The notes below the pieces were generated by a model that did not search any database, was not told the DNA's origin, and saw only the letters and a program-made list of their open reading frames with translations. DNA of 64,000 nucleotides, taken from positions 5,276 through 69,275 of the IMG/VR virus record IMGVR_UViG_3300030109_001309. One strand, written 5' to 3'. This DNA is from a virus. Every line of letters begins with the position of its first letter. Positions within the stretch are counted from its first letter, which is position 1. The translations under genes were made by a program, and so were the position numbers. This document shows, one piece after another, positions 1-64,000 of the stretch.

Positions 1-1
1 A

Positions 2-673
2 GCGTATGTTATCCGTGATGTTTACTATGACCTTATTAACAACATCGAGATACCAGAGCATCGTAAACTAATTACGTTAACAGCATTAGGCTCTACTTCT
101 ACTCCAACTCATATGCAAATTCCTGATGGCATTAGGCGTATAGAAGAAGTACGTTATAACCAAGTTAAATCAGGAGCAACTGCTAAAGATTATAACAGAA
201 TTTCATGGATGGAACCAGAAGCTTTCTTACAACTTTCGTTATCTAGAAACTCCACTGATTCTACTATTGTTACAGTAGCAGTAGATGGAGGAGAAGTTTT
301 AATTTCTAACAACAAAGCTCCTGATCATTATACTACATTTGATGATAGTTTTTTAATCTTTGATTCATACGATAGTGCAGTAGATAGTACGCTACAATCT
401 AGTAAGTTTATTGTATGGGCTATACAAGAACCTACATTTACTATGTCTGATACTTTTATTCCTGATTTAGATGTTGATGTATTTCCTTGGTTCTTAAATG
501 AAGCAAAGTCTGTAGCACATGTAGAAATTAATCAAAGAGCTAATCCTAAAGCAGAACAAGTGTCTTTAAGACAAAAAATTAGATGGCAATCAGACCGTCA
601 CAATATTGCCGCATCACAAAGTAACTACTACGGAAGGGTAGACTATGGAAGAACGAGTCGTAGAAGGTCTTAA
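2..673 (+). CDS. Tail tubular protein A-like, 5'-truncated (genome A)
   Basis: Frame open from base 2 (AYVIRDVYYDLI...). Aligns with 41821..42576 (YYDLI, FDD..DSYDSA..STLQ.SK, EPTF). Lies upstream of tail tubular B. Confidence 0.75.
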   Translation, partial: AYVIRDVYYDLINNIEIPEHRKLITLTALGSTSTPTHMQIPDGIRRIEEVRYNQVKSGATAKDYNRISWMEPEAFLQLSLSRNSTDSTIVTVAVDGGEVLISNNKAPDHYTTFDDSFLIFDSYDSAVDSTLQSSKFIVWAIQEPTFTMSDTFIPDLDVDVFPWFLNEAKSVAHVEINQRANPKAEQVSLRQKIRWQSDRHNIAASQSNYYGRVDYGRTSRRRS

Positions 674-947
674 TTGGAAGACCCAAAATAAAAACCTTAT
701 TGTTGTAAATAAAAATCCTTATGGTTTTATGCACTTTATGTTTAAAGAAGGAGGATCACTTCCACAAGAACTAAGTGGGGCATACACCAGTATGTCTGAT
801 GTTCAAAAAGCTGGTGATAACTATATTAAAAAAATGGTACGTACTCATAATGCGGATAAAGAACGCCCAGTATTGCAGACTAAGAAGCGGATTCCTAAAA
901 AGAAAGTGGATATGTCTACCGTATTTAAAAATAAAGAAGTGTCTTAA
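645..947 (+). CDS. Hypothetical protein, homologue of 42591..42824
   Basis: GGSLPQELSGAYTS vs GGAIPNLLDSWYTS; same position between tail tubular A and B. Confidence 0.65.
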   Translation: MEERVVEGLNWKTQNKNLIVVNKNPYGFMHFMFKEGGSLPQELSGAYTSMSDVQKAGDNYIKKMVRTHNADKERPVLQTKKRIPKKKVDMSTVFKNKEVS

Positions 948-956
948 GAGGGTTAA

Positions 957-3185
957 ATGCCTAAAACCGACAGCTTAAAGGTATACAATACGTTTGTAGG
1001 TGGTCTTGTTACAGAGGCTACTCCTTTAACGTTTCCTGAAAATGCTACACAGTCAGCATTAAACTGTATCTTTGATAAAAAAGGTGACATTCGTAGGCGA
1101 TTAGGTATTAACTACGAAAGCAGCTACAGCATTACTAATAAAAATGTTGCAGAAAGTGTATGGCAGACACAAGCTGTAGGATGTTTTCAATGGGATGAGG
1201 TTGCTGGTGACGGTAACAGGCACTTTTTAGTAGCTCAAGTAGGGTCAACCTTGTACTATTTTGATATTAATAGCCAACCTGTTTCTGGTAATCTTAAATC
1301 TTTTACTACTAACCTATCAAGTTTTGCTGCACCAGGTATTACTGATGTAGGTACAGAGCTTGTAGACATTTCGTTTGGTAAAGGTTTCTTATTTGTTGCA
1401 TCTAAAAAAATTAAACCATTTTATGTAACGTATAATGTTAGCGGTGACTCTATAACTAACACTGAAATTGCTTTGGAGATACGAGACTTTGATGGTGTAG
1501 AAGATACTTTAGGTATTGATGAAGAACCAACAAGTTTATCTACACTCCATCACTATAACTTACGTAATCAAGGCTGGGTATCACCGGGTGGAAGTGTAGC
1601 TGATCCAATTACTACGTATCATTCAAGTCAATCGAAATACCCTGGTAATAATAAACAGTGGTGGGCTGCAAAAAATACTAGTGATGACTTTGATCCAGCA
1701 GAACTAACTAAAATATTCTTTGGTAATACTCGTGCGCCACGAGGACACTACATTGTAGACCCGTTTAACAAAGATAGGGATACAGTATCAGGACTATCTG
1801 GTATTGCAACAGAAACTTTTACTACTCGCCCTCAAACTACAGCGTTTTATGCTGGACGTTCATGGTATGGTGGACCACCAGAGTCTACTATTTCTGGACA
1901 TATTTACTTTAGCCAAATTATTGAGGATGAATCAAACATTCCCCGTTGTTATCAAGAAGCTGATCCAACATCAGAGGAAATTAGTGATTTAATTGATACA
2001 GATGGTGGTGTTGTTGTTATACCTGATGCTGGTAACGTACTAGCTTTACGTGTAACAGGAGAATCTTTGCTAGTATTTGCTGATAATGGGTTGTGGGAGA
2101 TTAGTGGTACAGGTAGTAGTACGTTTGTTCCTACTGATTACAGTGTATCTAAAGTAAGCACTGTTGGTATTGTAGGTAAACGTACAATTGTAGACGTTGA
2201 AGGCACTCCTATTTGGTGGAGTGACAGAGGTATCTACAGTATTGGTCGTAACCAAGTTACTGACCGTATTGAAGCACAATCTCTAACTAAACAAACTATA
2301 CAAACGTTTTACGACAGTACAATTCCTTCTGTATCTAAAGTTTATGCTCAAGGATCATATGATTCTGTAACTGGTAGGGTTACATGGGGATGGAACTCAG
2401 GGGGCAACGACACTAACTATCGATTTAAATTTAACAGAGCGTTAGTATTTGACTCTAATATTGGTGGGTTTTATCCTTGGTCATTTGGAGAGCTTGCTAG
2501 TAACGCACCGTATGTATTTGGTATTTTTACCCTACCTAGTATTGGTAACGTTAAAGAAACTGACACTGTTATTCAAGCTTCTGATGGACAAACAGTTGTA
2601 CGTGCGTCAGATGGTGAAACAGTTGTTGCTGATGTAGAGGTTTTACGGGGTGGGTCTACAACAACTGGGTTTATTGTAGCAGAACCTGGTACTAACGAAA
2701 GTGAGATTACATTTGCACAGTTAAACGATGATAGCTTTGTAGATTGGAAAGCTAAAGATGGAACAGGTGTAAACTTTACTAGCTCCTTTGAAACTGGATA
2801 CCTTCTAGAAGGCAATGTAACGAACCGTAGACAGGCACCTCATATCTTTGTGTACACTAAGCGTACCGAAACAGGATACGTAGCCAGTGGCGATTCTCAC
2901 GTACTACAGAACCCTTCTAGCTGCTATATGCAAGCACGATGGGACTTTGCTGATAACAGTAACTCGTCTAAGTTTGGACGTAGACAACAAGTATACCGTA
3001 TTTTAAAAGATTACGATAAGACTCCAACTTCACTAGATTTTAATAGTGGCTTCCCTGTTACAATTACACGTAACAAAGTACGTGGAAGTGGTAAAGCTCT
3101 GCACCTTTTCTTTGATTCAGAAGATGGTAAGGACTTTGACATTTTTGGTTGGGCTGTTCATTACTCAGATAACGCAGGAATGTAA
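957..3185 (+). CDS. Tail tubular protein B / nozzle-like (genome A)
   Basis: 742 aa, beta-rich; begins YNTFVGGLVTEA; full-length homologue of 42830..45040; podovirus gene order. Confidence 0.75.
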   Translation: MPKTDSLKVYNTFVGGLVTEATPLTFPENATQSALNCIFDKKGDIRRRLGINYESSYSITNKNVAESVWQTQAVGCFQWDEVAGDGNRHFLVAQVGSTLYYFDINSQPVSGNLKSFTTNLSSFAAPGITDVGTELVDISFGKGFLFVASKKIKPFYVTYNVSGDSITNTEIALEIRDFDGVEDTLGIDEEPTSLSTLHHYNLRNQGWVSPGGSVADPITTYHSSQSKYPGNNKQWWAAKNTSDDFDPAELTKIFFGNTRAPRGHYIVDPFNKDRDTVSGLSGIATETFTTRPQTTAFYAGRSWYGGPPESTISGHIYFSQIIEDESNIPRCYQEADPTSEEISDLIDTDGGVVVIPDAGNVLALRVTGESLLVFADNGLWEISGTGSSTFVPTDYSVSKVSTVGIVGKRTIVDVEGTPIWWSDRGIYSIGRNQVTDRIEAQSLTKQTIQTFYDSTIPSVSKVYAQGSYDSVTGRVTWGWNSGGNDTNYRFKFNRALVFDSNIGGFYPWSFGELASNAPYVFGIFTLPSIGNVKETDTVIQASDGQTVVRASDGETVVADVEVLRGGSTTTGFIVAEPGTNESEITFAQLNDDSFVDWKAKDGTGVNFTSSFETGYLLEGNVTNRRQAPHIFVYTKRTETGYVASGDSHVLQNPSSCYMQARWDFADNSNSSKFGRRQQVYRILKDYDKTPTSLDFNSGFPVTITRNKVRGSGKALHLFFDSEDGKDFDIFGWAVHYSDNAGM

Positions 3186-3187
3186 AT

Positions 3188-3691
3188 ATGTGGGGTGCAA
3201 TCTTTGGAGCTATTGGTCTAGCAGTTAGTGTCGCCGGTACTATTGGTGGACTTCTTAAACAAAACAAAGCTGCTGATCGTATGGAAGACGCTGCCCAAGC
3301 TCAACAAAGAGCTATGGAGCTTCAACAAAAAAGAAACAAATTAGAAGTGCGTAGATCAAAACTAAAAGTAATTAGAGAGACACGTATTAAACGTGCGTCT
3401 GCTGTAGCTAGAGCGCAAGCACAAACAGGTGGATTTGGAGGTTCTTTGCAAGGTGGAGTAGGTAGTATAATTTCTCAAGGTAGCGCACAGTTTGGTTTCT
3501 TACAACAATCGAGTGCTTTTAATTTAGCTGCACGTAGAGAAATGCAACAATCTACAATTTTTAATAATCAAGCTGTACAGTTAAGAAATGAAGCAAGCTT
3601 GTTCCAAGGTATAGGCTCTATTGGTGGAAGCATATTTAATGCACGGACTGATCTTTCTAAGATTGGTAAGCAGTTAGGGATACTAACGTAA
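3188..3691 (+). CDS. Small internal virion (ejection) protein, T7 gp14-like position
   Basis: Hydrophobic Gly/Ala N-terminus followed by Q/R/A-rich helix; homologous to 45424..45990. Confidence 0.6.
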   Translation: MWGAIFGAIGLAVSVAGTIGGLLKQNKAADRMEDAAQAQQRAMELQQKRNKLEVRRSKLKVIRETRIKRASAVARAQAQTGGFGGSLQGGVGSIISQGSAQFGFLQQSSAFNLAARREMQQSTIFNNQAVQLRNEASLFQGIGSIGGSIFNARTDLSKIGKQLGILT

Positions 3692-6600
3692 TGATAGAAA
3701 TTGAAGCTATTGGTGAAGGTCCAACGATTACGTCAGTTGAGAATACTTTATCAGAACCTAATGAAAGGGATACACGGTTAGCTACATTAGCTGCTATTGC
3801 TGATGAAAGAATTAATGGAACAACTGCTCAACCATTTGCAGATTGGTTAAGAATTACACACCAACCTAATGGTGAACTTGAAGCTCGTAAAATGTTAGGA
3901 CTAAGTAAAATTAACCAAGACATAGATAACTTTCTTTTAAGTGAAGCTGATGAACCTGTAGCTACTCCACAAGAAATGTTTGATATTTTACAAGCTAAAC
4001 AACAAGTAAATGTTCAAGAAGCTTATAGAAATATTTTAGAAACTGAGACGGCTGCAACTTTAACAGATCAATCTATGTCTGATCCTGTTCGTGGTGCTGT
4101 AATTGAAGCAGAAGAATTAAGTGTTGAAGAATCCCAACAACTTTTAAGTATGGATCGTTCTGAAAATTTAACAGCAGCTTTGTTAAAGTTAAACAATCTT
4201 CAAATGAAGTATGCTAAAGAATTATTTGGTATAGGTCTTGATGTTAATTTAGCTAAACACTTAGCTATCCTTGTGCCTATGATGGATACATACGCTCAGT
4301 TTGCTAATGGTGAACGTAACATGGAAACATTAGGGGATGCATTGCGTAGAGAATCCTCAGAAATTTTTGATGGTCCTGATCCATTAGGTGCAGTAACACG
4401 TTTAGAAGAAAAATTAAATAACTCTGATTTACCTACTTTATTTAAATTAGATTTAGTAAGCACTAAATCAATAGGAGAAGTTGAAGCTAGTATACGGTCT
4501 ATTTTTGAAGTAGTTGATGCAACTGGCGCGTTAGCTATTTTAGGTAAAAGTTTATCTGCACTAACTAAAGTAGGACGTTTATCACGTCTTGCTAAAGTAG
4601 CAGACAATCCTCAAGCATCAGTTAATACTGCAAAAGAATTAGCAGAACGAGCTAAACCAGGTAGTCCAAGTCCTCTTTCTGATGACGAGTTTGAAGAACT
4701 TATTGAAGGTGCTATTACTTCTAATGGAAAAGATTTTACTGATAATACGTCTGGTAGAGTTGCGGTTGTTCTTCAAGAACAAGCTGATGAACTAGACGCT
4801 ATTAACATAATTCGTGGACAAAACTTTTTAAGTGAAGAAGAAAAACTACAAGCTATCGAAAAACTTAAAGTAGATATTAAACAAAGTTACCCTAATGTTA
4901 CCGCTATTGATGTAGAGGATACAGATGATTTTGCAACTGTAGCTTTTAAACTAGGTACAGGAGAAGACAACTTATCTTCTTATGTAAGTATGGAAGCTGC
5001 CGTTAAAGCTGCTGAACGGTTAGGTATACAACCTGGATTTTATAAAGTAGAAAAAGCAGAAGGAGTTTACCATTTAAAAGTAGTCAGAGATATTAATGAT
5101 ATTGGGCAAGATGGTAAATCATTTTTAAAAGGTTTTGATTCTCCTAATGGATTAGTAACTCCATTATTTTTAAACAAATACCTAACAGGAAATAAAATTA
5201 ATTTAAACTTTGCAGAAAGATTAGCAGATGGTGGTATTGTTGGTGTTAATGCTGCTGCATTATTAAATGAAATATTTAAAAACAGTAGTAAATTAATTAC
5301 AAAACTTAGTAAAAACGAACGAACCTCTTTCGATGCTGTTATGAGACATACGCAAAACAATAATGGTGGTAGATGGTTAAGTGCTAAACAATTTGATGAT
5401 TTTTTTAGTAGCCAGTTAGGTAGAAAAGCTACAGAAGATGAACAAATTGCGTATGGTGCAGCTATTCAATTGCATCGTGCAGATGAAGCTATTATTAACT
5501 CAGCTATTCGCAATGACTTTATTCAAAAAGGTTTTCAAGAAATTGGTATAGCTGGTGTAAGGGATAATAAAACTATTGGTAAAGTTATTCCTGCATTTGA
5601 TCGTAAAAATTTAAAAAACATTAGCATCTTTGATGGTACTACAGGTAAACATTACCCTGTAGGTACAACCTCAAAAGGTTTAGTAGAGAAACTACTTAAA
5701 GAAGATAATTTAGTTCTTGTAAAGTATTTAGATGAAGTTCCTGTAGTACAAGGAAAAGGAAGTTTAACTGAAGCAGGAGTTAAAATAGGTATTACAATTG
5801 AAGATGAGTTTGCTTCGTTAGGTCAAGAGGCTATTAAAGCTCAATATGTAATTGCTAAAAAAACAAGTGTAGGTCAAACAGCATTACGACACAGACTTCT
5901 TAAGCATTTTGATGGGCCTCACAGAGAATATAAAGACCCATATTTTATTAAACAGTCTAAAACTTTAGACGGTACATTTTTAACTACTCGTACACATTTT
6001 AATGTTGGTTCTGAAAGCCAAGCATTAAAGTATGCTAACGAATATAACATTGCATTGGATTCTTTTCTAAGAGCAGAACGAGCTACTATAGGTAATGCTG
6101 CTAATAGTGGAGAACTTCAAGCTCAAGCAACTAAAGTAATACAAGAAAATACCCATTTTAGTTCTTGGGATGAAATGAAACAAGCCGTAGACTCTGGAAA
6201 AATAGAGCGTACACCTTTTGAAGCTTGGGGTGATGGAGCAGCTAAACCATACAATGCTACAACTATAGGTAAAACATCTAAAGACTACTCACCTGATGTT
6301 ATGGATATTGATTCTGATTTTATGGGGTTATCAGAGACTACAAAAAAGTACATTAACTCTGGACAATTATATTATTCTGCACGAGGACAACATTTAAAAT
6401 CTCCAGATGGTAAGTTAGCACCAGTTTTAGACGCACGAGAAATTTTAGAAAACTCAATTAAACATATTATTCATACCAGAGCATTTGGTGAGTACAAAGC
6501 TAGGCATGTAAAACAATGGGTGCAAACATACAAAGAGTATTTAGATACAGCTAGTGAAATACGCCCTGATTGGTATCACTTTACACATGGTAAATTTCGT

Positions 6601-8364
6601 ACAGATAGAGATGTTCCAACAACTATTTCAACATCAGGAGAACGAGTACGAATTGGTTTAAATAGAACACTTCATGCTCAATCTTATGAGACTAAACGTT
6701 TAAATAATTGGAAATTAGAGTTAGCTAGTTACGCTACGGGAGATTCTACAGGAGTTTATGATAAGCTAAAACGTTCTGGCACAGAAGGACTATTAAAACT
6801 ATTAGAAAGTGATCCTGTTACTGGATTAAGAGCATTAGTTTTTAAAACATTTTTAGGCATGATGGATGCTTCACAAGTTGTAGTTCAAACTGCTATGGCT
6901 CCTGCGGTTATGGGAGCTTTTCCAAGAATAGGTCCACAAGCATTGTCAATGCTTATTCCTTTACGGTTATCAACAATGGTTCCTGCCGGTGGTAAAGCTT
7001 TTGAGTACATTGCATCAGGAGTATCAACGTTAGGTTTAGTAGTAGGCAGAAAACCTATGAAGCCTAAAGATATTAAAGCAATGATGGAAGACATGCGTAA
7101 AAGTGGTGTTGATATTGTCGGTGGTTCTCAAGCGCAGTTGGATAATCCTTTTGATGGTAATTCTTTAACACCTTCTAAGATGCTTCAATACGGTAACAAA
7201 GCTTTAGATGTAGGTCTTATTCCTTTTAAAGAAGGTGAGCGTTTAAACCAAATGCTTGGGTTTAGTATTGCTTGGTTAAAACATTTTTCTAATACTGGTA
7301 AACGTCCTTCTGTTGATGAGTTAGGACGAGTATTAAATCAAGCTGAAACTATTGCTGGTAATATGAAAAGTTCTTCTAGAGCAGCTTGGCAAAGCGGTAT
7401 TTCTAGTGTCCCTACTCAATTTCTGGCACATCCTATAAGAGTTATAGAAAACATTTTGTTTCAACAAGCGGGTGGTTTAAATAAAACACAAAGAGCAGGG
7501 TTTGTTACAGGAATTTTAGCAACATACGGTATGTCTGGTTTAGGTTTTGATGAAACTGGTGATAAAGCTGCTGAACTATATGCTGAAGCAACAGATCAAG
7601 AGCTAACACCTGAAATAATAAACGCTATAAAGAATGGTTGGGTAGGTCATGTCTTTGACAATTACGATATTTCAAGAGTACAGCCATTAAAAGATAATCC
7701 TATTAGTAAAGTATTTGAAAATATTGTTACAGATAAAAATTTTAAAATGTCAGACTTTGGACCTTCAATGAGTTTAGCTGGAGATGTAGGAACAGCTATT
7801 GGAGGAAGTCTTTTATTTCGAGGAATGTTAGAAGGTGTTATACAAATTGAAGATACTCCTGATTTAACAGCTACCTTTATGAAAGATATTTTTTCTAAGT
7901 TACCGGGACCATCACGATTGACGAAAGCTTGGAGTATGTACGCTTATGGTGAACTTAGAAACAAACGAGGTGATATTGTTGATGCACAAGACTATACTAA
8001 CTTTGATGTAGCTATGCAAGCTTTGGGATTTCCACCTAAAGATAGTCGAGAAGCATCTAACATGGCTAGAAGTATAACTGAAATACGTCAAGCTATGAAA
8101 CCTCATGTTAAAAGAGTAGTTCAGTTAAGTAAGAAATTTTTTGAGGCTGAAACTAAAGAAGAAGCAGCAAAAATTGCTAGGGAATACCAAGGATGGATTG
8201 AACTTTATAATGCACAGGACGCTCCTGTACGAATAGCTTTTAAAGATTCAGTTTACAATGGAATAAAAAATTTAAATAGGAATTTAACTCAAGAAAATTT
8301 AAGTCGATTGTACAAATTTTTTGGTAGAGATTATGTTAACAAACGTTTACCTAGGAGAGACTAA
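3691..8364 (+). CDS. Large internal virion protein (genome A)
   Basis: 1557-aa ORF after the small ejection protein; distant similarity to 45990..50597 (EGERLN/EAERWN, VPTQF/VPAQF). Confidence 0.65.
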   Translation: MIEIEAIGEGPTITSVENTLSEPNERDTRLATLAAIADERINGTTAQPFADWLRITHQPNGELEARKMLGLSKINQDIDNFLLSEADEPVATPQEMFDILQAKQQVNVQEAYRNILETETAATLTDQSMSDPVRGAVIEAEELSVEESQQLLSMDRSENLTAALLKLNNLQMKYAKELFGIGLDVNLAKHLAILVPMMDTYAQFANGERNMETLGDALRRESSEIFDGPDPLGAVTRLEEKLNNSDLPTLFKLDLVSTKSIGEVEASIRSIFEVVDATGALAILGKSLSALTKVGRLSRLAKVADNPQASVNTAKELAERAKPGSPSPLSDDEFEELIEGAITSNGKDFTDNTSGRVAVVLQEQADELDAINIIRGQNFLSEEEKLQAIEKLKVDIKQSYPNVTAIDVEDTDDFATVAFKLGTGEDNLSSYVSMEAAVKAAERLGIQPGFYKVEKAEGVYHLKVVRDINDIGQDGKSFLKGFDSPNGLVTPLFLNKYLTGNKINLNFAERLADGGIVGVNAAALLNEIFKNSSKLITKLSKNERTSFDAVMRHTQNNNGGRWLSAKQFDDFFSSQLGRKATEDEQIAYGAAIQLHRADEAIINSAIRNDFIQKGFQEIGIAGVRDNKTIGKVIPAFDRKNLKNISIFDGTTGKHYPVGTTSKGLVEKLLKEDNLVLVKYLDEVPVVQGKGSLTEAGVKIGITIEDEFASLGQEAIKAQYVIAKKTSVGQTALRHRLLKHFDGPHREYKDPYFIKQSKTLDGTFLTTRTHFNVGSESQALKYANEYNIALDSFLRAERATIGNAANSGELQAQATKVIQENTHFSSWDEMKQAVDSGKIERTPFEAWGDGAAKPYNATTIGKTSKDYSPDVMDIDSDFMGLSETTKKYINSGQLYYSARGQHLKSPDGKLAPVLDAREILENSIKHIIHTRAFGEYKARHVKQWVQTYKEYLDTASEIRPDWYHFTHGKFRTDRDVPTTISTSGERVRIGLNRTLHAQSYETKRLNNWKLELASYATGDSTGVYDKLKRSGTEGLLKLLESDPVTGLRALVFKTFLGMMDASQVVVQTAMAPAVMGAFPRIGPQALSMLIPLRLSTMVPAGGKAFEYIASGVSTLGLVVGRKPMKPKDIKAMMEDMRKSGVDIVGGSQAQLDNPFDGNSLTPSKMLQYGNKALDVGLIPFKEGERLNQMLGFSIAWLKHFSNTGKRPSVDELGRVLNQAETIAGNMKSSSRAAWQSGISSVPTQFLAHPIRVIENILFQQAGGLNKTQRAGFVTGILATYGMSGLGFDETGDKAAELYAEATDQELTPEIINAIKNGWVGHVFDNYDISRVQPLKDNPISKVFENIVTDKNFKMSDFGPSMSLAGDVGTAIGGSLLFRGMLEGVIQIEDTPDLTATFMKDIFSKLPGPSRLTKAWSMYAYGELRNKRGDIVDAQDYTNFDVAMQALGFPPKDSREASNMARSITEIRQAMKPHVKRVVQLSKKFFEAETKEEAAKIAREYQGWIELYNAQDAPVRIAFKDSVYNGIKNLNRNLTQENLSRLYKFFGRDYVNKRLPRRD

Positions 8365-11063
8365 TGGCTAAAGGATTTACTGATTATATATCGGATGCAG
8401 TAGCAAAAGACCAAGTGTTAGAATCAGGTCGGGCTACTGAAGCTGATAGAACGTTTCAAGGTAGGGCTATTGCTAACCTAGGTAAAACAATTATTGAAGG
8501 CGGGTCTGAACTGACAACAGAAGTCTATGAAAACAATTTGTTTCAGGAACTTAGTAACGCTAAAACTAGTGCTTTTAAAGAACTTCAAGCATACCATAAA
8601 AAAGGAACAACAGCAGTTAAACAAGGAAGAACTTCTGTATCTTTATTTAATGCATCGTTGCTTAATAAAGTTAATGAGATTGAAGCAAGATACCCAGGAT
8701 TTAGTGAAGAAACAGAAAAAGCTAAACGACTAATGGGGATTAAACCTGTTGAAGATTTAGTTAAAGAACAGCAGCGTATTCAAGTACGCAATGAAACTTT
8801 ATTATTTCAGTCAGCAAAAGAAAATGGTAATCTTGTTTTTGCATCAGATGGTAGTATTGATGTACCAGAAACTTTAAATTTACAAATAAAATATGATAAT
8901 AACGCTAGAGAAATGGCAGAGTTACAAATAAAAGCTAAACGAGATGGAATACTTGAGCCAGAAAAACACAGTAAAGGGTTTTTAGAAGGCTTTGATACTT
9001 TAATTACTCATTCAAATTTACAGTTTGGTAAGGCAACTGCACAAATTCAAAGTATGGTTAACGAATTAATACAAAGTGGTTCTGGACAAAATGCTGAACG
9101 TGTTTTAGTTGGTATAACTACTTACCTTGATCAATGGCAATTATCTCGTATCAATAGCGTAATGTCAAATGGCTATCCTCAAGGAACTAAAGATTATGAA
9201 TTTTTAGTTAAAGATATTCAAACGCAAACTGGTTTACTAAGACAAATTATTACTGGAAGTAAAGATTCTAAAGGTATTGTTGATCGTATAAAAAGTTTAG
9301 ACGCATATCGTAAAGCTAAAAGTCAAGAACAATTTAGAAATATGTTACCAGCATTAGCAAGAATGATGGATGTATTTGATCCTCAAGCTGCTACAAGTAT
9401 ACTTTTAAAAGCTACACAAATTGATGACCTAACTAAAATTGATCCAAGCGTACCAGATACTCTACGCTCATTTATAAATGGAGCAAACAACACAACAACA
9501 TTAACTAATCCTCAGTTACCTACTAATAATAGTGAAGCAGTAAAAAATTCAGCAAAATTTGCATTAGGTGTTATAAGTGATACATTAAAATCAAATCGAC
9601 CTGGTGAGCTTTCATCGAATACTTTGTACAAAACGTTTGTATCTCCAATGAGGGCGCATCTCAATGGTTTACTTAAACCACAAGAGTATGATGCATTTCG
9701 TGAACAATTTGCTAATCCATTAATGCAAGCACAAATTGAATCTAATCCAAATCCTAAACATAGACGAGAAATGGGTATGTTTGGGTATCAAATGTTTAAT
9801 GGTGCAGTAGAAAAACATCTACAACAAATACAACAAATGGGAAGTTTTGCTGGTCTTGAAATAAACGACCAAGGTAAATTAGTTATTGTAGAAGACCAAG
9901 GAATGAAAGAAGCTATTGAACGTAGAATAGGATCGTTTGGTATTGTTGATGAAGCTAATGCAACATTAGATAAATATGTAAACGTTATGGCGTACTATTC
10001 TATGTACAATGATGACGTTGTTTCAGAAGATAGACGTTTTGATCCTGAAAGACAATTAGCTGTTAGAAGTTTACTCCAAGAAATGTTTGCATTAAAATAT
10101 CCTAAACGTGATACCCAAGTACCAGAAAAATTTAACCCTTTAAGTAAGTTAGTTCCTCCAAATTTTCAATGGAAGGATGCAGTTACAAGTGTATTAGGCT
10201 ATATCGATAATGTTGCTGGAAGAATAGCTGACGTTCAAAAAAGAAAAGACCCGTTTGTCGAAATACCGGAAGCTGCTCGTGCGTTTATTAAAAACTTTTA
10301 TAGCCCCTCACCTGAAGATTCCGAACCTTTTGGACAACAAACAGAAATGGTTAATACACCTGAACCATCTCCTAAAGATGGAGCAGCGTTATTGCCAGAT
10401 GAGTTAAAGGAACCAGCCGGTCCAATAGGTTTTGAAATTCCTTCAGAGGGTGATGCTGGTGGAGCAGGGCCAGGAAGACCTCGTTCTTTAAGACCAGAAG
10501 ATCAAGGTAGATCGTATGATTATACAGCAGAAAGTGAAACTGTTATTGATGCAGCGGGTAACAGATTAGATGTTTCTAATACAAACACTTTAAAAGAAGG
10601 AGTCAAAGTTATTTCGCAAGTTGTAGAAGCTGTTGAAACAGGTGGACAAGCTGACCCTAAAACAGCAACAAATCCTACGTCTAGTGCTACAGGATATTAC
10701 CAAATTATTTCAGGAACTAGACAATCTGCTGCTAAAAGATTAATTGATAGGATAGACTCAGGTAAGGTTCCTGATTGGATTAATCAAGCCGCACAAAATA
10801 TGACTAAAAAAGAACACCAAGAGTTTATGGGAAGTCTTTCAAAAAACCAACAAGAAACTTTATTCTTAACAAATCTTTTTGAAAGTCCAGGAAGTGATGT
10901 TATTTTAAAACGTATTGTAGACAGTGACTTCCAAGATGAAGATGCAATAGCAGATTTGTATATGAAAATACACCATACAGAGCCTTCTGCTAAACTAAAA
11001 AGAAGGTTTATAAAGTCTCTTAACGAAGTTAAAGGCTTATTGATGGAAGAGGAAATGAAGTAG
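8364..11063 (+). CDS. Internal virion protein with C-terminal lysozyme-like (lytic transglycosylase) domain
   Basis: C-terminal AVETGG...NPTSSATGYYQI fits the SLT/lysozyme E(S/T)...AxGxxQ pattern; preceded by a Pro/acidic linker. Confidence 0.65.
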   Translation: MAKGFTDYISDAVAKDQVLESGRATEADRTFQGRAIANLGKTIIEGGSELTTEVYENNLFQELSNAKTSAFKELQAYHKKGTTAVKQGRTSVSLFNASLLNKVNEIEARYPGFSEETEKAKRLMGIKPVEDLVKEQQRIQVRNETLLFQSAKENGNLVFASDGSIDVPETLNLQIKYDNNAREMAELQIKAKRDGILEPEKHSKGFLEGFDTLITHSNLQFGKATAQIQSMVNELIQSGSGQNAERVLVGITTYLDQWQLSRINSVMSNGYPQGTKDYEFLVKDIQTQTGLLRQIITGSKDSKGIVDRIKSLDAYRKAKSQEQFRNMLPALARMMDVFDPQAATSILLKATQIDDLTKIDPSVPDTLRSFINGANNTTTLTNPQLPTNNSEAVKNSAKFALGVISDTLKSNRPGELSSNTLYKTFVSPMRAHLNGLLKPQEYDAFREQFANPLMQAQIESNPNPKHRREMGMFGYQMFNGAVEKHLQQIQQMGSFAGLEINDQGKLVIVEDQGMKEAIERRIGSFGIVDEANATLDKYVNVMAYYSMYNDDVVSEDRRFDPERQLAVRSLLQEMFALKYPKRDTQVPEKFNPLSKLVPPNFQWKDAVTSVLGYIDNVAGRIADVQKRKDPFVEIPEAARAFIKNFYSPSPEDSEPFGQQTEMVNTPEPSPKDGAALLPDELKEPAGPIGFEIPSEGDAGGAGPGRPRSLRPEDQGRSYDYTAESETVIDAAGNRLDVSNTNTLKEGVKVISQVVEAVETGGQADPKTATNPTSSATGYYQIISGTRQSAAKRLIDRIDSGKVPDWINQAAQNMTKKEHQEFMGSLSKNQQETLFLTNLFESPGSDVILKRIVDSDFQDEDAIADLYMKIHHTEPSAKLKRRFIKSLNEVKGLLMEEEMK

Positions 11064-11429
11064 ATGCCTAGTTTTGGAAAAAGAAGCCAAGAAAAACTAC
11101 AGGATTGTGATCCAAGTATCCAGTTAGTTCTTCAAGAAGCTATTAAACACTATGATTTTTCTGTATTGGAAGGGTATAGGACTAAAGAAAAACAACAAGA
11201 ATATTTTGAGTCAGGAGCAAGCGAAGTACAATACCCTAACTCAAAACATAATTCATGTCCAGCAATGGCAGTAGATGTAGTCCCTTATCCTATTGATTGG
11301 GATAATCTTCAACGGTTTAAAGAGTTGTCAGAAGTTATTAAAACAGCTTGTGAAACTGTAGGTGTAGATAATTTACATTGGGGATTTGATCTATGGCAAT
11401 GGGATATGCCACATTGGGAGCTTAGATAA
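11064..11429 (+). CDS. Endolysin, peptidase M15 family (L-Ala-D-Glu peptidase-like)
   Basis: EGYR...SKH...AVD...WDMPHWE zinc-peptidase motifs; immediately upstream of the holin. Confidence 0.85.
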   Translation: MPSFGKRSQEKLQDCDPSIQLVLQEAIKHYDFSVLEGYRTKEKQQEYFESGASEVQYPNSKHNSCPAMAVDVVPYPIDWDNLQRFKELSEVIKTACETVGVDNLHWGFDLWQWDMPHWELR

Positions 11430-11815
11430 TGTTACCGTTACTAGGCCCACTTGTTTCAGGTTTGTTTGATGTAGGCAAATCATTCCTTAAAAATAAAGCT
11501 GAAGAAAAGCAAGCCATACATGACCGTAAGATAACTCAGATTAAACAGGAAGGTAACTGGGATGAGATACAAGCTCAGAACAGTAATAATTCCTGGAAGG
11601 ATGAGTACCTTACGATCATATTGACTTTACCTTTCGTGGCTATGTTCTTAGCTGTTATTTTTGAAGCAGATGAAATGGTGATACGATTTAAACAGGCGTT
11701 TATGGTGCTTGATGAAGACGTACCAGATGAGTACTGGTATCTACTTAGTGTCGTTGTCGCTGCTTCCTTTGGCGTCAAAAAGATCATCGACGTTATTAAA
11801 GCGAAGCGAGGTTAA
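11429..11815 (+). CDS. Putative holin (3TM/GTA-holin-like)
   Basis: SWKDE motif, hydrophobic segments, basic C-terminus; next to the endolysin. Confidence 0.65.
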   Translation: MLPLLGPLVSGLFDVGKSFLKNKAEEKQAIHDRKITQIKQEGNWDEIQAQNSNNSWKDEYLTIILTLPFVAMFLAVIFEADEMVIRFKQAFMVLDEDVPDEYWYLLSVVVAASFGVKKIIDVIKAKRG

Positions 11816-12022
11816 GTTTAATTTAAGACGTTCAAGATACACGGCTGCATCAAGTAGTTCTTCTATAGCGTGATCAATCCAACCTACAGTAGTAACATCA
11901 TCACGCATCATAGTACAGCCGTACTTCTCCATACCTTCTGCTGACCTATCACTCATACGTTGTATGACTGTAGCTACAACCGGATCAGGCTCTATCATGT
12001 CTGTCATTTCTTTAGCTTCCAT
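11741..12022 (-). CDS. Small helical nucleotide pyrophosphatase-like protein
   Basis: GMEKYG...WIDHAIEELLDAAVY; homologue at 54120..54332. Confidence 0.5.
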   Translation of the reverse strand: MEAKEMTDMIEPDPVVATVIQRMSDRSAEGMEKYGCTMMRDDVTTVGWIDHAIEELLDAAVYLERLKLNLTSLRFNNVDDLFDAKGSSDNDTK

Positions 12023-12219
12023 AAAATGTACTTGTCATCAATTGCTAGTGACTTAGCTTTAGGATCAATCTCTTGTTGTCCTACATAGTGCCAAGTAGCT
12101 CCATTGTCTATATCCTTTTCAACTTGTTGAAAGTAATCTTGATTAGTAGCAAAGAAAAGTATTGGGAAGATTAGAGCAAGGGCAATCATATTAATTCCTT
12201 TCTGTTTAATCGTGTACAA
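12004..12219 (-). CDS. Small membrane-anchored hypothetical protein
   Basis: Hydrophobic N-terminus and TWHYVG motif; homologue at 54344..54538. Confidence 0.65.
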   Translation of the reverse strand: MYTIKQKGINMIALALIFPILFFATNQDYFQQVEKDIDNGATWHYVGQQEIDPKAKSLAIDDKYILWKLKK

Positions 12220-12871
12220 ATAAAGCTTTCCAACTTACAGGAAATACCTTTTCCATTTCATTAGAAATAAGTTCAGCAATGTCTCCTGTTTCTTTTTGTG
12301 AATGAGGTTCAAGACGTAGCTTACATACCCTAGCCCATGCAGCTAGGCTACCTGTCCAGTACCACTCTGTATACATAGCTTGTGGTAACACCATACGGGC
12401 TTGTTCAGGGCAGATACCATCAGCTATCATATTTGAGTAGCATTGCAAAGCGTATGCGTACAACGGTGCAGCAGAGTATTTAACTGTCTCTTCACTGCTA
12501 CCCTGTTTTATATTTTTAGCACGTTTTCTCCACTCAGTAGGCCGGTAGAATCGAGGGTCACTATCAACATACCTACGGCTAACTTCATTCCATACCATAC
12601 CTACCTGATGTTTACCTAACTGACGGGCTACAAAGATAGGTGCTTTGATACGGAAGGTAGCTTGGCAATGACCAAAGGGTGTCCAGTGTTTATGTCTAGC
12701 AAGGTAGTTAATAAGCTTAACATCTTTCTCTGATAAAACATCTACGATAGCAGCTTCATAAGGATCGTTATCACTTACTTTTTCCCATGTGCTTACCTTG
12801 TCAAAGGACACACGGGCAGCATTAACGACACGTAGATCACTACCCATGTGGTCTATATAATTAACCTTCAT
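12206..12871 (-). CDS. thyX: Flavin-dependent thymidylate synthase
   Basis: VNAARVSF, HWTPF, FVARQLGKHQ...NEVSRRY, EQARMVLP motifs. Confidence 0.93.
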   Translation of the reverse strand: MKVNYIDHMGSDLRVVNAARVSFDKVSTWEKVSDNDPYEAAIVDVLSEKDVKLINYLARHKHWTPFGHCQATFRIKAPIFVARQLGKHQVGMVWNEVSRRYVDSDPRFYRPTEWRKRAKNIKQGSSEETVKYSAAPLYAYALQCYSNMIADGICPEQARMVLPQAMYTEWYWTGSLAAWARVCKLRLEPHSQKETGDIAELISNEMEKVFPVSWKALFVHD

Positions 12872-12962
12872 TTACTCTGCCTTTCCCAGACAAATATTGA
12901 GGAGTGTAAGGAGTGTTTTTAAATACCCAATTATACAATCTCTCTAAAAAGTTTATTCGCAT
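12861..12962 (-). CDS. Small ORF, 33 aa (MRINFLERLYNWVFKNTPYTPQYLSGKGRVNEG)
   Basis: Manual translation; fills the nrdJ-thyX gap and overlaps both neighbours. Confidence 0.45.
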   Translation of the reverse strand: MRINFLERLYNWVFKNTPYTPQYLSGKGRVNEG

Positions 12963-14650
12963 GTCTTAGCTCCTGTAGATGGATCGATGAAACAAGCAGC
13001 ACCTTCAATCTCATCAGGCTCAATTTTATTTAAGATGCCATACCGCTTACCGTCTAGTCTAAAGGTAGTTACTCCTTTCAGTCTACCCTTCCAAGCTTTT
13101 AAGTAGATGTCTTTAAACTCATCAAAAGACACTTGGCTACCCACGTTAATAGTCTTAGATACGGCGCTATCAATAAAAGGTTGTACAGCAATTTGCATAT
13201 CAAGATGATCGTCAACAGTGAGTTCTTCTGTGGTTTCACCTTTAACTCCATACTTGTCATACGCATAGTCACGTAGACGTACAACCTGTGGGCCAGCTTC
13301 TGTCTGTACTGTACGATCAAGTTCATGTTGAAACACCGGCTCTATACCACTACTTACATTGTCTGCTGTAAAACTAATTGTACCAGTAGGTGCAATGGAA
13401 GTCAAGTGGCTGTTACGTATTCCTTGCTGTTTAATTTTAGCTTTAAGATCATCAGGTAATCGTGCTACATAATCACCAGCAAGGTACTTATCTGCATTGA
13501 ATAGTTTAAAGGAACCCTTTTCCAAAGCTAGATCAGAACTAGCAGAGAAGGCTTCACACATAATTGTCTTTAAAACTTTACGTGTAAACCGTTTACCTAC
13601 TACAGAACCATAAGGATACCCACACATGGTTAAGCAGTTGGCTAGACCAGTAACACCTAGTCCCATACGCCGCTTAGTCTTAGCCTCAATCTCTTGTTCT
13701 TCTAAGGGGTACGATGTACGGTCAATAACATTATCCATAGCTCGAACTACGTGAGGTATATCATCTTTTAGTTGAGCAAAGTTAAACTTGTGTGTCTCTG
13801 TATTGACATACTTAACTAGATTAAATGAACCTAGCAAGCAAGCACCAAAGGGTGGTAGTGGTTGCTCACCACATGGGTTAGTAGCCTCTACCGTTTCACA
13901 GTAGTACAATGGGTTCTCGTTGTTGATACGGTCTAGGAAGAGTATGCCAGGCTCTGCCCAATCCCAATTGTTACGCATAATCTCATCCCATAAAGCACGG
14001 GCATTGATAGTACGGTAGGGTTGTCCTTCCCATGTAAGGTCAAATGATTTACTATCTCGTACACATTCCATAAACTCATCAGTTACACCAACTGATATAT
14101 TAAAGTTAGTAAGCTGGTTCTCATTACGTTTTGCTCTGATAAACTCTTCAATGTCAGGATGATCTACCCTGAGTACAGCCATCATTGCACCGCGTCTATG
14201 CCCCGCTGATACAATTGTTTCACAGACTGAATCAAAGATGCCCATAAACGAGACAGGTCCACTAGCACTAGAGTCAAGGGATACAATACGGTTCCCACGA
14301 GGACGGATACGGCTAAAGTCAAAGCCGATACCACCACCTCTACGCATAGTCTCAGCGGCTTCAGTGGCCCTTGCCATAATGCTTTGCATCGAGTCATCAA
14401 TCGTTCCTGATACGAAACAGTTGTACGCTGTGACTTCACGTGGGCTTCCCATTGCCGCTTGAACTCTACCGGCTGGCATAAATCTTTGATGTAGTAAGAT
14501 GTCTTTATACCTGAGTCGATGTCCTTCATCGTCAGACATTGCCGCCGTCTGTCTCGCACAAGCCTCACTGAACTCTTCATTTGCTAACCTATACTTCTGT
14601 GCATGTAGTGTATCACATGCTGGGTTTTGGGGTCCGTGTTGATTATCCAT
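12953..14650 (-). CDS. nrdJ: Class II (adenosylcobalamin-dependent) ribonucleotide reductase
   Basis: NCFV, RRGAMM, TNPCGEQPL, IAPTGTIS, C-terminal Cys pair; no beta-subunit gene in the window. Confidence 0.88.
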   Translation of the reverse strand: MDNQHGPQNPACDTLHAQKYRLANEEFSEACARQTAAMSDDEGHRLRYKDILLHQRFMPAGRVQAAMGSPREVTAYNCFVSGTIDDSMQSIMARATEAAETMRRGGGIGFDFSRIRPRGNRIVSLDSSASGPVSFMGIFDSVCETIVSAGHRRGAMMAVLRVDHPDIEEFIRAKRNENQLTNFNISVGVTDEFMECVRDSKSFDLTWEGQPYRTINARALWDEIMRNNWDWAEPGILFLDRINNENPLYYCETVEATNPCGEQPLPPFGACLLGSFNLVKYVNTETHKFNFAQLKDDIPHVVRAMDNVIDRTSYPLEEQEIEAKTKRRMGLGVTGLANCLTMCGYPYGSVVGKRFTRKVLKTIMCEAFSASSDLALEKGSFKLFNADKYLAGDYVARLPDDLKAKIKQQGIRNSHLTSIAPTGTISFTADNVSSGIEPVFQHELDRTVQTEAGPQVVRLRDYAYDKYGVKGETTEELTVDDHLDMQIAVQPFIDSAVSKTINVGSQVSFDEFKDIYLKAWKGRLKGVTTFRLDGKRYGILNKIEPDEIEGAACFIDPSTGAKTCE

Positions 14651-15077
14651 AAATTAAATCTCCAAGGTCAGGCTCTTGATAATTTGGGCCTTTAATAATT
14701 TTACCATCCGCACGGTATAACGGCTTACCATCATCACCAAACTTCGACATGTTAGAATTATGTACCCTATTAAAAGCGGTCCTAAGACCACCAGAAAGGG
14801 GATAGAGACTAACGACAGTCCCTGATAAAACATACTGTAAATCAGCGAGTTCTTTTAGTAAGTGCGCCCACTGCTCCTTTGTACCTGGGTTTCCTCTCAT
14901 TAATTCAAGTTCTAAAACTTCTAGAGCATCAATTACCTCAGACGTTTCTTCAGAAATTAAACTTTTACGTAGTTGAAGTAATGAAACACGAGGCTGGCTA
15001 CTAATATCTAGACCCATAGCATGGTGAAATCTAGAAACCAATTGCTCTCTAGTGGTAGGTTTTATCGACATCTTCAC
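14643..15077 (-). CDS. MazG-like / PRA-PH-like nucleotide pyrophosphohydrolase
   Basis: LISEE..E, KELADLQYV, VHNSNMSK, DGKIIKGPNY motifs. Confidence 0.8.
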   Translation of the reverse strand: MKMSIKPTTREQLVSRFHHAMGLDISSQPRVSLLQLRKSLISEETSEVIDALEVLELELMRGNPGTKEQWAHLLKELADLQYVLSGTVVSLYPLSGGLRTAFNRVHNSNMSKFGDDGKPLYRADGKIIKGPNYQEPDLGDLIYG

Positions 15078-15264
15078 CTAATCCTTTCCGTATTGATTCA
15101 AGTGTAACATTAGCTGATCTAATTAGTATCTCACGTAGTTCATCTCGTTGAATTTTATCAGCTTCTTTCATTAGACGTATAACAAGGTCGAGTCTATTAA
15201 CCATTATGTCTGGATTAAAAAACATAACGTCCTCTTCTTCATCGTCATCCTTGTTGAATAGCAT
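15049..15264 (-). CDS. Acidic hypothetical protein
   Basis: FNPDIMVNRLDLVIRL shared with 56623..56901. Confidence 0.65.
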   Translation of the reverse strand: MLFNKDDDEEEDVMFFNPDIMVNRLDLVIRLMKEADKIQRDELREILIRSANVTLESIRKGLGEDVDKTYH

Positions 15265-15379
15265 ATTGCTTTTCCTTTTTACGATTGTATTTCTTTTTAG
15301 ATTTTACAATACGCATACGATACTTAGGAGTACGTAGATCACGAGCCACTCCATTGCGTGTACTCCTCTTCTGTTTCAT
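15245..15379 (-). CDS. Small basic ArfA-like protein, 44 aa (genome A)
   Basis: Manual translation MKQKRSTRNGVARDLRTPKYRMRIVKSKKKYNRKKEKQYAIQQG; syntenic homologue at 56828..57007. Confidence 0.65.
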   Translation of the reverse strand: MKQKRSTRNGVARDLRTPKYRMRIVKSKKKYNRKKEKQYAIQQG

Positions 15380-15587
15380 TGTAGGAATCCTCTAGGTTTA
15401 TACCTAGATCAGATAAAATTTCATCGAATTTGTATAGACTATTATACACCTCTTCAAAGTAATTGTCAAGAATATCTTCTGCTGATATTTCTAATCTCTC
15501 GATAATCTCTGCACCTGTATATCTGTCAGCGATGAGCAACTTTAGCTCGTTTGGTTCGACCCTTAGTCCGTCTACCATGTGTGCCAT
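15339..15587 (-). CDS. Acidic hypothetical protein
   Basis: DRYTGAEIIERLEISAEDI shared with 56946..57191. Confidence 0.65.
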   Translation of the reverse strand: MAHMVDGLRVEPNELKLLIADRYTGAEIIERLEISAEDILDNYFEEVYNSLYKFDEILSDLGINLEDSYNETEEEYTQWSGS

Positions 15588-16329
15588 ACTCCTTTCTTAA
15601 TGCATTAATAGAGACAAACTGAGGGTCATACGTACCGTCCTCAACATTTCTCTTAATGATAACCCCTGACCACCAGAGGTCTTCTGATTGTGGGTTGTTC
15701 CACCCACTGGCATAGTCTAGGTAGCACCCCCCAACCATGCTCATAATTCTTTTACCAGCAGCGTTAGTATCACTAGCAAAGTCTAACGTGTGAGTATGCC
15801 CGGCAGTACAGGACATGTGTTGTTTATTAAGAAGAGACTTAGCAGGATTTTCTCCACCAATAGGCCGGCCCATAACACCACTTGTAAAGTAGTGGCTGTA
15901 AGCTATGTTGTCTACAATAGCAGGAGATAGAAACTTATGTACCTCCCAACCATACTCTTTAAATTGTAAGTCTTGCATACCAATGGTGCCGTCTAAGATA
16001 GCGTCAGAACTAATAGCTCTATTGATACGTTCTTCATGGTTACCTAGGGTAAGTACGTATCGTGCTAGTTTCTTCTTAGCCTTTTTAATAGGTGTAAACA
16101 TACGTTCTTGTGCATCAATAGTTACGTTAACATCTTGTTTGTATCGACGCCCTTCAAAACCTTTAGTACCTTTATCGTATGTACACAGGCTAGGCATATC
16201 AGCCATGTCACCTAGATTAACAACAACATCAGGGCGTAGGTCAACAATCAACTTACCAAGCCACTCAAACCTATCGTTGTTGTTTTCTGGGTGAGCATGT
16301 TGATCTGGTATAACTAAATGGATAGCCAT
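15526..16329 (-). CDS. Calcineurin-like metallophosphoesterase
   Basis: DQH, GDMAD, GNHE, GHTH motifs. Confidence 0.85.
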   Translation of the reverse strand: MAIHLVIPDQHAHPENNNDRFEWLGKLIVDLRPDVVVNLGDMADMPSLCTYDKGTKGFEGRRYKQDVNVTIDAQERMFTPIKKAKKKLARYVLTLGNHEERINRAISSDAILDGTIGMQDLQFKEYGWEVHKFLSPAIVDNIAYSHYFTSGVMGRPIGGENPAKSLLNKQHMSCTAGHTHTLDFASDTNAAGKRIMSMVGGCYLDYASGWNNPQSEDLWWSGVIIKRNVEDGTYDPQFVSINALRKEYGTHGRRTKGRTKRAKVAHR

Positions 16330-16703
16330 TCTATAGGTATCTCCTTATCTGCAAACAGAAACCCATGACGTATACACCAATCTGCGTATGTAGATTTACT
16401 ACCCTTGTAAAGTTTACTACGAGAGTTACTAAATACGAATCGTATGTCAAGGTCAGGATGCTGTTCTTTAACTAACAAATGTTTCTTACGATCTGCGCTA
16501 CTAAATATTCCTTTTGCTTCTACAATAATTTTGTTAGGCAGTATAAAGTCAGGGGTATATTTGTGGGGTGTTGAAGGTTTAACGTAACTAATTTTAAGAG
16601 TCTCATATTTAAATTTAATACCTAACTTTTTTAACGCATCTCCAATACGTTTCTCTAACCCACTACGGTATTTACCCCAAGACTTTAGACGTTTGTATTG
16701 CAT
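16314..16703 (-). CDS. Endonuclease I (T7 gp3-like Holliday junction resolvase)
   Basis: YRSGLE, YTPDF, EAKG, DRKKH, LDIRFVF motifs. Confidence 0.92.
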   Translation of the reverse strand: MQYKRLKSWGKYRSGLEKRIGDALKKLGIKFKYETLKISYVKPSTPHKYTPDFILPNKIIVEAKGIFSSADRKKHLLVKEQHPDLDIRFVFSNSRSKLYKGSKSTYADWCIRHGFLFADKEIPIEWLSI

Positions 16704-17545
16704 TAGTTAACTACCTCATGTACATCAGGTTCTCTTTCTACATGTGTTAACCAGCGTGGCCCATTGGAATACAAGAACAAACGTAGTCCATCCCCATTGT
16801 TTGCATCAGACCAACAAACTTCTTTAAATGCACAGTAAGAACAGTTAGTATCTAGTTTCATGTTGCCGCTCTTACCATCTGCTTTAGCTTTAAAGCACCG
16901 TTTAGGTGGAGTCTTAGATTTAACTACTTCTTTTAAATGTTTAATACGTTTAGGTACATTGATCATATCTATCTCATCTACTTTTAGATACGCGATCTTA
17001 CCCATCTGCTTATCCATTGCGAGAAACCCACCCTCCACATCTCCTGCCGCATGAGCGTAGGCACTGATCTGAGCCAGGTAACCGAACGGGTCATTGTCTG
17101 CCAGAGTACCGTCTTCAAACTTCTTAAACGCATATGAAGATGCACTTTTAATGTCAACCGTAACACCGTCAATCTTACAGTCAGTATGACCCACAATACC
17201 ATCAATTTGTACTTCAGATTGCTCATGTGTAACCTCGTGTCCTGCTTCCTTTACTAAAAAAATTAATAGAGCTTCGATAAGATCACCAAATAAAAATTTG
17301 ATACGAGTATCAGGACGTAGTTCTTCTTTAGATGAGCCGTTAATTTCATGCCAGACTTGGCACTCAGGTTTACCAATGTTAGACATGCGTAATGTATTAC
17401 GTTCAACCCTATTCTTTTTAGAGAATTGTCTGGTAACAGAATACGAAACACTTTTAAGTAAGTCTTCCATAGCCTCGCATGTTGGTTCAAAACCTGTATC
17501 AACTGCCGCATAGATATCTTCAACAAGTGTTTCTATATTCTTCAT
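16703..17545 (-). CDS. PD-(D/E)xK / Cas4-like exonuclease
   Basis: GHTD...DIKS, QISAY, C-terminal CSYC...C cluster. Confidence 0.8.
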   Translation of the reverse strand: MKNIETLVEDIYAAVDTGFEPTCEAMEDLLKSVSYSVTRQFSKKNRVERNTLRMSNIGKPECQVWHEINGSSKEELRPDTRIKFLFGDLIEALLIFLVKEAGHEVTHEQSEVQIDGIVGHTDCKIDGVTVDIKSASSYAFKKFEDGTLADNDPFGYLAQISAYAHAAGDVEGGFLAMDKQMGKIAYLKVDEIDMINVPKRIKHLKEVVKSKTPPKRCFKAKADGKSGNMKLDTNCSYCAFKEVCWSDANNGDGLRLFLYSNGPRWLTHVEREPDVHEVVN

Positions 17546-17574
17546 AAGAACAAACCTTTCTATAAGATAAGTAG

Positions 17575-17656
17575 TCTAGCCTACCACCTCTACACTAGAA
17601 CCCAAGGACATTTACACTGTAATAATTATGAAAGGAATCTCGCAACCTTGGCCCAA
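17575..17656 (-). ncRNA. Conserved structured intergenic motif (genome A copy)
   Basis: CCAAGG/CCTTGG stem plus TCTAG/CTAGA hairpin; conserved with covariation at 59150..59219. Confidence 0.6.
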
Positions 17657-17666
17657 TACAATCTAC

Positions 17667-18146
17667 TTACTCGTCTTCAAAGTCAGAATCAAGGATGTCT
17701 TCTAACTCATCAGTGTCCTCCTCTCCCCAATCATCCTCATCGTCATCAGTTACATACTTTGCTAAGTTGGTAACCAAAACTTTATTAACACCAACACCTA
17801 CCCCTGCTTTACCTCGAAAGCTCCACTCGTAGGCAACCAGTTTAACTTTAGCTTTAGTACCATTACCAATCTCACCGGGGTCTACCTCTTCTACCCCACT
17901 TTTAAAAGATACCTTGATAGGAAACTTAGACTTACCTGTAACAAACTCTTTACGATCAGGATAGTCTTCGTTCTTACGAGGGTCAGTCTTAATACTAACA
18001 CCAAGAGATTCTAAAGTTTGAACAGCAGCATTATTCAATTCACCTAGATCAACCTGGTATTTGCCAGACATCTCATTAACTGTTGCAAGATTAGGCCAGT
18101 ACAAAGTAGCTTCAATAATAGCAGACTGTGGTTGTTGCTTACCCAT
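17667..18146 (-). CDS. Single-stranded DNA-binding protein (gp2.5-like)
   Basis: OB-fold size, very acidic C-terminal tail, directly downstream of the DNA polymerase. Confidence 0.7.
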   Translation of the reverse strand: MGKQQPQSAIIEATLYWPNLATVNEMSGKYQVDLGELNNAAVQTLESLGVSIKTDPRKNEDYPDRKEFVTGKSKFPIKVSFKSGVEEVDPGEIGNGTKAKVKLVAYEWSFRGKAGVGVGVNKVLVTNLAKYVTDDDEDDWGEEDTDELEDILDSDFEDE

Positions 18147-18193
18147 TGTTTTCTATCTCCTTTACAAATGGGGTTATCTCTAACTGTACTAAT

Positions 18194-18222
18194 AGTATAA
18201 GGGATTAAAATTATGTTGTCAA
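18194..18222 (-). promoter_or_regulatory. Sigma70-type promoter for ssb
   Basis: TTGACA-17 bp-TATACT on minus strand; identical boxes at 59717..59745. Confidence 0.8.
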
Positions 18223-18227
18223 GTATG

Positions 18228-20084
18228 TTAATGAGTACCTGACCAATTATCTCCAGTACGGTACTCTGCATCCAGCGGCGTGTTTAATTTAAAGTGTTCA
18301 CCGGCTTGGATAATGGACTGCTTAACAAGCTTACCTACTTCATCAGCGTGATCCTTTCGTACTTCTATTTGAAACTCATCGTGTACAACTGCTACTTGTC
18401 TAGCATCAAGGTTCTTTTCTAAGACCCAATGATGCCAGAGTATCATAGCGTACTTCATAATAACTGCTTCACCACCTTGAAGATAACAGCTTAAAGCAAA
18501 GTGTTCTGACTTGATAGGTATGCGCCTACCGTCCAGACCAATCATGTATCCAAGTTTAGCTGCCCTTGCTGCTCGTTGTTTAAGTGCGGATAAAGCTGGT
18601 AAAGAATCGAGGAAAGTCTCTTTAACTCTACGTCCATCTGTCGCGCTTCCTCCTGTAATAAGGCCAACCTTCTCGTCACCAGCACCAAGTAACCATGCAT
18701 AGATGAAAGTCTTTGCGATGTCTCGATTGCTCCACTGTCCTTTGTCTTCATTCCATTCTCCTTTTGATATACCCATAGCCTCTAGATTTTTAGTATGTAT
18801 GTCACCGTTAACAACTTCATGGATGTATTCAGGATCATTCATGTAGTGAGAAAGAATACGCAACTGAATCCCACTAGCATCACAACCAAGCAAAGTATAA
18901 ACGTTAGGATTAGCCACAGTAAAACAAGACCGGCAGACTTCTCCGTAGGGTGAGCCACTAGAGGGTATATTTGCCATGTTAGGACTGTTATGAGACATCC
19001 TATGGGTAACAGCACCGATAGAGAAACAGCTACCATGTACCCTGCCATCATCTCTGAGAGCATCTAACCATCCTTCCACTTCTTTAGCACGAGACACTAA
19101 CATAGCGTATGTACCTAAGTGTTTAAGTTCTTGAGGTGCATTGCTATGTATTGTCTCTAGGTTTTCTTCACATAATTTCCAGGAATCTTTTTGCTTCTGC
19201 TCAAATTCTTCTGGTGTTATTACACCCTCACGTTTCCTATCTAAAAGTTTACCGTATACTTTTGTACGTATGGTAGGACTCCAGTAAGGAGCAAGCCGCT
19301 TCACCTTCTGTTTCGGAGACTTAAGATTAAACTCTTCCCAATTAACTAACGATACAGGACCACCTACAATTTCGTAATCAGAACCAAAGTGTCGTAGCCC
19401 TACAGTAGACAGTGTACCATCTTGTTTGTATTTAGGTGTCACTGTCCGTATCAGTTTGGGTAGAGGTGGAGCTACTTTTAGTATCAGTCTCTCCAGTTTG
19501 CTTGCCTTGCTTGTAAGATGGGCGAGGAGTTTGTGTGCCTTTTCTACGTCTAGAGCGAACCCTAACTCGCTTTGGTTTTCTAGTAGATGTTGGCTCACAT
19601 GCTCGATCTTCATTGCTTCTTGAGCGTCTGACCCCCCGCCCTCTAACTTTAGTGCAACTGCTACCTTGTATGTTAACTCTACGTCATTGATACAATACTG
19701 TAACATGTCCTCACTGTACTCACTGAAGTCTTTATAAGGTAACTTAGGAAACCGTAACGCTTCACCCCAAGCTTTCAATGAGTGTCCACCGATACGTGAG
19801 TATTGTTGCAGCCTAGATACAAGTAAGGTATCAGTCACACAAGCTGGGCGTATACGTATACCAAGGAGCTTACGTAGTACACGCATATCATAACCAATAA
19901 AGTTATGCCCTATCCAATGACCTACTGTATCAGTAAACGCTATGAAGTCTTGGATAGTATCAGGAGTCCAGCTTAGTATCTCACCAGTATCCCAATCCTT
20001 ACACACAATACAGTGTATAACAGATACGTCAGGTAACAGTCCATCTGTCTCAACATCACAGATAACTGTACGTTTAGGCATCAT
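18228..20084 (-). CDS. Family A DNA polymerase with 3'-5' exonuclease (genome A)
   Basis: DVETD exonuclease motif, DASGIQLR (motif A), KTFIY (motif B), VHDE (motif C); start set at MMPKRTV by homology with 59751..61604. Confidence 0.95.
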   Translation of the reverse strand: MMPKRTVICDVETDGLLPDVSVIHCIVCKDWDTGEILSWTPDTIQDFIAFTDTVGHWIGHNFIGYDMRVLRKLLGIRIRPACVTDTLLVSRLQQYSRIGGHSLKAWGEALRFPKLPYKDFSEYSEDMLQYCINDVELTYKVAVALKLEGGGSDAQEAMKIEHVSQHLLENQSELGFALDVEKAHKLLAHLTSKASKLERLILKVAPPLPKLIRTVTPKYKQDGTLSTVGLRHFGSDYEIVGGPVSLVNWEEFNLKSPKQKVKRLAPYWSPTIRTKVYGKLLDRKREGVITPEEFEQKQKDSWKLCEENLETIHSNAPQELKHLGTYAMLVSRAKEVEGWLDALRDDGRVHGSCFSIGAVTHRMSHNSPNMANIPSSGSPYGEVCRSCFTVANPNVYTLLGCDASGIQLRILSHYMNDPEYIHEVVNGDIHTKNLEAMGISKGEWNEDKGQWSNRDIAKTFIYAWLLGAGDEKVGLITGGSATDGRRVKETFLDSLPALSALKQRAARAAKLGYMIGLDGRRIPIKSEHFALSCYLQGGEAVIMKYAMILWHHWVLEKNLDARQVAVVHDEFQIEVRKDHADEVGKLVKQSIIQAGEHFKLNTPLDAEYRTGDNWSGTH

Positions 20085-20322
20085 TACTCTCCATCTTATT
20101 AATGTATGCGTAAACATCACCGTGTTTAACTTGACCATACACTCTAAACTTACCTGTTGAGGGCCAGTATTCTACTTTAATGCCTTTAATTTCTCGATAC
20201 CAATGATGGGATGTATACTTATCCCATCCTGTATCATCAGCTTCTTTAAGGCGAGTTCGTCTACGCCTCTGTTTACTTTTACGTAGTGCTTGGTAAACTT
20301 CAGCGAGGTCACTCATTATCAA
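20074..20322 (-). CDS. Hypothetical protein
   Basis: ORF in operon context; YWPSTGK motif. Confidence 0.55.
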   Translation of the reverse strand: MIMSDLAEVYQALRKSKQRRRRTRLKEADDTGWDKYTSHHWYREIKGIKVEYWPSTGKFRVYGQVKHGDVYAYINKMESNDA

Positions 20323-20327
20323 TCTCC

Positions 20328-20681
20328 TTAATCTTTATGTCCATACATTTCTGCATTAGCACCATGTCTTACACGACAACCGAATCCCCCTTCATCACAG
20401 TTAGGGTAGGATGCACAACCAAGATGCTCATCATAGTCATCGTCATACTGTTCAGTAAAATAATAAGGATGCCATGATCCAATTTGTTTTTCAGTCTCCT
20501 TCTCAATTAATTCAAACATACTCTTCTTAAGTTTTGCTCTTATTTTATCACTATCAGGTCCACCTGGATAGTACTCAAGGTGTACCCACTTCCATCCTCG
20601 TGTCTTAACATGAACCAAACGTAATCCACTACCAATACGAGGTGCTTCATCTGTAAACCATAAAGGTTGTCGCTCTACCAT
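20328..20681 (-). CDS. Hypothetical protein with C-terminal Cys cluster
   Basis: Start overlaps the primase stop; HLGCASYPNCD...GC. Confidence 0.55.
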   Translation of the reverse strand: MVERQPLWFTDEAPRIGSGLRLVHVKTRGWKWVHLEYYPGGPDSDKIRAKLKKSMFELIEKETEKQIGSWHPYYFTEQYDDDYDEHLGCASYPNCDEGGFGCRVRHGANAEMYGHKD

Positions 20682-22339
20682 TACATAGTATCCTCTATGT
20701 TATCAACAACCTCATGGTCTACCTCATTCAAGCGGTTCGTGAGATCGTTGTAGTATACCTGACAGGCAACACCTGTACGCCCACAGAAGCGGTTCTTAAC
20801 GACTCTAATTGTTGTGGTGTTAGCTTCGATAGGGTCTTCTGCTTGTCCGTCCCGCTCAAGCCCGATAACAATGTTAGATAGTTGCCCAATTCCTGCTGTG
20901 CCTCGTATATCTGCGAGACTTGTTTGGCCTCCCTCTTCCAAGGCTTTCCCTGTTTGTCGCTTGGTATGTGCGACCATGCAGAGGTGAATGTCGAGTTCGA
21001 CAGTAAGACCTTTGAGTTTATGGGCGATCTCATCTAACATCTTCCTTTCATCACCGCTTTGATCAGATACCATAAAGCTAATGTGATCTAAGATTATTAT
21101 CTTACAGTCACAACCTTTAGCAAAGTACTTGATCTTATCACAGATGTAGTCAACGCTGTTATCATGCCACGATTCTGACAAAGTATGTAGCCTACCAGTA
21201 CCCCATGTACGCTCGTTACCCTGCATCATCTCTGCTTCTGTAACGTGTACATCAGGTAGATGGGTAGGTAAGTTAAGATCGAGGGAGATCATACCCCTAC
21301 CTGTTTCCCAACCTGTCTCTTCCAAGAACAACATACCTATGTTTAGATCAGTAGTCTTCAAGGCATGGAAGGCTATCTCTCTAGCGATACTAGTCTTACC
21401 ACTACCAGAACCAGCAATCAACGTAATCATTTCACTGGTACGTATGCCATAGGTTTTCTGGTTCAATCCTTCCCATGGAAATAATACTGCCGCCTCTGCT
21501 CGTGGTTGTTTAACAATCTCCCACATGGTTTCAGCATCAGAGATAACATCATCAGGTTTGTATTGCTCCGCTCTCCACCATAGATTAACAAACGTATCGT
21601 GTTCATTGTTCTCTAGGTACTCGCCTACATCATTACGTTTAAGATTAACGATCTTAGCTTTCTTAGGAAACAATGAGGCCACTGCTCGTGCGGCTTTCTT
21701 TCCAGGCTCATCGTTATCAAACGCTATGATAATATTATCGTAGCTATCCAGCCATTCAAACTCCCGCTTACAATCTTTGTAGGCAGAAGTAGATGAACGC
21801 ACTCCAACAACAGGCCACTTAGAACCCATCATCTGATACGCTGACATCGTATCGATCTCACCTTCACACAAGGTAACAAACTTTCCCTTGCTAGAAAATT
21901 CTGATTGACCAAACAACCTAGCTTTAGCTATTGGTCCTTTGCTTTGAAAGTTCTTAGTCTCTACGTGTCGTACCTTGTACGCTATAGCCTCACCATCCTT
22001 GGATGTATAAGGGTAGAGATGTTCAGAGATAACACCACTATCGAAAGTAAACCTTACTTTGTATTGGCGTACCGTATCAATATCAATGTTACGTTCTTTA
22101 ATTGGACCTACTTTAGTGTTATCTAAGTTGATCTCTAACTTAGTAGCGGTCTGTAGTTCCACCACATTACTCTCCTTTCGGGGTTGAGAAGTGCCAAAGT
22201 AATCTCTTGTATTACATGAATAACAGTAGGCATGGCCGTCATTATACTCAGTATAGGCATCACTGCTATCACAATGAGGACATGGACCCTGCTTAATAAC
22301 GTTAGTAGGTTCATTGAAAAATTCTTTAATCATCAGCAT
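20681..22339 (-). CDS. T7 gp4-like primase/helicase (genome A)
   Basis: Zn finger CPHC..CYSC, TOPRIM EGEID/FDND, Walker A GSGSGKT, LDHIS, KNRF. Confidence 0.95.
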   Translation of the reverse strand: MLMIKEFFNEPTNVIKQGPCPHCDSSDAYTEYNDGHAYCYSCNTRDYFGTSQPRKESNVVELQTATKLEINLDNTKVGPIKERNIDIDTVRQYKVRFTFDSGVISEHLYPYTSKDGEAIAYKVRHVETKNFQSKGPIAKARLFGQSEFSSKGKFVTLCEGEIDTMSAYQMMGSKWPVVGVRSSTSAYKDCKREFEWLDSYDNIIIAFDNDEPGKKAARAVASLFPKKAKIVNLKRNDVGEYLENNEHDTFVNLWWRAEQYKPDDVISDAETMWEIVKQPRAEAAVLFPWEGLNQKTYGIRTSEMITLIAGSGSGKTSIAREIAFHALKTTDLNIGMLFLEETGWETGRGMISLDLNLPTHLPDVHVTEAEMMQGNERTWGTGRLHTLSESWHDNSVDYICDKIKYFAKGCDCKIIILDHISFMVSDQSGDERKMLDEIAHKLKGLTVELDIHLCMVAHTKRQTGKALEEGGQTSLADIRGTAGIGQLSNIVIGLERDGQAEDPIEANTTTIRVVKNRFCGRTGVACQVYYNDLTNRLNEVDHEVVDNIEDTM

Positions 22340-22493
22340 TCTTTTCCCATATCTGTAGATGTTCTTCGTAAGTCATCAAGTTATCTAATGCATCAAAGAT
22401 ATGATACTTACATTCAAAACATGGTTCTACTTTACCATCTTTAAACTTAATCTCTTTAGGCTCTAGTATACTATTACATATATTACAACGCAT
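22326..22493 (-). CDS. Small zinc-finger protein, 55 aa (MRCNICN...PCFEC)
   Basis: Manual translation; RBS AAGGAG; homologue at 63235..63408. Confidence 0.7.
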   Translation of the reverse strand: MRCNICNSILEPKEIKFKDGKVEPCFECKYHIFDALDNLMTYEEHLQIWEKNADD

Positions 22494-22509
22494 GTCAACT
22501 CCTTTCTTG

Positions 22510-23460
22510 TTACAGGGTCATATTAAATTCAGTTAAGGGTTCCAGTATAGACTTAATGACATCAACTGTAAACCCATTACCTAACATCTTGTACCGTTGT
22601 GTATTAGATACATGATTAGTGTAGTTGTCAGGTACAGTTTGTAATCTTTCGCACTCGATAGGGGTAAGCTTACGCCATGTAGTTGTATCCTTAAGAACTT
22701 TAGGTGTACGCCATCCACCCTGACAAGTATTAAGTGTAGGTGATTTACCTTGAGGATGGTACACACGCTTCACTGAATCAAAACCTGATATATCAGCGTC
22801 ACCAATATGACACAACCCATCCTTAGAGAACACGAGTTGCCGCCGGTTCTTCTCAAAGTAACTCTTTAAGTTACCACCTTTAAAATAGTTAGCATCAATA
22901 CAGTGTGCTTTATCTCTATCTGTTATACCATCTTCAAGTATATCTTGTAGTACTATACCTTTATCTTCTGGTAGATTAAATGGTATATTAGTCCAGTATA
23001 AACGATACCTATTCTGTGCTGATACTACATTACTATTGATAGCGATTGGTTCTACACCTAACGCTTCAGTAATAACGTCCTGACTCTCCTGTTTCATACG
23101 TACATTCTCAAGTAAAAAGTATTTAGGTTTAGTTTCTTTAAGTATACGTACATACTCCCAAAATAATTTGGATCGTGGATCGTCAAAGTTTAATCGCTTA
23201 CCAGCAAAAGAAAACCCTTGACATGGCGAACCCCCTACCAATAGATCAATTTTAGGTTGAAGATGTTGGTGTAAGTGTTTGTCATTCCACGATAAATCAG
23301 TAACGCTACCCAAGTGTATAGTCTGTGGATAATTCTCCTTAGCTACCTTGATTGCGTACTTATCAATCTCACTAGCGTAGTAGTTGCATGGAATACCAAG
23401 TTTGTCAAGTGCAATCCTGGCACATGACATACCATCAAACAAAGAGAGAACATTTAACAT
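22510..23460 (-). CDS. C5-cytosine DNA methyltransferase
   Basis: SLFDG, GGSPCQ, ENV, QNRYR, LGNG motifs; no cognate restriction gene nearby. Confidence 0.92.
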   Translation of the reverse strand: MLNVLSLFDGMSCARIALDKLGIPCNYYASEIDKYAIKVAKENYPQTIHLGSVTDLSWNDKHLHQHLQPKIDLLVGGSPCQGFSFAGKRLNFDDPRSKLFWEYVRILKETKPKYFLLENVRMKQESQDVITEALGVEPIAINSNVVSAQNRYRLYWTNIPFNLPEDKGIVLQDILEDGITDRDKAHCIDANYFKGGNLKSYFEKNRRQLVFSKDGLCHIGDADISGFDSVKRVYHPQGKSPTLNTCQGGWRTPKVLKDTTTWRKLTPIECERLQTVPDNYTNHVSNTQRYKMLGNGFTVDVIKSILEPLTEFNMTL

Positions 23461-23471
23461 AGAGTGTACTC

Positions 23472-24182
23472 CTATATAACAAACCCACTCGTATCATTAC
23501 GAGCTTCGCCTTTAGCTTTAAGACCAACGATAACATATTTTTTATCTAAAAATCTAAGATCATCTTGATCTCCATCAATTACTTCATACTTGATAGGCAC
23601 ATGATCCCATGCTGTACGTGGTCCCCATATGTAGTGTTTAGGTACATTCTTAAACACAAAGGATACGTTACATCCATTAGACAATGCCATCCAACAATCT
23701 TTCATGTTATTCTCACTTCTACTAAAAGTCAAGTGATAATTTTTAGGGAGTTGGTTTTTCCCATACAGATATGCACGTTTAGGTATCTTAGTGTAATCAT
23801 AAAAATTTACATCTGGAAATTCATCCATGATACCTGTAGTTTCCCAAGGAAAATCACTTGTACCATTCAAACGAATTGCTACTAACATATCTTTGCGAGA
23901 TGCTTTAGCAATAAGTTTTTTAATATCCAAACGTAGCTCATGCATAAACAGTTTACGATGCTCCATGAAGTATTTAGTTTTTCGTATACGAGCGTGCTGC
24001 ACATTGCTCATCTTACCTCTACCAGCAGTATACAAACACGATTCAGCGCATCCATTTGATGCTTTTGCACACATATTATACCCAGATATTTTGTGTGGTG
24101 CTAAGTACAGGATGCCTGTCATAACCCCACGCTTTACACCCTTAATAGTTTTAGCGTCATTGTTAACTGATAGTAAATTCAT
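23472..24182 (-). CDS. Conserved phage protein with C-x6-C-x3-C motif (GP88-like)
   Basis: CAKASNGCAESC, RLNGTSD, FYDYTK, DLRFLD; family name from memory. Confidence 0.55.
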   Translation of the reverse strand: MNLLSVNNDAKTIKGVKRGVMTGILYLAPHKISGYNMCAKASNGCAESCLYTAGRGKMSNVQHARIRKTKYFMEHRKLFMHELRLDIKKLIAKASRKDMLVAIRLNGTSDFPWETTGIMDEFPDVNFYDYTKIPKRAYLYGKNQLPKNYHLTFSRSENNMKDCWMALSNGCNVSFVFKNVPKHYIWGPRTAWDHVPIKYEVIDGDQDDLRFLDKKYVIVGLKAKGEARNDTSGFVI

Positions 24183-24406
24183 AATACTACCCCTTTACTT
24201 TCGTAATACTTTTTCAATACTTGGTTATACCTTTTCATATCATATATATACAAGGTTTCTTCTTGTCTATCATATGCCCAAAGAGGATAGGGTAAAGGCG
24301 GTTTAATCCAATTGTCTTCGATGTCTTCCATTATTGCCTGTTCCATCTTTGATAAACACAGTTTTGTGTTAGATGGTAAACTTAAATTTACCAATCTGTT
24401 TTGCAT
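24179..24406 (-). CDS. Hypothetical early protein
   Basis: RBS AGGAG; stop overlaps the next start. Confidence 0.55.
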   Translation of the reverse strand: MQNRLVNLSLPSNTKLCLSKMEQAIMEDIEDNWIKPPLPYPLWAYDRQEETLYIYDMKRYNQVLKKYYESKGVVL

Positions 24407-24416
24407 TACTTTTCTC

Positions 24417-24626
24417 CTATACTATCTGAAGAAATCCTATACCATTCCCTTCAGGATCACGCATTACCCATGCACATTTAGTCTTCTTACCTTTACGAAA
24501 ACTAATTCCAATACAAGGTTTACCAAACTCTGCAATAGTCTCATCGTAATCATCTACAATGATCCTTTCTACTGTGTATCCTAACAGTTGTTGATACTCA
24601 TTTGCATATTTATTACTATCGTCCAT
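24417..24626 (-). CDS. Hypothetical early protein
   Basis: RDPEGNGIGFL motif; TAATG coupling with the upstream gene. Confidence 0.6.
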   Translation of the reverse strand: MDDSNKYANEYQQLLGYTVERIIVDDYDETIAEFGKPCIGISFRKGKKTKCAWVMRDPEGNGIGFLQIV

Positions 24627-24925
24627 TACATTACCTCCGATAAGTTAGCTTTGAAATGTAAGTCACGCTCTACACGTAGACCTAAAGAACCTCGTACACT
24701 TTCCAAGTCAGACAACATGAAGTATCCAAACTCAGGGTAATGCCCATCTACCCATCCAAAGAACCGCCAATCATCACCCTCTGGATTGCCTTCAGTTACA
24801 TACCAAGTCCATGAGCTATCAGGTGTAAAAAACTTGGCAACAACAGGAATATTTTTGGCCTCTGTACTGTCATGTGTACCCAAACCTGGAATTTTCTTTT
24901 CGATTTCTTTTGTCATAAGTTTCAT
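24626..24925 (-). CDS. DUF2958-like protein
   Basis: KFFTP..WTWY.TE...FFG.V.G..EFGYF.L...G..VERDL pattern. Confidence 0.75.
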   Translation of the reverse strand: MKLMTKEIEKKIPGLGTHDSTEAKNIPVVAKFFTPDSSWTWYVTEGNPEGDDWRFFGWVDGHYPEFGYFMLSDLESVRGSLGLRVERDLHFKANLSEVM

Positions 24926-24936
24926 GTTACTTCTCC

Positions 24937-25143
24937 CTATTTTACTGATTTAATTTTACCATCTTTCATAGTTACTTGAGCAAAAAACTCACGCCCTTGT
25001 CCAGTAATGTGAGGACGATTTGCTCCAGTTAATGTACCATTTAACTGATACTCTGGACCAAACATACTAGTCTCAATAAAGTTCAAAGGTTTACCGATAC
25101 TTTTTTTAAGAACTTTTTTACTAGGGTAATTAAAGATAAGCAT
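24937..25143 (-). CDS. Small hypothetical phage protein
   Basis: YPSKK.LK..IG...ETSMFG.EY...REFFA.VTM.DG.I; operon context. Confidence 0.65.
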   Translation of the reverse strand: MLIFNYPSKKVLKKSIGKPLNFIETSMFGPEYQLNGTLTGANRPHITGQGREFFAQVTMKDGKIKSVK

Positions 25144-25147
25144 TATA

Positions 25148-25333
25148 TTACTTCTCCTCTAATGTAGTTATATAATTTTCTTGAACTTCTGTTAGTTTCT
25201 TATAGATATCTATAATAGATGTGTAATCTTTTATACGTTTAGAAAGGTACACCCTTTGTTCTTCTAATTCGTATATGTTTTTTTCTAAAGTTTTTACCTT
25301 TTGCTTTAGTATAATTATGTCTTCTTGTTTCAT
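25148..25333 (-). CDS. Small coiled-coil protein
   Basis: RBS AGGAG; heptad pattern. Confidence 0.55.
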   Translation of the reverse strand: MKQEDIIILKQKVKTLEKNIYELEEQRVYLSKRIKDYTSIIDIYKKLTEVQENYITTLEEK

Positions 25334-25408
25334 AGTATTTGTACTCCTATCTCATTACTCAGAACTTTTTCTGAATACATTAATAATATCAATAACATAA
25401 CCTCCCAA

Positions 25409-25504
25409 TTATCCAGTTAAAATTAACACCATATACAACGATGCAAAGAATAATGCAAGTGCTATTGATGCTAGGTACAGTTCACGATCATCGTCATTTT
25501 TCAT
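25409..25504 (-). CDS. 31-aa single-TM peptide (MKNDDDRELYLASIALALFFASLYMVLILTG)
   Basis: Manual translation; RBS AAGGAG. Confidence 0.55.
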   Translation of the reverse strand: MKNDDDRELYLASIALALFFASLYMVLILTG

Positions 25505-25522
25505 TAATTAATCTCCTTTTTA

Positions 25523-25550
25523 GTGACACATTGTAAGAACTTGCAAGGTC
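25523..25550. repeat. 28-bp inverted repeat, arm downstream of the 173-aa ORF
   Basis: GTGACACATTGTAAGAACTTGCAAGGTC matches the reverse complement of 26125..26152 at 25/28. Confidence 0.9.
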
Positions 25551-25575
25551 AATGGTTTTTGAAAAAAGAAACGCT

Positions 25576-26097
25576 CTATGCGTTTAGTGTTACTTCTGGA
25601 GCTTTCGCATTTAATTGACGCTTCCAGTACTCCAGAGTCTCTCCAGCGGATGCGTCTTTGGCCTTACGCTTGCCAAACTTAGTAACAATCTTATGCAACT
25701 CTTTGTTAAGCATAGTTGCATCGTACTCAAGATCGTCTTGATCTTTACGAGCTACACCAATCCAGTAGTTTTCCATTGATGCTTCTTCTACGTTTGCACG
25801 ATCTGCTCGCTTGTTTTCTTCATCTCGTACAAATTTCTTTTGCTCACGATCATACACTTGGTCTGAATATGTTTCTACCCACACACGAAAGTAAGTAGCA
25901 CCCACACCAGCATCAATATGCCACGTTAAGGCTTGGTTAATTTTACTATGATCGCCACACTTGGCATAGTGAGCAAGAGCATACAAAGCTACGTTCCACA
26001 AGTTACGCTTCCCACTTTTAAATTGGGACACGCCAGTTTTACCAGCTTTGACAAATTGCTCATCGTTTTTAATTGCAAGTTTTAGTACTTTTGCCAT
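25576..26097 (-). CDS. Early protein of unknown function (173 aa)
   Basis: Long ORF with RBS AAGGA; ALAHYAKCGD segment; enclosed by inverted repeats. Confidence 0.8.
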   Translation of the reverse strand: MAKVLKLAIKNDEQFVKAGKTGVSQFKSGKRNLWNVALYALAHYAKCGDHSKINQALTWHIDAGVGATYFRVWVETYSDQVYDREQKKFVRDEENKRADRANVEEASMENYWIGVARKDQDDLEYDATMLNKELHKIVTKFGKRKAKDASAGETLEYWKRQLNAKAPEVTLNA

Positions 26098-26124
26098 GAT
26101 AGTCTATCCTTCTCGTAGTAGATA

Positions 26125-26152
26125 GACCTTACAAGCTCTTACAATATGTCAC
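26125..26152. repeat. 28-bp inverted repeat, arm upstream of the 173-aa ORF
   Basis: GACCTTACAAGCTCTTACAATATGTCAC; partner of 25523..25550. Confidence 0.9.
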
Positions 26153-26452
26153 GCATAGTCAGTCTAGCTGTAGTGTTTGGTTTAACCTTGAAAAGTATAT
26201 TGCCATCGCTTTTGCCCTACGTAAACGCTAGGGATAAAACAGCCAGCATACAATCAAACGGTCCACTCGCAATTGACTTTGTATCGGTTCAACGACTTTG
26301 GCTTGGTCCAGGCACAAGTGTTGCTAGTACTCGCACCAGACTACCATCATTTTATCAGGATTTACCGTACCATTTCAGGCACGCACCTAACTATGCGATC
26401 TTGAATTGGGTTAGAATTTAACCCGCAAAACAGACTATTTCTAATCTGTTTT
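26152..26452 (-). ncRNA. Putative large structured RNA
   Basis: 11-bp closing helix 26397-26387/26162-26152, several internal helices, GAAA-capped 11-bp hairpin 26427..26452; G-U wobbles favour the minus strand. Confidence 0.65.
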
Positions 26453-26457
26453 AAATG

Positions 26458-26670
26458 TTAAATCCATTTACCGTTATTTTTGATCCTGCGGTCATGTCTC
26501 CAATTCCAAGACCAGTCAGGCCTAGATTTTCCACTTGGAAACAAATTCTCAAAATTTCCTTTAGTTAAGGAACGCTCACCTATTACCGCCCTAGCTCTGA
26601 TACCTTGGGCATATGCCAGCAAATCCCTTTGCTGTTTAGCTAACCGTTCCCTTTTACCTAGTCTAGCCAT
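26458..26670 (-). CDS. First early gene, basic hypothetical protein
   Basis: RBS GGAGG; 70 aa. Confidence 0.65.
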   Translation of the reverse strand: MARLGKRERLAKQQRDLLAYAQGIRARAVIGERSLTKGNFENLFPSGKSRPDWSWNWRHDRRIKNNGKWI

Positions 26671-26710
26671 AGAGGCCTCCCATGTAAAAAGTTAATCTAT
26701 AAAATAGGAT

Positions 26711-26725
26711 TTAATATTGAGTTAA
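26711..26725. promoter_or_regulatory. CtrA-like box
   Basis: TTAA-TATTGAG-TTAA (TTAA-N7-TTAA); could be chance in AT-rich DNA. Confidence 0.3.
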
Positions 26726-26751
26726 TCAATCACCTATATTTGATGATTATG

Positions 26752-26780
26752 AGACTATAGGAGTTTGATATTGTTGTCTA
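26752..26780 (-). promoter_or_regulatory. Candidate early promoter with UP-like A/T tract
   Basis: TAGACA-17 bp-TAGTCT on minus strand, with A/T tracts upstream. Confidence 0.45.
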
Positions 26781-26853
26781 CAAAAAAAATAATTATTTTT
26801 ATTCTTCAATGTTTTCAATGGGTTATAAAGAATATTAGAACAATTCTAAAAAG

Positions 26854-26862
26854 TTATCCACA
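26854..26862 (+). promoter_or_regulatory. DnaA box
   Basis: Perfect TTATCCACA in the main non-coding region. Confidence 0.5.
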
Positions 26863-26892
26863 GGCAAAAACAATAAAAAAAATAATATGGAG

Positions 26893-26949
26893 TCGGGTAA
26901 ATAGACTATCATTAAATAAATATAATCTATTATTAATCGGGTAAATAGA
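26893..26949. repeat. 13-bp direct repeat TCGGGTAAATAGA, two copies
   Basis: Copies at 26893..26905 and 26937..26949. Confidence 0.8.
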
Positions 26950-26992
26950 ATAGATCAATGTAATGATAGTTAAAAACTATATAATCGATATA

Positions 26993-27005
26993 TATCAATA
27001 GATTA
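26993..27005 (+). promoter_or_regulatory. IHF-like site
   Basis: TATCAA-TAGA-TTA fits WATCAA-N4-TTR; one-mismatch versions near 26813 and 27388. Confidence 0.4.
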
Positions 27006-27083
27006 AATGAATGTAGTAATAGCTTAAACCTATCAAGATCCCGAACAATTAAAATGAAATAGATAATATATTTTTTGCTTGAC

Positions 27084-27167
27084 TGTGACATTTATGCAAC
27101 AGCCAGGCAGTGTGACATTTATGCAACAGTGGTATTTATGCAACAGTACTGTGACATTTATGCAACA
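27084..27167. repeat. Four copies of the 18-bp TGTGACATTTATGCAACA
   Basis: Exact at 27084, 27111 and 27150; degenerate at 27128. Confidence 0.92.
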
Positions 27168-27175
27168 ATATATTT

Positions 27176-27190
27176 GTTCACGTTTTGTTC
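27176..27190 (+). promoter_or_regulatory. Alphaproteobacterial-type LexA (SOS) box
   Basis: GTTC-ACGTTTT-GTTC fits GTTC-N7-GTTC. Confidence 0.6.
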
Positions 27191-27275
27191 TTCTAGGGCC
27201 ATAATGGGGGTTTCAATGCTGTGGTGCTTTTTTCACACACCCTAAAAATTACTCAGAGAAATTACACAATAGTTC

Positions 27276-27304
27276 TTGACAAGCTACACAGACCGGGCTA
27301 TTAT
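27276..27304 (+). promoter_or_regulatory. Sigma70-type promoter
   Basis: TTGACA-17 bp-TATTAT. Confidence 0.65.
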
Positions 27305-27433
27305 ATATTTATATAGATACATTACTTATAATAATTATAATTATAATTTTCTTTATAGTACTTACAGTAATATAATTAATATAAGTATTTCAATAACTTA
27401 GGGTTTCGCAGCATTTTTAATTTTTTTGGTATA

Positions 27434-27462
27434 TTGACTTTATAATTCCTTTGTGTTATAAT
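27434..27462 (+). promoter_or_regulatory. Sigma70-type promoter with extended -10
   Basis: TTGACT-17 bp-TATAAT with TG; ends 8 nt before ATG 27471. Confidence 0.7.
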
Positions 27463-27470
27463 TAGTCATC

Positions 27471-27860
27471 ATGGAAAAACAAAAATCATTTAGAATTGGT
27501 TTAGCTTTAATACTAATTTTATTTTTTTCTTTAGTTAGTTTTGCAGCTAATTCAAATCCCCCAAAAGAAATAGCTTTTGTCCGTTTTGTTTGTTTTCATA
27601 AAAATGCTATAGATAGATTAATAGCAGACGATAAAATTGATAGAAACAAAGCAATGCTAACTTTTAGAGTATTAGTTCAACTAAGAGCTTGTGCAGTTAT
27701 GCCACAAGGAAAACTTTTAAAAATTAATAGAACTTTAGAAGAATACAAAGACTCTAAAGGTGATCCTACTTTTTTAATTGAAATTATAGATCAAGCACAA
27801 AATGTATTCTACACAATTATTGAAAAACAAAATATAAAAGAACAAGGATTAAAAGTATGA
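27471..27860 (+). CDS. Exported or membrane-anchored hypothetical protein
   Basis: Signal-peptide-like N-terminus; two Cys. Confidence 0.6.
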   Translation: MEKQKSFRIGLALILILFFSLVSFAANSNPPKEIAFVRFVCFHKNAIDRLIADDKIDRNKAMLTFRVLVQLRACAVMPQGKLLKINRTLEEYKDSKGDPTFLIEIIDQAQNVFYTIIEKQNIKEQGLKV

Positions 27861-28393
27861 AATACCCAGAACATAAAAAAATATTAAAAGATGTACAAGG
27901 AAGGTATAGAACACAATCTTTGTTTAAAGAGTTTTATCTTAAAGACATAGACCCTTTGTGGACTTTAAAGGATGAGGATACCCAAGGTAATCTTCCAAGT
28001 CTTAAAAAACTTTACATGGATTTAGAAGACCCAACTGAATATCAATTTGCTTTAGAAGCTTTTGGTTCTTGGCAGCACTGGATAAAAATTAAATCATCAG
28101 CAGCTATTAAACCTTTTATTGAAGATTGGGCTATTGAACTAGAAGTAGCTTTGCGCTCTAAAGGTATACGTCTTGTAGCTCAAGAAGCTTTAAATGGTAA
28201 ATCAAAGTTTAATGCAGCCAAGTTTTTAGCTGAAGGCCAATGGAGAAAAACAGATCACAAACGAGGCAGACCAAGTAAAGAAGAGGTAGTAAGAGAATTA
28301 AAAATAGCTGCTAAACTAGATTCTGAAATAGGAGAAGATGCAGCACGACTAGGCTTGCACGTAATCCAAGGATCGAAAGACGATGCCAGCTAA
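27857..28393 (+). CDS. Putative terminase small subunit
   Basis: 178 aa upstream of TerL; DPTEYQFA, RGRPSKEE; assignment largely positional. Confidence 0.55.
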   Translation: MKYPEHKKILKDVQGRYRTQSLFKEFYLKDIDPLWTLKDEDTQGNLPSLKKLYMDLEDPTEYQFALEAFGSWQHWIKIKSSAAIKPFIEDWAIELEVALRSKGIRLVAQEALNGKSKFNAAKFLAEGQWRKTDHKRGRPSKEEVVRELKIAAKLDSEIGEDAARLGLHVIQGSKDDAS

Positions 28394-28538
28394 AAAGAAA
28401 ACTAAAAAGGATGCTTGTTACCACAAAGTTAAATCAAGGTATACCAAGTGGCCTTCTGCTTATGCATCAGGTGCTTTAGTTAAATGTCGTAAAGTAGGTG
28501 CAGCTAACTGGGGAAACAAAACAAAAGGTAAAAAATAA
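28383..28538 (+). CDS. Small basic protein, 51 aa (MPAKKKTKKDACYHKVKSRYTKWPSAYASGALVKCRK...)
   Basis: Manual translation; TAATG coupling to the next ORF. Confidence 0.75.
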   Translation: MPAKKKTKKDACYHKVKSRYTKWPSAYASGALVKCRKVGAANWGNKTKGKK

Positions 28539-28675
28539 TGGCAAGTAAAAAATCTTTTAAACCTCACATGATGTATTCTAAATCAGGTCAAAGTAAAATG
28601 ACTAAAACTTATGCAGAACATTTAGCATTAAAGAAAAAAGGTTGGGGCCACTCCAAACCTAAAAAGAAAAAGTAA
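28538..28675 (+). CDS. Small basic protein, 45 aa (MASKKSFKPHMMY...EHLALKKKGWGH...)
   Basis: Manual translation; TAATG coupling at both ends. Confidence 0.75.
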   Translation: MASKKSFKPHMMYSKSGQSKMTKTYAEHLALKKKGWGHSKPKKKK

Positions 28676-28881
28676 TGGCTAAAAAAGAAAGTTTAAATAA
28701 ATGGTTTTCCCGAAACAAAGGAAAAGGTTGGATAGATTGTAAAACAGGTAAACCTTGTGGACGTAAATCAGCTAAGAACTCTAAACGCCCATACCCTGCT
28801 TGCAGACCTACCAAAGCTCAATGCAACTCAGCAGCTAAAAAGAAAAAAGGTCCAAGTAGAGTTAGTTGGAAAAAGAAATAA
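28675..28881 (+). CDS. Small basic Cys-containing protein, 68 aa
   Basis: WIDCKTGKPCGR...YPACRP; TAATG coupling to TerL. Confidence 0.75.
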   Translation: MAKKESLNKWFSRNKGKGWIDCKTGKPCGRKSAKNSKRPYPACRPTKAQCNSAAKKKKGPSRVSWKKK

Positions 28882-30431
28882 TGCAGCCTACCAAAGAAGA
28901 AATTAAACTTGCCGCTGAACGCAGCTTAATATCTTTTATTCGTCTTATTGCTCCTCAAACTGTACTAGGCCAGGTACACGAAGAGCTTTGCCAATGGTGG
29001 ACAAGGCAAGATAAAAAACAATACCAACTTACTTTACTACCCAGGGATCATCAAAAGTCCAGGATGGTTGCTTACAAAGTTGCTTGGTATCTTACAAACT
29101 ACCCAGATCATCGTATTCTTTATATTTCTTCTACAGCTAACTTAGCTGAAAAACAATTAAAGTTTATTAAAGATATTTTTACATCTGAAATATATAGACG
29201 TTACTGGCCTAACATGGTTAATAAAGAAGAAGCTAAAAGAGAAAAGTGGACTAACTCAGAAATATCTTTAGACCATGAACTTAGAAAAAAAGAGGGTGTC
29301 CGTGATCCGTCTGTTTTTACTGCCGGTCTTACTACTAGTATTACTGGCTTACACTGTGACGTTGCCGTTATGGATGATGTGGTCGTATATGAAAACGCCT
29401 ACACCAATGAAGGAAGAAACAAAGTAAAGTCTCAGTATTCTTTGTTGTCATCTATTGAAGGTGCAGAAGCACAAGAATGGGTAGTAGGAACTCGTTATCA
29501 TCCTAAAGATTTGTATAATGATTTAACCGAAATGGAATGTGAAATCTACAATGAAACAGGAGAAGTATTAGGATACGAACCTTTATATGAAAAGTTTGAA
29601 AGACAAGTTGAAAGTTTAGGAGATGGTACAGGAGAGTTTTGCTGGCCTAGACAACAAAGATCAGACGGTAGATGGTTTGGGTTTGACCGTACAATCCTAT
29701 CTCAAAAACGAGGAAAGTATTTAGATAGAACACAGTTTTATGCTCAGTACTATAACAATCCTAATAACCCAGAAGGTTCTGGAATTAACCCAGATAAATT
29801 TCAATACTACGATAAAAAGTTCTTGACACGTAGCGGTGGTGTATGGTATCATAAGTCAGAACGATTAAATGTTTTTGCATCTATTGACTTTGCTTATAGT
29901 TTAAGTAAGAGAGCCGATAGTACTGCTATTGTTGTTATAGGTGTTGATAGTTCTAACAGTTATTATATTTTAGATATAATTAGATTTAAAACAGAAAAGA
30001 TTGTAGACTACTACAACGAAATTTTAGATGCTCACACTAAATGGGATTTTAGAAAAATACGAGCTGAAGTAACAGCAGCACAAAAAGCAATTGTACAAGA
30101 ACTTAAATATTCTTATATTAAACAAAATGGTTTAGCTTTAAGTATTGATGAACACTCTCCTAATAGACACCAAGGTTCTAAAGAAGAAAGAATACGTGCA
30201 ATACTAGAACCTCGCTATGACAACTTATCTATTTGGCATTACTACGGTGGAAACTGTCAAATACTAGAAGATGAGTTAATGTCAGAAAACCCACCTCACG
30301 ATGATGTTAAAGATGCTCTCGCAGCAGTTATAGAAATTGCAATACCTCCTTCACAGGGAATGAAAAATAAACATAACAATAATGTTGTCCCTATTTTTAA
30401 TTCTCGGTTTGGTGGCGTAGCTTACGGTTAA
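28881..30431 (+). CDS. terL: Terminase large subunit
   Basis: Walker A-like PRDHQKS, TGLHCDVAVMDD, GTRY, nuclease DFA and HDDVKDA. Confidence 0.92.
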   Translation: MQPTKEEIKLAAERSLISFIRLIAPQTVLGQVHEELCQWWTRQDKKQYQLTLLPRDHQKSRMVAYKVAWYLTNYPDHRILYISSTANLAEKQLKFIKDIFTSEIYRRYWPNMVNKEEAKREKWTNSEISLDHELRKKEGVRDPSVFTAGLTTSITGLHCDVAVMDDVVVYENAYTNEGRNKVKSQYSLLSSIEGAEAQEWVVGTRYHPKDLYNDLTEMECEIYNETGEVLGYEPLYEKFERQVESLGDGTGEFCWPRQQRSDGRWFGFDRTILSQKRGKYLDRTQFYAQYYNNPNNPEGSGINPDKFQYYDKKFLTRSGGVWYHKSERLNVFASIDFAYSLSKRADSTAIVVIGVDSSNSYYILDIIRFKTEKIVDYYNEILDAHTKWDFRKIRAEVTAAQKAIVQELKYSYIKQNGLALSIDEHSPNRHQGSKEERIRAILEPRYDNLSIWHYYGGNCQILEDELMSENPPHDDVKDALAAVIEIAIPPSQGMKNKHNNNVVPIFNSRFGGVAYG

Positions 30432-30449
30432 AAATTTTTTGGAGTTATT

Positions 30450-32276
30450 ATGGCAGGAAAAACTTTAGACATTGTAGACATCATTGAAGGTGTAGATCAA
30501 TTTGCAGAAGCAATTGCAAATCAATTTGTAGAATGGAATACCCTACGTGAAACATGGGTAGATGAAAAAAAAGAACTACGTAATTACCTTTTTGCAACTA
30601 GCACTAAGGATACAAGTAACAACAAACTGCCTTGGAAAAACAGTACAACTACTCCGAAGCTTACCCAATTAAGAGACAATCTTCACGCTAACTATATGGC
30701 TGCTTTGTTTCCTAATGACAACTGGTTAAACTACGAAGCTGATGATCGTGAAAGTGCAGATGGGGATAAACGCCGCATCATAGAATCTTACTTAAAAAAT
30801 AAAACCCGTCAAGGTAATTTTCGTAATGTACTTTCACAACTTACCTATGACTTTATTGATTACGGTAATGCTTTTGCAAGTGTTGATTATTTTGATGAAA
30901 CAAGAATAGACGAAGAAACAGGGGAAGAGTTCCCAGGTTTTGTTGGGCCTAAAGTTTTACGTATTAGCCCTTACGATATTGTGTTTAATCCTTTAGCCGC
31001 TGACTTTGATTCTTCTCCTAAGATTGTTAGATCAATTAAAACTTTAGGAGAACTTAAAGTTGAAATACAAGAAAATCCAGAAAAGGGGTACTTAGAAGAT
31101 GTTTTTGAATTGGTCGTTAACAATAGGCAAAAAGTTCAATCAGCTAGTGAACAAGATACAGCAAAGTCAGAAGCGTACCAAATTGATGGGTTTAGCTCTG
31201 TTTATCATTATTATCAGTCTGGTTATGTTGAACTCCTAGAGTTTATAGGAGACATTTACGATCAAAATGAAAACAAACTTTACAAAGATCATATCATTAC
31301 AATTGTAGATCGTAAACATATTATTCGTAAAATACCTAACCCTACTTGGCGTAAATCAATTGTACGTCATGTAGGTTGGCGTTTGCGTCCTGATAACTTG
31401 TATGCAATGGGGCCACTAGATAATTTAGTAGGTATGCAATACAGGATAGATCATCTTGAAAACTTAAAGGCTGACGTTTTTGATTTGATTGCTCACCCAG
31501 TAATGAAAGTACAAGGTTACGTAGAAGACTTTGACTATGGCCCTAACGAAAGAATTTATGTAGGTGATGATGGTAATGTAGACTTTATTCGTCCTGACCC
31601 TACAGCTTTAAATGCAGATACTCAAATTGCTGTAATGGAACAACGAATGGAAGAAATGGCTGGCGCACCTAAACAAGCTATGGGTATGCGTACACCAGGA
31701 GAAAAAACTGCATTTGAAGTACAGTCTTTACAAAATGCTTCAGGTAGAATTTTTCAAAATAAAATTAATTACTTTGAACAAATGTTTGTAGAGCCTTTAC
31801 TTAATGATATGTTATCAGTTGCAAGACGTAACTTAAACTCTAGAGATGTAGTCAAATCTATTGATGATGCATTAGGAGTACAAATATTTGAAAACATAAC
31901 TAAAGACGATCTTACTGCTAACGGTAGAGTTTATCCTGTAGGAGCTAGGCATTTTGCAGCTAAAGCTAATCTTTTACAAAACTTAACGCAACTAGCATCA
32001 TCAGCAATTGGTCAAGACCCTTCAATTAATATTCATTTGTCAGGTAAAAAAATGGCTAAGTTAATTGAAGAAGTTTTAGATTTAGAAAAGTATGGAATAT
32101 ACAAAGAAAATATTCGTATCTTTGAACAACAAGAAACCCAACAACTTGTTAACTCTGCTCAAAGAGAAGTAGATGAACAACAAGCTTTTGCAAATGAAAT
32201 GTCTGGAGTACCTAATGAAGAACAACCTATCGACACTATGGCTATCCCACCTGAAGGACCAGAAGGACAAGGATAA
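30450..32276 (+). CDS. Portal protein
   Basis: 608 aa directly after TerL; YAMGPL, GEKTAFEV motifs. Confidence 0.85.
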   Translation: MAGKTLDIVDIIEGVDQFAEAIANQFVEWNTLRETWVDEKKELRNYLFATSTKDTSNNKLPWKNSTTTPKLTQLRDNLHANYMAALFPNDNWLNYEADDRESADGDKRRIIESYLKNKTRQGNFRNVLSQLTYDFIDYGNAFASVDYFDETRIDEETGEEFPGFVGPKVLRISPYDIVFNPLAADFDSSPKIVRSIKTLGELKVEIQENPEKGYLEDVFELVVNNRQKVQSASEQDTAKSEAYQIDGFSSVYHYYQSGYVELLEFIGDIYDQNENKLYKDHIITIVDRKHIIRKIPNPTWRKSIVRHVGWRLRPDNLYAMGPLDNLVGMQYRIDHLENLKADVFDLIAHPVMKVQGYVEDFDYGPNERIYVGDDGNVDFIRPDPTALNADTQIAVMEQRMEEMAGAPKQAMGMRTPGEKTAFEVQSLQNASGRIFQNKINYFEQMFVEPLLNDMLSVARRNLNSRDVVKSIDDALGVQIFENITKDDLTANGRVYPVGARHFAAKANLLQNLTQLASSAIGQDPSINIHLSGKKMAKLIEEVLDLEKYGIYKENIRIFEQQETQQLVNSAQREVDEQQAFANEMSGVPNEEQPIDTMAIPPEGPEGQG

Positions 32277-32469
32277 TTTTAAAGAGTATATATTAAACTC
32301 AAGCTCTATATGGGATAGGTTAAATTATATTTTAGATAAAAAAATTATACCACCAAAAGCTAGTGACTATGATTCTCCTTCTTGGTCACATTACCAAGCT
32401 GACAGTAATGGTTACAACAGAGCTATAAAAGATATTAAAGAAATTTTACCATTGACAATTAAACAATAA
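32173..32469 (+). CDS. Hypothetical protein between portal and scaffold
   Basis: DYDSPSW..QAD.NGY.RA motif; true start may be the downstream Met (MKNNLS). Confidence 0.6.
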   Translation: MNNKLLQMKCLEYLMKNNLSTLWLSHLKDQKDKDNFKEYILNSSSIWDRLNYILDKKIIPPKASDYDSPSWSHYQADSNGYNRAIKDIKEILPLTIKQ

Positions 32470-32480
32470 TTTGTTATAAT
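32452..32480 (+). promoter_or_regulatory. Consensus sigma70 promoter for scaffold/capsid genes
   Basis: Perfect TTGACA-17 bp-TATAAT with extended -10 TG. Confidence 0.85.
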
Positions 32481-32513
32481 TAGGATAGATAATCATAGAA
32501 AGGACCAATATCT

Positions 32514-33260
32514 ATGTCTGCATTTGACCAAAATAATACTACACCTGAAACCCAAAGTACACAAGAAACTTCTGAACAACAAATAAGTGCTTTTGATTCT
32601 TTAGTTGGAGAAGAACGTAAGTTTAAAAATGCTGATGATTTAGCGAAAGGTAAATTAGAAGCAGATAAATTTATAGATCAACTAAAATCTGAATTAAGTG
32701 GGATGAGGGAAGAGCTAGATAAACGGATGACCTCAGAAGAAGTTCTAGCTAAAATACAAGAAGAAACTAGAAATTCCGTCCAGCAGCAGGGGGAGAATAC
32801 CACTCCTTCATTAAGCGAAGACAAAGTAGAAGAGTTGGTGAAAAAAACCTTGGAGTCAACTCGTACTGAAGAAACTAAACATGGTAATCTACAAGCTGTA
32901 GACAATAAGCTAGTAGAAATGTTTGGAGATAAAGCTGGTCAATGGCTAGTAACAAAGTCTCAAGAGTTAGGCGTAAGTCCTGGTTTTCTTGAAGATGTAG
33001 CTAAGACAAGCCCATCTGCTTTCTTCAATACTGTTGGGTTAAACGAACCTAACATTCAATCTAAATCAAGTGTAACAACTTCTTCAGTTAATACTGAAAC
33101 ACTACAAAATGTTACACAACAACAATCTGCCCAAGTTGGTACTAAAAAGTACTATGACAATATTAGAAAACAAGACCCTCGAAAGTATTGGACTCCTGAA
33201 GTACAGAATCAAATACTTAAATCAAGGGAAGAACTTGGGTCAGAAAAATTTTATGCTTAA
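32514..33260 (+). CDS. Capsid scaffolding protein
   Basis: Acidic coiled-coil protein directly before the capsid gene. Confidence 0.7.
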   Translation: MSAFDQNNTTPETQSTQETSEQQISAFDSLVGEERKFKNADDLAKGKLEADKFIDQLKSELSGMREELDKRMTSEEVLAKIQEETRNSVQQQGENTTPSLSEDKVEELVKKTLESTRTEETKHGNLQAVDNKLVEMFGDKAGQWLVTKSQELGVSPGFLEDVAKTSPSAFFNTVGLNEPNIQSKSSVTTSSVNTETLQNVTQQQSAQVGTKKYYDNIRKQDPRKYWTPEVQNQILKSREELGSEKFYA

Positions 33261-33281
33261 TGAATTACGAGGTAAGATAAA

Positions 33282-34226
33282 ATGGCATTTACTACAAGCA
33301 ATGTAGGTCATCTTACTCGGAGTGAAGTCTGGTCTTCTCAGCTAAAAGATGTGCTAGAAGACGATCTCATGGCCCAAAGCTATGTGAATTGGATGACTGA
33401 GTTCCCTGATGGTGACACTTTTAAGGTTCCTTCTATTGGTCAAGCCCAAGTAGAAACCTATGCAGAAAACGATGCAATTAGTTATGCACCGTTAGATACT
33501 GGTCAGTTTACGTTTACGATTACGGAATACTTGGCCTCTGGCATTTACATCACTGAAAAAGCCAAACAAGATATGTACTACATGAATCAATTGGTTTCTC
33601 AGTTTGTTCCTAAACAGCAACGTGCTATTATGGAACAAGTTGAAGCTAAGATTCTAGGTTTGGAATCAGAGCAAACTGCTTCAAACGCAAACGCTATTAA
33701 CGGTGCAGACCATCGTTTTGTAGCTACAGGCACTAACGAAGTTATCACGGTTGCTGACTTTGCTAAAGCTCGTTATGGTTTGAAAAAAGCTAATGTTCCA
33801 GACACTAACTTGGTTGCAATTGTTGATCCTTCAGTTGAATACACGATCAACACTTTGACTAACTTGAGCAATGTTTCCAACAACGCAATGTGGGAAGGTG
33901 TTGTTTCTTCAGGTATTGCAACAGGTATGCGTTTTGTTAAAAACATTTACGGATTTGACGTTTATGTTAGTAACAACTTGGCTGATGCAAATGAACAGAT
34001 TGGTGGGTCAGGCCCAACGACTGCTGCTGGAAAAGCAAATATGTTTTTCTCAGCTGCTCCTGATGTGCTTCCGTTTATTGGTGCATGGCGGCAAATGCCT
34101 AAAGTTGATAGCGAGTTCAACAAAGATAAACAGCGTGATGAATACGTTGTTACTGCTCGTTATGGCGTGAAACTTTTCCGTCCTGAAAATCTTGTCTGCG
34201 TTCTGTCAGACACAGATCAAGTTTAA
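33282..34226 (+). CDS. Major capsid protein
   Basis: 314 aa; EVWS..L, GDT..VP.IG, IYGFDVY.SN, C-terminal YG.KL.RPE typical of podovirus HK97-fold capsids. Confidence 0.88.
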   Translation: MAFTTSNVGHLTRSEVWSSQLKDVLEDDLMAQSYVNWMTEFPDGDTFKVPSIGQAQVETYAENDAISYAPLDTGQFTFTITEYLASGIYITEKAKQDMYYMNQLVSQFVPKQQRAIMEQVEAKILGLESEQTASNANAINGADHRFVATGTNEVITVADFAKARYGLKKANVPDTNLVAIVDPSVEYTINTLTNLSNVSNNAMWEGVVSSGIATGMRFVKNIYGFDVYVSNNLADANEQIGGSGPTTAAGKANMFFSAAPDVLPFIGAWRQMPKVDSEFNKDKQRDEYVVTARYGVKLFRPENLVCVLSDTDQV

Positions 34227-34240
34227 AGGGAGGATTTGAT

Positions 34241-34744
34241 ATGACTGTTCATGTAAACTCTGATGGCCTTGAAGTTCTTTACGGTGCGTCTAAAGCTGTA
34301 AAGCGTAAAGGCGGTGATATGAAATCGTTTGGTGATCTTCACGAAGTAAGGATGACCATTACAGGAACTGAAGTAACTAGTGCTGATGCTCCTAACGATA
34401 AAAAAATTACCATCCCAAGTGGTGCTTATATTGAAGAAGCAATTCTTACAGTAGGTGCTACTGCTTTCACATCTGGTGGTTCAGCCACTCTTGACATTGG
34501 CGTTATGCTTGATGACAACGATGGTACGTTTAGTACTAAAGATGCTGATGGCATTGATGCAGCAATTGGTAAAGCTACTCTAGCTGCCAATGCTCGTATT
34601 GCTTGTAACGGAGCGTTAATTAACACTGTTGTTACAGATGGTAGTAATGGGCTACCTATGCCGATTTCGGTAGCATACGGAACAGCAGCTTTTACGGCTG
34701 GTGTTGCTGAACTAGTTATTCGTTATAAGCTTTCTCACGCTTAA
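34241..34744 (+). CDS. Virion structural protein (possible capsid decoration)
   Basis: Strong RBS GGAGG; directly follows the capsid gene; beta-rich. Confidence 0.55.
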   Translation: MTVHVNSDGLEVLYGASKAVKRKGGDMKSFGDLHEVRMTITGTEVTSADAPNDKKITIPSGAYIEEAILTVGATAFTSGGSATLDIGVMLDDNDGTFSTKDADGIDAAIGKATLAANARIACNGALINTVVTDGSNGLPMPISVAYGTAAFTAGVAELVIRYKLSHA

Positions 34745-34761
34745 CGTATACCTAGTTTTTT

Positions 34762-34827
34762 GGATACTCAAGGTCAACTGGCGTAACATTATTTAGTTTG
34801 TAAGTCCATACCTTGAGTTATCTTTTT
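34762..34827 (+). terminator. Long-looped stem followed by a T tract
   Basis: ACTCAAGGT (34766-74) pairs with ACCTTGAGT (34810-18), then TCTTTTT. Confidence 0.45.
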
Positions 34828-34847
34828 AAAGTTATTCAGAGGAATCA

Positions 34848-35351
34848 ATGGCAAACGTACAACACGCAAGTTTAACTGGCTCTGATATCCACGAACCTAA
34901 AGGAGCTAATAGTGCTTCAGCAAACACAGTGTACGTTGCTAACGGTTCAGGTTCAGGCACTTGGCAAGCAGTAGCTTCAGGGCAAATTAATACTGCAAGT
35001 ATAAAAAATTTAAATAAAAATTATATAACGTATACTATTCCTGATATATCTACAGCAGGGTCACACTTTGTTGTTACTCCAATTGCAGGAACAATAAACA
35101 AAATTTTTTCAACAATTAACAACGCAATTAGTTCTGCTGACTGTGGTTTAACTTTTGAAATTGCAGGAACATTAGTAACTAACGGTGCAATTACAATTGC
35201 TCATTCTGGTTCTGCTGCTGGCACTGTAGACAACTCAACCCCTAGTGGTCAAAAAACTTTAACAGCAGGACAAGCTATAGAAATTATTACCGATGGTGCA
35301 AGCTCTACAGCTTGTAGGGCTACTATAACTTTTGAGTTGGATGTAAGCTAA
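34848..35351 (+). CDS. Virion structural / tail-associated protein
   Basis: IHEPKG N-terminal motif; G/S/T/A-rich. Confidence 0.55.
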   Translation: MANVQHASLTGSDIHEPKGANSASANTVYVANGSGSGTWQAVASGQINTASIKNLNKNYITYTIPDISTAGSHFVVTPIAGTINKIFSTINNAISSADCGLTFEIAGTLVTNGAITIAHSGSAAGTVDNSTPSGQKTLTAGQAIEIITDGASSTACRATITFELDVS

Positions 35352-36757
35352 TGGCAAAATTAACAGCAACAGATTTAACATCTCTTACAAATGAATCAAC
35401 AGCTATTAGCCAAATAAATGCTAACTTTGCTGCTGTTGAAACAGCAATGGAAAAAACTTTAAGCAGAGATGGAACAACTCCTAATACTATGTCTGCTTCT
35501 CTTGACATGAATAGTCAAGCAATTGTAAATTTACCAACACCTTCTGCTGGAACTAACCCTGTAACTAAAACATATGGTGACGCTAACTACGGTGGTACAG
35601 CTGCAACTACAGCAACTACTAAAGCTTCTGAAGCAAGTGCTAGTGCTACTGCCGCAGCTTCTAGTGCGTCTACAGCATCTGGTCATAAAGATACGGCATT
35701 AGCACAAGCTACATTAGCTACAAATTATGCAGTTAAAGTTGATGGTGCTGCATCTGGATCAGACCACTCAGCTAAAGCTTGGGCTATAGGTGGTACTGGG
35801 GTTACAGACACAGCTTCAAAAGGAGCAGCAAAAGAATGGGCTATTGAAGTTGAAGATAATACTGTAGATGGTTCTGGTTATTCGGCTCTTCACTGGGCAG
35901 CTAAAGCTAGTGCATCAGCTACTTCTGCTTCTACTTCAGCATCTACAGCAACAGCTTTTAACAAACGATGGACAGCAGTAACACTTCACACTGGGGCAAC
36001 TCTTAACTTAGCAAGGGCTGATGTAGGTACATACTATGTACTAGATACAAGTAGTAATGGCATTACAGTAAATCTTCCTAACATTGGGAGTGACTCAGAT
36101 GAAGCTCTTGATGGGCAAATGTTTGGTTTTGAACTTAGTGATGCTACTAACCCTGTAACTATTACAAGAGGTGGTGACAATAACGATTATATGAATGGGG
36201 TAAATACAGCTAACTACACTGGTCTAACTACTGTTGGTCAGGTTATCCATTTTATTGCTGATGATGCAAGTCCTGATAATTGGCTTGTAACAATTATGTC
36301 TCAATCTTCTGATGCTTCAGCTACCGTTAAAGGAATAGTCGAACTTGCTACAGACGCAGAAGCAATTACAGGAACTGATACTACAAGAGCAACAACTCCA
36401 GCTAACGTAGCTGCAACATTTCCTACCATTAGGCAGATACCACAAAACAGTAAGAGTGCTGCTTATGATATAGTCCTAACTGATGCTGGTAAACATCTGT
36501 ACCATCCTGGATCAGATACAGATGCTAGAACTTGGACAATACCAGCTAATTCTTCTATAGCATTCCCAATTGGGTCAGCCATTACATTTGTAAATGATAC
36601 AAGTGCAGGAGCAATTACAATTGCAATTACCTCAGATGTGTTGGTTCTTTCTCCTGATGGCACAACAGGAAGTCGAACACTTGCTGCTAATGGTATAGCA
36701 ACTTGCATTAAAATGACTGCAACAAGATGGATGATCTCTGGTTCGGGGTTAACTTAA
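35351..36757 (+). CDS. Tail fibre protein (proximal)
   Basis: SRDGTTPN.M...LDMN anchor, Ala/Ser-rich stalk, KGIVELAT fibre repeat. Confidence 0.75.
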   Translation: MAKLTATDLTSLTNESTAISQINANFAAVETAMEKTLSRDGTTPNTMSASLDMNSQAIVNLPTPSAGTNPVTKTYGDANYGGTAATTATTKASEASASATAAASSASTASGHKDTALAQATLATNYAVKVDGAASGSDHSAKAWAIGGTGVTDTASKGAAKEWAIEVEDNTVDGSGYSALHWAAKASASATSASTSASTATAFNKRWTAVTLHTGATLNLARADVGTYYVLDTSSNGITVNLPNIGSDSDEALDGQMFGFELSDATNPVTITRGGDNNDYMNGVNTANYTGLTTVGQVIHFIADDASPDNWLVTIMSQSSDASATVKGIVELATDAEAITGTDTTRATTPANVAATFPTIRQIPQNSKSAAYDIVLTDAGKHLYHPGSDTDARTWTIPANSSIAFPIGSAITFVNDTSAGAITIAITSDVLVLSPDGTTGSRTLAANGIATCIKMTATRWMISGSGLT

Positions 36758-39700
36758 ATGCATCAGCAAATGTTATTTGCTAGTCTAGCTGGTGCAAGTG
36801 GTTACACCATAACTCATGCATTAGTGTTCGATGGCTCCGCTGATTATTTAAGTTGGACACCAAGTTCTGGCAGTACGAATACATCCATCACTTATTCTTT
36901 TTGGGCAAAACGTGTAGGACTGACAGCGTATGGTGCTGTATTAGGAGGATCATCTGGGGGAGGCAAATCAGACTACATAAGATTTTCAAACAATGATGCG
37001 TTTGAAACTATTGGTGACGATGGTAACGATTGGAGCGTTAAGACAAATGCTTTGTATCGTGACACAACAGCTTGGGCTAACTATGTTGTATCTTTTAATA
37101 ATACTTCAGATGTTAGAATGTGGGTCAACGGAACTGAAATTACGAGCTTCGCTACTAACACAGAATCTGGCACTATGGGTGGCTGGCTCAGAGCAACCGA
37201 ACAGTTTGTTGGTAAAAATGCTGCTAATCAAATGTATAACGGTTATTTAGCAGATGTTATTTGTCTTGATGGAATTAATGTAACTAATGCTGATAACTTT
37301 GGTGAATATGATTCAGATACAGGCATTTGGGTGCCAAAAAACCCTAGTGATATAAGCTCATTTGGCACTAACGGTTTCTGGCTGGATTTTAGTGACGGCA
37401 CTAAAATTGGAAATAATGCCGCTGGTAACACTCAGCCACTAATAACTACTAATCAACAAAGATCAACTAATAGCAGTGGCAGTCAAGATCATCATAATAT
37501 TACTGCTGGTGCCTCAGACGATGGTGCTATAGGGCAATCGTTTCAAGTTAGTAGCACTGATCCAATCTATGGAATTCAATTAAGAACAGGTACATTTGCA
37601 GCAAATACCATTGGTATTAGAATTGAAACAAATAATTCAGGTGCGCCAAGTGGGACATTAGTAGCGTCTAGTGCAAAAAATGACAGTTTTGCTTTGCCTG
37701 GAACTAATCAAGTTTCAGGAATAATTCCTTTAGATTCACCATTTACCCCTGTTGCTGGTACTTCATATTGGATAAAAGTTACTGGTGTAAGTGGAGCGTC
37801 ATCTATTTCGATAGGTGGAAACGGAACAGGAACTAATCAATATCCTGATGGAAGGTCTTATCGTTATGGGTCATCATATAATAGTTTGTTTAACGCTGAT
37901 ATTTCTTTGTACTTTGAAATCTATCAAAACGGTACTGAAATATTTACCCCAACAAGCATAGGCGCAAACAATGTAGTTGCTGACTCATGTACAAATAATT
38001 CCAGTGGCGAGACTAAACTATATCCAGCTTTAAATCCACTAACTAAACATTCTAGTATAAATTTAACAAATAGTAATTTGACTCATACAGGCACAGATAT
38101 TAATTTTGACACAAATACCAAAGTTAATTTTCCATTACCTTCTACTGGTAAATTTTATTTTGAGCTTGTAGCTGGCAATACAACTGGACTTTACGTAGGT
38201 GTTGCTGTAGGTAGTACCGCAAGTAACGAAAGTGGTAATGCAGCCAATAAAGGATTTTTGTATAATCAGGCAAATGGAAAATTTTATGCTAATCCAATTA
38301 CGGTTTCCTCTGGAGCTGCTTATGGCAATTCGTGGACAACCAACGATGTCATAGGTGTTGCTATTGACATGACTAATGGCGGTGATATGTGGTTTGCTAA
38401 AAACAATACTTGGCAATCGTCGGCAACTGCTAGTGAGATTGCTGCCGGTACAACGACTAATGCAGCCGTAACAAATATGCCTACAAATACAACAAATGGA
38501 CGCAGTTACGATGGGTCAGGTTTGTTTGTTTCTATTGGAGATAGCTCTGCAAGTGGTACTGGAACTCTTAGATTTGCCTCAGGCTCTTGGTCTTACTCTC
38601 CTCCAACAGGTTTTGGAGAGTTAACTCAAACTGTTACAGGGGTTGGAAACTATGCCACAATAAACTCAGAGGCTGTCAATATTGGTGGAAACAATGATGT
38701 TACACTTTCTGATGGCAATCTAAAAGCTGTGTATGTAGCTGACCATGCTGCTGAATTTTCTATTGCTCGATTAACCAGTGGTAAATTTTACTGGGAATTA
38801 ACTAATCATACAAGTGCTGCTGGTTCAACTGGGGTTCTCGCAGGTAGTTATTACGCGAGTTATGATCGCTCTGCTAATATGAACTCTACAGGAATTTATT
38901 ACTATAATCCGTTTAATGGACAAAAAATGAAAGACGGATCTGGCACATCCTATGGAAATGCAGTCGGGGCTAATGACTGTCTTCAAGTAGCATTAGACTT
39001 AGACAATAATAAAATATGGTGGGGTGTAAACAATACGTGGCAAGCATCGGGTGATCCAGCCGCTGGAAGCAATGCCGCCTACACGGACTTAACAGACACA
39101 GACTATACCCCAGTGTTAGGTTACGGAGCAGCATATACATCTATTTTAAATACAGGGCAAACTCCATTAAAATATGATCCACCCACAGGATTCAAAACTT
39201 TAAACACTTCCAATCTTCCGGCTCCAACTGTTACTAAACCAAGTGATCATTTTAAAGCTGTAACTTTTTCTGGCACTGGCAGCGCACAGAATGTTGATAC
39301 ATTAGGATTCCGACCTGACCTGTTGATTATTAAATCGGCAACATCAACGGCTAATTTTAACTGGATTGATTCTGCTAGAGGCGCAAGTGAAATTGTATGG
39401 TCAAACGCTAATGCGGGTACAAGCACAGAGTCAACAAGTGTTACTGGATTTCGTGATGCAGGATTTTCGGTAGGTTCAGATAGCGGAAGTTATGTAAATA
39501 TTTCTGGTCAAACGATGGTTGCTTATGGGTTTAAAGCTGGCGGTGCGCCAACCGCTGACAATTCGGCGGGACAGACACCCACTAATAACAGTGTCTTTCG
39601 GAATGGTTCTGCATCAACAACGGCATTTGCTAGTGCAAATATTTATCCAACAAGAGCAAGCATTGGAACAGGCATTTCAATCCTTAAATATACTGGTAAC

Positions 39701-40300
39701 AACTCAAGTAATCAGACGCTGGCAACTGGATTAACAGGTGCGGCTGATTTTGCCATAATCAAAAGACATACTAGTGGTGGAGATTGGGCGGCTGTCGGGA
39801 TTGTTGGCAGCACTATTTACGGTATGGAACTTAATAATCCAACTAACGAGTCAGCAGTAAGCGACCAGGTTACAGCGTTTGGTAACGGAACGATCACGAT
39901 TGATGGGGGCAGTGCTAACGACCCAGTGGCTTACTCTGCATATATCTTCCAAAAAACAAGCGGTCTAATTAATTCAGGGGTATACGCAGGAAATGGAAAT
40001 GCTGATGGGCCATTCGTGTACCTTGATTTTAAGCCAGCATTTGTTTTAATTAAGGCGATTGATCGGTCAAATAACTGGCATATTTTTGACTCTGCCCGAA
40101 ATCCTAATAACGAAATAACAAACAGTGCTTTATTTCCTGATCTTTCTATAGCCGAAGGCGGCACAAATGCCATAGATTTTCTTAGTAATGGATTCAAATT
40201 ACGAACAGATCAGGTGTGGCTGAATGCCTCGTCAAGTAATAATTATATTTACCTAGCATTTGCTGAAACGCCATTCGCTTTGAATAATAGGGCAAGATAG
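36758..40300 (+). CDS. Receptor-binding/tail fibre protein with ConA-like (LamG) and two SPRY-like domains
   Basis: Repeated GKFY(F/W)EL...D(V/C)...A(I/L)D...W...NNTWQ units; YIYLAFAE C-terminus. Confidence 0.72.
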   Translation: MHQQMLFASLAGASGYTITHALVFDGSADYLSWTPSSGSTNTSITYSFWAKRVGLTAYGAVLGGSSGGGKSDYIRFSNNDAFETIGDDGNDWSVKTNALYRDTTAWANYVVSFNNTSDVRMWVNGTEITSFATNTESGTMGGWLRATEQFVGKNAANQMYNGYLADVICLDGINVTNADNFGEYDSDTGIWVPKNPSDISSFGTNGFWLDFSDGTKIGNNAAGNTQPLITTNQQRSTNSSGSQDHHNITAGASDDGAIGQSFQVSSTDPIYGIQLRTGTFAANTIGIRIETNNSGAPSGTLVASSAKNDSFALPGTNQVSGIIPLDSPFTPVAGTSYWIKVTGVSGASSISIGGNGTGTNQYPDGRSYRYGSSYNSLFNADISLYFEIYQNGTEIFTPTSIGANNVVADSCTNNSSGETKLYPALNPLTKHSSINLTNSNLTHTGTDINFDTNTKVNFPLPSTGKFYFELVAGNTTGLYVGVAVGSTASNESGNAANKGFLYNQANGKFYANPITVSSGAAYGNSWTTNDVIGVAIDMTNGGDMWFAKNNTWQSSATASEIAAGTTTNAAVTNMPTNTTNGRSYDGSGLFVSIGDSSASGTGTLRFASGSWSYSPPTGFGELTQTVTGVGNYATINSEAVNIGGNNDVTLSDGNLKAVYVADHAAEFSIARLTSGKFYWELTNHTSAAGSTGVLAGSYYASYDRSANMNSTGIYYYNPFNGQKMKDGSGTSYGNAVGANDCLQVALDLDNNKIWWGVNNTWQASGDPAAGSNAAYTDLTDTDYTPVLGYGAAYTSILNTGQTPLKYDPPTGFKTLNTSNLPAPTVTKPSDHFKAVTFSGTGSAQNVDTLGFRPDLLIIKSATSTANFNWIDSARGASEIVWSNANAGTSTESTSVTGFRDAGFSVGSDSGSYVNISGQTMVAYGFKAGGAPTADNSAGQTPTNNSVFRNGSASTTAFASANIYPTRASIGTGISILKYTGNNSSNQTLATGLTGAADFAIIKRHTSGGDWAAVGIVGSTIYGMELNNPTNESAVSDQVTAFGNGTITIDGGSANDPVAYSAYIFQKTSGLINSGVYAGNGNADGPFVYLDFKPAFVLIKAIDRSNNWHIFDSARNPNNEITNSALFPDLSIAEGGTNAIDFLSNGFKLRTDQVWLNASSSNNYIYLAFAETPFALNNRAR

Positions 40301-40440
40301 TGGTAGGAATAATTTGGGTTCGTATATTAGAGTCGGTTCCATACACTACCCAAAAACGACACAAGGAAAAAAATTGGCTAAAGAAGCTTTATACAATCGG
40401 TACAAAGCTTTTGTCACAGAAATGAGGAAAAGAAAAAACT

Positions 40441-40980
40441 ATGGACCCAGCAACTATAGCATTAAGTATAGCAGCTTGTAAAAAAGTACTTGATTCAGCT
40501 AAAGATGTTCAGTCTATAGGTCATGCTTTAGACGATCTTTGGAGTGCTGAAGAAGCACACAAAGCTAGAAAAACACCTAAAAAACAACCTACAACACGTA
40601 TGCAACAAGTTTTAAAAATACGTGCTGGAGATGAAGGGTATGATGATGACACAGCTATAAGTGCAGTAGCTAATGATGTCTTAGCTCAAAAACAAAATGA
40701 AAGAGCTATGAAAGGGTTAGCTAGAGAGATAGATAGAAAATGGGGTTACGGAACTTGGGATACTATTCTTGAAGAAAGAAACAAAAGATTAAAAGAAAAA
40801 AAAGTTAAAGATAAAGAACATAAAGAAAAAATTGAAGAAAGAAAAAAACATGATAAAGAAGTTTGGGATAAAATTTATTATTGGTCTAAAGAGTTTGGAA
40901 AGTTAATGATTATTGTTCTTTTCGCAGGATTAGGTATATGGTGGTTAATAGAAAATAGATGTATAGGAGCCGTATGTTAA
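40441..40980 (+). CDS. Hypothetical protein with coiled coil and C-terminal TM segment
   Basis: MDPATIAL start; hydrophobic C-terminus. Confidence 0.7.
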   Translation: MDPATIALSIAACKKVLDSAKDVQSIGHALDDLWSAEEAHKARKTPKKQPTTRMQQVLKIRAGDEGYDDDTAISAVANDVLAQKQNERAMKGLAREIDRKWGYGTWDTILEERNKRLKEKKVKDKEHKEKIEERKKHDKEVWDKIYYWSKEFGKLMIIVLFAGLGIWWLIENRCIGAVC

Positions 40981-41319
40981 ATGGAATTTGGAGTACGCGA
41001 AGTAGTTCAATTTGGTACACTACTTGCCAGTTTAGCAGGAGCTTTTGCTGTTGTTAAATCCCAACTATCAAGAGTTATTATAGACATTACAACTATGAGA
41101 GATGAATTACATGAATTAAATACACGGCTGGATAAAGCAGAAGCAGATTCAGCAGTGGTTAAACACCAGAATGGTGTGTTTGGAACTATACTATCACCTT
41201 CAAATTTAAAAGAACTTAATATGAACATAGCTGAATTACAAACTGAAATGAAAGTTGTGCATAAAAATCTAGATAAACTTTATACTATGCATAATGGAAG
41301 ACACCCACCTGTAAATTAA
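40981..41319 (+). CDS. Hypothetical protein with N-terminal TM segment and coiled coil
   Basis: Hydrophobic N-terminus and heptads; possibly lysis-related. Confidence 0.65.
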   Translation: MEFGVREVVQFGTLLASLAGAFAVVKSQLSRVIIDITTMRDELHELNTRLDKAEADSAVVKHQNGVFGTILSPSNLKELNMNIAELQTEMKVVHKNLDKLYTMHNGRHPPVN

Positions 41320-41331
41320 AGGAGAAAGTAA

Positions 41332-41445
41332 ATGCCTAAAGGATATGGTTACGGAAAAAAAGGTAAAGAAAAAAGTATGAAAGATAAAAATAAAATGATG
41401 GCTTCTAAAAAGAAACCTAAAAAGAAAAAGAAAATGATGGCATGA
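41332..41445 (+). CDS. Lys/Met-rich peptide, 37 aa (MPKGYGYGKKGKEKSMKDKNKMMASKKKPKKKKKMMA)
   Basis: Manual translation; RBS AAAGGAG; ATGA overlap with the next ORF. Confidence 0.65.
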   Translation: MPKGYGYGKKGKEKSMKDKNKMMASKKKPKKKKKMMA

Positions 41446-41561
41446 GTATTTATCTTGGCCCTTTAGAAGATGAAGTTTGTCCTAAATGTGGTAAAGAAAA
41501 TTGCCCATGTGACCCTGAAACTTGTACTTGTGAAGCACCTGTAGAAAATTCAGAGGAATAA
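41442..41561 (+). CDS. Cys-rich acidic peptide, 39 aa (metallothionein-like)
   Basis: MSIYLGPLEDEVCPKCGKENCPCDPETCTCEAPVENSEE. Confidence 0.6.
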   Translation: MSIYLGPLEDEVCPKCGKENCPCDPETCTCEAPVENSEE

Positions 41562-41565
41562 AAAA

Positions 41566-41814
41566 ATGGCTGTAGAACGAGCAGGAGAAAAGTTTTCAGG
41601 ATATAATAAACCTAAAAACTCTAGAAAAGGTGGTAAGAAATTTGCTGTCCTAGCTAAAGAAGGTAGTACTATTAAACTAATTAGGTTTGGTGATGCTAAC
41701 ATGACAATTAAAAAAAATAATCCTAAACGTAGAAAAAGTTTTAGGGCTAGGCACAAGTGCGATACAGCTAAATCTAAACTTACTGCAAGATATTGGAGTT
41801 GTAAAAAATGGTGA
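41566..41814 (+). CDS. Small basic phage protein
   Basis: KLIRFGD.NM...RRKSFRARHKC...ARYWSC..W pattern. Confidence 0.75.
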   Translation: MAVERAGEKFSGYNKPKNSRKGGKKFAVLAKEGSTIKLIRFGDANMTIKKNNPKRRKSFRARHKCDTAKSKLTARYWSCKKW

Positions 41815-41820
41815 AGTACT

Positions 41821-42576
41821 ATGCCTAAATTAACCTTGCTCGATATGACACAAAATATCCTTAGTGATATGGATAGTGATGAAGTTAACACAATTTCTGA
41901 TACTGTAGAATCAGGACAGGTAGCTGAAATTATTAAAACTACTTACTACGATTTAATTGCAAGTAAAGCAATACCTGAAATGTTTTCTATTGTACAGTTT
42001 GAAGGTTTAAGTAATACAGCTAAACCTAATTTTTTACAGTATCCTTCTACAGCTACAGAAATACAGTGGTTTAAATATGACTCTAGAGATACTTCTAGTG
42101 ACACTACAATTAACTACGTAGATGTTCAATATCTTGATCCTCAAACTTTTATGAACTTTATTAATAACAGAGATAACGCAGACTCAAATACCACAGCAAT
42201 TGCTGATAGCAGTGGAATTTCTTTACTTATAAGAACTGATAAAAACCCTGAGTATTGGACAAGCTTTGATGATGAGTTTGTAGTTTGTGATAGTTATGAT
42301 AGTGCTATTGAAAGTACACTACAAAAATCTAAGACCCAAGCCTACTCTAAATTAGAACCTACATTTACACTAAACAATACGTTTGTTCCTACATTAGATG
42401 TAGACTTATTTCCTTTGTTGTTAGCTACAGCTAAATCAGTAGCATTTGTTACACTTAAACAACAAGGTAATCCTGCTGCTAACGCATCTTCAAGAAATCA
42501 TTTGGTGCGTCAACAAAATAACAGACATAGATTTAGAGCAGCAAATGAAGTAACATACCCTGACTACGGCAGATAA
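41821..42576 (+). CDS. Tail tubular protein A-like (genome B)
   Basis: TLLDMTQNILS.MDSDEVN N-terminus; homologue of 2..673. Confidence 0.75.
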   Translation: MPKLTLLDMTQNILSDMDSDEVNTISDTVESGQVAEIIKTTYYDLIASKAIPEMFSIVQFEGLSNTAKPNFLQYPSTATEIQWFKYDSRDTSSDTTINYVDVQYLDPQTFMNFINNRDNADSNTTAIADSSGISLLIRTDKNPEYWTSFDDEFVVCDSYDSAIESTLQKSKTQAYSKLEPTFTLNNTFVPTLDVDLFPLLLATAKSVAFVTLKQQGNPAANASSRNHLVRQQNNRHRFRAANEVTYPDYGR

Positions 42577-42590
42577 AGAAAGGAAGACCA

Positions 42591-42824
42591 ATGCCTACTA
42601 TATTTATGACTCCGACTAAAGTTGAATACGAAATACAAAAAGATGGAGCTACAGGTTTAATTAAGTTTAGCCCTGTTGCTGGTGGAGCTATTCCAAATCT
42701 CTTAGATAGTTGGTATACATCTCAAAGATTTGCAGATGCAGCTTGGAAAACCTATGTAGATTCTTTAACTGCTTCTAAACCAGATATGAGACTTAAAGAA
42801 AATAAACCTCAAGGAACTAAATAA
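42591..42824 (+). CDS. Hypothetical protein
   Basis: Homologue of 645..947. Confidence 0.65.
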   Translation: MPTIFMTPTKVEYEIQKDGATGLIKFSPVAGGAIPNLLDSWYTSQRFADAAWKTYVDSLTASKPDMRLKENKPQGTK

Positions 42825-42829
42825 AACTA

Positions 42830-45040
42830 ATGGCTGTTGGTGCAAAACCGTATAATACTTTTGTAGCTGGTTTAATTACAGAAGCTGGTCCTTTAACATT
42901 TCCTGAAAATGCAAGCCACGATGAACTTAATTGTATTTTGTTTCGTAAAGGAAATAGACGTAGAAGGCTTGGTATTGACTACGAAAATAGTTATGCTTTA
43001 AGTTCAGCTACAATTACAGAAGCTCAAGCTAGAGACAAAGCTATTCGTACTCACGTATGGTCTTCTGTAGCTGGTAATGGTAATAGAAACTTTTTAATTA
43101 TCCAACTTGATTCTACTTTACACTACTATGATTTAAGTACTGACCCATTAAGTAATGGTAAAAAATCTTTTACTACTGATTTAAATACATACAAAGCTAC
43201 AGGCGTAACTGATGTAGGAAGTGAACCTGTTTCAGTTACATCAGGAAGAGGATTAGCAATTGTTAGTTCTAAAACTTTAGAGCCTTTTACAATTGAGTAT
43301 ATTGTTGCTTCTGATACTATTACAGTTACCCCAATTAGTTTACAAATAAGAGACTTTGATGGTGTCGATGATTCACTTGAGCCAGATGAAGAACCTAGTT
43401 CATTAACTGCTGAACATAGTTATAATTTAAAAAATCAAGGATGGAACTCTCCTGGCAGTGGGGAAGCTGATCCAACTACTACGTATCAAAGTTCTAAAAG
43501 TGTTTACCCATCTAATTCTAAACAGTGGTGGATAGCAAAAGATAATGAAGATATTTTTAAACCTGATCTTTTAGCTAAATTTAGTGGAGGTAATACTCTT
43601 GCTCCTAGAGGACATTGGTTACTTAACCCATTTTATAAAGATAGAAGCACTGTTTCAGGTGTAGCAGGAATTACAGTAGAATCAGAAGCTAACAGGGTTC
43701 AATTTGTACAATTTTTTGCAGGAAGAATTTGGTATTTTGGTGTGGACTCTAGTAAAATAAATGGTAATATATTTTTTAGTCAAGTGCTTACAGATGTAGA
43801 TCGTGCAGGAAAGTGTTACCAAGAAGGTGATCCAACATCAGAAGAAAATAATGAACTGTTAGATGATGATGGTGGTGTAATAGTTATACCTGAAATTGGA
43901 AGTATTTTAGGTTCACTTGTTGTAGATAGGTTTCTTATTATTTTTGCGAGTAATGGGTGTTGGGCTATTAGTGGTGCGTCTAATGATGGATTTAAAGCTA
44001 CTGATTTTCAAGTTAACCAAGTTACTACAGTTGGATGCAACAGCACAGGTTCAATTATTGAAGTTGAAAGTAAACCTTATTGGTGGTCTGAAACTGGAAT
44101 ATACACAATTGCTCCAGATCAAATTAGTGGAAGGTTAACAGCACAATCATTAACTCAAAATACAATTGAAACTTTTTATCAAGATGAAATTCCTTCTGTG
44201 TCTAAAGCATTTGCTCAAAGTGTATACGATCCAGCTACCAAAAGAATATACTGGTTTTATAATACAGTTGCTCCTACTAGTGGTAATCAGTATACAGCTA
44301 ATGTTAATGCAGCTTTAATTTTTGATACTTCATTAGGTGCATTTTATCCTTGGCAAATATCATCTTTAGATAGTAATAGTCCTGTTATAGCTGGAGTATT
44401 TAATACTAAGTCTGTTAATGCAGTAGATAACACAGAACTTGTAGCTGATTCAGATGGTGATTTAGTTATTCGTTCTAATGGTGATAGTGTTGTTGTTGAC
44501 GTAACAAGTATATCAGGATCAAATACATTTCTTAAATGGTTTTTCTTAGAGCCTACAGGTTCTAGTACCTACAAGTGGACATTTGGTTTGTTTAATAATG
44601 GAGATTATATTGATTGGGAAACTAAAGACGGTACAGGAAAAACTTATGAATCTTATGTCCAAACAGGTTTTGAAATTGCAGGAGATTTTGTTAAAAAGAA
44701 AACTCCACCGTACATCTACGTTTATTTTGATAAGTCTGAAACTGCTACTGCTGGTGGGGCTTTGGTTAATCCTTCATCTTGTTTCTTAACTACTAAATTT
44801 GATTGGACTGAAAGCGGAGACACAGGTAAGTGGAGTACTAGAAGACAAATATATAGGTTGAAAAGATACTTTGATAGTGGTATAATTAGTACACACCTGC
44901 CAGGAGAAACACTAGTTGTAGCTAAAGAAAAGATAAGAGGAAGAGGTAGAGCTATACAATTTAGGTTTGAAAGTGAAAGTGGAAAGGACTTTAATATACA
45001 TGGATGGCAAGCAATCTACAACGTCCAAGACGGACTATAA
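42830..45040 (+). CDS. Tail tubular protein B / nozzle-like (genome B)
   Basis: Full-length homologue of 957..3185. Confidence 0.75.
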   Translation: MAVGAKPYNTFVAGLITEAGPLTFPENASHDELNCILFRKGNRRRRLGIDYENSYALSSATITEAQARDKAIRTHVWSSVAGNGNRNFLIIQLDSTLHYYDLSTDPLSNGKKSFTTDLNTYKATGVTDVGSEPVSVTSGRGLAIVSSKTLEPFTIEYIVASDTITVTPISLQIRDFDGVDDSLEPDEEPSSLTAEHSYNLKNQGWNSPGSGEADPTTTYQSSKSVYPSNSKQWWIAKDNEDIFKPDLLAKFSGGNTLAPRGHWLLNPFYKDRSTVSGVAGITVESEANRVQFVQFFAGRIWYFGVDSSKINGNIFFSQVLTDVDRAGKCYQEGDPTSEENNELLDDDGGVIVIPEIGSILGSLVVDRFLIIFASNGCWAISGASNDGFKATDFQVNQVTTVGCNSTGSIIEVESKPYWWSETGIYTIAPDQISGRLTAQSLTQNTIETFYQDEIPSVSKAFAQSVYDPATKRIYWFYNTVAPTSGNQYTANVNAALIFDTSLGAFYPWQISSLDSNSPVIAGVFNTKSVNAVDNTELVADSDGDLVIRSNGDSVVVDVTSISGSNTFLKWFFLEPTGSSTYKWTFGLFNNGDYIDWETKDGTGKTYESYVQTGFEIAGDFVKKKTPPYIYVYFDKSETATAGGALVNPSSCFLTTKFDWTESGDTGKWSTRRQIYRLKRYFDSGIISTHLPGETLVVAKEKIRGRGRAIQFRFESESGKDFNIHGWQAIYNVQDGL

Positions 45041-45431
45041 ACCTGCAAAAAGACCGTATAAAAGTTATTTTGAAGAAAAAGGGGACTATCTTTTAAAAAT
45101 GCAATCAGGTGAAATTAAAGATAAAATACTTTTAGGGGAAAATGATTGTATTCAATTTTATGCAGAAACAGATATTCCTGGACAATTAGTTTTTCACTAT
45201 AAAGTTTTAAAATTTTCTTTATCTGATTTTAAAGAAATGAAAGCAGGATGGGGTTTAGTTTTAAATTATTTAAAAAATTTAGGAATTACAGAAATTCCTG
45301 CAAGGTGTAAACCTGATGATATTCAAAATAAAAAATTTTTTAAACTAATGGGATTTAAACATATAGACAATTGGTTATCTAAAGATAATGGTGTTGTAAT
45401 GTTAGAAGAGTATAGGTATTATAATGTGTGA
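45000..45431 (+). CDS. GNAT-fold acetyltransferase-like protein
   Basis: GITEIPA...NKKFFKLMGF resembles the GNAT C-terminal motif; RBS AAAGGA before ATG 45000. Confidence 0.55.
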   Translation: MDGKQSTTSKTDYKPAKRPYKSYFEEKGDYLLKMQSGEIKDKILLGENDCIQFYAETDIPGQLVFHYKVLKFSLSDFKEMKAGWGLVLNYLKNLGITEIPARCKPDDIQNKKFFKLMGFKHIDNWLSKDNGVVMLEEYRYYNV

Positions 45432-45990
45432 TCCAATAACAGGTATTATTATAAGCTCAGTAATTAGTGGTGGCTTTCAGTATATGGGGCAAAAAAAACA
45501 GATGAAAGCTGCAAAAAGAAGGGCTGCTGAAGCTGCCGCCGCTAGGCAAAGAGGAGAAGCTTTACAACGTAGGCGTGATGATATTATGGCATCTAGGCAA
45601 CGCCGTAGGTCAGCCGCAGAAGCTCGCAGATTACGTGCTACCGCAGTTAACGTAGGCGCACAAAGAGGCTTCGGTGGAGCTATAGGACAACAAGGAAGTA
45701 CCCTTGCTGGTTTTCAAGGGAGTATCCAAAGCCAGCTTAATTATAACAACGCATTTATAAATCGTGTGACAGAGGTAAACCAAGGAATAAGAAGTGCATT
45801 TGGACAAGCTCAAGATATTGCTTCTAGACCAATTAGTGCTGGAATGGGCCTAATGGCTTTTGGTAATTTAGTAGGAAGTGTAGGAAAAAGTTATTTTGGT
45901 ATGAAAGCTAGATTTAATCCTGGAACAGGATATAATGAAGCAAATTTAGGAGAAATGGGGCAAGGTTCTTTGTATGGGAATTATGAATAA
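45424..45990 (+). CDS. Small internal virion protein (genome B)
   Basis: MCDP start; homologous to 3188..3691. Confidence 0.6.
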   Translation: MCDPITGIIISSVISGGFQYMGQKKQMKAAKRRAAEAAAARQRGEALQRRRDDIMASRQRRRSAAEARRLRATAVNVGAQRGFGGAIGQQGSTLAGFQGSIQSQLNYNNAFINRVTEVNQGIRSAFGQAQDIASRPISAGMGLMAFGNLVGSVGKSYFGMKARFNPGTGYNEANLGEMGQGSLYGNYE

Positions 45991-48900
45991 TGGCTGAAGA
46001 CCTTTTAAGATTTGATGAAGAAGAACTAGAAATCCCTTCTTTTTCTTCTAGTAGTAATCTTTCTGAGCAAGAAATAACTAAGGTAGCTTCTTTAGCTGCG
46101 TTAGCTTCTATGCCTTCAAATTCAGTATTAGATGATGTTGAAATTAAATACCCTGCGTATTTAAAAAGTTTTGAAAGTTCAATTCAAAGAGGAGAAGAAC
46201 AAAACATAAGAGAAAGTTTTTCTTTAAGTCTTGTTCAAGAAGAATTAAATGCTTTAGATAATTTAAGTGTTTTTACTCTTAATGACCCTAATCTTTCTGT
46301 AGAAGAAAAAGCTAAAATAACTAACGATGCAGCTATTTCTTATCAATTACAAGATGCTAATGATCTTTTAGCGTTAGAAAAAAGTGCTGTAAATCGAGCT
46401 AAAACATTAAGTTTATCTGATCCTGACCAATTAGACATTGAAGAAGAAAGTTTAAAAGATAATGCAATAGGAGAGTTAGGAGATTCTGTTGCACAATTTG
46501 TTGAGCGTAGTTTAAGGATTCAAAGTGATGTTCAAAAAATTACTAAAGGTCAAGAAAATGAAGGTTCATTAACTAAAATTTTAAATTTTGTTGCTTCTAT
46601 GGTTCCTACTAACTTGTACACTTCAGCAGATAATATTATTGAAAAAATAAACAGTTATACTAAATCTCCTGGTTATAACTTACAAGATGCATCTAGGTAT
46701 TTACTTTTAAATGCTTCTGATGAAGATTTTAAAAAAGATTATTCTGAAGCTCTTCAAAATTTAAGAGAACAAAGTGGGTATTTAAGCGAAAACAGTGAAG
46801 TTCTTTTACGTAATATCCAAATTATTTCTGGTGGTGCAGGAAAAAAAGATGTTAGAGAAATAAATCAAACAAATCTTTTTGATGTTTTTTTGTCTATGCC
46901 TTTTATTACAACAGGAAAGTTGACTACTTCATTAGCTTTAGCTAAGTTAGGAAACAAAGAACTTTCTAAAAAAGTTATTACTAAAAATATTCTTGATGAT
47001 ACAAATCCCCAATCTGCTACTGGGGTAAAAAATACAGATAGTATTGATGACTCTATTGAGGAAAGTTTACCTGATAGTTTAAATCCAAATTTTAATGCTA
47101 TGGATATTCCAGGTATGCCAGTAGTGCATAGAGAGTTAACAGAAATTAGATTAGCAAGTGAAAATATTAAAAACGAATTAGGTAATTTATCTAGATTTAC
47201 ACCAGATGAACTAGATGGTTTAGTTAGTAGAGAGTTAGAAAGAGTAACAAATTTTAACAGTAAACGTATTATACCTATTGAAATATTTAAACCTGATCTT
47301 GTTTTAGAAAAAGGTATTCCAATTATAACAATGGCTTTAGGAAAAGCTAATGGAAGTTTGTTTAAAAATACAGACCAAGCAACTAAAGCTGCTAAACGTA
47401 TGGGTTTAAAAAATTATAAAATTGTAAACACTAAAGATAAAGGTTTACCACAAGGAGCATATATAAAACTACGACATAATGCTAATGAATCTAATATCTA
47501 TAAAAATTTTAATGAGTCAGAAGTTAATGTTAAATTTCCTATGCTTCATTTTTTAAGAAGCCCTGATTCGTATAATCCTGAAATTATTACTGATTTTGCT
47601 GCTGCTTCTTCTTTTAATAAATCTAAAATTTTTAAAGAGTATAAAAGAATACAAGATAAATTTCAAGGGTTATCTCGTACCCAAAGAAAAAGAATAGATG
47701 AACTTACTATTTATGGAAACGAAAATAATAAATGGTTAAATAACGATGAATTTTTATTGAAGTACCATCAAAATTACAAAGAGCTTCCAACTCAAAAAGA
47801 ACTTGTAACTTATTTTGCTCAAAAAGAATTACATGATTTAAACTATGAAGTTTTAAATTGGGCTGAGAAAACTAAACTAGTTTCTAAAGGGTATACTGCT
47901 GCTACTATTAGAGGATCAGCGTTTACTTTTCAAAATCAAATTGTTAAACAAGTAGATGATGTAGCTAATACTAAGTCAGCTATTGTTTACAATGCAGACA
48001 CAGATGAAATTTTACTGGGTGAATACATTTCTTCAGCAGGATTAAAAGAAACATTAAAAGAAAATAATCAAATACTTTATAAAACTTTTGATAACGTAGA
48101 TAACCCACAACAAATTCAAGCTAACTATATTATTACTAAGAAAGGTAATGTTAATACATACGAAATGGGAAACATTATTCCTTACCAAGCTGGTGGGCCT
48201 AGAGCATACGATGCGTATTTTTTTATTAAACAATTTAATACTAAACAAATTGTTGCAAAAAATGGTGAAAAACGTACTGTTATAGCAAACCCCTCAACTT
48301 TAATTGCAGGAAGGTCTAAAACAGAATTAAAAGAAGCAGTTCAAAATTTAGAAAAAGCAAGACTGTTAGCAAAAGAAAATGAGTTAACTGACGATTTAGT
48401 ATCTGAGTTAACTCCTTACGCTACTTTACAGGAATGGAACTCAGCAATACGAAGAAATGAAATTAATTTAGATAACCCTTTTACAATTGTAAGAGACAAA
48501 GAATCTCCTCAAAAAAGTGCAGGAACTACTCTTGATGAAAGTGGAATGTATGATATTACAACTGAAAGGACTAGTGTTTTTGGAGGCAATGACGCACCTG
48601 GAAGATTGTTAATGTCTAGAAGGGGTAAACAACTTTATGGGTCTGATTATAATAAAGCTAAAATTATAGCTCCTATGGACCTTATTCAAGATGTAGCTGA
48701 AAATTTGTTACACACTGCATCTTTCACAAACTTTCAAATAAGCAGTATTAACAGGTGGTCACAAACTTATAAAGGATACTTGCGTACTCCAGAAGGTTCT
48801 TTAAAGTCAGGCGATCAATATTTTTTTCAAGAGCCAGTATTTAAAACAGATGTTCCTGAGTCTATAAAAAATCAAGCTATAGCTTCACGTACTGCTATTA

Positions 48901-50597
48901 AAAGAATACTAGGACAAGATACTACACATAGTATGGCTTGGAAAACTGCTGTAAAAGGTCTTGCAGATTGGGTAGACAATAAAGGGTTAGGTAAAATAAG
49001 TTCTAAAATTTTAGATGGACAAAGTAAAGACCCTATTAATGCTTTAAAAGGATTAGCATTTGATTTAAAATTAGGTTCTTTTGATATTTCACAATTAGTT
49101 ATACAAACGCAAACAATAGCTGCAATGTCTTTTTTACGTAATCCTGTTACTGCTGGTAAATTTGCGTATGAAGGTTCTTTGTTGCGTTTAACTCATGTTA
49201 ACCAAAGTCCAGAACTTACAAATTTTCTATCTAAAAAATCAGGGCTACAGCCTGAAGAATTTAAACGTATGTCAAACGAATTAAAAGAGGGTGGTTATTT
49301 AGATGTAAATGGGGAATTAATTTTAACCGATCATCATTCAGCCCATGTGTATGGTAAAGTAGGAAGCACTGTAAGTAATATTAGAAATTTAGGTAGGATG
49401 CCTTTTTATGAAGCTGAAAGATGGAACAGAGCTTTTGCGTATAGAATGGCATGGGATGATTTTACTAAAATAAATCCTTCTGTAAAAATTCAAGATAAAC
49501 TTTTAACAAATGGAGAAGCAAGAAAGTTTTTAGCTGGTAAAGTTAATGATTACACTGTTGCAATGATTAACTCTTCTGCTGCTGCTTACCAAAAAGGTAT
49601 CCTTGCTGTTCCTGCACAGTTTATGTCTTACCAAATTAGGTTTATGGAAAATATTTTACCAGCAGCGTGGGGTGGGTCTAAAAGATTTACAAGCCAACAA
49701 AAAGCTAGATTAGCTTTAAGCCAGTTAGTTTTGTATGGTTCTGCTGGAATACCCTTTGCAAATTATGTAGCTTCTTCAGCACTTCAAACAGGAGCAGTAA
49801 ATATTGAAGGGGAAGAAAATGAATTTGTAAGTGAAGTAGGGCAAAGGTTAGTTTTAGGAGGTTTAATTGATGCTACTATTTATGCAGCTACAGCAGGAAA
49901 AGCTGATTTAGCTTTTTCAGATCGTGCAGCTGTAGCCCAAGGTGTGCAAGGGTTTATTGAAGATATTTTTGGTATGGGTTTATACGCTAAATCAACCGCA
50001 GATATGTTATTTGGTGCAGCAACTTCAGTAGGTGGGCAAGTTGTTTCAGATTCTTACCAAGCTTTAAAATTTGCTACGTTAGCAGCAACATCTGAGCAAG
50101 TAGGAATAACAGAAATGACTCCTTTAATTGCTAAAACTTTAGCTGAAAATATGTCTTCAGCATCAAGAATAATGAGAGCTTATTATGTTTTAAAATACGG
50201 TACATTTTCAAGTCAAGAAACAGGAAAGTTGTTAACTAAAACAAACTCAACAGAAGCTATGGCTGCTTTACTTGGTATCCCATTACGAGAAGTAGCAGAT
50301 TTAAATCTTTTAAATTATTCAATGAAAAATAAAAGTAATTTTTTAAAAGAAAATGGAAAGATTATTTTAAAATTAAGAAATGAAGCTTTAAGACATTTAA
50401 GTAAAGATGAGATAGACCAATATAATTTAAAAAGAAAAACTTCAATGGGTTTACTACAAACTTATGGAGTAGAAGATCGTTATGAAATTTTAAAGTGGGT
50501 AAATAACCAAGCACAATCAAAAAGCATTGTGCAAGGATACAGGGATAATTTTATGAAAAAATTTCCTAACGGTATCATACCAGAATTAAGAGAGTAA
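45990..50597 (+). CDS. Large internal virion protein (genome B)
   Basis: 1535 aa; distant homologue of 3691..8364. Confidence 0.65.
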   Translation: MAEDLLRFDEEELEIPSFSSSSNLSEQEITKVASLAALASMPSNSVLDDVEIKYPAYLKSFESSIQRGEEQNIRESFSLSLVQEELNALDNLSVFTLNDPNLSVEEKAKITNDAAISYQLQDANDLLALEKSAVNRAKTLSLSDPDQLDIEEESLKDNAIGELGDSVAQFVERSLRIQSDVQKITKGQENEGSLTKILNFVASMVPTNLYTSADNIIEKINSYTKSPGYNLQDASRYLLLNASDEDFKKDYSEALQNLREQSGYLSENSEVLLRNIQIISGGAGKKDVREINQTNLFDVFLSMPFITTGKLTTSLALAKLGNKELSKKVITKNILDDTNPQSATGVKNTDSIDDSIEESLPDSLNPNFNAMDIPGMPVVHRELTEIRLASENIKNELGNLSRFTPDELDGLVSRELERVTNFNSKRIIPIEIFKPDLVLEKGIPIITMALGKANGSLFKNTDQATKAAKRMGLKNYKIVNTKDKGLPQGAYIKLRHNANESNIYKNFNESEVNVKFPMLHFLRSPDSYNPEIITDFAAASSFNKSKIFKEYKRIQDKFQGLSRTQRKRIDELTIYGNENNKWLNNDEFLLKYHQNYKELPTQKELVTYFAQKELHDLNYEVLNWAEKTKLVSKGYTAATIRGSAFTFQNQIVKQVDDVANTKSAIVYNADTDEILLGEYISSAGLKETLKENNQILYKTFDNVDNPQQIQANYIITKKGNVNTYEMGNIIPYQAGGPRAYDAYFFIKQFNTKQIVAKNGEKRTVIANPSTLIAGRSKTELKEAVQNLEKARLLAKENELTDDLVSELTPYATLQEWNSAIRRNEINLDNPFTIVRDKESPQKSAGTTLDESGMYDITTERTSVFGGNDAPGRLLMSRRGKQLYGSDYNKAKIIAPMDLIQDVAENLLHTASFTNFQISSINRWSQTYKGYLRTPEGSLKSGDQYFFQEPVFKTDVPESIKNQAIASRTAIKRILGQDTTHSMAWKTAVKGLADWVDNKGLGKISSKILDGQSKDPINALKGLAFDLKLGSFDISQLVIQTQTIAAMSFLRNPVTAGKFAYEGSLLRLTHVNQSPELTNFLSKKSGLQPEEFKRMSNELKEGGYLDVNGELILTDHHSAHVYGKVGSTVSNIRNLGRMPFYEAERWNRAFAYRMAWDDFTKINPSVKIQDKLLTNGEARKFLAGKVNDYTVAMINSSAAAYQKGILAVPAQFMSYQIRFMENILPAAWGGSKRFTSQQKARLALSQLVLYGSAGIPFANYVASSALQTGAVNIEGEENEFVSEVGQRLVLGGLIDATIYAATAGKADLAFSDRAAVAQGVQGFIEDIFGMGLYAKSTADMLFGAATSVGGQVVSDSYQALKFATLAATSEQVGITEMTPLIAKTLAENMSSASRIMRAYYVLKYGTFSSQETGKLLTKTNSTEAMAALLGIPLREVADLNLLNYSMKNKSNFLKENGKIILKLRNEALRHLSKDEIDQYNLKRKTSMGLLQTYGVEDRYEILKWVNNQAQSKSIVQGYRDNFMKKFPNGIIPELRE

Positions 50598-50607
50598 AGG
50601 TAATATT

Positions 50608-53547
50608 ATGGCAACTAATGTATTTCAAAAAAGTTTAAGTGAGTATAGCGCACCTGGAATTGGTTCAATAGGTGGTGGGCGAAGTAGTGCATCTACACAA
50701 AGTCCTAATTTAGCTGTAGCGGCAATGAATATAGCTGCAAATGTTGCACCATTAGTAATAAACCAAATGGAAAAAAGTAATATTACTGAGTTAAATAAAA
50801 ATGTTTCTCAAGAATTGTTTAAAATTTATGAAGCAAAAAATCAAGGACTCCTTCCTCCTATACAAGCAGAAACTCAATTACGTAATAAAGTTTTAGAATT
50901 TAAAAAAAATAACCCTGAGTATTTAGGGGAAATAGACGCAGTTGTTAAATCTACGTTAGGGTATAACCCAATCCAATCTGAAATGTCTGCTCAAGGAAAA
51001 CAAAATATTGCTGCTCAAACATTAGGGTATGGACTATTTCCTACTGGAAAAGATGCTGAAGGAAACCCTGTAACTCCAGAGATGGCAATGGAAGCAGGGT
51101 TTGAAATGCAAGCAAAAGCTAGAAGAGCAAATGCTGCTGTTAAAGCTTTACAAATAAATAAATCTAATAAAGAAGCTGCTCAAATACAGTTAACTAATAA
51201 ATTAGGAACGCAATTTGTTAATCAGGCAATAGATAATGCATTCAGAAATCTAACTATAGATATAGGTAAAGTTAGTAGTAGTATTAATGACCCAGATAGT
51301 TTACAACAATACTCATCATTACTGAAACGATATGAAGATTTAATAAATAATATGGGAAGTAATATTCAAGGTCAAGTAACAGATGTTTTAGCTAATAACC
51401 CAGACTTATATGGAATGTTTGACCAGCAAACTATAGTAAAAAATGTAATGGCACAGTTTGATAGTACAACTAAAAGATTTTTTGAGGTTATTAAAAATTC
51501 AAGAGAAAATGGAACATTAAAACAAGTAACAGATGCATCAGATTTGTTATCTAAAACTTTAGATATAGAAATACAACAATCTATGCCTGTTGCATATATG
51601 TTAAGTAAACTTTCTAAGTATGAAGGTATGAAACATTTTTTAACTCCTGAGTTTTTAGGTGGTATGACAGGACCACAACTTAGAAAAGAACTAACTACTG
51701 CCGTAGGTAAAACTCTTTTTAATGAATCACCAGAAAATGTGGAACCTCAAAAAGAAACTTTAAAAAATGTAATAGATATTTTAGGTGGAGATCAAACACT
51801 AGAAGATTTAAAAGATTTAAGTGTAGAAGATAAACAAGGTTTAATAAAAGCAATGGGTGGGTTTGTATCTGATGCTTTAGCAAATCATACAACTTTTCAA
51901 ATGGGACCAAGACAAGATTTAGATATGCAAGAAGGTTCGGTGTTTAATGCTATGAATCAATTATTTGAAGTAGTAGGACAAAGTAATATTACTCGTTCAA
52001 AAAGTATAGCTAATGTAGCAGACCAAATTGATAATAATTTTATACAATTTATTAAAAAAGCAGGAGATCAATCAAAAGCAGATCAAACAGCAGACAAAGC
52101 TGTTAATGTATTACATAAACATTATCGTATGCATATGGCTGATGTAGATAGTTTTAATATATCTCCTTCTTTAACCACAAAAGGAACTGACCAAACTTTT
52201 GTAGCGTTTAATACTGCTACAGGAAAATACCAACTTAGGGAGCTTACAATAGCTGATTTAGATAAAAATAATACAGCAGAAATGGGTGCATTTAGAAGGG
52301 CAAAACAACAAGGATTAACTGGGTCTGACGCAATTTACAAAGCTAAAGGAATTTCTCAAAAGTTTCATAATGCTCAAGCTAATACAGCTAATGGCATAAT
52401 TGATAAGTTGTGGAATTTAAAACAATACCAAAAAAGTATAGGTAAATTTAGTTCTAAAGCTGAATTTGCAGATGGTTTAAATCAGAGTAATCTTAACCTT
52501 AATATTCCTTATACTACAGGAAGTAAACCTAATAAAAATAATTTAAGTTTACTTCTTTCTATGTCAGATGCAGAAAACTTTAAAGCTGAACAGAAAAAAA
52601 ATGAAGATTTATTAGTAAGTATAGGTAAAAGAATATCTGGTTATGAAAGACGGTTAAGGTTTGGGCAACCAGAAGACCAAACAACTATGAGTCCTAATGA
52701 TGTAACTGTAGGAGGAGAGTTATCTCCTGCTAGTGATGCAGGAATACCCAATACAACTCCTTCTAATACAATGGGTGGGGATATTGATCCTGGGGTTTTA
52801 CCTGATGAAACTACAATGGATGCTGGAGATGAAGTTGACCCAAGTAATCCTGAAATTCAAAATATATTTAAAGAAAACCCACAACAAGATGAAAAAAGTT
52901 TTAGAGCTAGAGTGCAAGAAACTTTTGGGAATATGTCAGATGATTTTATGACAATACTATTTGATAAAGCAACAAATTTATTTCAAGGAACTTCAGAAAA
53001 AATAAAAAGGATACAGCCAGTGAGTTCAATAACTAAAAAATTTACAGACGCAGCAAAAGATAGAGATATTTCTATTAATGAAAATCAACTTAAATTACTT
53101 TCAGCGGCAATAGAAAAAGCTGAATCAGGAGGTGAAGGAGATAATGCAAGAACAGTAAAAAATCCAACATCATCTGCTACAGGATTTTTTCAAATAACTA
53201 ACGCTACTCGTAAAAGTGCATCTCAAAGTATTATAAATAGATTTACAAATTCAGGAAATAAAGAGGATATTCCAGAGTGGGTAATAGATGCTAACAAATC
53301 TAAATCTATAGATGACCATGTTTCTTTTATAGGTAACTTAACAAGAGAACAACAAGAAGAATTATTTTTTGCTAATCTTTTTGAAAAACCTGGGAGTGAC
53401 AAGATTTTTAAACGTATTGTAGCTAGTAACTTTGAAGATGATAATGCGCTTGCAGATTTGTATATGAAAATTCATCACACTGAACCTTCAAACAAATTAA
53501 AACAACATTTTTTAGTTGCTCTTAGACAAGTTAAAAGGGATTTATAA
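50608..53547 (+). CDS. Internal virion protein with C-terminal lysozyme-like domain (genome B)
   Basis: KAESGG...NPTSSATGFFQI...LYMKIHHTEPS shared with 8364..11063. Confidence 0.65.
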   Translation: MATNVFQKSLSEYSAPGIGSIGGGRSSASTQSPNLAVAAMNIAANVAPLVINQMEKSNITELNKNVSQELFKIYEAKNQGLLPPIQAETQLRNKVLEFKKNNPEYLGEIDAVVKSTLGYNPIQSEMSAQGKQNIAAQTLGYGLFPTGKDAEGNPVTPEMAMEAGFEMQAKARRANAAVKALQINKSNKEAAQIQLTNKLGTQFVNQAIDNAFRNLTIDIGKVSSSINDPDSLQQYSSLLKRYEDLINNMGSNIQGQVTDVLANNPDLYGMFDQQTIVKNVMAQFDSTTKRFFEVIKNSRENGTLKQVTDASDLLSKTLDIEIQQSMPVAYMLSKLSKYEGMKHFLTPEFLGGMTGPQLRKELTTAVGKTLFNESPENVEPQKETLKNVIDILGGDQTLEDLKDLSVEDKQGLIKAMGGFVSDALANHTTFQMGPRQDLDMQEGSVFNAMNQLFEVVGQSNITRSKSIANVADQIDNNFIQFIKKAGDQSKADQTADKAVNVLHKHYRMHMADVDSFNISPSLTTKGTDQTFVAFNTATGKYQLRELTIADLDKNNTAEMGAFRRAKQQGLTGSDAIYKAKGISQKFHNAQANTANGIIDKLWNLKQYQKSIGKFSSKAEFADGLNQSNLNLNIPYTTGSKPNKNNLSLLLSMSDAENFKAEQKKNEDLLVSIGKRISGYERRLRFGQPEDQTTMSPNDVTVGGELSPASDAGIPNTTPSNTMGGDIDPGVLPDETTMDAGDEVDPSNPEIQNIFKENPQQDEKSFRARVQETFGNMSDDFMTILFDKATNLFQGTSEKIKRIQPVSSITKKFTDAAKDRDISINENQLKLLSAAIEKAESGGEGDNARTVKNPTSSATGFFQITNATRKSASQSIINRFTNSGNKEDIPEWVIDANKSKSIDDHVSFIGNLTREQQEELFFANLFEKPGSDKIFKRIVASNFEDDNALADLYMKIHHTEPSNKLKQHFLVALRQVKRDL

Positions 53548-53934
53548 ATGCTACCAATACTAGGACCACTTGTTTCAGGTTTATTTGATGTAGGTAAATC
53601 GTACCTTAAAAATAAAGCTGAAGAAAAGCAAGCTATACATGACCGTAAGATAACTCAAATCAAACAAGAAGGTGATTGGGACGAGATACAAGCTCGTAAC
53701 AGTAACAACTCTTGGAAGGATGAGTACCTTACGATCATATTAACTTTACCTTTCGTAGCTATGTTCTTAGCTGTAATCTTTGAAGCAGATGAAATGTTGA
53801 TACGATTTAAACAAGCGTTTATGGTGCTTGATGAAGACGTACCTAGTGAGTATTGGTATTTACTTAGTGTTGTTGTTGCTGCTTCCTTTGGAGTTAAAAA
53901 AGTTATTGATGTTATTAAAGCTAAGAAGAAGTAG
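53548..53934 (+). CDS. Putative holin (genome B)
   Basis: 119/128 aa identical to 11429..11815 by manual count. Confidence 0.65.
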   Translation: MLPILGPLVSGLFDVGKSYLKNKAEEKQAIHDRKITQIKQEGDWDEIQARNSNNSWKDEYLTIILTLPFVAMFLAVIFEADEMLIRFKQAFMVLDEDVPSEYWYLLSVVVAASFGVKKVIDVIKAKKK

Positions 53935-54136
53935 ATTTTTTATTTAAAGCTTTAAATTCTGGAGCTAACCACTTAGGGTATTCAATACCTGTGTAATCGT
54001 ACAAAGCTTTAGTAGCTTTATGCCACTCATCCCTTTGTTTTACAGAAGGTAAATTAAACCCTTGCATATGCATAGAGTCTAACCAAGCACTGTAAATTTT
54101 ACAATAATCAATTAAAATTTTATCCGCTTTTTGCAT
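53921..54136 (-). CDS. Hypothetical protein
   Basis: Last ORF of the minus arm; overlaps its neighbours. Confidence 0.5.
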   Translation of the reverse strand: MQKADKILIDYCKIYSAWLDSMHMQGFNLPSVKQRDEWHKATKALYDYTGIEYPKWLAPEFKALNKKSTSS

Positions 54137-54332
54137 ATTTTAATATATCTTTTTTAAGTCTTTCTAAGTACACAGCAAAGTCTAAGGCTTCTTCTATAGC
54201 ATGGTCAATCCATTCACTAGTACCTAAGTCTGTGCGTTCCATTGTACAACCATACTTTTGCATACCTTGTTGGCTACGTGTGTGCATACGATCTATAACT
54301 GTTTGAACAACTGGGTCTTTATCTTGTTCCAT
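54120..54332 (-). CDS. Small helical nucleotide pyrophosphatase-like protein
   Basis: Homologue of 11741..12022. Confidence 0.5.
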   Translation of the reverse strand: MEQDKDPVVQTVIDRMHTRSQQGMQKYGCTMERTDLGTSEWIDHAIEEALDFAVYLERLKKDILKYAKSG

Positions 54333-54343
54333 AAGTAAGTCCT

Positions 54344-54538
54344 TTACTTTTTAAGTTTCCAATAAATATATTTACCATTGATAGCAATTGATTTAGATTT
54401 AAAGTCTACCTCTTGTTCTCCTACATAATGCCAAGTGTACCCTTTGTCAAGGTCTTTGGCTGCTTGGTCAAAAAATTCTGAATTAGTTTCTATAAATAAA
54501 ATTGGGATAAGTATTAGTAACATAGCCATTAGCCACAC
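54344..54538 (-). CDS. Small membrane-anchored protein
   Basis: Homologue of 12004..12219. Confidence 0.65.
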   Translation of the reverse strand: MWLMAMLLILIPILFIETNSEFFDQAAKDLDKGYTWHYVGEQEVDFKSKSIAINGKYIYWKLKK

Positions 54539-56220
54539 TCCTTTTGTCCTGTCTCTGGGTCAATAAAACAAGCTGTACCATCTTCAACTGTGTCTTCTAT
54601 ATCTTCTACCTTATTAAGAATACCATAGCGTTTACCAGCTAATCTAAACGTAGTAACTCCTTTCAGTTTAAATTTCCAAGCATTAAAGTAAACATCTTTA
54701 AACTCTTCAAATGAAACAGCATCTCCTACGTTAATAGTTTTAGACACCGCACTATCTACCCAAGGTTGAACAGCGTGTTGCATTGAAAGATGGTCTTGTA
54801 CTGATAGGGTATCTGTCGTATCAGATTTTATATTGTGATAATTGTATACGTAATCTTTTAGTTGCACTACTTGTGGTCCTAACTCTGTCTGTACAGTACG
54901 GTTAATTTCGTAAGCAAATACAGGCTCAATACCTGATGATACATTGTCTGCTGTAAAACTAATTGTACCTGTTGGTGCAATAGAAGTCAAGTGACTATTT
55001 CGCATACCTTGTTTAGATATTTTTACTTGTAAATCTTCAGGGAATTTCTTAATAAAATTTCCTATTGGGTACTTACCTTTATCGTACAAAGGAAAGCAAC
55101 CTTTTTCAAGTGCAAGATCAGAGCTTGATTCATAAGCAACTAAGCAAAGAGTTTTCATAATTTTACGTGTAAACCTTGGCCCTTCTCTATACTTGTAGCC
55201 ACATAAAGTAATAGCATTAGCTAATCCTGTAATACCTAAACCCATTCTGCGTTTTGCTTGCGCTTCTTCTTTTTGAGCAAGAAGAGGATAATTAGTTCGA
55301 TCAATAACATTGTCCATTGCCCTCACTACATGGGGAATATCATCTTTAAAGAAATCAAAGTTAAACTTTTTATCTTTAACATATTTAACTAAATTAAAAC
55401 TGCCTAACAAACAAGCACCGTAAGGTGGAAGTGGTTGTTCACCACAAGGGTTAGTAGCTTCAATAGTTTCACAATAGTACAAAGGATTATCGTTGTTAAT
55501 CTGGTCTAAAAACAACACACCTGGCTCTGCCCAATCCCATGTGCTACGCATAATCTCATCCCACAAAGCAGAAGCATCTATTTGTTTATAAACCTTACCC
55601 TCAAACTTTAAACTAAAGGGTTTGTTATTGTGAACACACGACATAAATTCATCTGTTACACCAACAGAAATATTAAAATTAGTAAGCTCATTTTCATTAC
55701 GTTTAGCTCTGATAAATTCTTCAATGTCAGGGTGGTCTACCCTAAGTACACCCATCATTGCTCCTCTTCTGTGTCCTGCGGAAACGATTGTTCTACACAC
55801 TGCATCAAAAATTCGCATAAAAGAAACGGGACCAGAAGCACTACTATCAAGACTGACAATGCGATCACCGGCAGGACGGATACGGCTAAAATCGTAACCG
55901 ATACCACCGCCACGCCGCATTGTTTCAGCAGCTTCTTTGGCCCTGTCCATGATACTGTCCATAGAGTCTTCGACAATTCCACTGACAAAGCAATTGTACG
56001 CCGTAACATTTCTAGGGCTTCCCATCGCTGATTGAACTCTACCGGCTGGCATAAATCGTTGTTCTTGGAAAATGGATTTAAGCTTTTGACGATGCGCTTC
56101 GTTGTCAGCCATTGCTGCTGCATTACGAGACACACCTTCTTCAAAAGATTCATTGGGTAATCTGTATTTAGTTGCATGAAGTTCCTCACATTCTTTAACT
56201 TGGGGTCCGTAGTTACTCAT
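54529..56220 (-). CDS. nrdJ: Class II ribonucleotide reductase (genome B)
   Basis: Same motifs as 12953..14650. Confidence 0.88.
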   Translation of the reverse strand: MSNYGPQVKECEELHATKYRLPNESFEEGVSRNAAAMADNEAHRQKLKSIFQEQRFMPAGRVQSAMGSPRNVTAYNCFVSGIVEDSMDSIMDRAKEAAETMRRGGGIGYDFSRIRPAGDRIVSLDSSASGPVSFMRIFDAVCRTIVSAGHRRGAMMGVLRVDHPDIEEFIRAKRNENELTNFNISVGVTDEFMSCVHNNKPFSLKFEGKVYKQIDASALWDEIMRSTWDWAEPGVLFLDQINNDNPLYYCETIEATNPCGEQPLPPYGACLLGSFNLVKYVKDKKFNFDFFKDDIPHVVRAMDNVIDRTNYPLLAQKEEAQAKRRMGLGITGLANAITLCGYKYREGPRFTRKIMKTLCLVAYESSSDLALEKGCFPLYDKGKYPIGNFIKKFPEDLQVKISKQGMRNSHLTSIAPTGTISFTADNVSSGIEPVFAYEINRTVQTELGPQVVQLKDYVYNYHNIKSDTTDTLSVQDHLSMQHAVQPWVDSAVSKTINVGDAVSFEEFKDVYFNAWKFKLKGVTTFRLAGKRYGILNKVEDIEDTVEDGTACFIDPETGQKECG

Positions 56221-56651
56221 TGAAACAAATCTCCTAGTGTTGGTTCTTTATAATTATTACTTTTCTTAACCTTCCCATACTCATTATACACAGGATTGCC
56301 ATTATCGTCAAGCTTAGATAAATTGCTTGCGTGTACTCTGTTAAAAGCAACATCAAAATCTACATTATATAATTCATTTAAAGCTACAAGTGTACCACTT
56401 AATACATATTGTAAGTCACATAACTCTTTTAGTAAATTTTCCCACAATTTACTAGGTACTTTTTTACCATAATGAACTTCAAGAATTATATCTTGTAAGG
56501 CTTCTTTAACCTCTAAAGCTTCTTCTGCTATTAGTTTTTGACGTAACTCTAATAGACTTACTCTTGGTTGTGAATTTATATCAAGCAAAAAAGCATTGTG
56601 AAACTCTTGTACTTTCATTTCTCTAGTGCGGTATTGGGGATACATCGGCAT
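56217..56651 (-). CDS. MazG-like nucleotide pyrophosphohydrolase (genome B)
   Basis: KELCDLQYV, VHASNLSK. Confidence 0.8.
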   Translation of the reverse strand: MPMYPQYRTREMKVQEFHNAFLLDINSQPRVSLLELRQKLIAEEALEVKEALQDIILEVHYGKKVPSKLWENLLKELCDLQYVLSGTLVALNELYNVDFDVAFNRVHASNLSKLDDNGNPVYNEYGKVKKSNNYKEPTLGDLFQ

Positions 56652-56901
56652 CTTCTTCCTCTCTATTCATACTTTTCATGGTTAATTTAATACAGTCATA
56701 TAGCACATTTTTACTTACTTCATCTTCTGATAATTCCATTTCTCTTGTTAATCTAAGAACTAAATTCATACGATTAACTAAAGGATCAGGATTATAAAAT
56801 AATTCAAAGTTTGTGTATTCTTCTTCGTTAGTCTGTGGTTTCTTTTGAAAAAACAAAACGATCCTTTCCTTTCCTACTATAATCTTTTTTGTTTCGTACA
56901 A
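56623..56901 (-). CDS. Acidic hypothetical protein (start uncertain)
   Basis: Homologue of 15049..15264. Confidence 0.55.
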   Translation of the reverse strand: MYETKKIIVGKERIVLFFQKKPQTNEEEYTNFELFYNPDPLVNRMNLVLRLTREMELSEDEVSKNVLYDCIKLTMKSMNREEEDADVSPIPH

Positions 56902-57007
56902 TCTTTTGTTGGTATAAAGGATTACGCAAAGCTAAAGCAAAAACATTACGTTTCTTCTTCAATTGTTTCTGTAATCCCGGTAAAGTTTTTTTCTCTTTCA
57001 TCTTCAT
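56828..57007 (-). CDS. Small basic ArfA-like protein, 59 aa (genome B)
   Basis: Manual translation ...KRNVFALALRNPLYQQKIVRNKKDYSRKGKDRF... Confidence 0.65.
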   Translation of the reverse strand: MKMKEKKTLPGLQKQLKKKRNVFALALRNPLYQQKIVRNKKDYSRKGKDRFVFSKETTD

Positions 57008-57191
57008 AATCCGTAAAAAAGAAACCTGTGTCTAAATTTATTAATTCAAAGTTAGATATGTTTTCTTTGATAAGACACTTGTATGTATCATAAATATCTT
57101 CAGAAGACAAGTTTAAAATTTCTACAATTTCTTCTGCTGTGTACCTATCACAAATAGCATACTTAACTTCTTCCTCATCATATTGAAGCAT
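56946..57191 (-). CDS. Acidic hypothetical protein
   Basis: Homologue of 15339..15587. Confidence 0.65.
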   Translation of the reverse strand: MLQYDEEEVKYAICDRYTAEEIVEILNLSSEDIYDTYKCLIKENISNFELINLDTGFFFTDYEDEREKNFTGITETIEEET

Positions 57192-57963
57192 AACTATAGT
57201 CCTTTATTAAGCTAGATAGTCTAATAAAGGTAGGATCAAAGTCTCCATTATGGACGTTTCTTTTGTGAACTATACCTCTCCAATGATTATTTCCTTGTGG
57301 ACCTTTATATTTTTCATCATCTAAATAACTAGCTCCACAAGTTATAGACCACATCATACCTTTATCATCAGCCCAACCAGTACTAATATCTAAACAAGGT
57401 CTATGTCCTTGTGTTACTGATACTTTTGTTTGATCTAAAGAAACTTTACTAGATGCTTTAGGGTTAGGGCTGTTCCTATTCTGGACATAGTGTACATATT
57501 CAACACCGTCTATAATTACAGGGGTTAAAAAATCGTATACATTAAATCCAAAATCTTTTAATTTAAAATTATCGTAGCTCAATGTCCCTTCTAAAATAGG
57601 GTTAGCATTAACGTGCCGCATAATTCTTTCTTCATGGTTGCCAATTGTAAAATGCATTTCAGGTTTATATTTTTTCTTTTTGTGTTTAACGCAATGGTTA
57701 TTATGTTTTTCTATAGGAGCTAACAATAAATGTAAAGCATTAATGCCAGAAGTAATGTCATCTTTATACCTTGCCCCTTCTGCATTTTTAGTACCTCTAT
57801 CATAGCTACTAAGACTATGCATATCAAACCAATCTCCTATGCATACTATAACTTCAGGTTGATATTTAATAATATACTCACCAATAGCAGGAAGGTGAGT
57901 AGTATTAGAATTAGGTTTAATTTGCATATCGAATATTACTAAGTGATCTCTCATCGGAACCAT
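57178..57963 (-). CDS. Metallophosphoesterase (genome B)
   Basis: GDWFD, GNHE, GH motifs. Confidence 0.82.
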   Translation of the reverse strand: MVPMRDHLVIFDMQIKPNSNTTHLPAIGEYIIKYQPEVIVCIGDWFDMHSLSSYDRGTKNAEGARYKDDITSGINALHLLLAPIEKHNNHCVKHKKKKYKPEMHFTIGNHEERIMRHVNANPILEGTLSYDNFKLKDFGFNVYDFLTPVIIDGVEYVHYVQNRNSPNPKASSKVSLDQTKVSVTQGHRPCLDISTGWADDKGMMWSITCGASYLDDEKYKGPQGNNHWRGIVHKRNVHNGDFDPTFIRLSSLIKDYSYASI

Positions 57964-58325
57964 TCCTTTGGTATTTCTTTATCTGCAAACAGATAGTTAT
58001 GTTTAATGCACCATGCACCGTAAGTTGTGTTACTTCCTTTGTATAGTTTAGCTTTTGAATTAGAAAATACAAACCTTATATCTAACCCAGGATTTTGTTC
58101 TTTAACTAACAAATGTTTCCTTCTATCTTGTGAAATAAATCTTCCTTTAGCTTCTATAATAATACCATTAGGAAGAATAAAGTCAGGAATATAGTTATGT
58201 TTAGAAATATAAGAAAGTTTAATTGATTCATATTTAAATTTTATCTTTCGTTTTGTTAATTGTTTTGCAATACGTTCTTCTAATCCACTACGAAATTTCG
58301 TAGACATCGGGTTCCCTTTCAACAT
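57951..58325 (-). CDS. Endonuclease I (genome B)
   Basis: FRSGLE, YIPDF, EAKG, LDIRFVF. Confidence 0.92.
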   Translation of the reverse strand: MLKGNPMSTKFRSGLEERIAKQLTKRKIKFKYESIKLSYISKHNYIPDFILPNGIIIEAKGRFISQDRRKHLLVKEQNPGLDIRFVFSNSKAKLYKGSNTTYGAWCIKHNYLFADKEIPKEWFR

Positions 58326-59127
58326 GAGCTAAAAATCTAGGTCCAGTACTGTATAAAAAAGTACGAAGCCCTTGCCCATCGTTAGCATCAGCCCAACAGG
58401 TATGTTTATAAGGGCAGTAAGAACATCCAACAGCAAGTTTTTTATTACCTGACTTACCATCAGCAATTGGGTCATAACATTTTTTAACAGGTGGTTCTGG
58501 TTGAGCTATAACTTTCTTTATATTTTTAATTCTAGCAGGAACATCAATTTTATCTTGGACTTCCATGTAAGTTATATGCCCTAGTTGTTTATCCATTACT
58601 AAGAAACCAGCTTCTTTACATTTTTCAGCATACGCATACCCACTGATTTGAGCAATGTAGCCAAATGGGTCATCCATTGCAAGAGTACCTTCTTTAAATT
58701 TCTTAAAGCTAAATGAAGATGCACTTTTAACGTCAACCATAACACCATTAATTTTACAGTCAATATGCCCCACGATACCGTCAACTTCAACTTTATCCTG
58801 CTCATTAGTAACTTCATAATCTGCTTCCTTAACTAGATACAATAGCAAACCTTCTATTATATCTCCAAATAAAAACTTTAGTCTTGTGTTAGGTTCTAAA
58901 ATTTCACGTTCAGTACTATTAAGTTCATACCACAACTGTCTATCTTTTTTACCTAAGTTAGACATACGTAATGTGTTTTTAATTTGACGGTTATCAGGAT
59001 GTAACTGTTTAATTACAGCTTGTTTAATGTGTTCACCTAACAATTCAAGATTGGTTTCATTAGGGACACAACCTGAATCTATTAATTTGTAAACATCTTC
59101 TATTAAATTTTTTAAATTATTTTTCAT
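58288..59127 (-). CDS. PD-(D/E)xK / Cas4-like exonuclease (genome B)
   Basis: GHID...DVKS, QISGY, CSYC...C. Confidence 0.8.
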   Translation of the reverse strand: MKNNLKNLIEDVYKLIDSGCVPNETNLELLGEHIKQAVIKQLHPDNRQIKNTLRMSNLGKKDRQLWYELNSTEREILEPNTRLKFLFGDIIEGLLLYLVKEADYEVTNEQDKVEVDGIVGHIDCKINGVMVDVKSASSFSFKKFKEGTLAMDDPFGYIAQISGYAYAEKCKEAGFLVMDKQLGHITYMEVQDKIDVPARIKNIKKVIAQPEPPVKKCYDPIADGKSGNKKLAVGCSYCPYKHTCWADANDGQGLRTFLYSTGPRFLAHVEREPDVYEIS

Positions 59128-59149
59128 TCAAGAAACCTTTCTAAAAATT

Positions 59150-59219
59150 GCTAGTTTACCACCTCTCACTAGCACCCAAGGACGTTTATGCTAACCCGTC
59201 ACTCGCTACCTTGGCCCAA
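59150..59219 (-). ncRNA. Conserved structured intergenic motif (genome B copy)
   Basis: CCAAGG/CCTTGG stem plus GCTAG/CTAGC hairpin. Confidence 0.6.
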
Positions 59220-59234
59220 AGTAACACGTTAAAA

Positions 59235-59684
59235 CTAAGAAGCTATATCAAAATCTTTCATGATATCTTCCACTGTATCTTCTTCACCTTCATCTTCAGT
59301 ATCATTTGACATACCGCCAAACTCTACTACATGGGTAAGCATAACGCCGCCTAACCCAGCAAATGTACCAGGGTAAGTAGCAGTGTAGGCTTGTACTTTA
59401 ACATCACCTTCACTCCCATTACCTACAATATTACCATCAACAGACTCACCTTTAGTGTTCACTACAAAAGGTGGCCGTGCTGATTTACAAGTAATAAACA
59501 TACCTCGTTCATCATCTTTAGTGCGAACCCTTTCACCAAGACCCATCTCTTGAAGAGATTTAATTTGGTCTTTGTTAAGGTTGCAAAGATCAACAGTATA
59601 TTTACCAGCCATTTCATTTTTCTTGGCAAGGAAAGGCCAGTAAAGAGTAACGCCTTTGATAACTTCTGTGCTTGTAATAGCCAT
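59235..59684 (-). CDS. Single-stranded DNA-binding protein (genome B)
   Basis: LYWP.LA..NEM.GKY.VDL shared with 17667..18146; acidic tail. Confidence 0.7.
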   Translation of the reverse strand: MAITSTEVIKGVTLYWPFLAKKNEMAGKYTVDLCNLNKDQIKSLQEMGLGERVRTKDDERGMFITCKSARPPFVVNTKGESVDGNIVGNGSEGDVKVQAYTATYPGTFAGLGGVMLTHVVEFGGMSNDTEDEGEEDTVEDIMKDFDIAS

Positions 59685-59716
59685 AGTATGTAGTTCCTTT
59701 CTTTAATCTATAACCT

Positions 59717-59745
59717 AGTATAACTAAGTTATTTTTGTGTGTCAA
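59717..59745 (-). promoter_or_regulatory. Sigma70-type promoter for ssb
   Basis: TTGACA-17 bp-TATACT. Confidence 0.8.
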
Positions 59746-59750
59746 CTATT

Positions 59751-61604
59751 TTAATGAGTTTCGTACCAGTTTTTTCCAATTTTATATTCACCATCCATAG
59801 GGCAGTTTAAATTAAAATATTTTCCTGCGTCTTGGATAGACTTAACAATAATTTTTCCTACTTCATCAGCATCTTCCTTTCGTACCTCAACTTGAAATTC
59901 ATCATGGACAACAGCAACTTGTTTAGCTTGTAAGTTTTTTTCTTGTACTCGTTTATGCCACAGTATCATAGCGTACTTCATAATGCAAGACTCTGCACCT
60001 TGAAGGTAAGCCGCCAATGCAAAATGTGCAGATTTTAATTCAATCTTTCTACCATCTAAACCTTTTAGTCTTCCAGATTTAGCTGCATTTGCTGCTCTTG
60101 TTTTGAGTGCCGCGAGGGAAGGTAAAGCAGATAAGAATTGGTCTTTAACCCTCCTTCCGAAAGCACTGTCACCCCCACAGATAAGTCCGACTCGTTCATC
60201 TCCTGCTCCGAGAAGCCAAGCATAAATAAAAGTTTTCGCAGTATCTCGTCCTGACCATTTACCTGTCGATTCATTGTACACCCCTTTGTCAATACCCATT
60301 GCTTCTAAATTTTTAGTGTGTATATCTCCATCTACTACTTCTTTAGTGTAAACAGGATCGTTCATGTAATGAGCTAATACACGTAGTTGTATACCAGATG
60401 CATCACAACCTAACAAAACATGAGTGTTAGGATTTGCTACGGTATAACATTCTCTACATTCCTTTCCGAAAGGGGAAGCAATTCCAGGAATGTTAGCCAT
60501 ATTAGGTGAGTTGTGTGCCATCCTATGTGTGATAGCACCAATAGAAAACACATTACCATGTACTCGATTGTCGTTTCCAAGAGCATCTAACCATCCTTCC
60601 ACTTCTTTGTACCTAGATATATACATAGCATAATCACCTAGCTTACGTAAAGATTGAGGAGCATCACTGCGTATTGTGTTAAAGTTTTCTTCACATAACT
60701 GCCACATATACCTTTGTTTTTCTTGGTACTGTTCTTTAGACACTTCTTTATTATGTAGTTTTTCTGTAAGTTTTTTATACCCTTTAGTTCTAACCGTAGG
60801 ATGCCAATAAGGTTCTAGTCTTTGAACTTTTTGTTTAGGTGATTTTAAATCAAAGTCTTGCCACTCAAACAAACTAAATGGACCAGCTACATCAATGTAC
60901 TTGTCACCATACATACGTAACCCTACTCTAGATAACTCCCCCTTTTTTGTGTACTTAGGAGAAACTTCTTTAATAAATTTCAATGATGGATGAACTTCAG
61001 ATAATATTTCCCTTTCTAATTCATTAGCTTTGTTATGAAATAAGACAAAGAGTTGATGAGCTTTCTGCACATCCAAAGCAAACCCATACTCACGTTGGTT
61101 TTCTAGTAAGTACTGAGTGTAGTGTTCAATTACTTTTGCTTTTTCGCTTCCGTACTCTTTGCCTTCTAATTTTAAATAGCAAGCTACCTTATAGGTCAAC
61201 TCAACATCATTGATACAATAGTCTAACATTTCTTCTGTGTATTCAGAAAAGTTTTTATAGTCTAACTTAGGAAACTTAAGTCTATGCCCCCATGCTTCAA
61301 GAGAATGACCACCTAACCTAGAGTAAGACTGAAGCCTGGATACAAGTAAAGTGTCTGTAATGCGGCTAGGTCTAATAGTTATATTAAGTAATTTTTTTAT
61401 AACTTTAGCATCATAAGCTACAAAATTATGTCCAATCCAATGATCTACTGTGTCGGAAAACTCTTCAAATTTATGTAAGGTATCGGGAGTAAAACTAATT
61501 ACTTCTCCTGTGTTGTAATCTTTACATACAATACACCATATCTGAGTTACATTATACAATAAACCATCAGCTTCTATGTCGCAGATAACTGTACGTTTAG
61601 GCAT
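59751..61604 (-). CDS. Family A DNA polymerase (genome B)
   Basis: DIEAD, DASGIQLR, KTFIY, VHDE. Confidence 0.95.
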   Translation of the reverse strand: MPKRTVICDIEADGLLYNVTQIWCIVCKDYNTGEVISFTPDTLHKFEEFSDTVDHWIGHNFVAYDAKVIKKLLNITIRPSRITDTLLVSRLQSYSRLGGHSLEAWGHRLKFPKLDYKNFSEYTEEMLDYCINDVELTYKVACYLKLEGKEYGSEKAKVIEHYTQYLLENQREYGFALDVQKAHQLFVLFHNKANELEREILSEVHPSLKFIKEVSPKYTKKGELSRVGLRMYGDKYIDVAGPFSLFEWQDFDLKSPKQKVQRLEPYWHPTVRTKGYKKLTEKLHNKEVSKEQYQEKQRYMWQLCEENFNTIRSDAPQSLRKLGDYAMYISRYKEVEGWLDALGNDNRVHGNVFSIGAITHRMAHNSPNMANIPGIASPFGKECRECYTVANPNTHVLLGCDASGIQLRVLAHYMNDPVYTKEVVDGDIHTKNLEAMGIDKGVYNESTGKWSGRDTAKTFIYAWLLGAGDERVGLICGGDSAFGRRVKDQFLSALPSLAALKTRAANAAKSGRLKGLDGRKIELKSAHFALAAYLQGAESCIMKYAMILWHKRVQEKNLQAKQVAVVHDEFQVEVRKEDADEVGKIIVKSIQDAGKYFNLNCPMDGEYKIGKNWYETH

Positions 61605-63235
61605 TAGTCCTCTCTTTCTTCTACTTCGCTTAGTCTACCAGTAAATTGATCGTAATGCAATCGGGAAGTTGGTCCTGTCATACCACTGTATCGGTTCTTT
61701 AACACACGCAAGAGAGTTGTGTGCCTTTCACGTTCATCATCTGCCTGTCCATTTCGCTCCAATCCGATAACGATATTGGATAGCTGCCCAATTCCTGCCG
61801 TGCCTCGTAGATCAGAGAGGCTTGTCTGACCGCCTTCTTCAAGAGGTTTTGTCGTTTGTCTTTTGGTGTGGCAGACTGCAAGTAAGCATATATCAAGTTC
61901 GACTGTGAGTGCTTTAAGATTGTGTGCGATTTCATCTAACATCTTCCTTTCATCACCTTGTCTATTAGATACCATAAAACTTAGGTGATCTAATACAACC
62001 AGCTTGCAATCCAAACCTTTAGCTAAGTACTTAATCTTATCAGCTATATAATCTAAATTGTTATCACGCCAGCTATCGTTAAGAGTATGGAGCCTGTCTG
62101 TACCCCATGTATTTTGAAAAGCTTCTCGTTTCTCTTGGTCAGTTATTACTGTATCAGGTAAGTGTAAAGGTTTACTGCACTCAACTGAAGCAATACCCAT
62201 TGAAGTTTCCCATGCTGTTTCTTCAAGGTAGATAATACCTACGTTGTGATCTGTAGTTTTAAGACAGTGGTGTGCAATCTCTCTTGTAACTTGTGTCTTA
62301 CCCATCCCTGAACCAGCAGTTAGGACAATAAACTCAGAGCTTCTTATACCGTAGGTTAGTTGGTTAAGCTGAGTCCAAGGATAATTAAATACCGCAGTTG
62401 CTCTTGGCTGTTGGGCAATCTCCCACATCTTATCAAACCCAGACAGTATATCATCAGGTCTGTACTGTTCTGCTTGCCACCAAGCTACACTAAACTCTTG
62501 AACTTTATCTTTAGTCAGGTAATCTCCAGCATCTTTTAAGTTAAGCTTAATGATCTTAGATTTTTTAGGAAATAAAGATGCTACACTTCTAGCGGCTTTC
62601 TTACCTGGTTCATCATTGTCCATACAAATAATGATACTATCAAAGCTATCTAACCATTCAAAGTTTTTCTTACAGTCACTGTACGCTGTTGTAGCTGACC
62701 GCACACCAACAGTAGGAAACTTAGAGCCATTCATTTGAAAGACAGACAAAGTATCTATCTCACCTTCACAAACTGTGACATATTTACCATTAGATGTAAA
62801 CTTATCCTGACCAAACAACACTGTGTTTTTAATATCACCTTCAACCCTAAAAGATTTATCCATAACTTCACGGATTTTATATGCAACCTTGTCACCATCA
62901 GAAGTACAGTAAGGATAGTAATGCGTAGTTACTACACCATTGGTTAGCTCAAGCCTAACATCAAAGTGAGCAACAGTATCTTTAGTTAGTTTCCTATCAT
63001 TTAAAGGACCAATGTAAGTTCCTTCAGTATTAGATAGTTTAGGTTTAACATCAAATGTATCTTCAATGTTAGACACAATCTCGACAACATTCATATTATC
63101 ATTTCCTTTCTTGGTATAAGTTTCACAACTGTAACAATAATAACTGTTTTCATACTCCGCATTAGCATCTGAACTACCGCATTGTTCACAAGCAACATGA
63201 CGTATAAACTTTTCTTTTGTGTGAGGGTGCTGCAT
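61604..63235 (-). CDS. T7 gp4-like primase/helicase (genome B)
   Basis: CEQC..CYSC, EGEID, GSGMGKT, LDHLS. Confidence 0.95.
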   Translation of the reverse strand: MQHPHTKEKFIRHVACEQCGSSDANAEYENSYYCYSCETYTKKGNDNMNVVEIVSNIEDTFDVKPKLSNTEGTYIGPLNDRKLTKDTVAHFDVRLELTNGVVTTHYYPYCTSDGDKVAYKIREVMDKSFRVEGDIKNTVLFGQDKFTSNGKYVTVCEGEIDTLSVFQMNGSKFPTVGVRSATTAYSDCKKNFEWLDSFDSIIICMDNDEPGKKAARSVASLFPKKSKIIKLNLKDAGDYLTKDKVQEFSVAWWQAEQYRPDDILSGFDKMWEIAQQPRATAVFNYPWTQLNQLTYGIRSSEFIVLTAGSGMGKTQVTREIAHHCLKTTDHNVGIIYLEETAWETSMGIASVECSKPLHLPDTVITDQEKREAFQNTWGTDRLHTLNDSWRDNNLDYIADKIKYLAKGLDCKLVVLDHLSFMVSNRQGDERKMLDEIAHNLKALTVELDICLLAVCHTKRQTTKPLEEGGQTSLSDLRGTAGIGQLSNIVIGLERNGQADDERERHTTLLRVLKNRYSGMTGPTSRLHYDQFTGRLSEVEERED

Positions 63236-63408
63236 TAATTTAACTCCTCATCATATGTTCTAGATATAAACTCGTTAGTTGTACTATCTTCAGAGATTGA
63301 AGAGTGTACTTTATCTAAACAAGTAGAACAAGGTTTAAATGATTTAGATTTATTTTCATACTTAACTTCTTTAGGTAATAAAACTCTATTACAAATATAA
63401 CATCTCAT
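63235..63408 (-). CDS. Small zinc-finger protein, 57 aa (MRCYICN...PCSTC)
   Basis: Manual translation; homologue of 22326..22493. Confidence 0.7.
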   Translation of the reverse strand: MRCYICNRVLLPKEVKYENKSKSFKPCSTCLDKVHSSISEDSTTNEFISRTYDEELN

Positions 63409-63416
63409 AATAACAC

Positions 63417-63689
63417 CTATTTATAGTTATTAAATTTAATATTAGTTACAGAGTCTTTCCATTCTTCTATATATTTATATTTATTATTAGCATTAATAAT
63501 ATAATTATATGACTTACTTGCCTCTGCAATTATCCATACAGGTTTTGTAAAGTCAAGATTTTTTACATGATTTAATTTTGAATTATCAATTAATCCTAAC
63601 TTTCTACTATCCATAAGTACCCACAAATTATACTTACCATTCAAACACTTACGAATTTCTCTTGTTTTTTTACGATAGATTTTTTTCAT
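63417..63689 (-). CDS. Hypothetical protein
   Basis: RBS AAGGAG; ATGA overlap with the upstream ORF. Confidence 0.5.
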   Translation of the reverse strand: MKKIYRKKTREIRKCLNGKYNLWVLMDSRKLGLIDNSKLNHVKNLDFTKPVWIIAEASKSYNYIINANNKYKYIEEWKDSVTNIKFNNYK

Positions 63690-63844
63690 TCTAAATACTC
63701 CTTGTCTACTCTTCCTAAACTATCATAACAATTATTGCAAGGTTTTTCTGTGTAACCATAACGATCTGTAATTTCTACTACCCCAGTACCTAAACAAACT
63801 GGACATTCATAATCTTTTACTATTGTAAATATAATTTCTTTCAT
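63686..63844 (-). CDS. Small DnaJ-type zinc-finger protein, 52 aa
   Basis: Manual translation: CPVCLGTG...CNNC. Confidence 0.6.
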   Translation of the reverse strand: MKEIIFTIVKDYECPVCLGTGVVEITDRYGYTEKPCNNCYDSLGRVDKEYLE

Positions 63845-64000
63845 AACATCCCTTTCATTATATGCTTTATTACATCAACTGTAAAGCCATTTCCTAACAT
63901 TTTATACCGTTGAGTATTAGACACATGATTAGTGTAGTTGTCAGGTACTGTCTGCAATCTCTCACATTCAATTGGGGTAAGCTTACGCCATGTAGTTGTA
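63841..64000 (-). CDS. C5-cytosine methyltransferase, C-terminal part (runs off the window)
   Basis: TTWRKLTPIECERLQTVPDNYTNHVSNTQRYKMLGNGFTVDVIK, identical in protein to the end of 22510..23460. Confidence 0.9.
   Translation of the reverse strand, partial: TTTWRKLTPIECERLQTVPDNYTNHVSNTQRYKMLGNGFTVDVIKHIMKGML

Follow-up and report, generated by a model that had tools for sequence, protein, structure and literature searches.

In rrn operons, the leaders and trailers of the 16S and 23S rRNAs pair to form stalks that are cut by RNase III. Pairing between the two ends of a message is also known from hok mRNA, where it keeps the message silent, and from icaR mRNA, where the 3′ end reportedly represses by pairing directly with the Shine-Dalgarno sequence. 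The early RNase III sites of phage T7 are local: each junction has its own hairpin, with an internal loop. To our knowledge, there are few examples of long-range pairings in mRNA that come with evolutionary proof.

Long-range pairing in bacterial messages was recently shown to be widespread and to direct RNase III, according to the excerpted text of PMC11780869. The intramolecular RNase III duplexes that it describes in Bacillus subtilis mRNAs span 10–36 bp, with at most 505 nt between the cuts and a 2-bp stagger; the supplementary tables of that paper may list gene-enclosing sites. In phages, the excerpted text of PMC3014915 describes inhibitory helices over the ribosome-binding sites (RBSs) of the T4 genes e, soc, 49, and I-TevI. 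The literature searches made here turned up no gene-enclosing helix in a phage message.

The element considered here belongs to an uncultured marine phage, a podovirus with a T7-like replication module, and is found in the early gene region on the minus strand of the 64,000-nt stretch that was analyzed (the window). Two arms of 28 nt enclose a gene (25576–26097, minus strand) for a 173-aa protein. The 5′ arm (26152–26125) is in the 5′ untranslated region of this gene, and the 3′ arm (25550–25523) lies between its stop codon and the RBS of the next gene; both arms are outside the open reading frame (ORF). Their ungapped pairing gives 28 bp with nothing unpaired, consisting of 25 Watson–Crick and 3 G–U pairs, as the initial annotation had claimed in describing a 28/28 duplex whose three differences are all G–U. 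An inverted-repeat search returned slightly longer arms of 31 nt (25523–25553 and 26122–26152) that are 87% complementary and 568 nt apart, while about 574 nt separate the 28-bp core arms. Measured from the core, the ATG lies 27 nt past the end of the 5′ arm and the 3′ arm begins 25 nt past the stop codon; with the 31-nt extension, the distances are 24 and 22 nt. The next cistron (25409–25518, minus strand) opens 5 nt past the 3′ arm with AAGGAG (25518–25513), which is followed by an ATG at 25504 and a hydrophobic ORF of 31 codons.

Chance pairing of the arms is excluded. They head the list of inverted repeats in the 64-kb window, and shuffling the flanks never matched the observed duplex energy (0 of 200 shuffles in each of the 10 loci compared below). 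Both strands of the window together hold nine helices of at least 22 bp with at most one mismatch. The gene-enclosing helix is the only one of the nine that is poor in G–U pairs (3 of 31), with the other eight carrying 4–12 of them in 22–28 bp. A strain variant at 25549 (T to C on the plus strand, A to G in the RNA), present in runs X3 and X4, changes an A–U pair to G–U. The idea that the arm is a repeated phage promoter was rejected because its 15-nt core occurs at the two arms only; allowing up to three mismatches gave 8 matches, against 9.9 expected. Consensus promoter scans of L005, L011, and L013 gave nothing convincing immediately ahead of the arms, and a consensus scan of the plus strand (25452–26710) showed no promoter-like site, weak or nonconsensus promoters being outside its reach.

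Ten loci have both flanks and could be compared: the window, L003, L005, L006, L008, and L010–L014, with six distinct arm pairs from about five lineages. Left out were L004 and L007, which lack a flank because the contig ends within the gene, and L009, L015, and L029, which are on the same contig as L003. In all 10 loci the ORF is flanked by a helix that runs for 26 bp or more without a gap, and the enclosed proteins are 35–55% identical. Homologs without complementary flanks, which the initial annotation had named as the outcome that would speak against it, were therefore the opposite of what was found: every locus keeps the helix with diverged sequence. Once trimmed, the six distinct helices measure 26–30 bp with no more than one mismatch each, and they occupy the same place with largely different sequence. 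A script counted 167 pairs in them, of which 148 are Watson–Crick, 16 are G–U on the coding strand, 3 are mismatches, and none are A–C. The alignment of the 5′ arms shows change on both sides with pairing kept in 26 of 32 columns; the full-length alignment was not register-consistent in the arms, so it was left unused.

These changes also assign the pairing to one strand. All 16 transition-type exceptions are G–U on the mRNA strand, none would be G–U on the other strand, and the sense duplex lies 9.5–21 kcal/mol below the antisense duplex in 10 of 10 loci. Because the arms diverge with compensation and have G–U pairs without A–C, selection appears to have acted on RNA pairing and not on a DNA site. 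The arms thus very probably form an RNA helix that is under selection on the coding strand, in line with the RNA structure that had been proposed from the window alone. Comparison shows that in the early polycistronic minus-strand transcript a predicted continuous helix of 26–30 bp loops out exactly one cistron, and the comparative proof of this putative mRNA structure is about as strong as six sequences allow.

Placement is also conserved. Across the loci, the 5′ arm ends 16–28 nt upstream of the start codon, the 3′ arm lies 0–22 nt downstream of the stop codon, and the RBS of the next gene is within a few nucleotides of the 3′ arm in every lineage. In the window, a weak terminator-like hairpin (25560–25585, minus strand) covers the stop codon and is followed by a T run inside the loop that the helix closes. 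This hairpin is found in this lineage only, and other lineages leave 0–14 nt from the stop codon to the helix. Within the arms, alignment columns 17–22 (A, G, C, any, T, G), which are 14–16 bp from the outer end, are almost invariant, and column 18 forms a G–U pair in four of the six distinct sequences.

An inverted repeat that flanks a single gene could in principle act on the DNA level, as the recombination sites of an invertible segment, as terminal inverted repeats bounding a small mobile cassette, or by forming a cruciform. In related strains, mosaic breakpoints fall immediately beyond the 3′ arm (25518/25519 in X3, and 25505–25510 in X4, where 122 letters are replaced), and because these adjoin the arm, the gene and its arms may move as a cassette. 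However, sites for recombinases or transposases keep their sequence, whereas these arms diverge yet stay complementary, and the asymmetry of 16 G–U to 0 A–C pairs is invisible to double-stranded DNA. Inversion of the segment had been listed in the initial annotation as evidence that would turn the case toward DNA; no inverted joint was present in the DNA contigs of four runs, from which rare variants drop out, and two contigs (X1 record 1 and X4 record 15) cross both arms and are collinear. Of the 21 sequencing runs listed for the stretch, none is recorded as RNA. In addition, the arms have no flanking direct repeat, and there is no recombinase among the neighboring genes scanned against Pfam. 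A DNA-level role of the repeat is largely refuted, and such an explanation is barely credible. A group I or group II intron was also rejected, as there was no Rfam intron match in window positions 24000–28000 (E ≤ 1) or 26090–26470 (E ≤ 10), the upstream ORF has its own stop codon, and the next RBS sits directly past the 3′ arm.

The rRNA stalks resemble the phage helix in that the flanks pair over hundreds to thousands of nucleotides, the helix exceeds two regular turns, and a whole unit is looped out. The same hallmarks recur among the relatives, with long-distance pairing of the flanks in all 10 loci and a helix of at least 22 bp in all six distinct sequences. Unlike in the rRNA stalks, the looped-out unit in the phage is a protein-coding cistron in an early operon, and a predicted hairpin at the RBS would draw on the same nucleotides as the inner end of the helix. 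By analogy, the phage helix would be a substrate of the double-strand-specific RNase III of the host, and the cut would separate the upstream folded RNA, the message for the 173-aa protein, and the downstream genes. Both ends of the excised message would stay in a helical stub, shielded from exonucleases. It is about an even call whether RNase III processes the helix, and the same balance holds for the fuller proposal of a host RNase III-type stalk that excises and stabilizes the cistron while its inner end toggles with the hairpin.

Helix length is consistent with processing. The idealized E. coli RNase III substrate is 22 bp, or two helical turns, in the excerpted text of PMC3867540, and the 26–30 bp of the phage helix exceed this, with the caveat that the rules may not be those of this host. 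The same 26–30 bp fall within the 10–36 bp range of the long-range RNase III duplexes given for B. subtilis in the excerpts from PMC11780869. Those duplexes, like the phage helix, are long-range pairings in mRNA, and they form in vivo despite translation. They have been end-mapped, and the excerpted text does not describe them as enclosing exactly one cistron or as covarying. The conserved center of the phage helix (columns 17–22) is where a symmetric enzyme would cut. A search for the RNase III family PF14622 found none in any of the three phage records searched, with the family matched in 8 of 14 control bacteria, so any RNase III would be that of the host. The single-subunit RNA polymerase family PF00940 had no match in the three phage records, nor in any control.

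The T7 early region is comparable in that the phage has a T7-like replication module and its polycistronic early RNA would be cut between cistrons by a host enzyme. The phage helix differs from the T7 sites in being one regular helix that has no internal loop and is built from two junctions about 575 nt apart. A T7-type intercistronic RNase III site was rejected on these grounds, namely that the strands come from two different junctions and that the helix lacks an internal loop. One consideration speaks against the stalk: a regular helix cut on both strands would sever the downstream replication genes from the promoter-proximal leader, and any benefit to the phage from this is a guess.

The helix might alternatively stay uncut, as a structural clamp in which pairing of the 5′ and 3′ flanks makes the cistron its own folding domain with no double-strand cut. 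Such a clamp would protect the leader, along with the 3′ end, against 3′ exonucleases and against single-strand-specific nucleases such as RNase E, Y, or J, and it would set stability and translation. The covariation, the hairpin, and the partition-function folds are the same evidence for this reading as for the stalk. Precedents are found in the excerpted texts on B. subtilis hbs mRNA, in which a 14-bp pairing of the 5′ and 3′ untranslated regions modulates RNase Y cleavage (PMC5737220), and on Staphylococcus aureus icaR mRNA, which has 5′–3′ pairing of its untranslated regions (PMC3868564). As proposed for the phage cistron, both messages pair their untranslated ends in a way that sets nuclease access and translation; they differ in having shorter pairings and in being monocistronic bacterial messages. 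A regular helix of 26–30 bp is longer than a clamp needs, given the 14 bp in hbs, and has the length of a textbook RNase III substrate. To remain uncut it would require features that deter RNase III (antideterminants, as introduced in the excerpted text of PMC3867540), and the G–U pairs and single mismatches near the center could serve as such. A clamp without cutting is possible and, on balance, rather unlikely.

A further layer of regulation is suggested at the RBS. A local hairpin (26101–26128, minus strand; −10.2 kcal/mol) pairs 26128–26120 with 26109–26101, and the Shine-Dalgarno sequence AAGGA (26111–26107) sits in its loop and 3′ strand. The 5′ strand of the hairpin, in the minimum-energy fold, includes the last four nucleotides (GGTC) of the 5′ arm. 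The initial annotation was right that an RBS hairpin shares nucleotides with the arm, which it had counted as three; the hairpin covers part of AAGGA. An equivalent hairpin is predicted in all six distinct sequences, where it takes in 4–7 nt from the inner end of the 5′ arm and covers either the Shine-Dalgarno sequence or the start codon. Taken one by one, these hairpins (−5.8 to −10.2 kcal/mol) are only modestly better than shuffles, since a fraction of 0.004–0.09 of 500 shuffles folds as well in each sequence; for the window, 2% of 500 spacer shuffles fold equally well. In partition-function folds, the long helix keeps its inner 6 bp with a probability of 0.87–1.0, and in five of the six sequences, including the 3′ arm in the fold leaves the Shine-Dalgarno sequence unpaired more often.

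These folds suggest how a toggle might work. The inner 4–7 nt of the 5′ arm would also be able to pair locally, with a sequence that follows the Shine-Dalgarno sequence and precedes the start codon. When the 3′ arm has not yet been made or has been lost, the small hairpin would close the RBS; when the 3′ arm pairs, the long helix would take the shared nucleotides and leave the RBS freer. Translation would in this way be tied to a complete 3′ end. The toggle in this form, which depends on modeled folds, has a somewhat less than even chance of being right.

Alternative pairing of this kind is shared with hok/sok, where a 5′ element can likewise pair either locally or with the far 3′ end, and the choice decides translation. 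The predicted polarity in the phage is the reverse, as 5′–3′ pairing would free the RBS. In addition, hok encodes a small hydrophobic membrane toxin in an ORF of about 50 aa, while the phage ORF encodes 173 aa with a soluble helical predicted fold and no antisense RNA is evident. The parallel with hok drawn earlier therefore holds for the logic of alternative pairing and fails for membership in the family, given the 173-aa soluble protein and the opposite predicted effect on translation. In contrast to the arrangement in icaR, the 3′ arm of the phage would compete against a repressing hairpin. The T4 helices are similar in that upstream sequence sequesters the Shine-Dalgarno sequence or start codon and only certain transcript forms are translated, according to the excerpted text of PMC3014915. 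The T4 switch, as described there, is set by the transcription start, whereas the phage switch would depend on a distant 3′ arm.

The enclosed gene belongs to a phage-only family with no function assigned. Its product is predicted to be soluble and mainly helical, with a single beta hairpin (pLDDT 86). It matched neither a Pfam nor a PHROG family, and the predicted fold had no PDB match at E ≤ 0.001. BFVD returned weak matches only (E from 4e-4, TM 0.38–0.48), to uncharacterized podovirus proteins, and Atlas returned only unnamed viral clusters. Searches of GenBank phages by tblastn with P0001, P0004, and P0007 and by blastn with 25100–27500 gave no match, and a scan of genome contigs found no relative. 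The predicted structure matched no known RNA-binding fold, and the suggestion that the locus is an RNA-plus-protein module finds no backing in a protein without a recognizable function or RNA-binding fold.

The helix could nonetheless be an operator or decoy for a factor that binds double-stranded RNA, such as the 173-aa protein, the small basic product of the upstream gene, or a double-stranded RNA sensor of the host. The near-invariant center (columns 17–22, with G–U at column 18 in four of six) suggests sequence-specific recognition in addition to shape, and the helix always accompanies the same protein family and the gene whose product starts MARLGKRER. However, an RNase III proximal box explains the conserved center equally well, the helical fold with one beta hairpin resembles no known RNA-binding fold, and either protein is tied to the RNA by neighborhood alone. 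A binding site of this kind is very unlikely.

The surroundings of the helix are themselves conserved. The first early gene (26458–26670, minus strand) encodes the 70-aa basic protein that starts MARLGKRER and is kept upstream of the module in all lineages. Immediately past its stop codon are two hairpins (26453–26426 and 26424–26408, together 26408–26453, minus strand), which are predicted in six of six sequences. A folded RNA domain of about 245 nt follows (26153–26396, minus strand), with a 10-bp closing helix (26396–26387 with 26162–26153) that adjoins the 5′ arm with a gap of 0 nt, bearing out the adjacency noted in the initial annotation. All five lineages have a domain of about 250 nt that shares this layout, is closed by a helix, and carries a similar 5′ motif. 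Its fold z-scores are only −1.6 to −2.0, and no RNAalifold consensus emerged when the domain was aligned with MAFFT.

Rfam searches returned chance-level matches only and nothing relevant in window positions 24000–28000 (E ≤ 1) or 26090–26470 (E ≤ 10), in L003, L005, L011, and L013 (E ≤ 1), or in L003 2880–3255 (E ≤ 10). A motif scan of IMG/VR for the upstream RNA gave 79 loci, among which nhmmer found no new member, and the small upstream protein, used as a query, retrieved the L003 contig alone. An antisense gene was considered in a plus-strand frame of 91 codons (26146–26421) that is also open in L003, and it was rejected as coding because the window and L003 read the conserved nucleotides in different frames.

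These elements invite a joint reading in which an arginine-rich protein, the two hairpins, the domain of about 250 nt that has no Rfam family, and the stalk-looped gene with its toggle would form an undescribed RNA–protein module conserved as a block. The stalk would then be a completion checkpoint, with the message translated only once its 3′ end exists, and a cut at the center would free the upstream RNA as a stable noncoding RNA acting with one of the two proteins. This larger scheme is distinctly unlikely.

For the biology of these phages, the locus presents one early-operon cistron bracketed by a putative RNA helix that about five lineages have kept through double-sided changes, with a strand-specific G–U signature. 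At about 630 nt, it would be a compact model for how a phage may excise or protect one message from a polycistronic RNA, how translation could be made to wait for a complete 3′ end, and whether an upstream noncoding RNA gets released. It also supplies a rule by which similar elements may be sought, namely complementary flanks with G–U pairs on the coding strand only.

The 173-aa ORF at 26097-25576 (minus strand) is enclosed by complementary sequences that form the highest-ranked inverted repeat in the whole window. A repeat search returned inverted arms at 25523-25553 and 26122-26152 (31 nt, 87%). In the 28-bp core on the minus strand, where 26152-26125 pairs with 25550-25523, there are 25 Watson-Crick and 3 G-U pairs and nothing is unpaired; this ungapped pairing confirms the initial annotation, which had described a 28/28 paired duplex whose three differences are all G-U. 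When both strands of the window were scanned for helices no shorter than 22 bp, allowing a single mismatch at most, nine were returned, and the other eight contain 4-12 G-U pairs per 22-28 bp, a chance-like content, against 3 per 31 here. The minimum-energy fold of 25480-26470 includes the arm helix (z = -6.05).

Relatives of the 173-aa protein occur in metagenomes, one of them at 70% identity. Exhaustive HMMER searching adds six, of 114-171 aa, and a weak local match to a seventh protein of 4805 aa; a motif around A-x-x-H-Y-x-x-x-G-D is common to the relatives. Pattern scans yielded five related loci in IMG/VR and another seven in metagenome contigs. After removal of L004 and L007 (cut at contig ends) and L009 (a duplicate of another contig), nine loci remained, making ten rows with the window. 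The enclosed proteins of the compared rows are 35-55% identical to the window protein, and there are six distinct arm pairs: the window (identical to L008), L003, L005, L006, the L011 group (L010, L011, L012 and L014) and L013.

An ungapped helix surrounds the ORF in all ten rows with diverged arm sequences, which bears out the proposal that homologues should carry complementary flanks. The six distinct trimmed helices span 26-30 bp: 28 bp with 3 G-U pairs in the window and 28 bp with 4 in L003, both free of mismatches; 29 bp with 3 G-U pairs and one C-U mismatch in L005; 30 bp with 3 and one U-U in L006; 26 bp with 2 and no mismatch in the L011 group; and 26 bp with 1 and one U-U in L013. In each of the ten rows, none of 200 flank shuffles matched the observed duplex energy. 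Alignment of the arms shows that the 5' arms derive from a common ancestor, and 26 of its 32 columns contain two-sided changes that keep the pair. Across lineages there is almost no variation in columns 17-22 (A, G, C, any base, T, G), which correspond in the window to 26131-26137 and 25538-25544, the helix centre, where the invariant G is in a G-U pair in four of the six arm pairs. Such conservation may mark a recognition or cutting site.

The exceptions to Watson-Crick pairing also carry a strand signal. Across the six arm pairs, the 167 pairs comprise 148 Watson-Crick, 16 G-U and 3 mismatches, with no A-C. In a repeat maintained at the DNA level, transitions would yield G-U or A-C equally often on a given strand, so exceptions of the G-U kind only are unexpected; conservatively taken as twelve independent events, a split of 12 to 0 has a probability of about 2e-4 (hand calculation). 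The sense duplex is more stable than the antisense duplex by 9.5-21 kcal/mol in every one of the ten rows. Judged from this asymmetry and stability, the arm pairing is selected as RNA of the coding strand. A DNA segment that inverts between recombination sites, the alternative raised by the initial annotation, is highly unlikely in view of contigs from four DNA sequencing runs (X1, X3 and X4 among them): no inverted joint appears in them, and X1 record 1 and X4 record 15 cross both arms in collinear order. No recombinase was found among the genes scanned against Pfam. Position 25549 is the sole arm position among the variants listed from these contigs, and the change converts A-U to G-U in the RNA. 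Synteny with related strains ends shortly beyond the 3' arm: X3 contigs depart from the window at 25518/25519, and in X4 122 other letters replace 25505-25510. These breaks suggest a recombination boundary at the module edge (25505-25519), with the arms and gene travelling as one unit.

The window covers bases 5276-69275 of a 69,275-bp IMG/VR virus record in which the gene pattern has a period of ~41.9 kb, with ORFs of 957-22339 reappearing, diverged, at 42830-63235. This periodicity indicates about 1.5 related genomes of ~42 kb, head to tail, and the record was probably assembled as a chimeric concatemer from two strains. In the second genome, the copy of the arm locus would fall past the record end. 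The first genome carries on its minus strand a T7-like replication block (primase-helicase, family A DNA polymerase, endonuclease I, ThyX and ribonucleotide reductase), its polymerase sharing ~39% identity with the polymerases of SIO1-like roseophages and pelagiphages. From a non-coding region at ~26700-27470, transcription runs in both directions, and the first part of the leftward early operon contains the arm locus. At 27082-27167 in the divergence region lie four 20-nt direct repeats containing GTGACAT, the same seven letters that begin the 5' arm in the window and L003, a match that may be due to chance. The leftward order on the minus strand is a basic 70-aa ORF (26670-26458), an ORF-free spacer of 360 nt, the 173-aa ORF and, 3' of the 3' arm, a hydrophobic 31-codon ORF (25409-25504) followed by more small genes. 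The 31-codon ORF has a hydrophobic core with a strong AAGGAG ahead, and its product is likely a small membrane peptide.

The first of these early genes encodes a small protein that begins MARLGKRER and is rich in arginine and lysine; all lineages conserve it upstream of the module, and it lacks a family match. The spacer that follows is ~345-406 nt long (the L013 length treats a doubtful 59-codon ORF as non-coding) and has one predicted layout in all five lineages: a long hairpin directly past the stop codon, a short second hairpin and a closed domain of ~240-300 nt, with a closing helix of 9-14 bp whose 5' strand opens with a shared motif ending GGTG. The RNA of this layout occupies 26153-26453 (minus strand) in the window, 2885-3194 in L003, 3665-3958 in L005, 3663-3956 in L006, 2089-2445 in L011 and 2153-2454 in L013. 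Its closing helix adjoins the 5' arm directly in the window, as had been noted earlier, and also in L003. A hairpin and then GTAAATCC are common to the window, L003 and L011. Fold z-scores of the domain are -1.6 to -2.0, nhmmer joins only three lineages and no Rfam family was found. The spacer has moderate support and is a candidate for a new phage RNA or a long leader. A plus-strand frame of 91 codons (26146-26421), antisense to this RNA and starting inside the 5' arm, is also open in L003. Because the window and L003 read their conserved nucleotides in different frames, this frame is probably non-coding. Stop codons are unusually scarce on the antisense strand in every lineage.

A small hairpin is predicted over the ribosome binding site of the 173-aa ORF. 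Formed in the window by 26128-26120 and 26109-26101 (-10.2 kcal/mol), it holds part of the AAGGA. The hairpin of the initial annotation is therefore present and partly covers the Shine-Dalgarno sequence, but it takes the last four nucleotides of the 5' arm rather than three. Equivalent hairpins with different letters are found in all six distinct sequences (-5.8 to -10.2 kcal/mol), using 4-7 arm nucleotides and covering the Shine-Dalgarno sequence in all but L011, where the start codon is covered instead; the fraction of 500 spacer shuffles folding equally well is 0.004-0.09. Partition-function folding of the arm-to-arm RNA gives the inner six pairs of the long helix probabilities of 0.87-1.0. 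The Shine-Dalgarno sequence is unpaired more often with the 3' arm than without it in five of six sequences (0.50 versus 0.40 in the window), L003 being the exception (0.48 versus 0.61). These folds lend modest, purely computational support to a toggle between hairpin and long helix.

The 173-aa protein matches no Pfam or PHROG family. AlphaFold, run with 13 sequences, predicts ten helices and one beta hairpin (pLDDT 86), and the structure has no PDB fold match at E<=0.001. Weak BFVD matches are to uncharacterised podovirus proteins of 160-250 aa (e.g., from Vibrio phage ICP2 and phiKMV-like phages), and Atlas matches are to unnamed viral clusters only. A role in early host takeover or in anti-defence would be a guess based solely on its position.

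A regular helix of 26-30 bp has the form of an RNase III substrate, and cutting of the stalk is the likeliest reading, at about even odds. An idealised E. coli substrate has 22 bp, or two helical turns (PMC3867540), and B. subtilis RNase III cleaves mRNA duplexes of 10-36 bp with strands at most 505 nt apart (PMC11780869). The conserved centre is 14-16 bp in from the outer helix end, the point at which cleavage by a symmetric enzyme would be expected. A search of three phage records found no RNase III gene, so the host enzyme would act. Cleavage would yield the upstream RNA, the 173-aa message with its two ends in a protective stub, and the downstream genes, whose ribosome binding site would be preceded by a short leader. 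Before the 3' arm exists, or once it is lost, the hairpin would silence the 173-aa message. An uncut clamp accounts for the same sequence facts, on the model of the hbs 5'/3' pairing (PMC5737220), and is the less probable reading, though a real possibility.

Bacterial messages are already known to form long-range RNase III duplexes and 5'/3' pairings, and in T4 inhibitory helices cover ribosome binding sites (PMC3014915). For phage messages, no description of such a gene-bracketing stalk was found in the literature searched. Unlike those systems, the stalk in this phage brackets exactly one cistron of an operon and is coupled to a predicted competing hairpin; on the covariation of its arms, the one-cistron stalk is proven.

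What the first reader, a model, noticed from the sequence alone, without database searches (positions are those of the whole stretch)
26152..26452. Large, extensively paired RNA in the early transcript with no recognised family
Seen (minus strand, 5'->3'): hairpin AAAACAGAUUA-GAAA-UAGUCUGUUUU; hairpin GGGUUA/UAACCC; then a 246-nt domain closed by CGCAUAGUUAG/CUGACUAUGCG (11 bp). Inside it are CGUGCC-UGAAAU-GGUACG, CUGGUG-CGAG-UACUAG, GUAGU/ACUAC, CACUUGU/GCGAGUG and a long irregular arm ending in CCCUA..CG-UUUA-CG-UAGGG. The apparent mismatches in these helices read as G-U on the minus strand and A-C on the plus strand, which points to selection on RNA rather than DNA. No minus-strand ORF covers it, in an otherwise gene-dense phage. 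Inference: an early phage ncRNA (host-factor decoy, antiterminator, riboswitch-like leader or RNP scaffold), probably working with the adjacent 173-aa gene.
Basis: partly seen in the sequence, partly recalled or inferred. Interest (0 to 1): 0.85.

Follow-up and report, generated by a model that had tools for sequence, protein, structure and literature searches.

The report
New structured RNA in marine phages
A roughly 250-base stretch between two early genes of an uncultured marine phage folds into a conserved RNA shape that matched no catalogued RNA family, so it looks like a new phage RNA whose job is still unknown.

Summary
On the minus strand, 26452-26152 contains two hairpins and a 246-nt domain closed by an 11-bp helix. 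It folds better than shuffles on that strand only (z -3.0 versus -0.3). Rfam 15, ARAGORN and isolated-phage searches gave nothing.

I found the same layout in seven divergent lineages of uncultured marine phage contigs:
- a small basic ORF;
- two hairpins;
- a large domain closed by a long-range helix;
- a further duplex of about 26-28 bp whose arms enclose the next gene (173-aa family);
- a hairpin over that gene's ribosome site.

The sequences differ and the helices persist. The window's predicted structure, transferred blind to a relative with about 47% of positions different, keeps 72 of 101 pairs, against 31-43% for slid controls. The antisense 91-aa ORF is not coding.

This is very probably a genuine new structured RNA family. 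Its function is inferred only. My best guess (about 0.4) is a cis-encoded protein-binding and processing platform in the first early transcript. Rivals are a released trans-acting RNA and an antitermination element. No RNA data were available. The family is rare, and the covariation rests on few sequences.

The parts
26458..26670 (-). Small basic ORF (70 aa) with a conserved N-terminal R-x-G-K-R-E-R motif. It is the first gene of the minus-strand block and is always upstream of the RNA.
   Evidence: ORF. Homologues sit at the same place in the relatives. Differences from the closest relative show a third-codon-position excess: 22, 15 and 42 of 69. No Pfam, PHROG or PDB match.
26427..26452 (-). 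Hairpin HP1 (11 bp, 4-nt loop), a few bases after the stop codon of the small ORF.
   Evidence: A hairpin is present at this place in every relative, with a different upper stem. The terminator scan did not list it.
26408..26424 (-). Hairpin HP2 (6 bp, 5-nt loop), 1-2 nt after HP1.
   Evidence: Present in all relatives, with compensatory changes.
26152..26397 (-). Large RNA domain of 246 nt, closed by helix P1.
   Evidence: Domains of 226-286 nt closed by 9-11-bp helices sit at the same place in the relatives.
26387..26397 (-). P1, 5' arm (11 nt), running into a conserved GGUG.
   Evidence: Three compensatory changes against the closest relative.
26152..26162 (-). P1, 3' arm (11 nt). Its last base is also the first base of the long-range duplex arm.
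26366..26383 (-). Hairpin P2a (6 bp, 6-nt loop) inside a short helix P2. It is followed by a conserved A-rich single strand ending in CC.
   Evidence: Present in three further types and absent, as a clean deletion, in two.
26299..26346 (-). Arm P3: a two-part helix with a 1-nt bulge and a 3-nt bulge and a 9-nt loop. The loop sequence is similar across five types.
   Evidence: Loop similarity was read.
26202..26247 (-). Arm P6 with an asymmetric internal loop (conserved CGAUG on the 3' side), enclosing hairpin P5a at 26215-26233.
   Evidence: An alternative pairing of its 5' strand with 26164-26171 is in the predicted structure, so this arm is less certain.
26125..26152 (-). 5' arm of the long-range duplex that encloses the 173-aa gene.
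   Evidence: Inverted repeat of 31 nt, 87% complementary at the DNA level, arms 568 nt apart. About 28 consecutive pairs as RNA. Conserved with different sequences in 7 of 7 types.
26101..26128 (-). Hairpin covering the ribosome-binding site of the 173-aa gene. Its 5' arm shares 4 nt with the duplex arm.
   Evidence: The same overlap of 4-6 nt was read in five types.
25576..26097 (-). 173-aa gene of unknown function. It is always the gene after the RNA and lies inside the long-range duplex.
   Evidence: Third-position excess of 52, 54 and 108 of 172. AF2 model with pLDDT 80 and no fold match.
25569..25585 (-). Terminator-like hairpin with a T run, overlapping the stop codon and lying inside the enclosed loop. 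Seen in the window only.
   Evidence: No counterpart was seen in the sequence downstream of the gene in the relatives.
25523..25553 (-). 3' arm of the long-range duplex, followed by the ribosome site of the next small ORF.

Best explanation
A genuine, conserved, strand-specific structured RNA that matches no catalogued family (probability about 0.9). It is the middle part of a three-part module at the head of the minus-strand (replication-gene) block of an uncultured marine podophage clade. The order is: small basic ORF, two hairpins, a 226-286-nt domain whose ends are tied by helix P1, then a long-range duplex of about 26-28 bp that loops out the whole 173-aa gene. The 5' arm of that duplex competes with a hairpin over the gene's ribosome site. 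Proposed mechanism (inferred, about 0.4): the domain folds on its own on the nascent first transcript. When the polymerase has passed the gene, the long-range duplex forms next to P1. This frees the ribosome site and creates a double-stranded target for the host's RNase III, which cuts the upstream RNA away from the gene's mRNA. The large domain serves as the binding platform for a phage protein of the same module (the small arginine-rich protein and/or the 173-aa protein) that sets the timing or level of this first expression step. What is shown: the structure, its conservation, the strand, the constant neighbours and the competing pairings. What is inferred: the cleavage, the protein binding and the regulatory outcome.
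For: Strand-specific folding: z -3.03 against -0.31. No known family: Rfam gave none at gathering and only 7 sub-threshold rows of 11-18 bits, and ARAGORN gave none. The same architecture occurs in 7 lineages (window; L002; L015/L018; L004/L005; L006/L017; L008; L030), whose 173-aa homologues are 33-70% identical or only profile-detectable. In 6 of 6 types tested, the predicted structure has a 9-13-bp closing helix ending at the GGUG anchor. This occurs in 8, 5, 15, 9, 13 and 11 of 150 shuffles. The whole spacer scores z -2.3 to -4.7. A blind transfer of the window's predicted structure to L002, through a structure-blind alignment, keeps 72 of 101 pairs, against 31-43% when the partner is slid. 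Of 27 pairs changed on both sides, 20 are kept. The reciprocal test gives 80 of 117 and 22 of 33. RNAalifold on the two sequences gives 80 pairs, 27 of them compensatory. On curated helices, 31 of 38 pair columns show changes on both sides, and 0 of 2000 column shuffles reach the observed pairing. Within types there are 49 substitutions: 27 fall in unpaired positions, and of the 20 pairs hit, 16 are kept. The long-range duplex is present in 7 of 7 types with unrelated sequences. The closest relative differs at 129 of 273 aligned sites in this region, against 214 of 516 in the 173-aa gene, so sequence drifts while the helices stay.
Against: No RNA-level data exist: no listed sequencing run is RNA, so the transcript, its ends and any cleavage are unobserved. 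Single-sequence energy of the core alone is only z -1.9. The curated covariation table was built with the structure in mind, so its 268 of 268 pairing is partly by construction. The comparative set is small: seven types and about ten distinct sequences. Interior helices could not be aligned across all types, and several interior strands have two possible partners, so the interior model is provisional. No protein of the module has a recognisable RNA-binding fold or family. A 250-nt operator would be unusually large for simple autoregulation.
Confidence: 0.45

Rival explanations
1. A trans-acting stable non-coding RNA. The domain is released from the first transcript (3' end by cleavage of the long-range duplex, 5' end near the two hairpins). 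It then acts on a host target, for example as a decoy for a host protein or a defence system.
For: Its ends are tied by a long closing helix, as in many stable RNAs. It sits directly next to a duplex of about 28 bp that would be a double-strand nuclease target. It is made first in infection by position. Its size and its fast-drifting sequence with kept helices suit a scaffold more than a small operator.
Against: It is never found away from its two neighbour genes in the 7 lineages seen, which fits cis action or an RNP at least as well. No own promoter or terminator was detected. No RNA data are available.
Confidence: 0.25
2. A processive antitermination element. Either the RNA itself (like the put RNAs of phage HK022), or the RNA bound by the small arginine-rich protein (like N and nut of lambda), modifies host RNA polymerase so that it reads through into the long replication-gene block.
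For: The phage has no RNA polymerase gene among the ORFs scanned. The small ORF's most conserved part is an N-terminal arginine-rich stretch. Two adjacent hairpins follow it. A terminator-like hairpin lies just after the 173-aa gene in the window.
Against: The hairpin loops are not conserved between types. No box-like conserved single strand precedes them. The small protein matches no family or solved chain, even at E 10. The terminator is not seen in the relatives. Terminator-like sites are not enriched in the block: 11 found against 8.6 expected. Strong internal promoter-like sites at 15469-15441 and 18222-18194 lessen the need for read-through. The comparison with put and nut is recalled, not tested.
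Confidence: 0.12
3. A riboswitch or other ligand-sensing leader that controls translation of the 173-aa gene.
For: It lies in the 5' untranslated region of a gene whose ribosome site is in a hairpin. Short single-stranded motifs are conserved at junctions. Some strands have two alternative partners that change together between the window and the other types (read).
Against: No known riboswitch class matched. Few nucleotides are conserved across types (14 invariant columns of 320), unlike ligand pockets. The hairpin over the ribosome site competes with the long-range duplex, not with the large domain.
Confidence: 0.05
4. A self-cleaving or otherwise catalytic RNA that processes the early transcript.
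For: Large, elaborately folded RNAs with few conserved bases are sometimes ribozymes. The element sits at a place where processing is plausible.
Against: No ribozyme family matched. The neighbouring ORFs are separate genes with their own start sites, so it is not an intron. There is no evidence of cleavage.
Confidence: 0.05
5. A signal that works as single-stranded or double-stranded DNA (a replication or priming site), not as RNA.
For: G-T pairs are also tolerated in folded single-stranded DNA of the same strand. An AT-rich region with 20-nt repeats, possibly an origin or operator, lies about 700 nt upstream at 27082-27167.
Against: The neighbouring long-range duplex and the hairpin over the ribosome site only make sense in mRNA. 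The element lies between two co-oriented genes inside a transcription unit.
Confidence: 0.04
6. Not a feature: chance folding of a spacer, or a protein gene on the plus strand (the 91-aa ORF).
For: The core alone scores only z -1.9. Long antisense open frames of 99, 99, 81 and 71 aa also occur in three other types.
Against: The antisense products show no similarity (BLASTP E 1.8) and no Pfam or PHROG hit. Codon-position differences are flat: 47 of 92, 44 of 90 and 38 of 91, while both real neighbour genes show a third-position excess. The frame is closed in L006 and L017, at 34 and 45 aa. Structure is conserved in 7 lineages.
Confidence: 0.02

Closest known systems
Leader of the N gene of phage lambda (nutL plus an RNase III-sensitive stem). 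Recalled from the literature, not read here.
   Same: A structured RNA in the first early transcript, combined with a small arginine-rich phage protein and a double-stranded segment next to a ribosome site. There, processing changes translation.
   Different: The order is reversed, because here the small ORF comes before the RNA. The domain is about 250 nt and multi-branched rather than a short boxA/boxB plus one stem. The hairpin loops are not conserved. The small protein shows no similarity to N in Pfam or PDB sequence searches. The duplex encloses a whole gene.
RNase III processing sites of phage T7 early mRNA, and the processing stems that enclose 16S and 23S rRNA. Recalled.
   Same: The enclosing duplex (about 26-28 bp in the window) joins sequences on both sides of a functional unit and is conserved by covariation, as in rRNA operons. 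It lies in the early polycistronic RNA of a T7-like podovirus gene set.
   Different: T7 sites are local hairpins between genes. Here the two arms are 568 nt apart and enclose a protein gene. The large domain upstream has no counterpart in T7. Cleavage is untested.
5'-UTR to 3'-UTR pairing of the icaR mRNA of Staphylococcus aureus (PMC3868564; I saw only the search listing and the start of the abstract).
   Same: Pairing between the two ends of an mRNA that involves the ribosome-site region and RNase III.
   Different: By the title there, the pairing controls icaR translation; that it hides the ribosome site is my recollection, not read here. Here the pairing competes with a local hairpin that hides the site, so the predicted sign is opposite. 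Nothing there resembles the large upstream domain.
Large structured RNAs found in phages and prophages (GOLLD, ROOL) and the packaging RNA of phi29. Recalled; the first two are in Rfam.
   Same: A phage-borne RNA of several hundred nucleotides with many helices, few conserved bases and unknown or unusual function.
   Different: No match to those Rfam models. It is much smaller than GOLLD or ROOL, lies inside an mRNA between two genes, and is restricted to one marine podophage clade.
Catalogue of candidate structured RNAs from IMG/VR (PMC10690425; passages read).
   Same: The same data source (IMG/VR contigs) and the same kind of evidence (covariation in intergenic regions).
   Different: The candidates there are 29-151 nt long, so the 246-nt domain as a whole is not one of them. 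Single hairpins of it could be. The supplementary tables were closed, so I could not check.

Membership tests
Any Rfam 15 family | Covariance-model score at or above the family's gathering threshold | tested here: not met
   There were 0 matches in the whole window at gathering. With permissive filters on 25900-26900 there were 7 rows of 11-18 bits against thresholds of 40-100, with E 1.8-8.8. None covers the domain.
tRNA / tmRNA | Cloverleaf or tmRNA structure recognised by ARAGORN | tested here: not met
   There were 0 genes in the window.
Group I / II intron | Interrupts a gene whose exons join in frame; conserved catalytic core | tested here: not met
   The flanking ORFs are separate genes with their own starts and stops in all relatives. 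No intron model matched.
Retron or other reverse-transcriptase-associated RNA | Adjacent reverse transcriptase gene | tested here: not met
   Pfam scans of 26 ORFs of the window found no reverse transcriptase.
Known riboswitch classes | Match to a class model; invariant ligand-pocket nucleotides | tested here: not met
   No class matched. Only 14 invariant columns of 320 appear in the eight-sequence alignment. A new class cannot be excluded.
Lambda-type N / nut antitermination | N-family protein with an arginine-rich motif; boxA and a boxB hairpin with a conserved loop | tested here: inconclusive
   An arginine-rich N-terminus is conserved. There is no Pfam or PDB sequence match, and the loops of both hairpins vary. 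No model of nut sites was available.
HK022 put-type antiterminator RNA | Two adjacent stem-loops that act on RNA polymerase in cis | not testable with these tools
   Two adjacent hairpins exist, but I had no put model or sequence. The resemblance is recalled.
RNase III processing stem | Roughly two turns or more of double-stranded RNA, kept by covariation; cleavage by RNase III | tested here: inconclusive
   The duplex (about 26-28 bp in the window) is present in 7 of 7 types with unrelated sequences. Cleavage could not be tested.
Intrinsic terminator (for hairpin HP1) | G+C-rich stem followed by a T run | tested here: not met
   HP1 is not among the terminator-like sites of the scans. In the relatives read its 3' side was not followed by a clear U run.
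Protein-coding gene on the plus strand (91-aa ORF) | Protein-level conservation and a third-codon-position excess of differences | tested here: not met
   BLASTP E 1.8. Differences of 47 of 92, 44 of 90 and 38 of 91 by codon position. The frame is closed in two relatives.

The most novel reading that the evidence does not exclude
The domain is a new class of autonomous phage RNA. It would be cut out of the very first transcript by the host's double-strand RNase and, alone or with the small arginine-rich protein, act on a core host machine (RNA polymerase, ribosome or a defence system) to take over the cell. That would be a protein-light takeover device in phages that carry no RNA polymerase of their own.
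Probability: 0.2. Interest if true: 0.85.

Novelty: new variant of a known kind. Interest (0 to 1): 0.62.

Why it matters
Structured RNAs of more than 200 nt with conserved architecture are rare, and have repeatedly turned out to be ribozymes, RNP scaffolds or unusual regulators. This one sits at the first position of the presumed early transcript of a clade of uncultured marine podophages. Its replication genes resemble those of roseophage SIO1-type phages and pelagiphages (PolA about 39% identical). It comes with two co-conserved proteins of unknown function and a gene-enclosing duplex that competes with a ribosome-site hairpin. If the module is a timing or takeover device, it would show how RNA-polymerase-less marine phages organise their first minutes of infection. 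The pieces are small enough to test in vitro. If it is only an elaborate leader, it remains a clean new RNA family for Rfam.

Tried and rejected
**Known families.** Rfam at gathering and at E up to 10 gave nothing usable. ARAGORN gave nothing.

**Isolated phages.** blastn of the region found no match. tblastn of the 173-aa and 70-aa proteins found no match.

**Close relatives.**
- A single-protein scan and a two-sequence alignment scan of viral contigs gave nothing.
- A DNA pattern from the 5' part of the domain found only the contig already known.
- A second pattern found 7 loci: 2 already known and 5 unrelated, mostly coding.
- A scan of genome contigs with the 173-aa alignment found no relative.

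**RNA evidence.** No RNA holder was listed among 21 runs. Laying the contigs of four DNA runs gave natural variants, but the table showed only part of them (55 more not shown). The 8 listed inside 26152-26452 all lie outside the conserved helices: 6 are unpaired in the predicted structure and 2 sit in a weak, non-conserved helix. This is suggestive only.

**The 173-aa protein.**
- AF2 model pLDDT 80.
- Foldseek against PDB gave nothing at E 0.001 or better.
- VIA-align wide gave a best Z of 5.6, generic helical matches.
- The ESM Atlas gave only unnamed viral clusters.

**The 70-aa protein.** No PDB sequence match even at E 10, and no Atlas hit.

**Alignment and models.** A multiple alignment of the eight cores by MAFFT aligned the 5' third and the last five columns but not the interior. 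I therefore did not use the count of structure pairs on it. I built no covariance model: a full-length model would exceed the calibration limit, and a short one would carry too little information. I looked by eye for pseudoknots between conserved loops and single strands and found none consistent across types.

**Closed or blocked sources.** The supplements of PMC10690425 were closed.
Full report
**What the window is.** The window is bases 5276-69275 of a 69,275-base IMG/VR virus record. The ORF map suggests two related but non-identical podophage genomes of about 42 kb laid end to end. For example, ORFs of 742, 1557 and 899 aa start at 957, and ORFs of 736, 1535 and 979 aa start at 42830. The first genome has:
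- a plus-strand structural block, with terminase at 28866-30431 and a portal-like protein;
- a minus-strand block with a C5 methylase, primase-helicase, family A DNA polymerase, a PD-(D/E)XK nuclease, endonuclease I, ribonucleotide reductase, a MazG-like protein and ThyX.

No RNA polymerase was found among the 26 ORFs scanned. The polymerase is 38-39% identical to those of pelagiphages HTVC103P/104P and of SIO1-type roseophages. The finding lies at the head of the minus-strand block, just inside the AT-rich divergent region at 26700-27470.

**The observation.** On the minus strand, the order is as follows:
- a 70-aa ORF at 26670-26458;
- a hairpin at 26452-26427;
- a hairpin at 26424-26408;
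- a 10-nt spacer;
- a 246-nt stretch at 26397-26152 whose first and last 11 nt pair;
- 54 nt that include a hairpin over the ribosome site;
- the 173-aa ORF at 26097-25576.

The energy is -103.3 kcal/mol, z -3.03 against dinucleotide shuffles, with 2 of 100 as good. The opposite strand scores z -0.31, 34 of 100. For the 246-nt core alone the values are -1.93 (9 of 300) and 0.03 (147 of 300). The description and the strand asymmetry are therefore correct. Folding energy by itself would not carry the claim.

**Known families.** None applies.
- Rfam 15 gives no match in the window at gathering scores.
- With permissive filters on 1 kb it gives seven rows of 11-18 bits, far below thresholds, and none covers the domain.
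- ARAGORN finds no tRNA or tmRNA.
- The region and both neighbouring proteins have no match in 50,697 deposited phage records.
- The three small products (70 aa, 173 aa and the antisense 91 aa) have no Pfam or PHROG family.

**Relatives.** The 173-aa protein has few relatives: one at 70% identity in the 5.8-billion collection, and six more at E up to 1e-10 among 1.84 billion representatives. With alignments of these I recovered contigs from viral contigs and metagenome contigs. After removing duplicates of the same contig, seven types remain.

| Type | Members |
|---|---|
| 1 | the window (plus L012, 99.9% identical over 1587 nt) |
| 2 | L002 |
| 3 | L015 and L018 (plus L014 and L016, which hold only the 3' part) |
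| 4 | L004 and L005 |
| 5 | L006 and L017 |
| 6 | L008 |
| 7 | L030 |

L009 and L010 are cut off too early to judge. In every type the same order is found:
- a small basic ORF whose N-terminus carries R-x-G-K-R-E-R;
- 350-445 nt without a sense-strand ORF;
- a member of the 173-aa family.

For L008 the downstream 185-aa protein is only profile-detectable as a relative: hhalign probability 56%, E 1e-4, 102 columns.

**Conservation of structure.** Each non-coding stretch, folded on its own, shows a hairpin just after the stop codon, a second short hairpin 1-2 nt later, and a large domain tied by a long-range helix. The domain is 226-286 nt in the eight sequences measured.

- *Closing helix.* In 6 of 6 types tested, the minimum-energy structure has a 9-13-bp closing helix ending at a conserved GGUG. 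The same event occurs in 8, 5, 15, 9, 13 and 11 of 150 shuffles of the respective sequences. The whole spacers score z -2.3 to -4.7. In L008 the 3' partner chosen by RNAfold lies at the start-codon region. By eye, an 8-bp partner also exists just before the duplex arm, so that case is less clear.
- *Blind transfer.* The test least open to bias is a transfer. The window's own predicted structure was mapped through a structure-blind MAFFT alignment onto L002, which differs at 129 of 273 aligned sites. It keeps 72 of 101 pairs, against 31-43% when the 3' partner is slid by 1-3 positions. Of the 27 pairs in which both bases differ, 20 are still pairs. The reciprocal test gives 80 of 117 and 22 of 33.
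- *RNAalifold.* On the two sequences it gives 80 pairs, 27 of them compensatory. These include 4 in the first hairpin, 2 in the second and 3 in the closing helix.
- *Curated table.* A hand-curated table of seven helices over up to eight sequences has 38 pair columns, 31 of them with changes on both sides. All 268 cells pair, which is partly by construction. Shuffling partners within columns gives 183 +/- 6 pairing cells and never more than 205 in 2000 trials. Read on the other strand, 23 cells would be A-C.
- *Within types.* There are 49 substitutions between the members. Of these, 27 fall in positions unpaired in the predicted structure (35-39% of positions are unpaired). Of the 20 pairs hit, 16 remain pairs.

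**What is conserved besides helices.** Reading, a few single-stranded motifs recur:
- GGUG right after the closing helix;
- an A-rich strand ending in CC that closes a short helix P2, with an optional hairpin P2a inside it (present in four types and absent as a clean gap in two);
- an AAUGA-like stretch;
- a 9-nt hairpin loop of similar sequence in five types;
- a CGAUG on the 3' side of an asymmetric internal loop.

The interior between these anchors could not be aligned across all types. In the window and L002, several strands have two possible partners that both change in step. An example is the bases at the inner end of the closing helix, which can also extend P2. With so few sequences I regard these alternatives as leads, not findings. 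L014 and L016 lack two inner hairpins that L015 has, which suggests these are dispensable variable arms.

**The neighbourhood gives the best functional clues.** I confirmed it: arms at 25523-25553 and 26122-26152, 87% complementary as DNA, 568 nt apart.
- As RNA it is an uninterrupted run of about 28 pairs.
- A comparable duplex is present in all seven types, with unrelated sequences.
- In the window and in L002 the DNA-level mismatches are G-U on the sense strand. This was read.
- The 5' arm starts at the last base of the closing helix in the window, and 2-14 nt after it elsewhere.
- In five types, its last 4-6 nt are also the 5' arm of the local hairpin that covers the ribosome site or start codon of the gene.

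The long-range duplex and the ribosome-site hairpin are therefore mutually exclusive. The duplex can form only after the whole gene has been transcribed. In the window alone, a terminator-like hairpin (25585-25569) lies between the stop codon and the 3' arm.

**Rejected readings.**
- *Antisense 91-aa ORF.* It is not a gene. Its product and that of the equivalent frame in L002 share nothing (E 1.8). Differences are flat over codon positions: 47 of 92, 44 of 90 and 38 of 91. The two real neighbours show 52, 54 and 108 of 172, and 22, 15 and 42 of 69. The frame is closed in L006 and L017.
- *Intron.* The flanking ORFs are independent genes.
- *Retron-type RNA.* No reverse transcriptase is present.
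- *First hairpin as terminator.* The scans do not flag it.

**Mechanism.**
- *Shown:* an RNA-level, strand-specific, conserved multi-helix domain; its constant association with a small arginine-rich ORF upstream and the 173-aa family downstream; and the enclosing duplex that competes with the ribosome-site hairpin.
- *Inferred:* that the block is early and is read by host polymerase from promoters in 26700-27100 (only weak promoter-like matches); that the duplex is cut by RNase III (by analogy with T7 early RNA, the lambda N leader and rRNA processing stems, all recalled); and that a module protein binds the domain.

My preferred reading (about 0.4) is a cis-encoded platform that couples folding, processing and protein binding to set the first expression step. 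The main rivals are:
- a released trans-acting RNA (0.25);
- an antitermination element (0.12);
- a new riboswitch (0.05);
- a ribozyme (0.05);
- a DNA-level signal (0.04);
- chance or a plus-strand gene (0.02).

None of the proteins gave a functional handle. The AF2 model of the 173-aa protein (pLDDT 80) has no fold match. The Atlas lists only unnamed viral clusters. The small protein matches nothing.

**Novelty.** I found no description of this element.
- Rfam 15 lacks it.
- A full-text search for structured RNAs in marine phages returned general catalogues.
- The IMG/VR catalogue of 8,495 candidates reports lengths of 29-151 nt (passages read), so it cannot contain the domain as a whole. 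Its supplementary tables were closed, so parts of it may be listed there.
- A second search, on RNase III and long-range pairing in phage early mRNA, returned nothing on such a module.

The general kind, a structured element in an early phage transcript next to a double-strand processing site, is known. This family, its size and the gene-enclosing arrangement are not. I therefore class it as a new variant of a known kind, with a 0.2 chance of being something more unusual.

**Limits.**
- The comparative set is seven lineages, all metagenomic.
- No RNA data were available.
- The interior model is provisional.
- The curated covariation table is not independent of the model.

Noticed in passing
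window 1-64000 (record G000:C1, 69,275 b): The ORF map suggests two related but non-identical phage genomes of about 42 kb in tandem. Matching ORF series are 742/1557/899 aa from 957 and 736/1535/979 aa from 42830, and minus-strand 565/636/552 aa against 563/617/543 aa. This may be a chimeric assembly of two strains or a true heteroconcatemer. The second copy ends before its own version of the RNA locus.
   Followed up: partly
Its 5' arm overlaps the hairpin over the ribosome site by 4-6 nt in five types. This is a conserved mutually exclusive pairing in its own right.
   Followed up: yes
window 27082-27167: Four copies of a 20-nt direct repeat (85-100% identical, spacing 27, 17 and 22 nt) lie in the AT-rich divergent region. 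They may be an operator or iteron array.
   Followed up: no
window 15441-15469 and 18194-18222, minus strand: There are perfect (12 of 12) and near-perfect (11 of 12) sigma-70 consensus promoter matches inside the minus-strand block. The block may therefore be several transcription units rather than one long early operon.
   Followed up: no
window 25569-25585, minus strand: A terminator-like hairpin with a T run overlaps the stop codon of the 173-aa gene, between the gene and the 3' arm of the duplex. It was seen only in the window's phage, not in the relatives.
   Followed up: partly
window 26146-26421 (+); L002 2927-3223 (-); L015, L004 antisense: Unusually long antisense open frames (99, 99, 81 and 71 aa, stop to stop) lie over the RNA in four of five types, although they are not coding. 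This is probably a composition effect of the structured sense strand.
   Followed up: yes
L014 1-225 and L016 1-237, compared with L015 2150-2435: Two Tara contigs carry a variant of the L015-type RNA that lacks two adjacent inner hairpins. That arm therefore seems dispensable.
   Followed up: no
window 25576-26097 (protein): In the ESM Atlas the 173-aa protein's nearest clusters are unnamed, mainly viral ones (the three shown have 50-61 members; none of the 30 nearest has a common Pfam family). The family may be wider in phages than HMMER searches show. A DUF3102 cluster appears only at a lead-level score of 0.82.
   Followed up: no

Follow-up and report, generated by a model that had tools for sequence, protein, structure and literature searches.

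Phage micro-genes encoding small basic proteins with a probable remote relationship to the ribosome rescue factor ArfA

Ribosome rescue factors and the phage locus

ArfA (YhdL) is a bacterial factor which frees ribosomes stalled on broken messages in an RF2-dependent manner. The active protein has approximately 55 amino acid residues and is represented in PDB entries 5MDV, 5MGP, 5U4I and 5H5U. The arfA gene is expressed from a non-stop mRNA, with a hairpin, RNase III site or terminator lying inside the ORF, and is under tmRNA control. In the protein, a KH motif within the basic C-terminal tail contacts the mRNA entry channel. In PMC8012679, residue F25 of ArfA is described as a hydrophobic contact to RF2 and residues Q27–E30 as a strand which adds to the RF2 sheet, and the N-terminal 12 residues as becoming ordered against the switch loop of RF2. 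The same review deals with BrfA of B. subtilis and ArfT of F. tularensis, small basic proteins which also probe the empty mRNA channel, the former recruiting RF2 and the latter RF1/RF2; both are regarded as having evolved independently of ArfA (PMC8012679).

A few phage genomes already bear an "ArfA" annotation. The g10 product of Citromicrobium phage vB_CbaS-RXM (USM11455.1) passes the Pfam ArfA model (29.6 bits) and is annotated as ArfA in PMC8953757. A protein of Pseudoalteromonas phage J2-1 (ATN93434.1) passes both the Pfam ArfA (41.3 bits) and the Pfam DUF7230 (28.6 bits) models. No experimental test of either protein was found in the literature searched, including passages of PMC8953757, nor was a link between DUF7230 and ArfA found in this literature, where the term "DUF7230" does not occur.

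The window, that is, the whole stretch of 64,000 nucleotides of viral DNA which was analyzed, holds two related marine phage genomes, collinear but diverged, at an offset of approximately 41.9 kb; the reference to "both genomes" in the original prediction is therefore a fair description. That prediction had placed basic ORFs of fewer than 60 codons at one locus in each genome, and both were found as described, in the same syntenic slot. Micro-gene B (56828..57007, minus strand) is given in the ORF list with an ATG start at 57007 and specifies 59 amino acids, including NVFALALRNPLYQQKIVRNKKDYSRKGK, its ArfA-like core occupying residues 20–48. Two further candidate starts can be read from the sequence: ATG 57001, and TTG 56962, which would yield a 44 amino acid, A-like product. 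The first of these is used in a public protein collection, where B is present as a called gene (P0001, 57 amino acids) beginning at its third codon, so that the description of the genes as "hidden" holds only in part. Micro-gene A (15245..15379, minus strand), also in the ORF list, starts with ATG, specifies 44 amino acids, including NGVARDLRTPKYRMRIVKSKKKYNRKKEK, and is the syntenic homolog of B; the two products align with 39% identity and 17 invariant columns. A word-indexed protein search with B found no match except B itself, the two regions had no megablast match among cultured phages, and NCBIfam gave no relevant match. Using tblastn, just five weak rows (E 0.4–6) were obtained with B and a single row, to CRP-13 (E 0.01), with A.

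The order of genes is the same in both genomes, and all lie on the minus strand: phosphoesterase, acidic ORF, micro-ORF, acidic ORF, MazG-like gene and RNR. The metallo-phosphoesterase upstream of B (57178..57963, minus strand; 261 amino acids) matches phrog_221 (E 7.6e-44), and its copy in the A genome lies at 15526–16329. It is followed by an acidic ORF (56946..57191, minus strand; 81 amino acids), the last 62 nt of which are shared, in a different frame, with the beginning of micro-gene B and for which no family was found at a meaningful E-value. The corresponding acidic ORF of A (15339..15587, minus strand; 82 amino acids) shares 41 nt with the beginning of micro-gene A, and the acidic ORF downstream of A (15049..15264, minus strand; 71 amino acids) shares 20 nt with its end. 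For the acidic ORF downstream of B (56623..56856, minus strand) the ORF list gives a TTG start at 56901; judged by the MLFNK N-terminus in A, TTG 56856 is the likelier start. The MazG-like nucleotide pyrophosphohydrolase of B (56217..56651, minus strand; 144 amino acids) matches Pfam PRA-PH (E 2.5e-9), and the A copy (14643–15077) shows 53% identity to it and matches phrog_671.

Among DNA polymerases, the closest matches, with 39% identity, come from phages infecting Roseobacter and Pelagibacter, both Alphaproteobacteria; the range reported for ArfA is beta/gamma-proteobacterial and does not take these in. Low cross-species compatibility is described for pairs of ArfA and RF2 (PMC8012679).

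Relationship to DUF7230 and ArfA

By profile, both B and A belong to the wider DUF7230/phrog_20887 family of small basic proteins, mostly phage or metagenomic and with no assigned function. Both match phrog_20887 (B, E 9.6e-4; A, E 3.4e-5). Against Pfam DUF7230 (PF23876; cut-off 27 bits) B scored 7.5 bits (E 6.1) and A was unlisted, with two of the seven syntenic homologs matching at E ≤ 1 (best 0.028). Searched with a seven-sequence profile, 1.84 billion representatives yielded 941 clusters (50% identity) at E ≤ 1e-3; the lengths among the 150 matches listed were 34–135 amino acids, plus one unrelated 805-residue repeat protein. At E ≤ 0.01, 55 of 140 family members match DUF7230 and eight match ArfA. 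With a leave-out profile built from 137 natural members, from which B, A and the syntenic homolog L010 were excluded, B scored 45.3 bits and A 74.1 bits among 1999 six-frame ORFs, in agreement with the claim that these are more than chance ORFs. The nearest language-model clusters (ESM Atlas) are likewise DUF7230 (0.92–0.93); with these removed, a partly ArfA-labelled viral cluster appears at rank 5 (0.84), a lead and not evidence.

The consensus of DUF7230, R-N-P-I-A-K-D-L-R-T-P-K-Y-R-x-R-V-V-x-S-K-K-x-Y-N-R-K, is closely followed by A. B is an outlier, having P-L-Y where 116 of the 140 members have P-K-Y/F, and its Y-x-R-K-G-K is found in just five of them; by these two motifs B reads as the ArfA-nearest subtype of the family. 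Beyond Y-x-R-K the tail is the most variable region (4–53 residues). The motif of the family also lies inside proteins of at least 980 amino acids (L136, L138 and L139) and inside CRP-212 gp38, which would fit a ribosome- or RNA-binding module of a more general kind.

Searched against Pfam ArfA (PF03889; cut-off 25.5 bits), B reached 14.6 bits (E 0.022), A gave no match at E ≤ 10, and none of the seven syntenic homologs attained the cut-off, the best being L010 with 19.5 bits. A six-frame search of the DNA gave 13.6 bits for B, a value which means little alone, since at E ≤ 10 the same search gives a match in 10 of the 14 genomes used as controls. In PDB searches the signal grows with profile depth: with B alone, ArfA made up six of seven rows (E 0.06–0.14), with the seven-sequence profile six of six (E 0.002–0.006), and with the 140-member profile again six of six (E 3.4e-5 to 9.5e-5), so that it is the sole family matched by the two deeper profiles. 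BrfA and ArfT are, like the phage family, small basic proteins; the searches gave no sequence connection to either, the PDB matches at the three profile depths being ArfA and one S17 row.

Alignment of the family profile using hhalign gave probabilities of 83.5% against E. coli ArfA, 89.2% against 16 enterobacterial ArfAs, and 72.1% (untrimmed) or 91.0% (trimmed) against 30 diverse ArfAs. The diverse set was drawn from 301 sampled Pseudomonadota genomes in a separate genome search; a scan of genome contigs with the enterobacterial ArfAs had given close relatives only. The trimmed alignment scored 35.4, the reversed alignment 11.4, and 200 column-shuffled ArfA alignments had a mean of 8.9 (sd 1.9) and a maximum of 15.9. 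In the reverse direction, an HMM of the 30 ArfAs ranked L010, B, L011, L013 and A first to fifth of the 1999 six-frame ORFs. The likeness to ArfA is thus order-specific and beyond composition, and the similarity survived the check for a mere Lys/Arg bias which the original prediction had called for.

A Foldseek search of the PDB with the AF2 model of B found nothing significant; the only three rows, with E-values of 3.1–6.7, were all ArfA chains, which are no independent evidence as Foldseek scores sequence besides shape. Complex prediction with RF2_ECOLI, a stand-in for the RF2 of the host, from an alignment of the family headed by B gave a score of 0.08 (mark 0.32), which speaks neither for nor against binding.

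Several natural proteins bridge the two Pfam families. RXM g10 and a segment of CRP-212 have a DUF7230-like front joined to KG(K/R)GSY. The J2-1 protein resembles B and A in being short and phage-borne, in having its own stop codon and in lacking the GKG insert, and passes the Pfam ArfA model all the same. RXM g10 is also short and phage-borne with its own stop codon but, unlike B and A, has kept a GRGSY insert. Taken with the PDB matches and the score above the shuffled alignments, these proteins let the term "ArfA-like" stand as remote homology, and the phage family is very probably a remote homolog of ArfA. As a statement of Pfam membership the term fails, both micro-gene products lying below the Pfam cut-off; both also lack KGKGS.

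At the level of individual residues, the E. coli ArfA core given in the original prediction agrees with the ArfA chains in the PDB. B and A fall in the size class of ArfA, and B has the same elements in the same order: N-x-x-x-A/L-L-x-x-P-L-F/Y, Q/R-R/K-V/I, N-K-K and Y-x-R-K-G-K. ArfA F25 aligns to Y32 of B and to a tyrosine in A, 136 of the 140 family members having an aromatic residue there; Q27–E30 aligns with Q-K-I-V in B and M-R-I-V in A, where the family has a beta-prone R-x-R-V-V. Helix 15–24 of ArfA overlaps the sole helix predicted for B (residues 22–26), and the AF2 model of B scores best at residues 21–30 (pLDDT 93). This mapping suggests that the best-conserved part of the family is that which in ArfA faces RF2 and the decoding centre, a likeness going beyond the basic tail alone.

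The C-terminal tail is basic in B and A, but the KH motif which the tail of ArfA carries occurs, at the ArfA spacing, in just 14 of 140 members and neither in B (which has K-D) nor in A. The KGKGS insert between N-K-K and Y-x-R-K, present in 30 of 30 ArfAs, is found in none of the 140 family members and in neither B nor A, the absence of GKG from the phage peptides having been correctly noted beforehand. The phage family has no counterpart to the first 12 residues of ArfA; its N-terminus is unrelated and variable in length, and in 30 of 133 members the conserved core is preceded by at most three residues. Very short N-termini are also seen in some ArfA lineages which pass the Pfam model (L117–L125). 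The micro-genes further differ from arfA in being phage-borne, operon-located and below the Pfam ArfA cut-off.

Possible role at the ribosome

The most likely function, as far as can be judged from sequence, would be docking on stalled ribosomes followed by recruitment of a release factor. Expression of the peptide during infection would be from the operon of the replication module. On ribosomes which have reached the 3' end of a truncated mRNA and stalled there, the short helix and the basic tail of the peptide may then, as in ArfA, occupy the decoding centre and the vacant mRNA channel, whereupon a class I release factor would be brought in by the conserved P-x-Y/F-R-x-R-V-V segment; the nascent chain would be released untagged and the ribosome recycled. 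That the peptide binds ribosomes is probable, while rescue through a release factor comes close to an even call. The statement as a whole, namely a real gene of the DUF7230 family whose product is an ArfA homolog and rescues ribosomes by release-factor recruitment, we rate a shade below even.

With regard to expression, the micro-genes differ from arfA in that each ends in a stop codon of its own, overlaps the next gene and has neither a hairpin nor a terminator inside it. A search of the minus strand gave no terminator-like site within the micro-ORFs or close to them; fold z-scores were −1.2 for B and −2.4 for A, the hairpin of A lying after the stop codon and none falling inside either ORF. 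Each micro-gene would therefore escape the tmRNA-mediated shut-off to which arfA is subject.

More tentatively, DUF7230 may represent the phage branch of the ArfA superfamily, an always-on rescue factor carried by hundreds of phage lineages, with B standing near the ArfA/DUF7230 divergence. Its carriers would include small marine podoviruses whose likely hosts are without ArfA, and the protein would bring the release factor of the host to non-stop complexes. Amid decay of host mRNA or cutting by defence nucleases, ribosomes would in this way be recycled and phage proteins spared tmRNA tagging. If the family does act like ArfA, ribosome rescue would be a widespread phage-encoded function, available in hundreds of natural variants of a 40–60 amino acid release-factor recruiter which has neither the KGKGS linker nor tmRNA control. 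It would also offer a handle on the little-studied question of how phages free ribosomes when mRNA is degraded or cut by defence nucleases, and the peptides are short enough for synthesis and assay on non-stop complexes.

The strongest rival, which we regard as unlikely, is that the peptide binds the ribosome without rescuing it, plugging the mRNA channel or the A site as an inhibitor or shut-off factor and competing with tmRNA-SmpB, a host rescue factor or host translation. Such a role would agree with retention of the ArfA-like helix and basic tail in proteins which are without the KGKGS linker and the N-terminal segment used for RF2 activation, the core beginning after just 1–3 residues in many members (the 30 of 133 noted above). 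Moreover, the ArfA(A18T) variant is described in PMC8012679 as separating binding and RF2 recruitment from activation. For a plug, however, the basic tail alone would suffice, yet it is the tail beyond Y-x-R-K which varies most, and the best-conserved segment, with its near-invariant aromatic residue and R-x-R-V-V, corresponds to the RF2 contact of ArfA. Very short N-termini are, besides, no bar to passing the Pfam ArfA model, as L117–L125 demonstrate.

Less probable again is a generic small basic binder of RNA or DNA, or a charge neutralizer, whose likeness to ArfA is convergence within a short motif. The aligned region spans just 35–40 columns, and HH probabilities of 72–91% are not conclusive. 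The gene also sits between two very acidic ORFs in a module for nucleotide metabolism and replication, with no ribosome-related neighbor, and searches of the window for tRNAs, tmRNA and Rfam families gave no match. Against convergence, composition is excluded as the source of the likeness, none of the 200 shuffles reaching 35.4; the 7- and 140-sequence profiles match ArfA alone in the PDB; and some natural proteins are intermediate, either passing the two Pfam models together or combining features of the two families.

Conservation and expression signals of the micro-genes

Ten related loci were fetched through the neighboring MazG-like gene. The micro-gene slot is occupied in six, and in the remaining four the two acidic genes abut without a micro-gene, which suggests that the latter behaves as a separate gene cassette. 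Substitution rates were computed only on codons outside the overlaps, i.e. 24 codons lying under no other long ORF and including the conserved core. For A the values were dN 0.054 and dS 1.02 against L013, and dN 0.054 and dS 0.35 against L011; across the four pairs with usable dS, dN/dS was approximately 0.05–0.23. Variant DNA contigs from three other sequencing runs span the B ORF with no gaps, among the contigs listed; the sequencing runs listed included no RNA data set. The micro-ORFs are almost certainly real genes, and as such selected, accessory genes of the phages. The proposal that they are by-products of purine-rich DNA coding for acidic proteins in another frame is close to refuted: acidic ORFs do overlap both ends of each micro-ORF, GAA/AAG/AGA frame relations can yield basic ORFs opposite acidic ones, and the plus strand over B carries ORFs of 54 and 48 amino acids, but the conserved core lies in the non-overlapped codons at a dN/dS as low as approximately 0.05, the 941 clusters occur in many different contexts, and the gene comes and goes as a separate cassette (missing in 4/10 loci).

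A sigma-70-type promoter is predicted at 15441..15469 (minus strand; TTGACA, 17 nt, TATAAT; 12/12 match), approximately 60 nt upstream of micro-gene A and within the upstream acidic ORF. Both hexamers are unchanged in five of the seven loci compared (A, L011, L012, L013 and L008), with a variable spacer, and the sequence is absent from B and L010. Micro-gene B has no clear Shine-Dalgarno sequence, and 8 nt upstream of the ATG of micro-gene A stands GAGGA, read as a Shine-Dalgarno sequence. The purine run AGGAAAGGAAAGGA, which constitutes the RKGK codons of micro-gene B, lies just upstream of the downstream acidic ORF and appears Shine-Dalgarno-like; these codons, and the KKEK codons of A, may double as the Shine-Dalgarno sequence of the next gene, which would place a second constraint upon the tail.

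The two micro-ORFs and their genomic setting

The original prediction placed two small basic ORFs at the same locus of the two related phage genomes, A and B, and both were recovered with exactly the peptide strings quoted for them: micro-gene B (56828–57007, minus strand; ATG start, 59 aa) and micro-gene A (15245–15379, minus strand; ATG start, 44 aa). Their products align with 17 invariant columns and 39% identity. The shared locus was also borne out, the ORFs occupying one slot of two collinear gene series which, on the minus strand of A and B alike, run metallo-phosphoesterase, acidic ORF, micro-ORF, acidic ORF, MazG-like pyrophosphohydrolase and ribonucleotide reductase. Micro-gene A carries GAGGA 8 nt 5′ of its ATG. 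No clear Shine-Dalgarno sequence was found for micro-gene B, which has three possible starts: ATG 57007, ATG 57001 (the one used by the public gene call, P0001) and TTG 56962, the last giving a 44 aa product built like A.

Each micro-ORF is overlapped at both ends by neighbouring ORFs. The codons for R-K-G-K in B (AGGAAAGGAAAG) and for K-K-E-K in A also form a Shine-Dalgarno-like site for the next gene (B, 56856–56880, minus strand, AGGAAAGGAAAGGA; A, 15264–15285, minus strand, AAAAAGGAAAAG), and this dual role of the basic-tail codons qualifies every reading of the micro-protein. For the downstream acidic gene of B, TTG 56856 is a more probable start than TTG 56901.

The two podovirus-like genomes are diverged and collinear, lying head to tail (A, ~1–26700; B, ~27471–64000) with an offset of ~41.9 kb and 63–89% nucleotide identity in conserved genes; their micro-gene stretches are too divergent to match at the DNA level. 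The IMG/VR record containing the window (69,275 bases; CheckV completeness 100%) has the look of two related ~42 kb podoviruses joined in a chimeric or concatenated assembly, not of a single 69-kb genome. The DNA polymerase of the window is nearest (39%) to those of SIO1-like roseophages and Pelagibacter phages, and a scan of the 43 larger ORFs revealed no RNA polymerase. This fits a phage transcribed by its host's polymerase and a host that is marine, perhaps an alphaproteobacterium.

The MazG neighbour was used to retrieve ten related viral loci. A homologous micro-ORF fills the slot in six (L008–L013; five distinct sequences) and is absent from it in four (L004–L007); in L004 (249–763) and L005 (1373–1887) the flanking acidic genes abut directly, stop and start sharing a base triplet region. 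The micro-gene thus behaves as a discrete accessory cassette, inserted or lost.

Family membership and similarity to ArfA

Both peptides match phrog_20887 (B, E=9.6e-4; A, E=3.4e-5), a family whose function is unknown; the six-frame translations match it too (A, E=6.9e-6; B, E=3.8e-5). A profile from seven syntenic homologues, scored against 1.84 billion cluster representatives, matched 941 clusters at E ≤ 1e-3; among the matches listed (150 of the 941 clusters) lengths are 34–135 aa, bar one unrelated 805-aa repeat protein. The family consensus is R-N-P-I-A-K-D-L-R-T-P-K-Y-R-x-R-V-V-x-S-K-K-x-Y-N-R-K. Of 140 members retrieved, 55 match Pfam DUF7230 (PF23876) and eight Pfam ArfA (PF03889; E ≤ 0.01); NCBIfam returned no match for family members, and their only label in public sources is "hypothetical protein". 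A profile of 137 members, excluding B, A and the L010 copy, gave B 45.3 bits and A 74.1 bits in a search of 1999 six-frame ORFs. In language-model space the clusters nearest to B are DUF7230 (0.92–0.93). Neither micro-protein reaches the DUF7230 cut-off, and B especially is a divergent member. DUF7230 was present in one of 301 sampled Pseudomonadota genomes, ArfA in 30 of a 301-genome sample of that phylum, and 37 further viral contigs (4–165 kb) carry the family, which is mainly viral or metagenomic.

The E. coli ArfA core given in the original prediction is borne out by database sequences of ArfA chains and genes. Alone, B is a marginal match to Pfam ArfA (E=0.022; 14.6 bits, under the 25.5 cut-off); ten of the 14 control genomes also yield a six-frame DNA match of that size at E ≤ 10, and A has no Pfam ArfA match. 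The signal rises with profile depth and no other family emerges. Against all PDB sequences, phmmer with B returned seven rows, six of them ArfA (E=0.06–0.14) and one S17 (E=0.25); all six hits of the 7-sequence profile (E=0.002–0.006), and all six of the 140-sequence profile (E=3.4e-5 to 9.5e-5; low bias), were ArfA. An HMM of 30 ArfAs ranked L010, B (E=0.016), L011, L013 and A first to fifth among the 1999 six-frame ORFs, with the L008 copy far down (E=34).

A tblastn search of cultured phages with E. coli ArfA gave 12 records, two of which have genes labelled ArfA in GenBank; three were fetched and aligned. The 51-aa protein of Pseudoalteromonas phage J2-1 (L166:133–285, annotated ArfA) lacks the GKG insert of ArfA, yet scores 41.3 bits on Pfam ArfA and 28.6 bits on DUF7230, on overlapping residues and above both gathering cut-offs, so that the two Pfam families overlap. 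In Citromicrobium phage RXM g10, annotated as ArfA and mentioned in passing in PMC8953757, a DUF7230-like front (Q-R-N-P-L-A) is joined to G-R-G-S-Y. A segment of Roseobacter phage CRP-212 gp38 (L167; 33.5 bits on Pfam ArfA) is DUF7230-like through R-Y-R-Q-R and continues with K-K-G-K-G-S-Y and K-H. These three form a continuum between Pfam ArfA and DUF7230. The micro-protein family is very probably a remote homolog of ArfA.

Comparison with ArfA and possible mechanism

Residues of ArfA and B were mapped using sequence alignments and section 7 of a review (PMC8012679). The decoding-centre helix of ArfA (15–24) corresponds to B V22 to L31; the AF2 model of B (mean pLDDT 77.9) has its sole predicted helix at 22–26 and its highest confidence at residues 21–30. 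F25, the RF2-specific hydrophobic contact, corresponds to Y32, a position that is aromatic in 136 of 140 members, and Q27–E30, the strand added to the RF2 sheet, to Q-K-I-V. The N-K-K preceding the insert is N-K-K in B also, and the start of the basic tail, Y-M-R-K-G-K, is Y-S-R-K-G-K. B is one of the minority of members nearest to ArfA: it has P-L-Y/F, found in 13 of the 140 (P-K-Y/F, 116), and Y-x-R-K-G-K, found in five. Three features set ArfA apart: the K-G-K-G-S insert (30/30 sampled ArfAs, 0/140 members); the KH motif, absent in B (K-D) and A and present in 14/140 members; and the N-terminal 12 residues, ordered upon RF2 opening according to that section of PMC8012679, which have no counterpart in the family. 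Family N-termini measure 1 to 41 residues, and very short ones also occur in some lineages with a Pfam-passing ArfA (L117–L125).

Docking on stalled ribosomes and recruitment of a class I release factor, leading to rescue, is the most likely mechanism, at slightly under an even chance. On a ribosome stalled by a truncated mRNA, the helix and basic tail would dock at the decoding centre and in the empty mRNA channel, the conserved aromatic and R-x-R-V-V segment would recruit the release factor, and the chain would be released untagged and the ribosome recycled. The host's rescue capacity would be expected to come under load from decaying host mRNA, processing of phage transcripts or defence systems that cut mRNA; host ArfA is reported in PMC11100668 to rise in phage-infected cells carrying DRT2. 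Conservation in the family is highest in the segment corresponding to the RF2-facing part of ArfA and lowest in the tail beyond Y-x-R-K, which is the main argument for recruitment over mere plugging; a ribosome binder that blocks instead of rescuing is unlikely.

Less likely again is a generic basic nucleic-acid binder whose motif converged with that of ArfA. The original prediction would have fallen to a similarity made of lysine/arginine bias only. Profile-profile comparison of the family gave 83.5% with E. coli ArfA alone, 89.2% with 16 enterobacterial ArfAs, 72.1% (E=3.4e-5) with 30 diverse ArfAs of the sampled genomes, untrimmed, and 91.0% (E=1.1e-6; score 35.4) with the same 30 trimmed to well-occupied columns. 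Shuffling the ArfA alignment columns 200 times gave scores averaging 8.9 (sd 1.9, maximum 15.9), and the reversed alignment scored 11.4; these values lie far under 35.4, so the bias does not explain the match.

That the micro-ORF is no gene at all is highly improbable: in the 24 codons of the conserved core outside every other long ORF, dN is low relative to dS (A vs L013, 0.054 and 1.02; A vs L011, 0.054 and 0.35; L011 vs L013, 0.11 and 2.0), and the frame is therefore under purifying selection. Variant contigs from three other runs, covering the ORF with substitutions and no gaps, are the sole additional and weak evidence on B's own lineage. A search of sequencing runs listed none from RNA; conservation suggests that the micro-ORF is translated. 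The product would be an ArfA-superfamily mini-protein of small marine podoviruses, devoid of the KGKGS linker and of tmRNA-linked control. The limited literature collection searched yielded no experimental study of a phage ArfA-like protein, nor any paper using the term DUF7230.

Expression and related phage sequences

According to PMC8012679, arfA and brfA are translated off non-stop mRNAs and kept low by tmRNA. Unlike arfA, each micro-ORF ends in its own stop codon and overlaps the following gene; a search of the gene strand found no terminator-like sites within or close to either, and neither RNA fold stands out (B, z −1.2; A, z −2.4, its single hairpin lying 3′ of the stop codon). Any expression of the operon would thus yield the phage version. 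A perfect sigma-70 consensus (12/12; TTGACA-17-TATAAT; 15441–15469, minus strand) lies ~60 nt upstream of micro-gene A, within the acidic gene that precedes it. The two hexamers recur without change in five of seven loci (A, L011–L013 and, more distant, L008), with a varying spacer; neither B nor L010 has them. As they also encode conserved L-D-N and V-Y-N, their role as a promoter is suggestive only.

The ArfA/DUF7230 core is also embedded in very large phage proteins (L136, L138 and L139; match ~1501–1596; at least 980 aa), CRP-212 gp38 itself spanning 3.6 kb. Such embedded cores, which may be ribosome-targeting modules delivered within a virion or ejected protein, qualify every reading of the micro-protein. 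In Roseobacter phage CRP-13, a 41-aa GTG-started ORF (L126:2507–2632, plus strand) contains a near-consensus DUF7230 core (K-R-N-P-I-A-R-D-L-R-Q-P-K-Y-R-L-R-V-V). This ORF overlaps the acidic N-terminal part of the annotated 313-aa gp52 in another frame; either it is an unannotated overlapping gene or the gp52 gene model is wrong. Salmonella phage Arash (H35, OQ632216.1, 57961–58074) has an ArfA-like stretch, with 63% identity to the E. coli protein across 38 residues (E=2e-8), under a "ribosomal protein L2" feature that is probably a misannotation.
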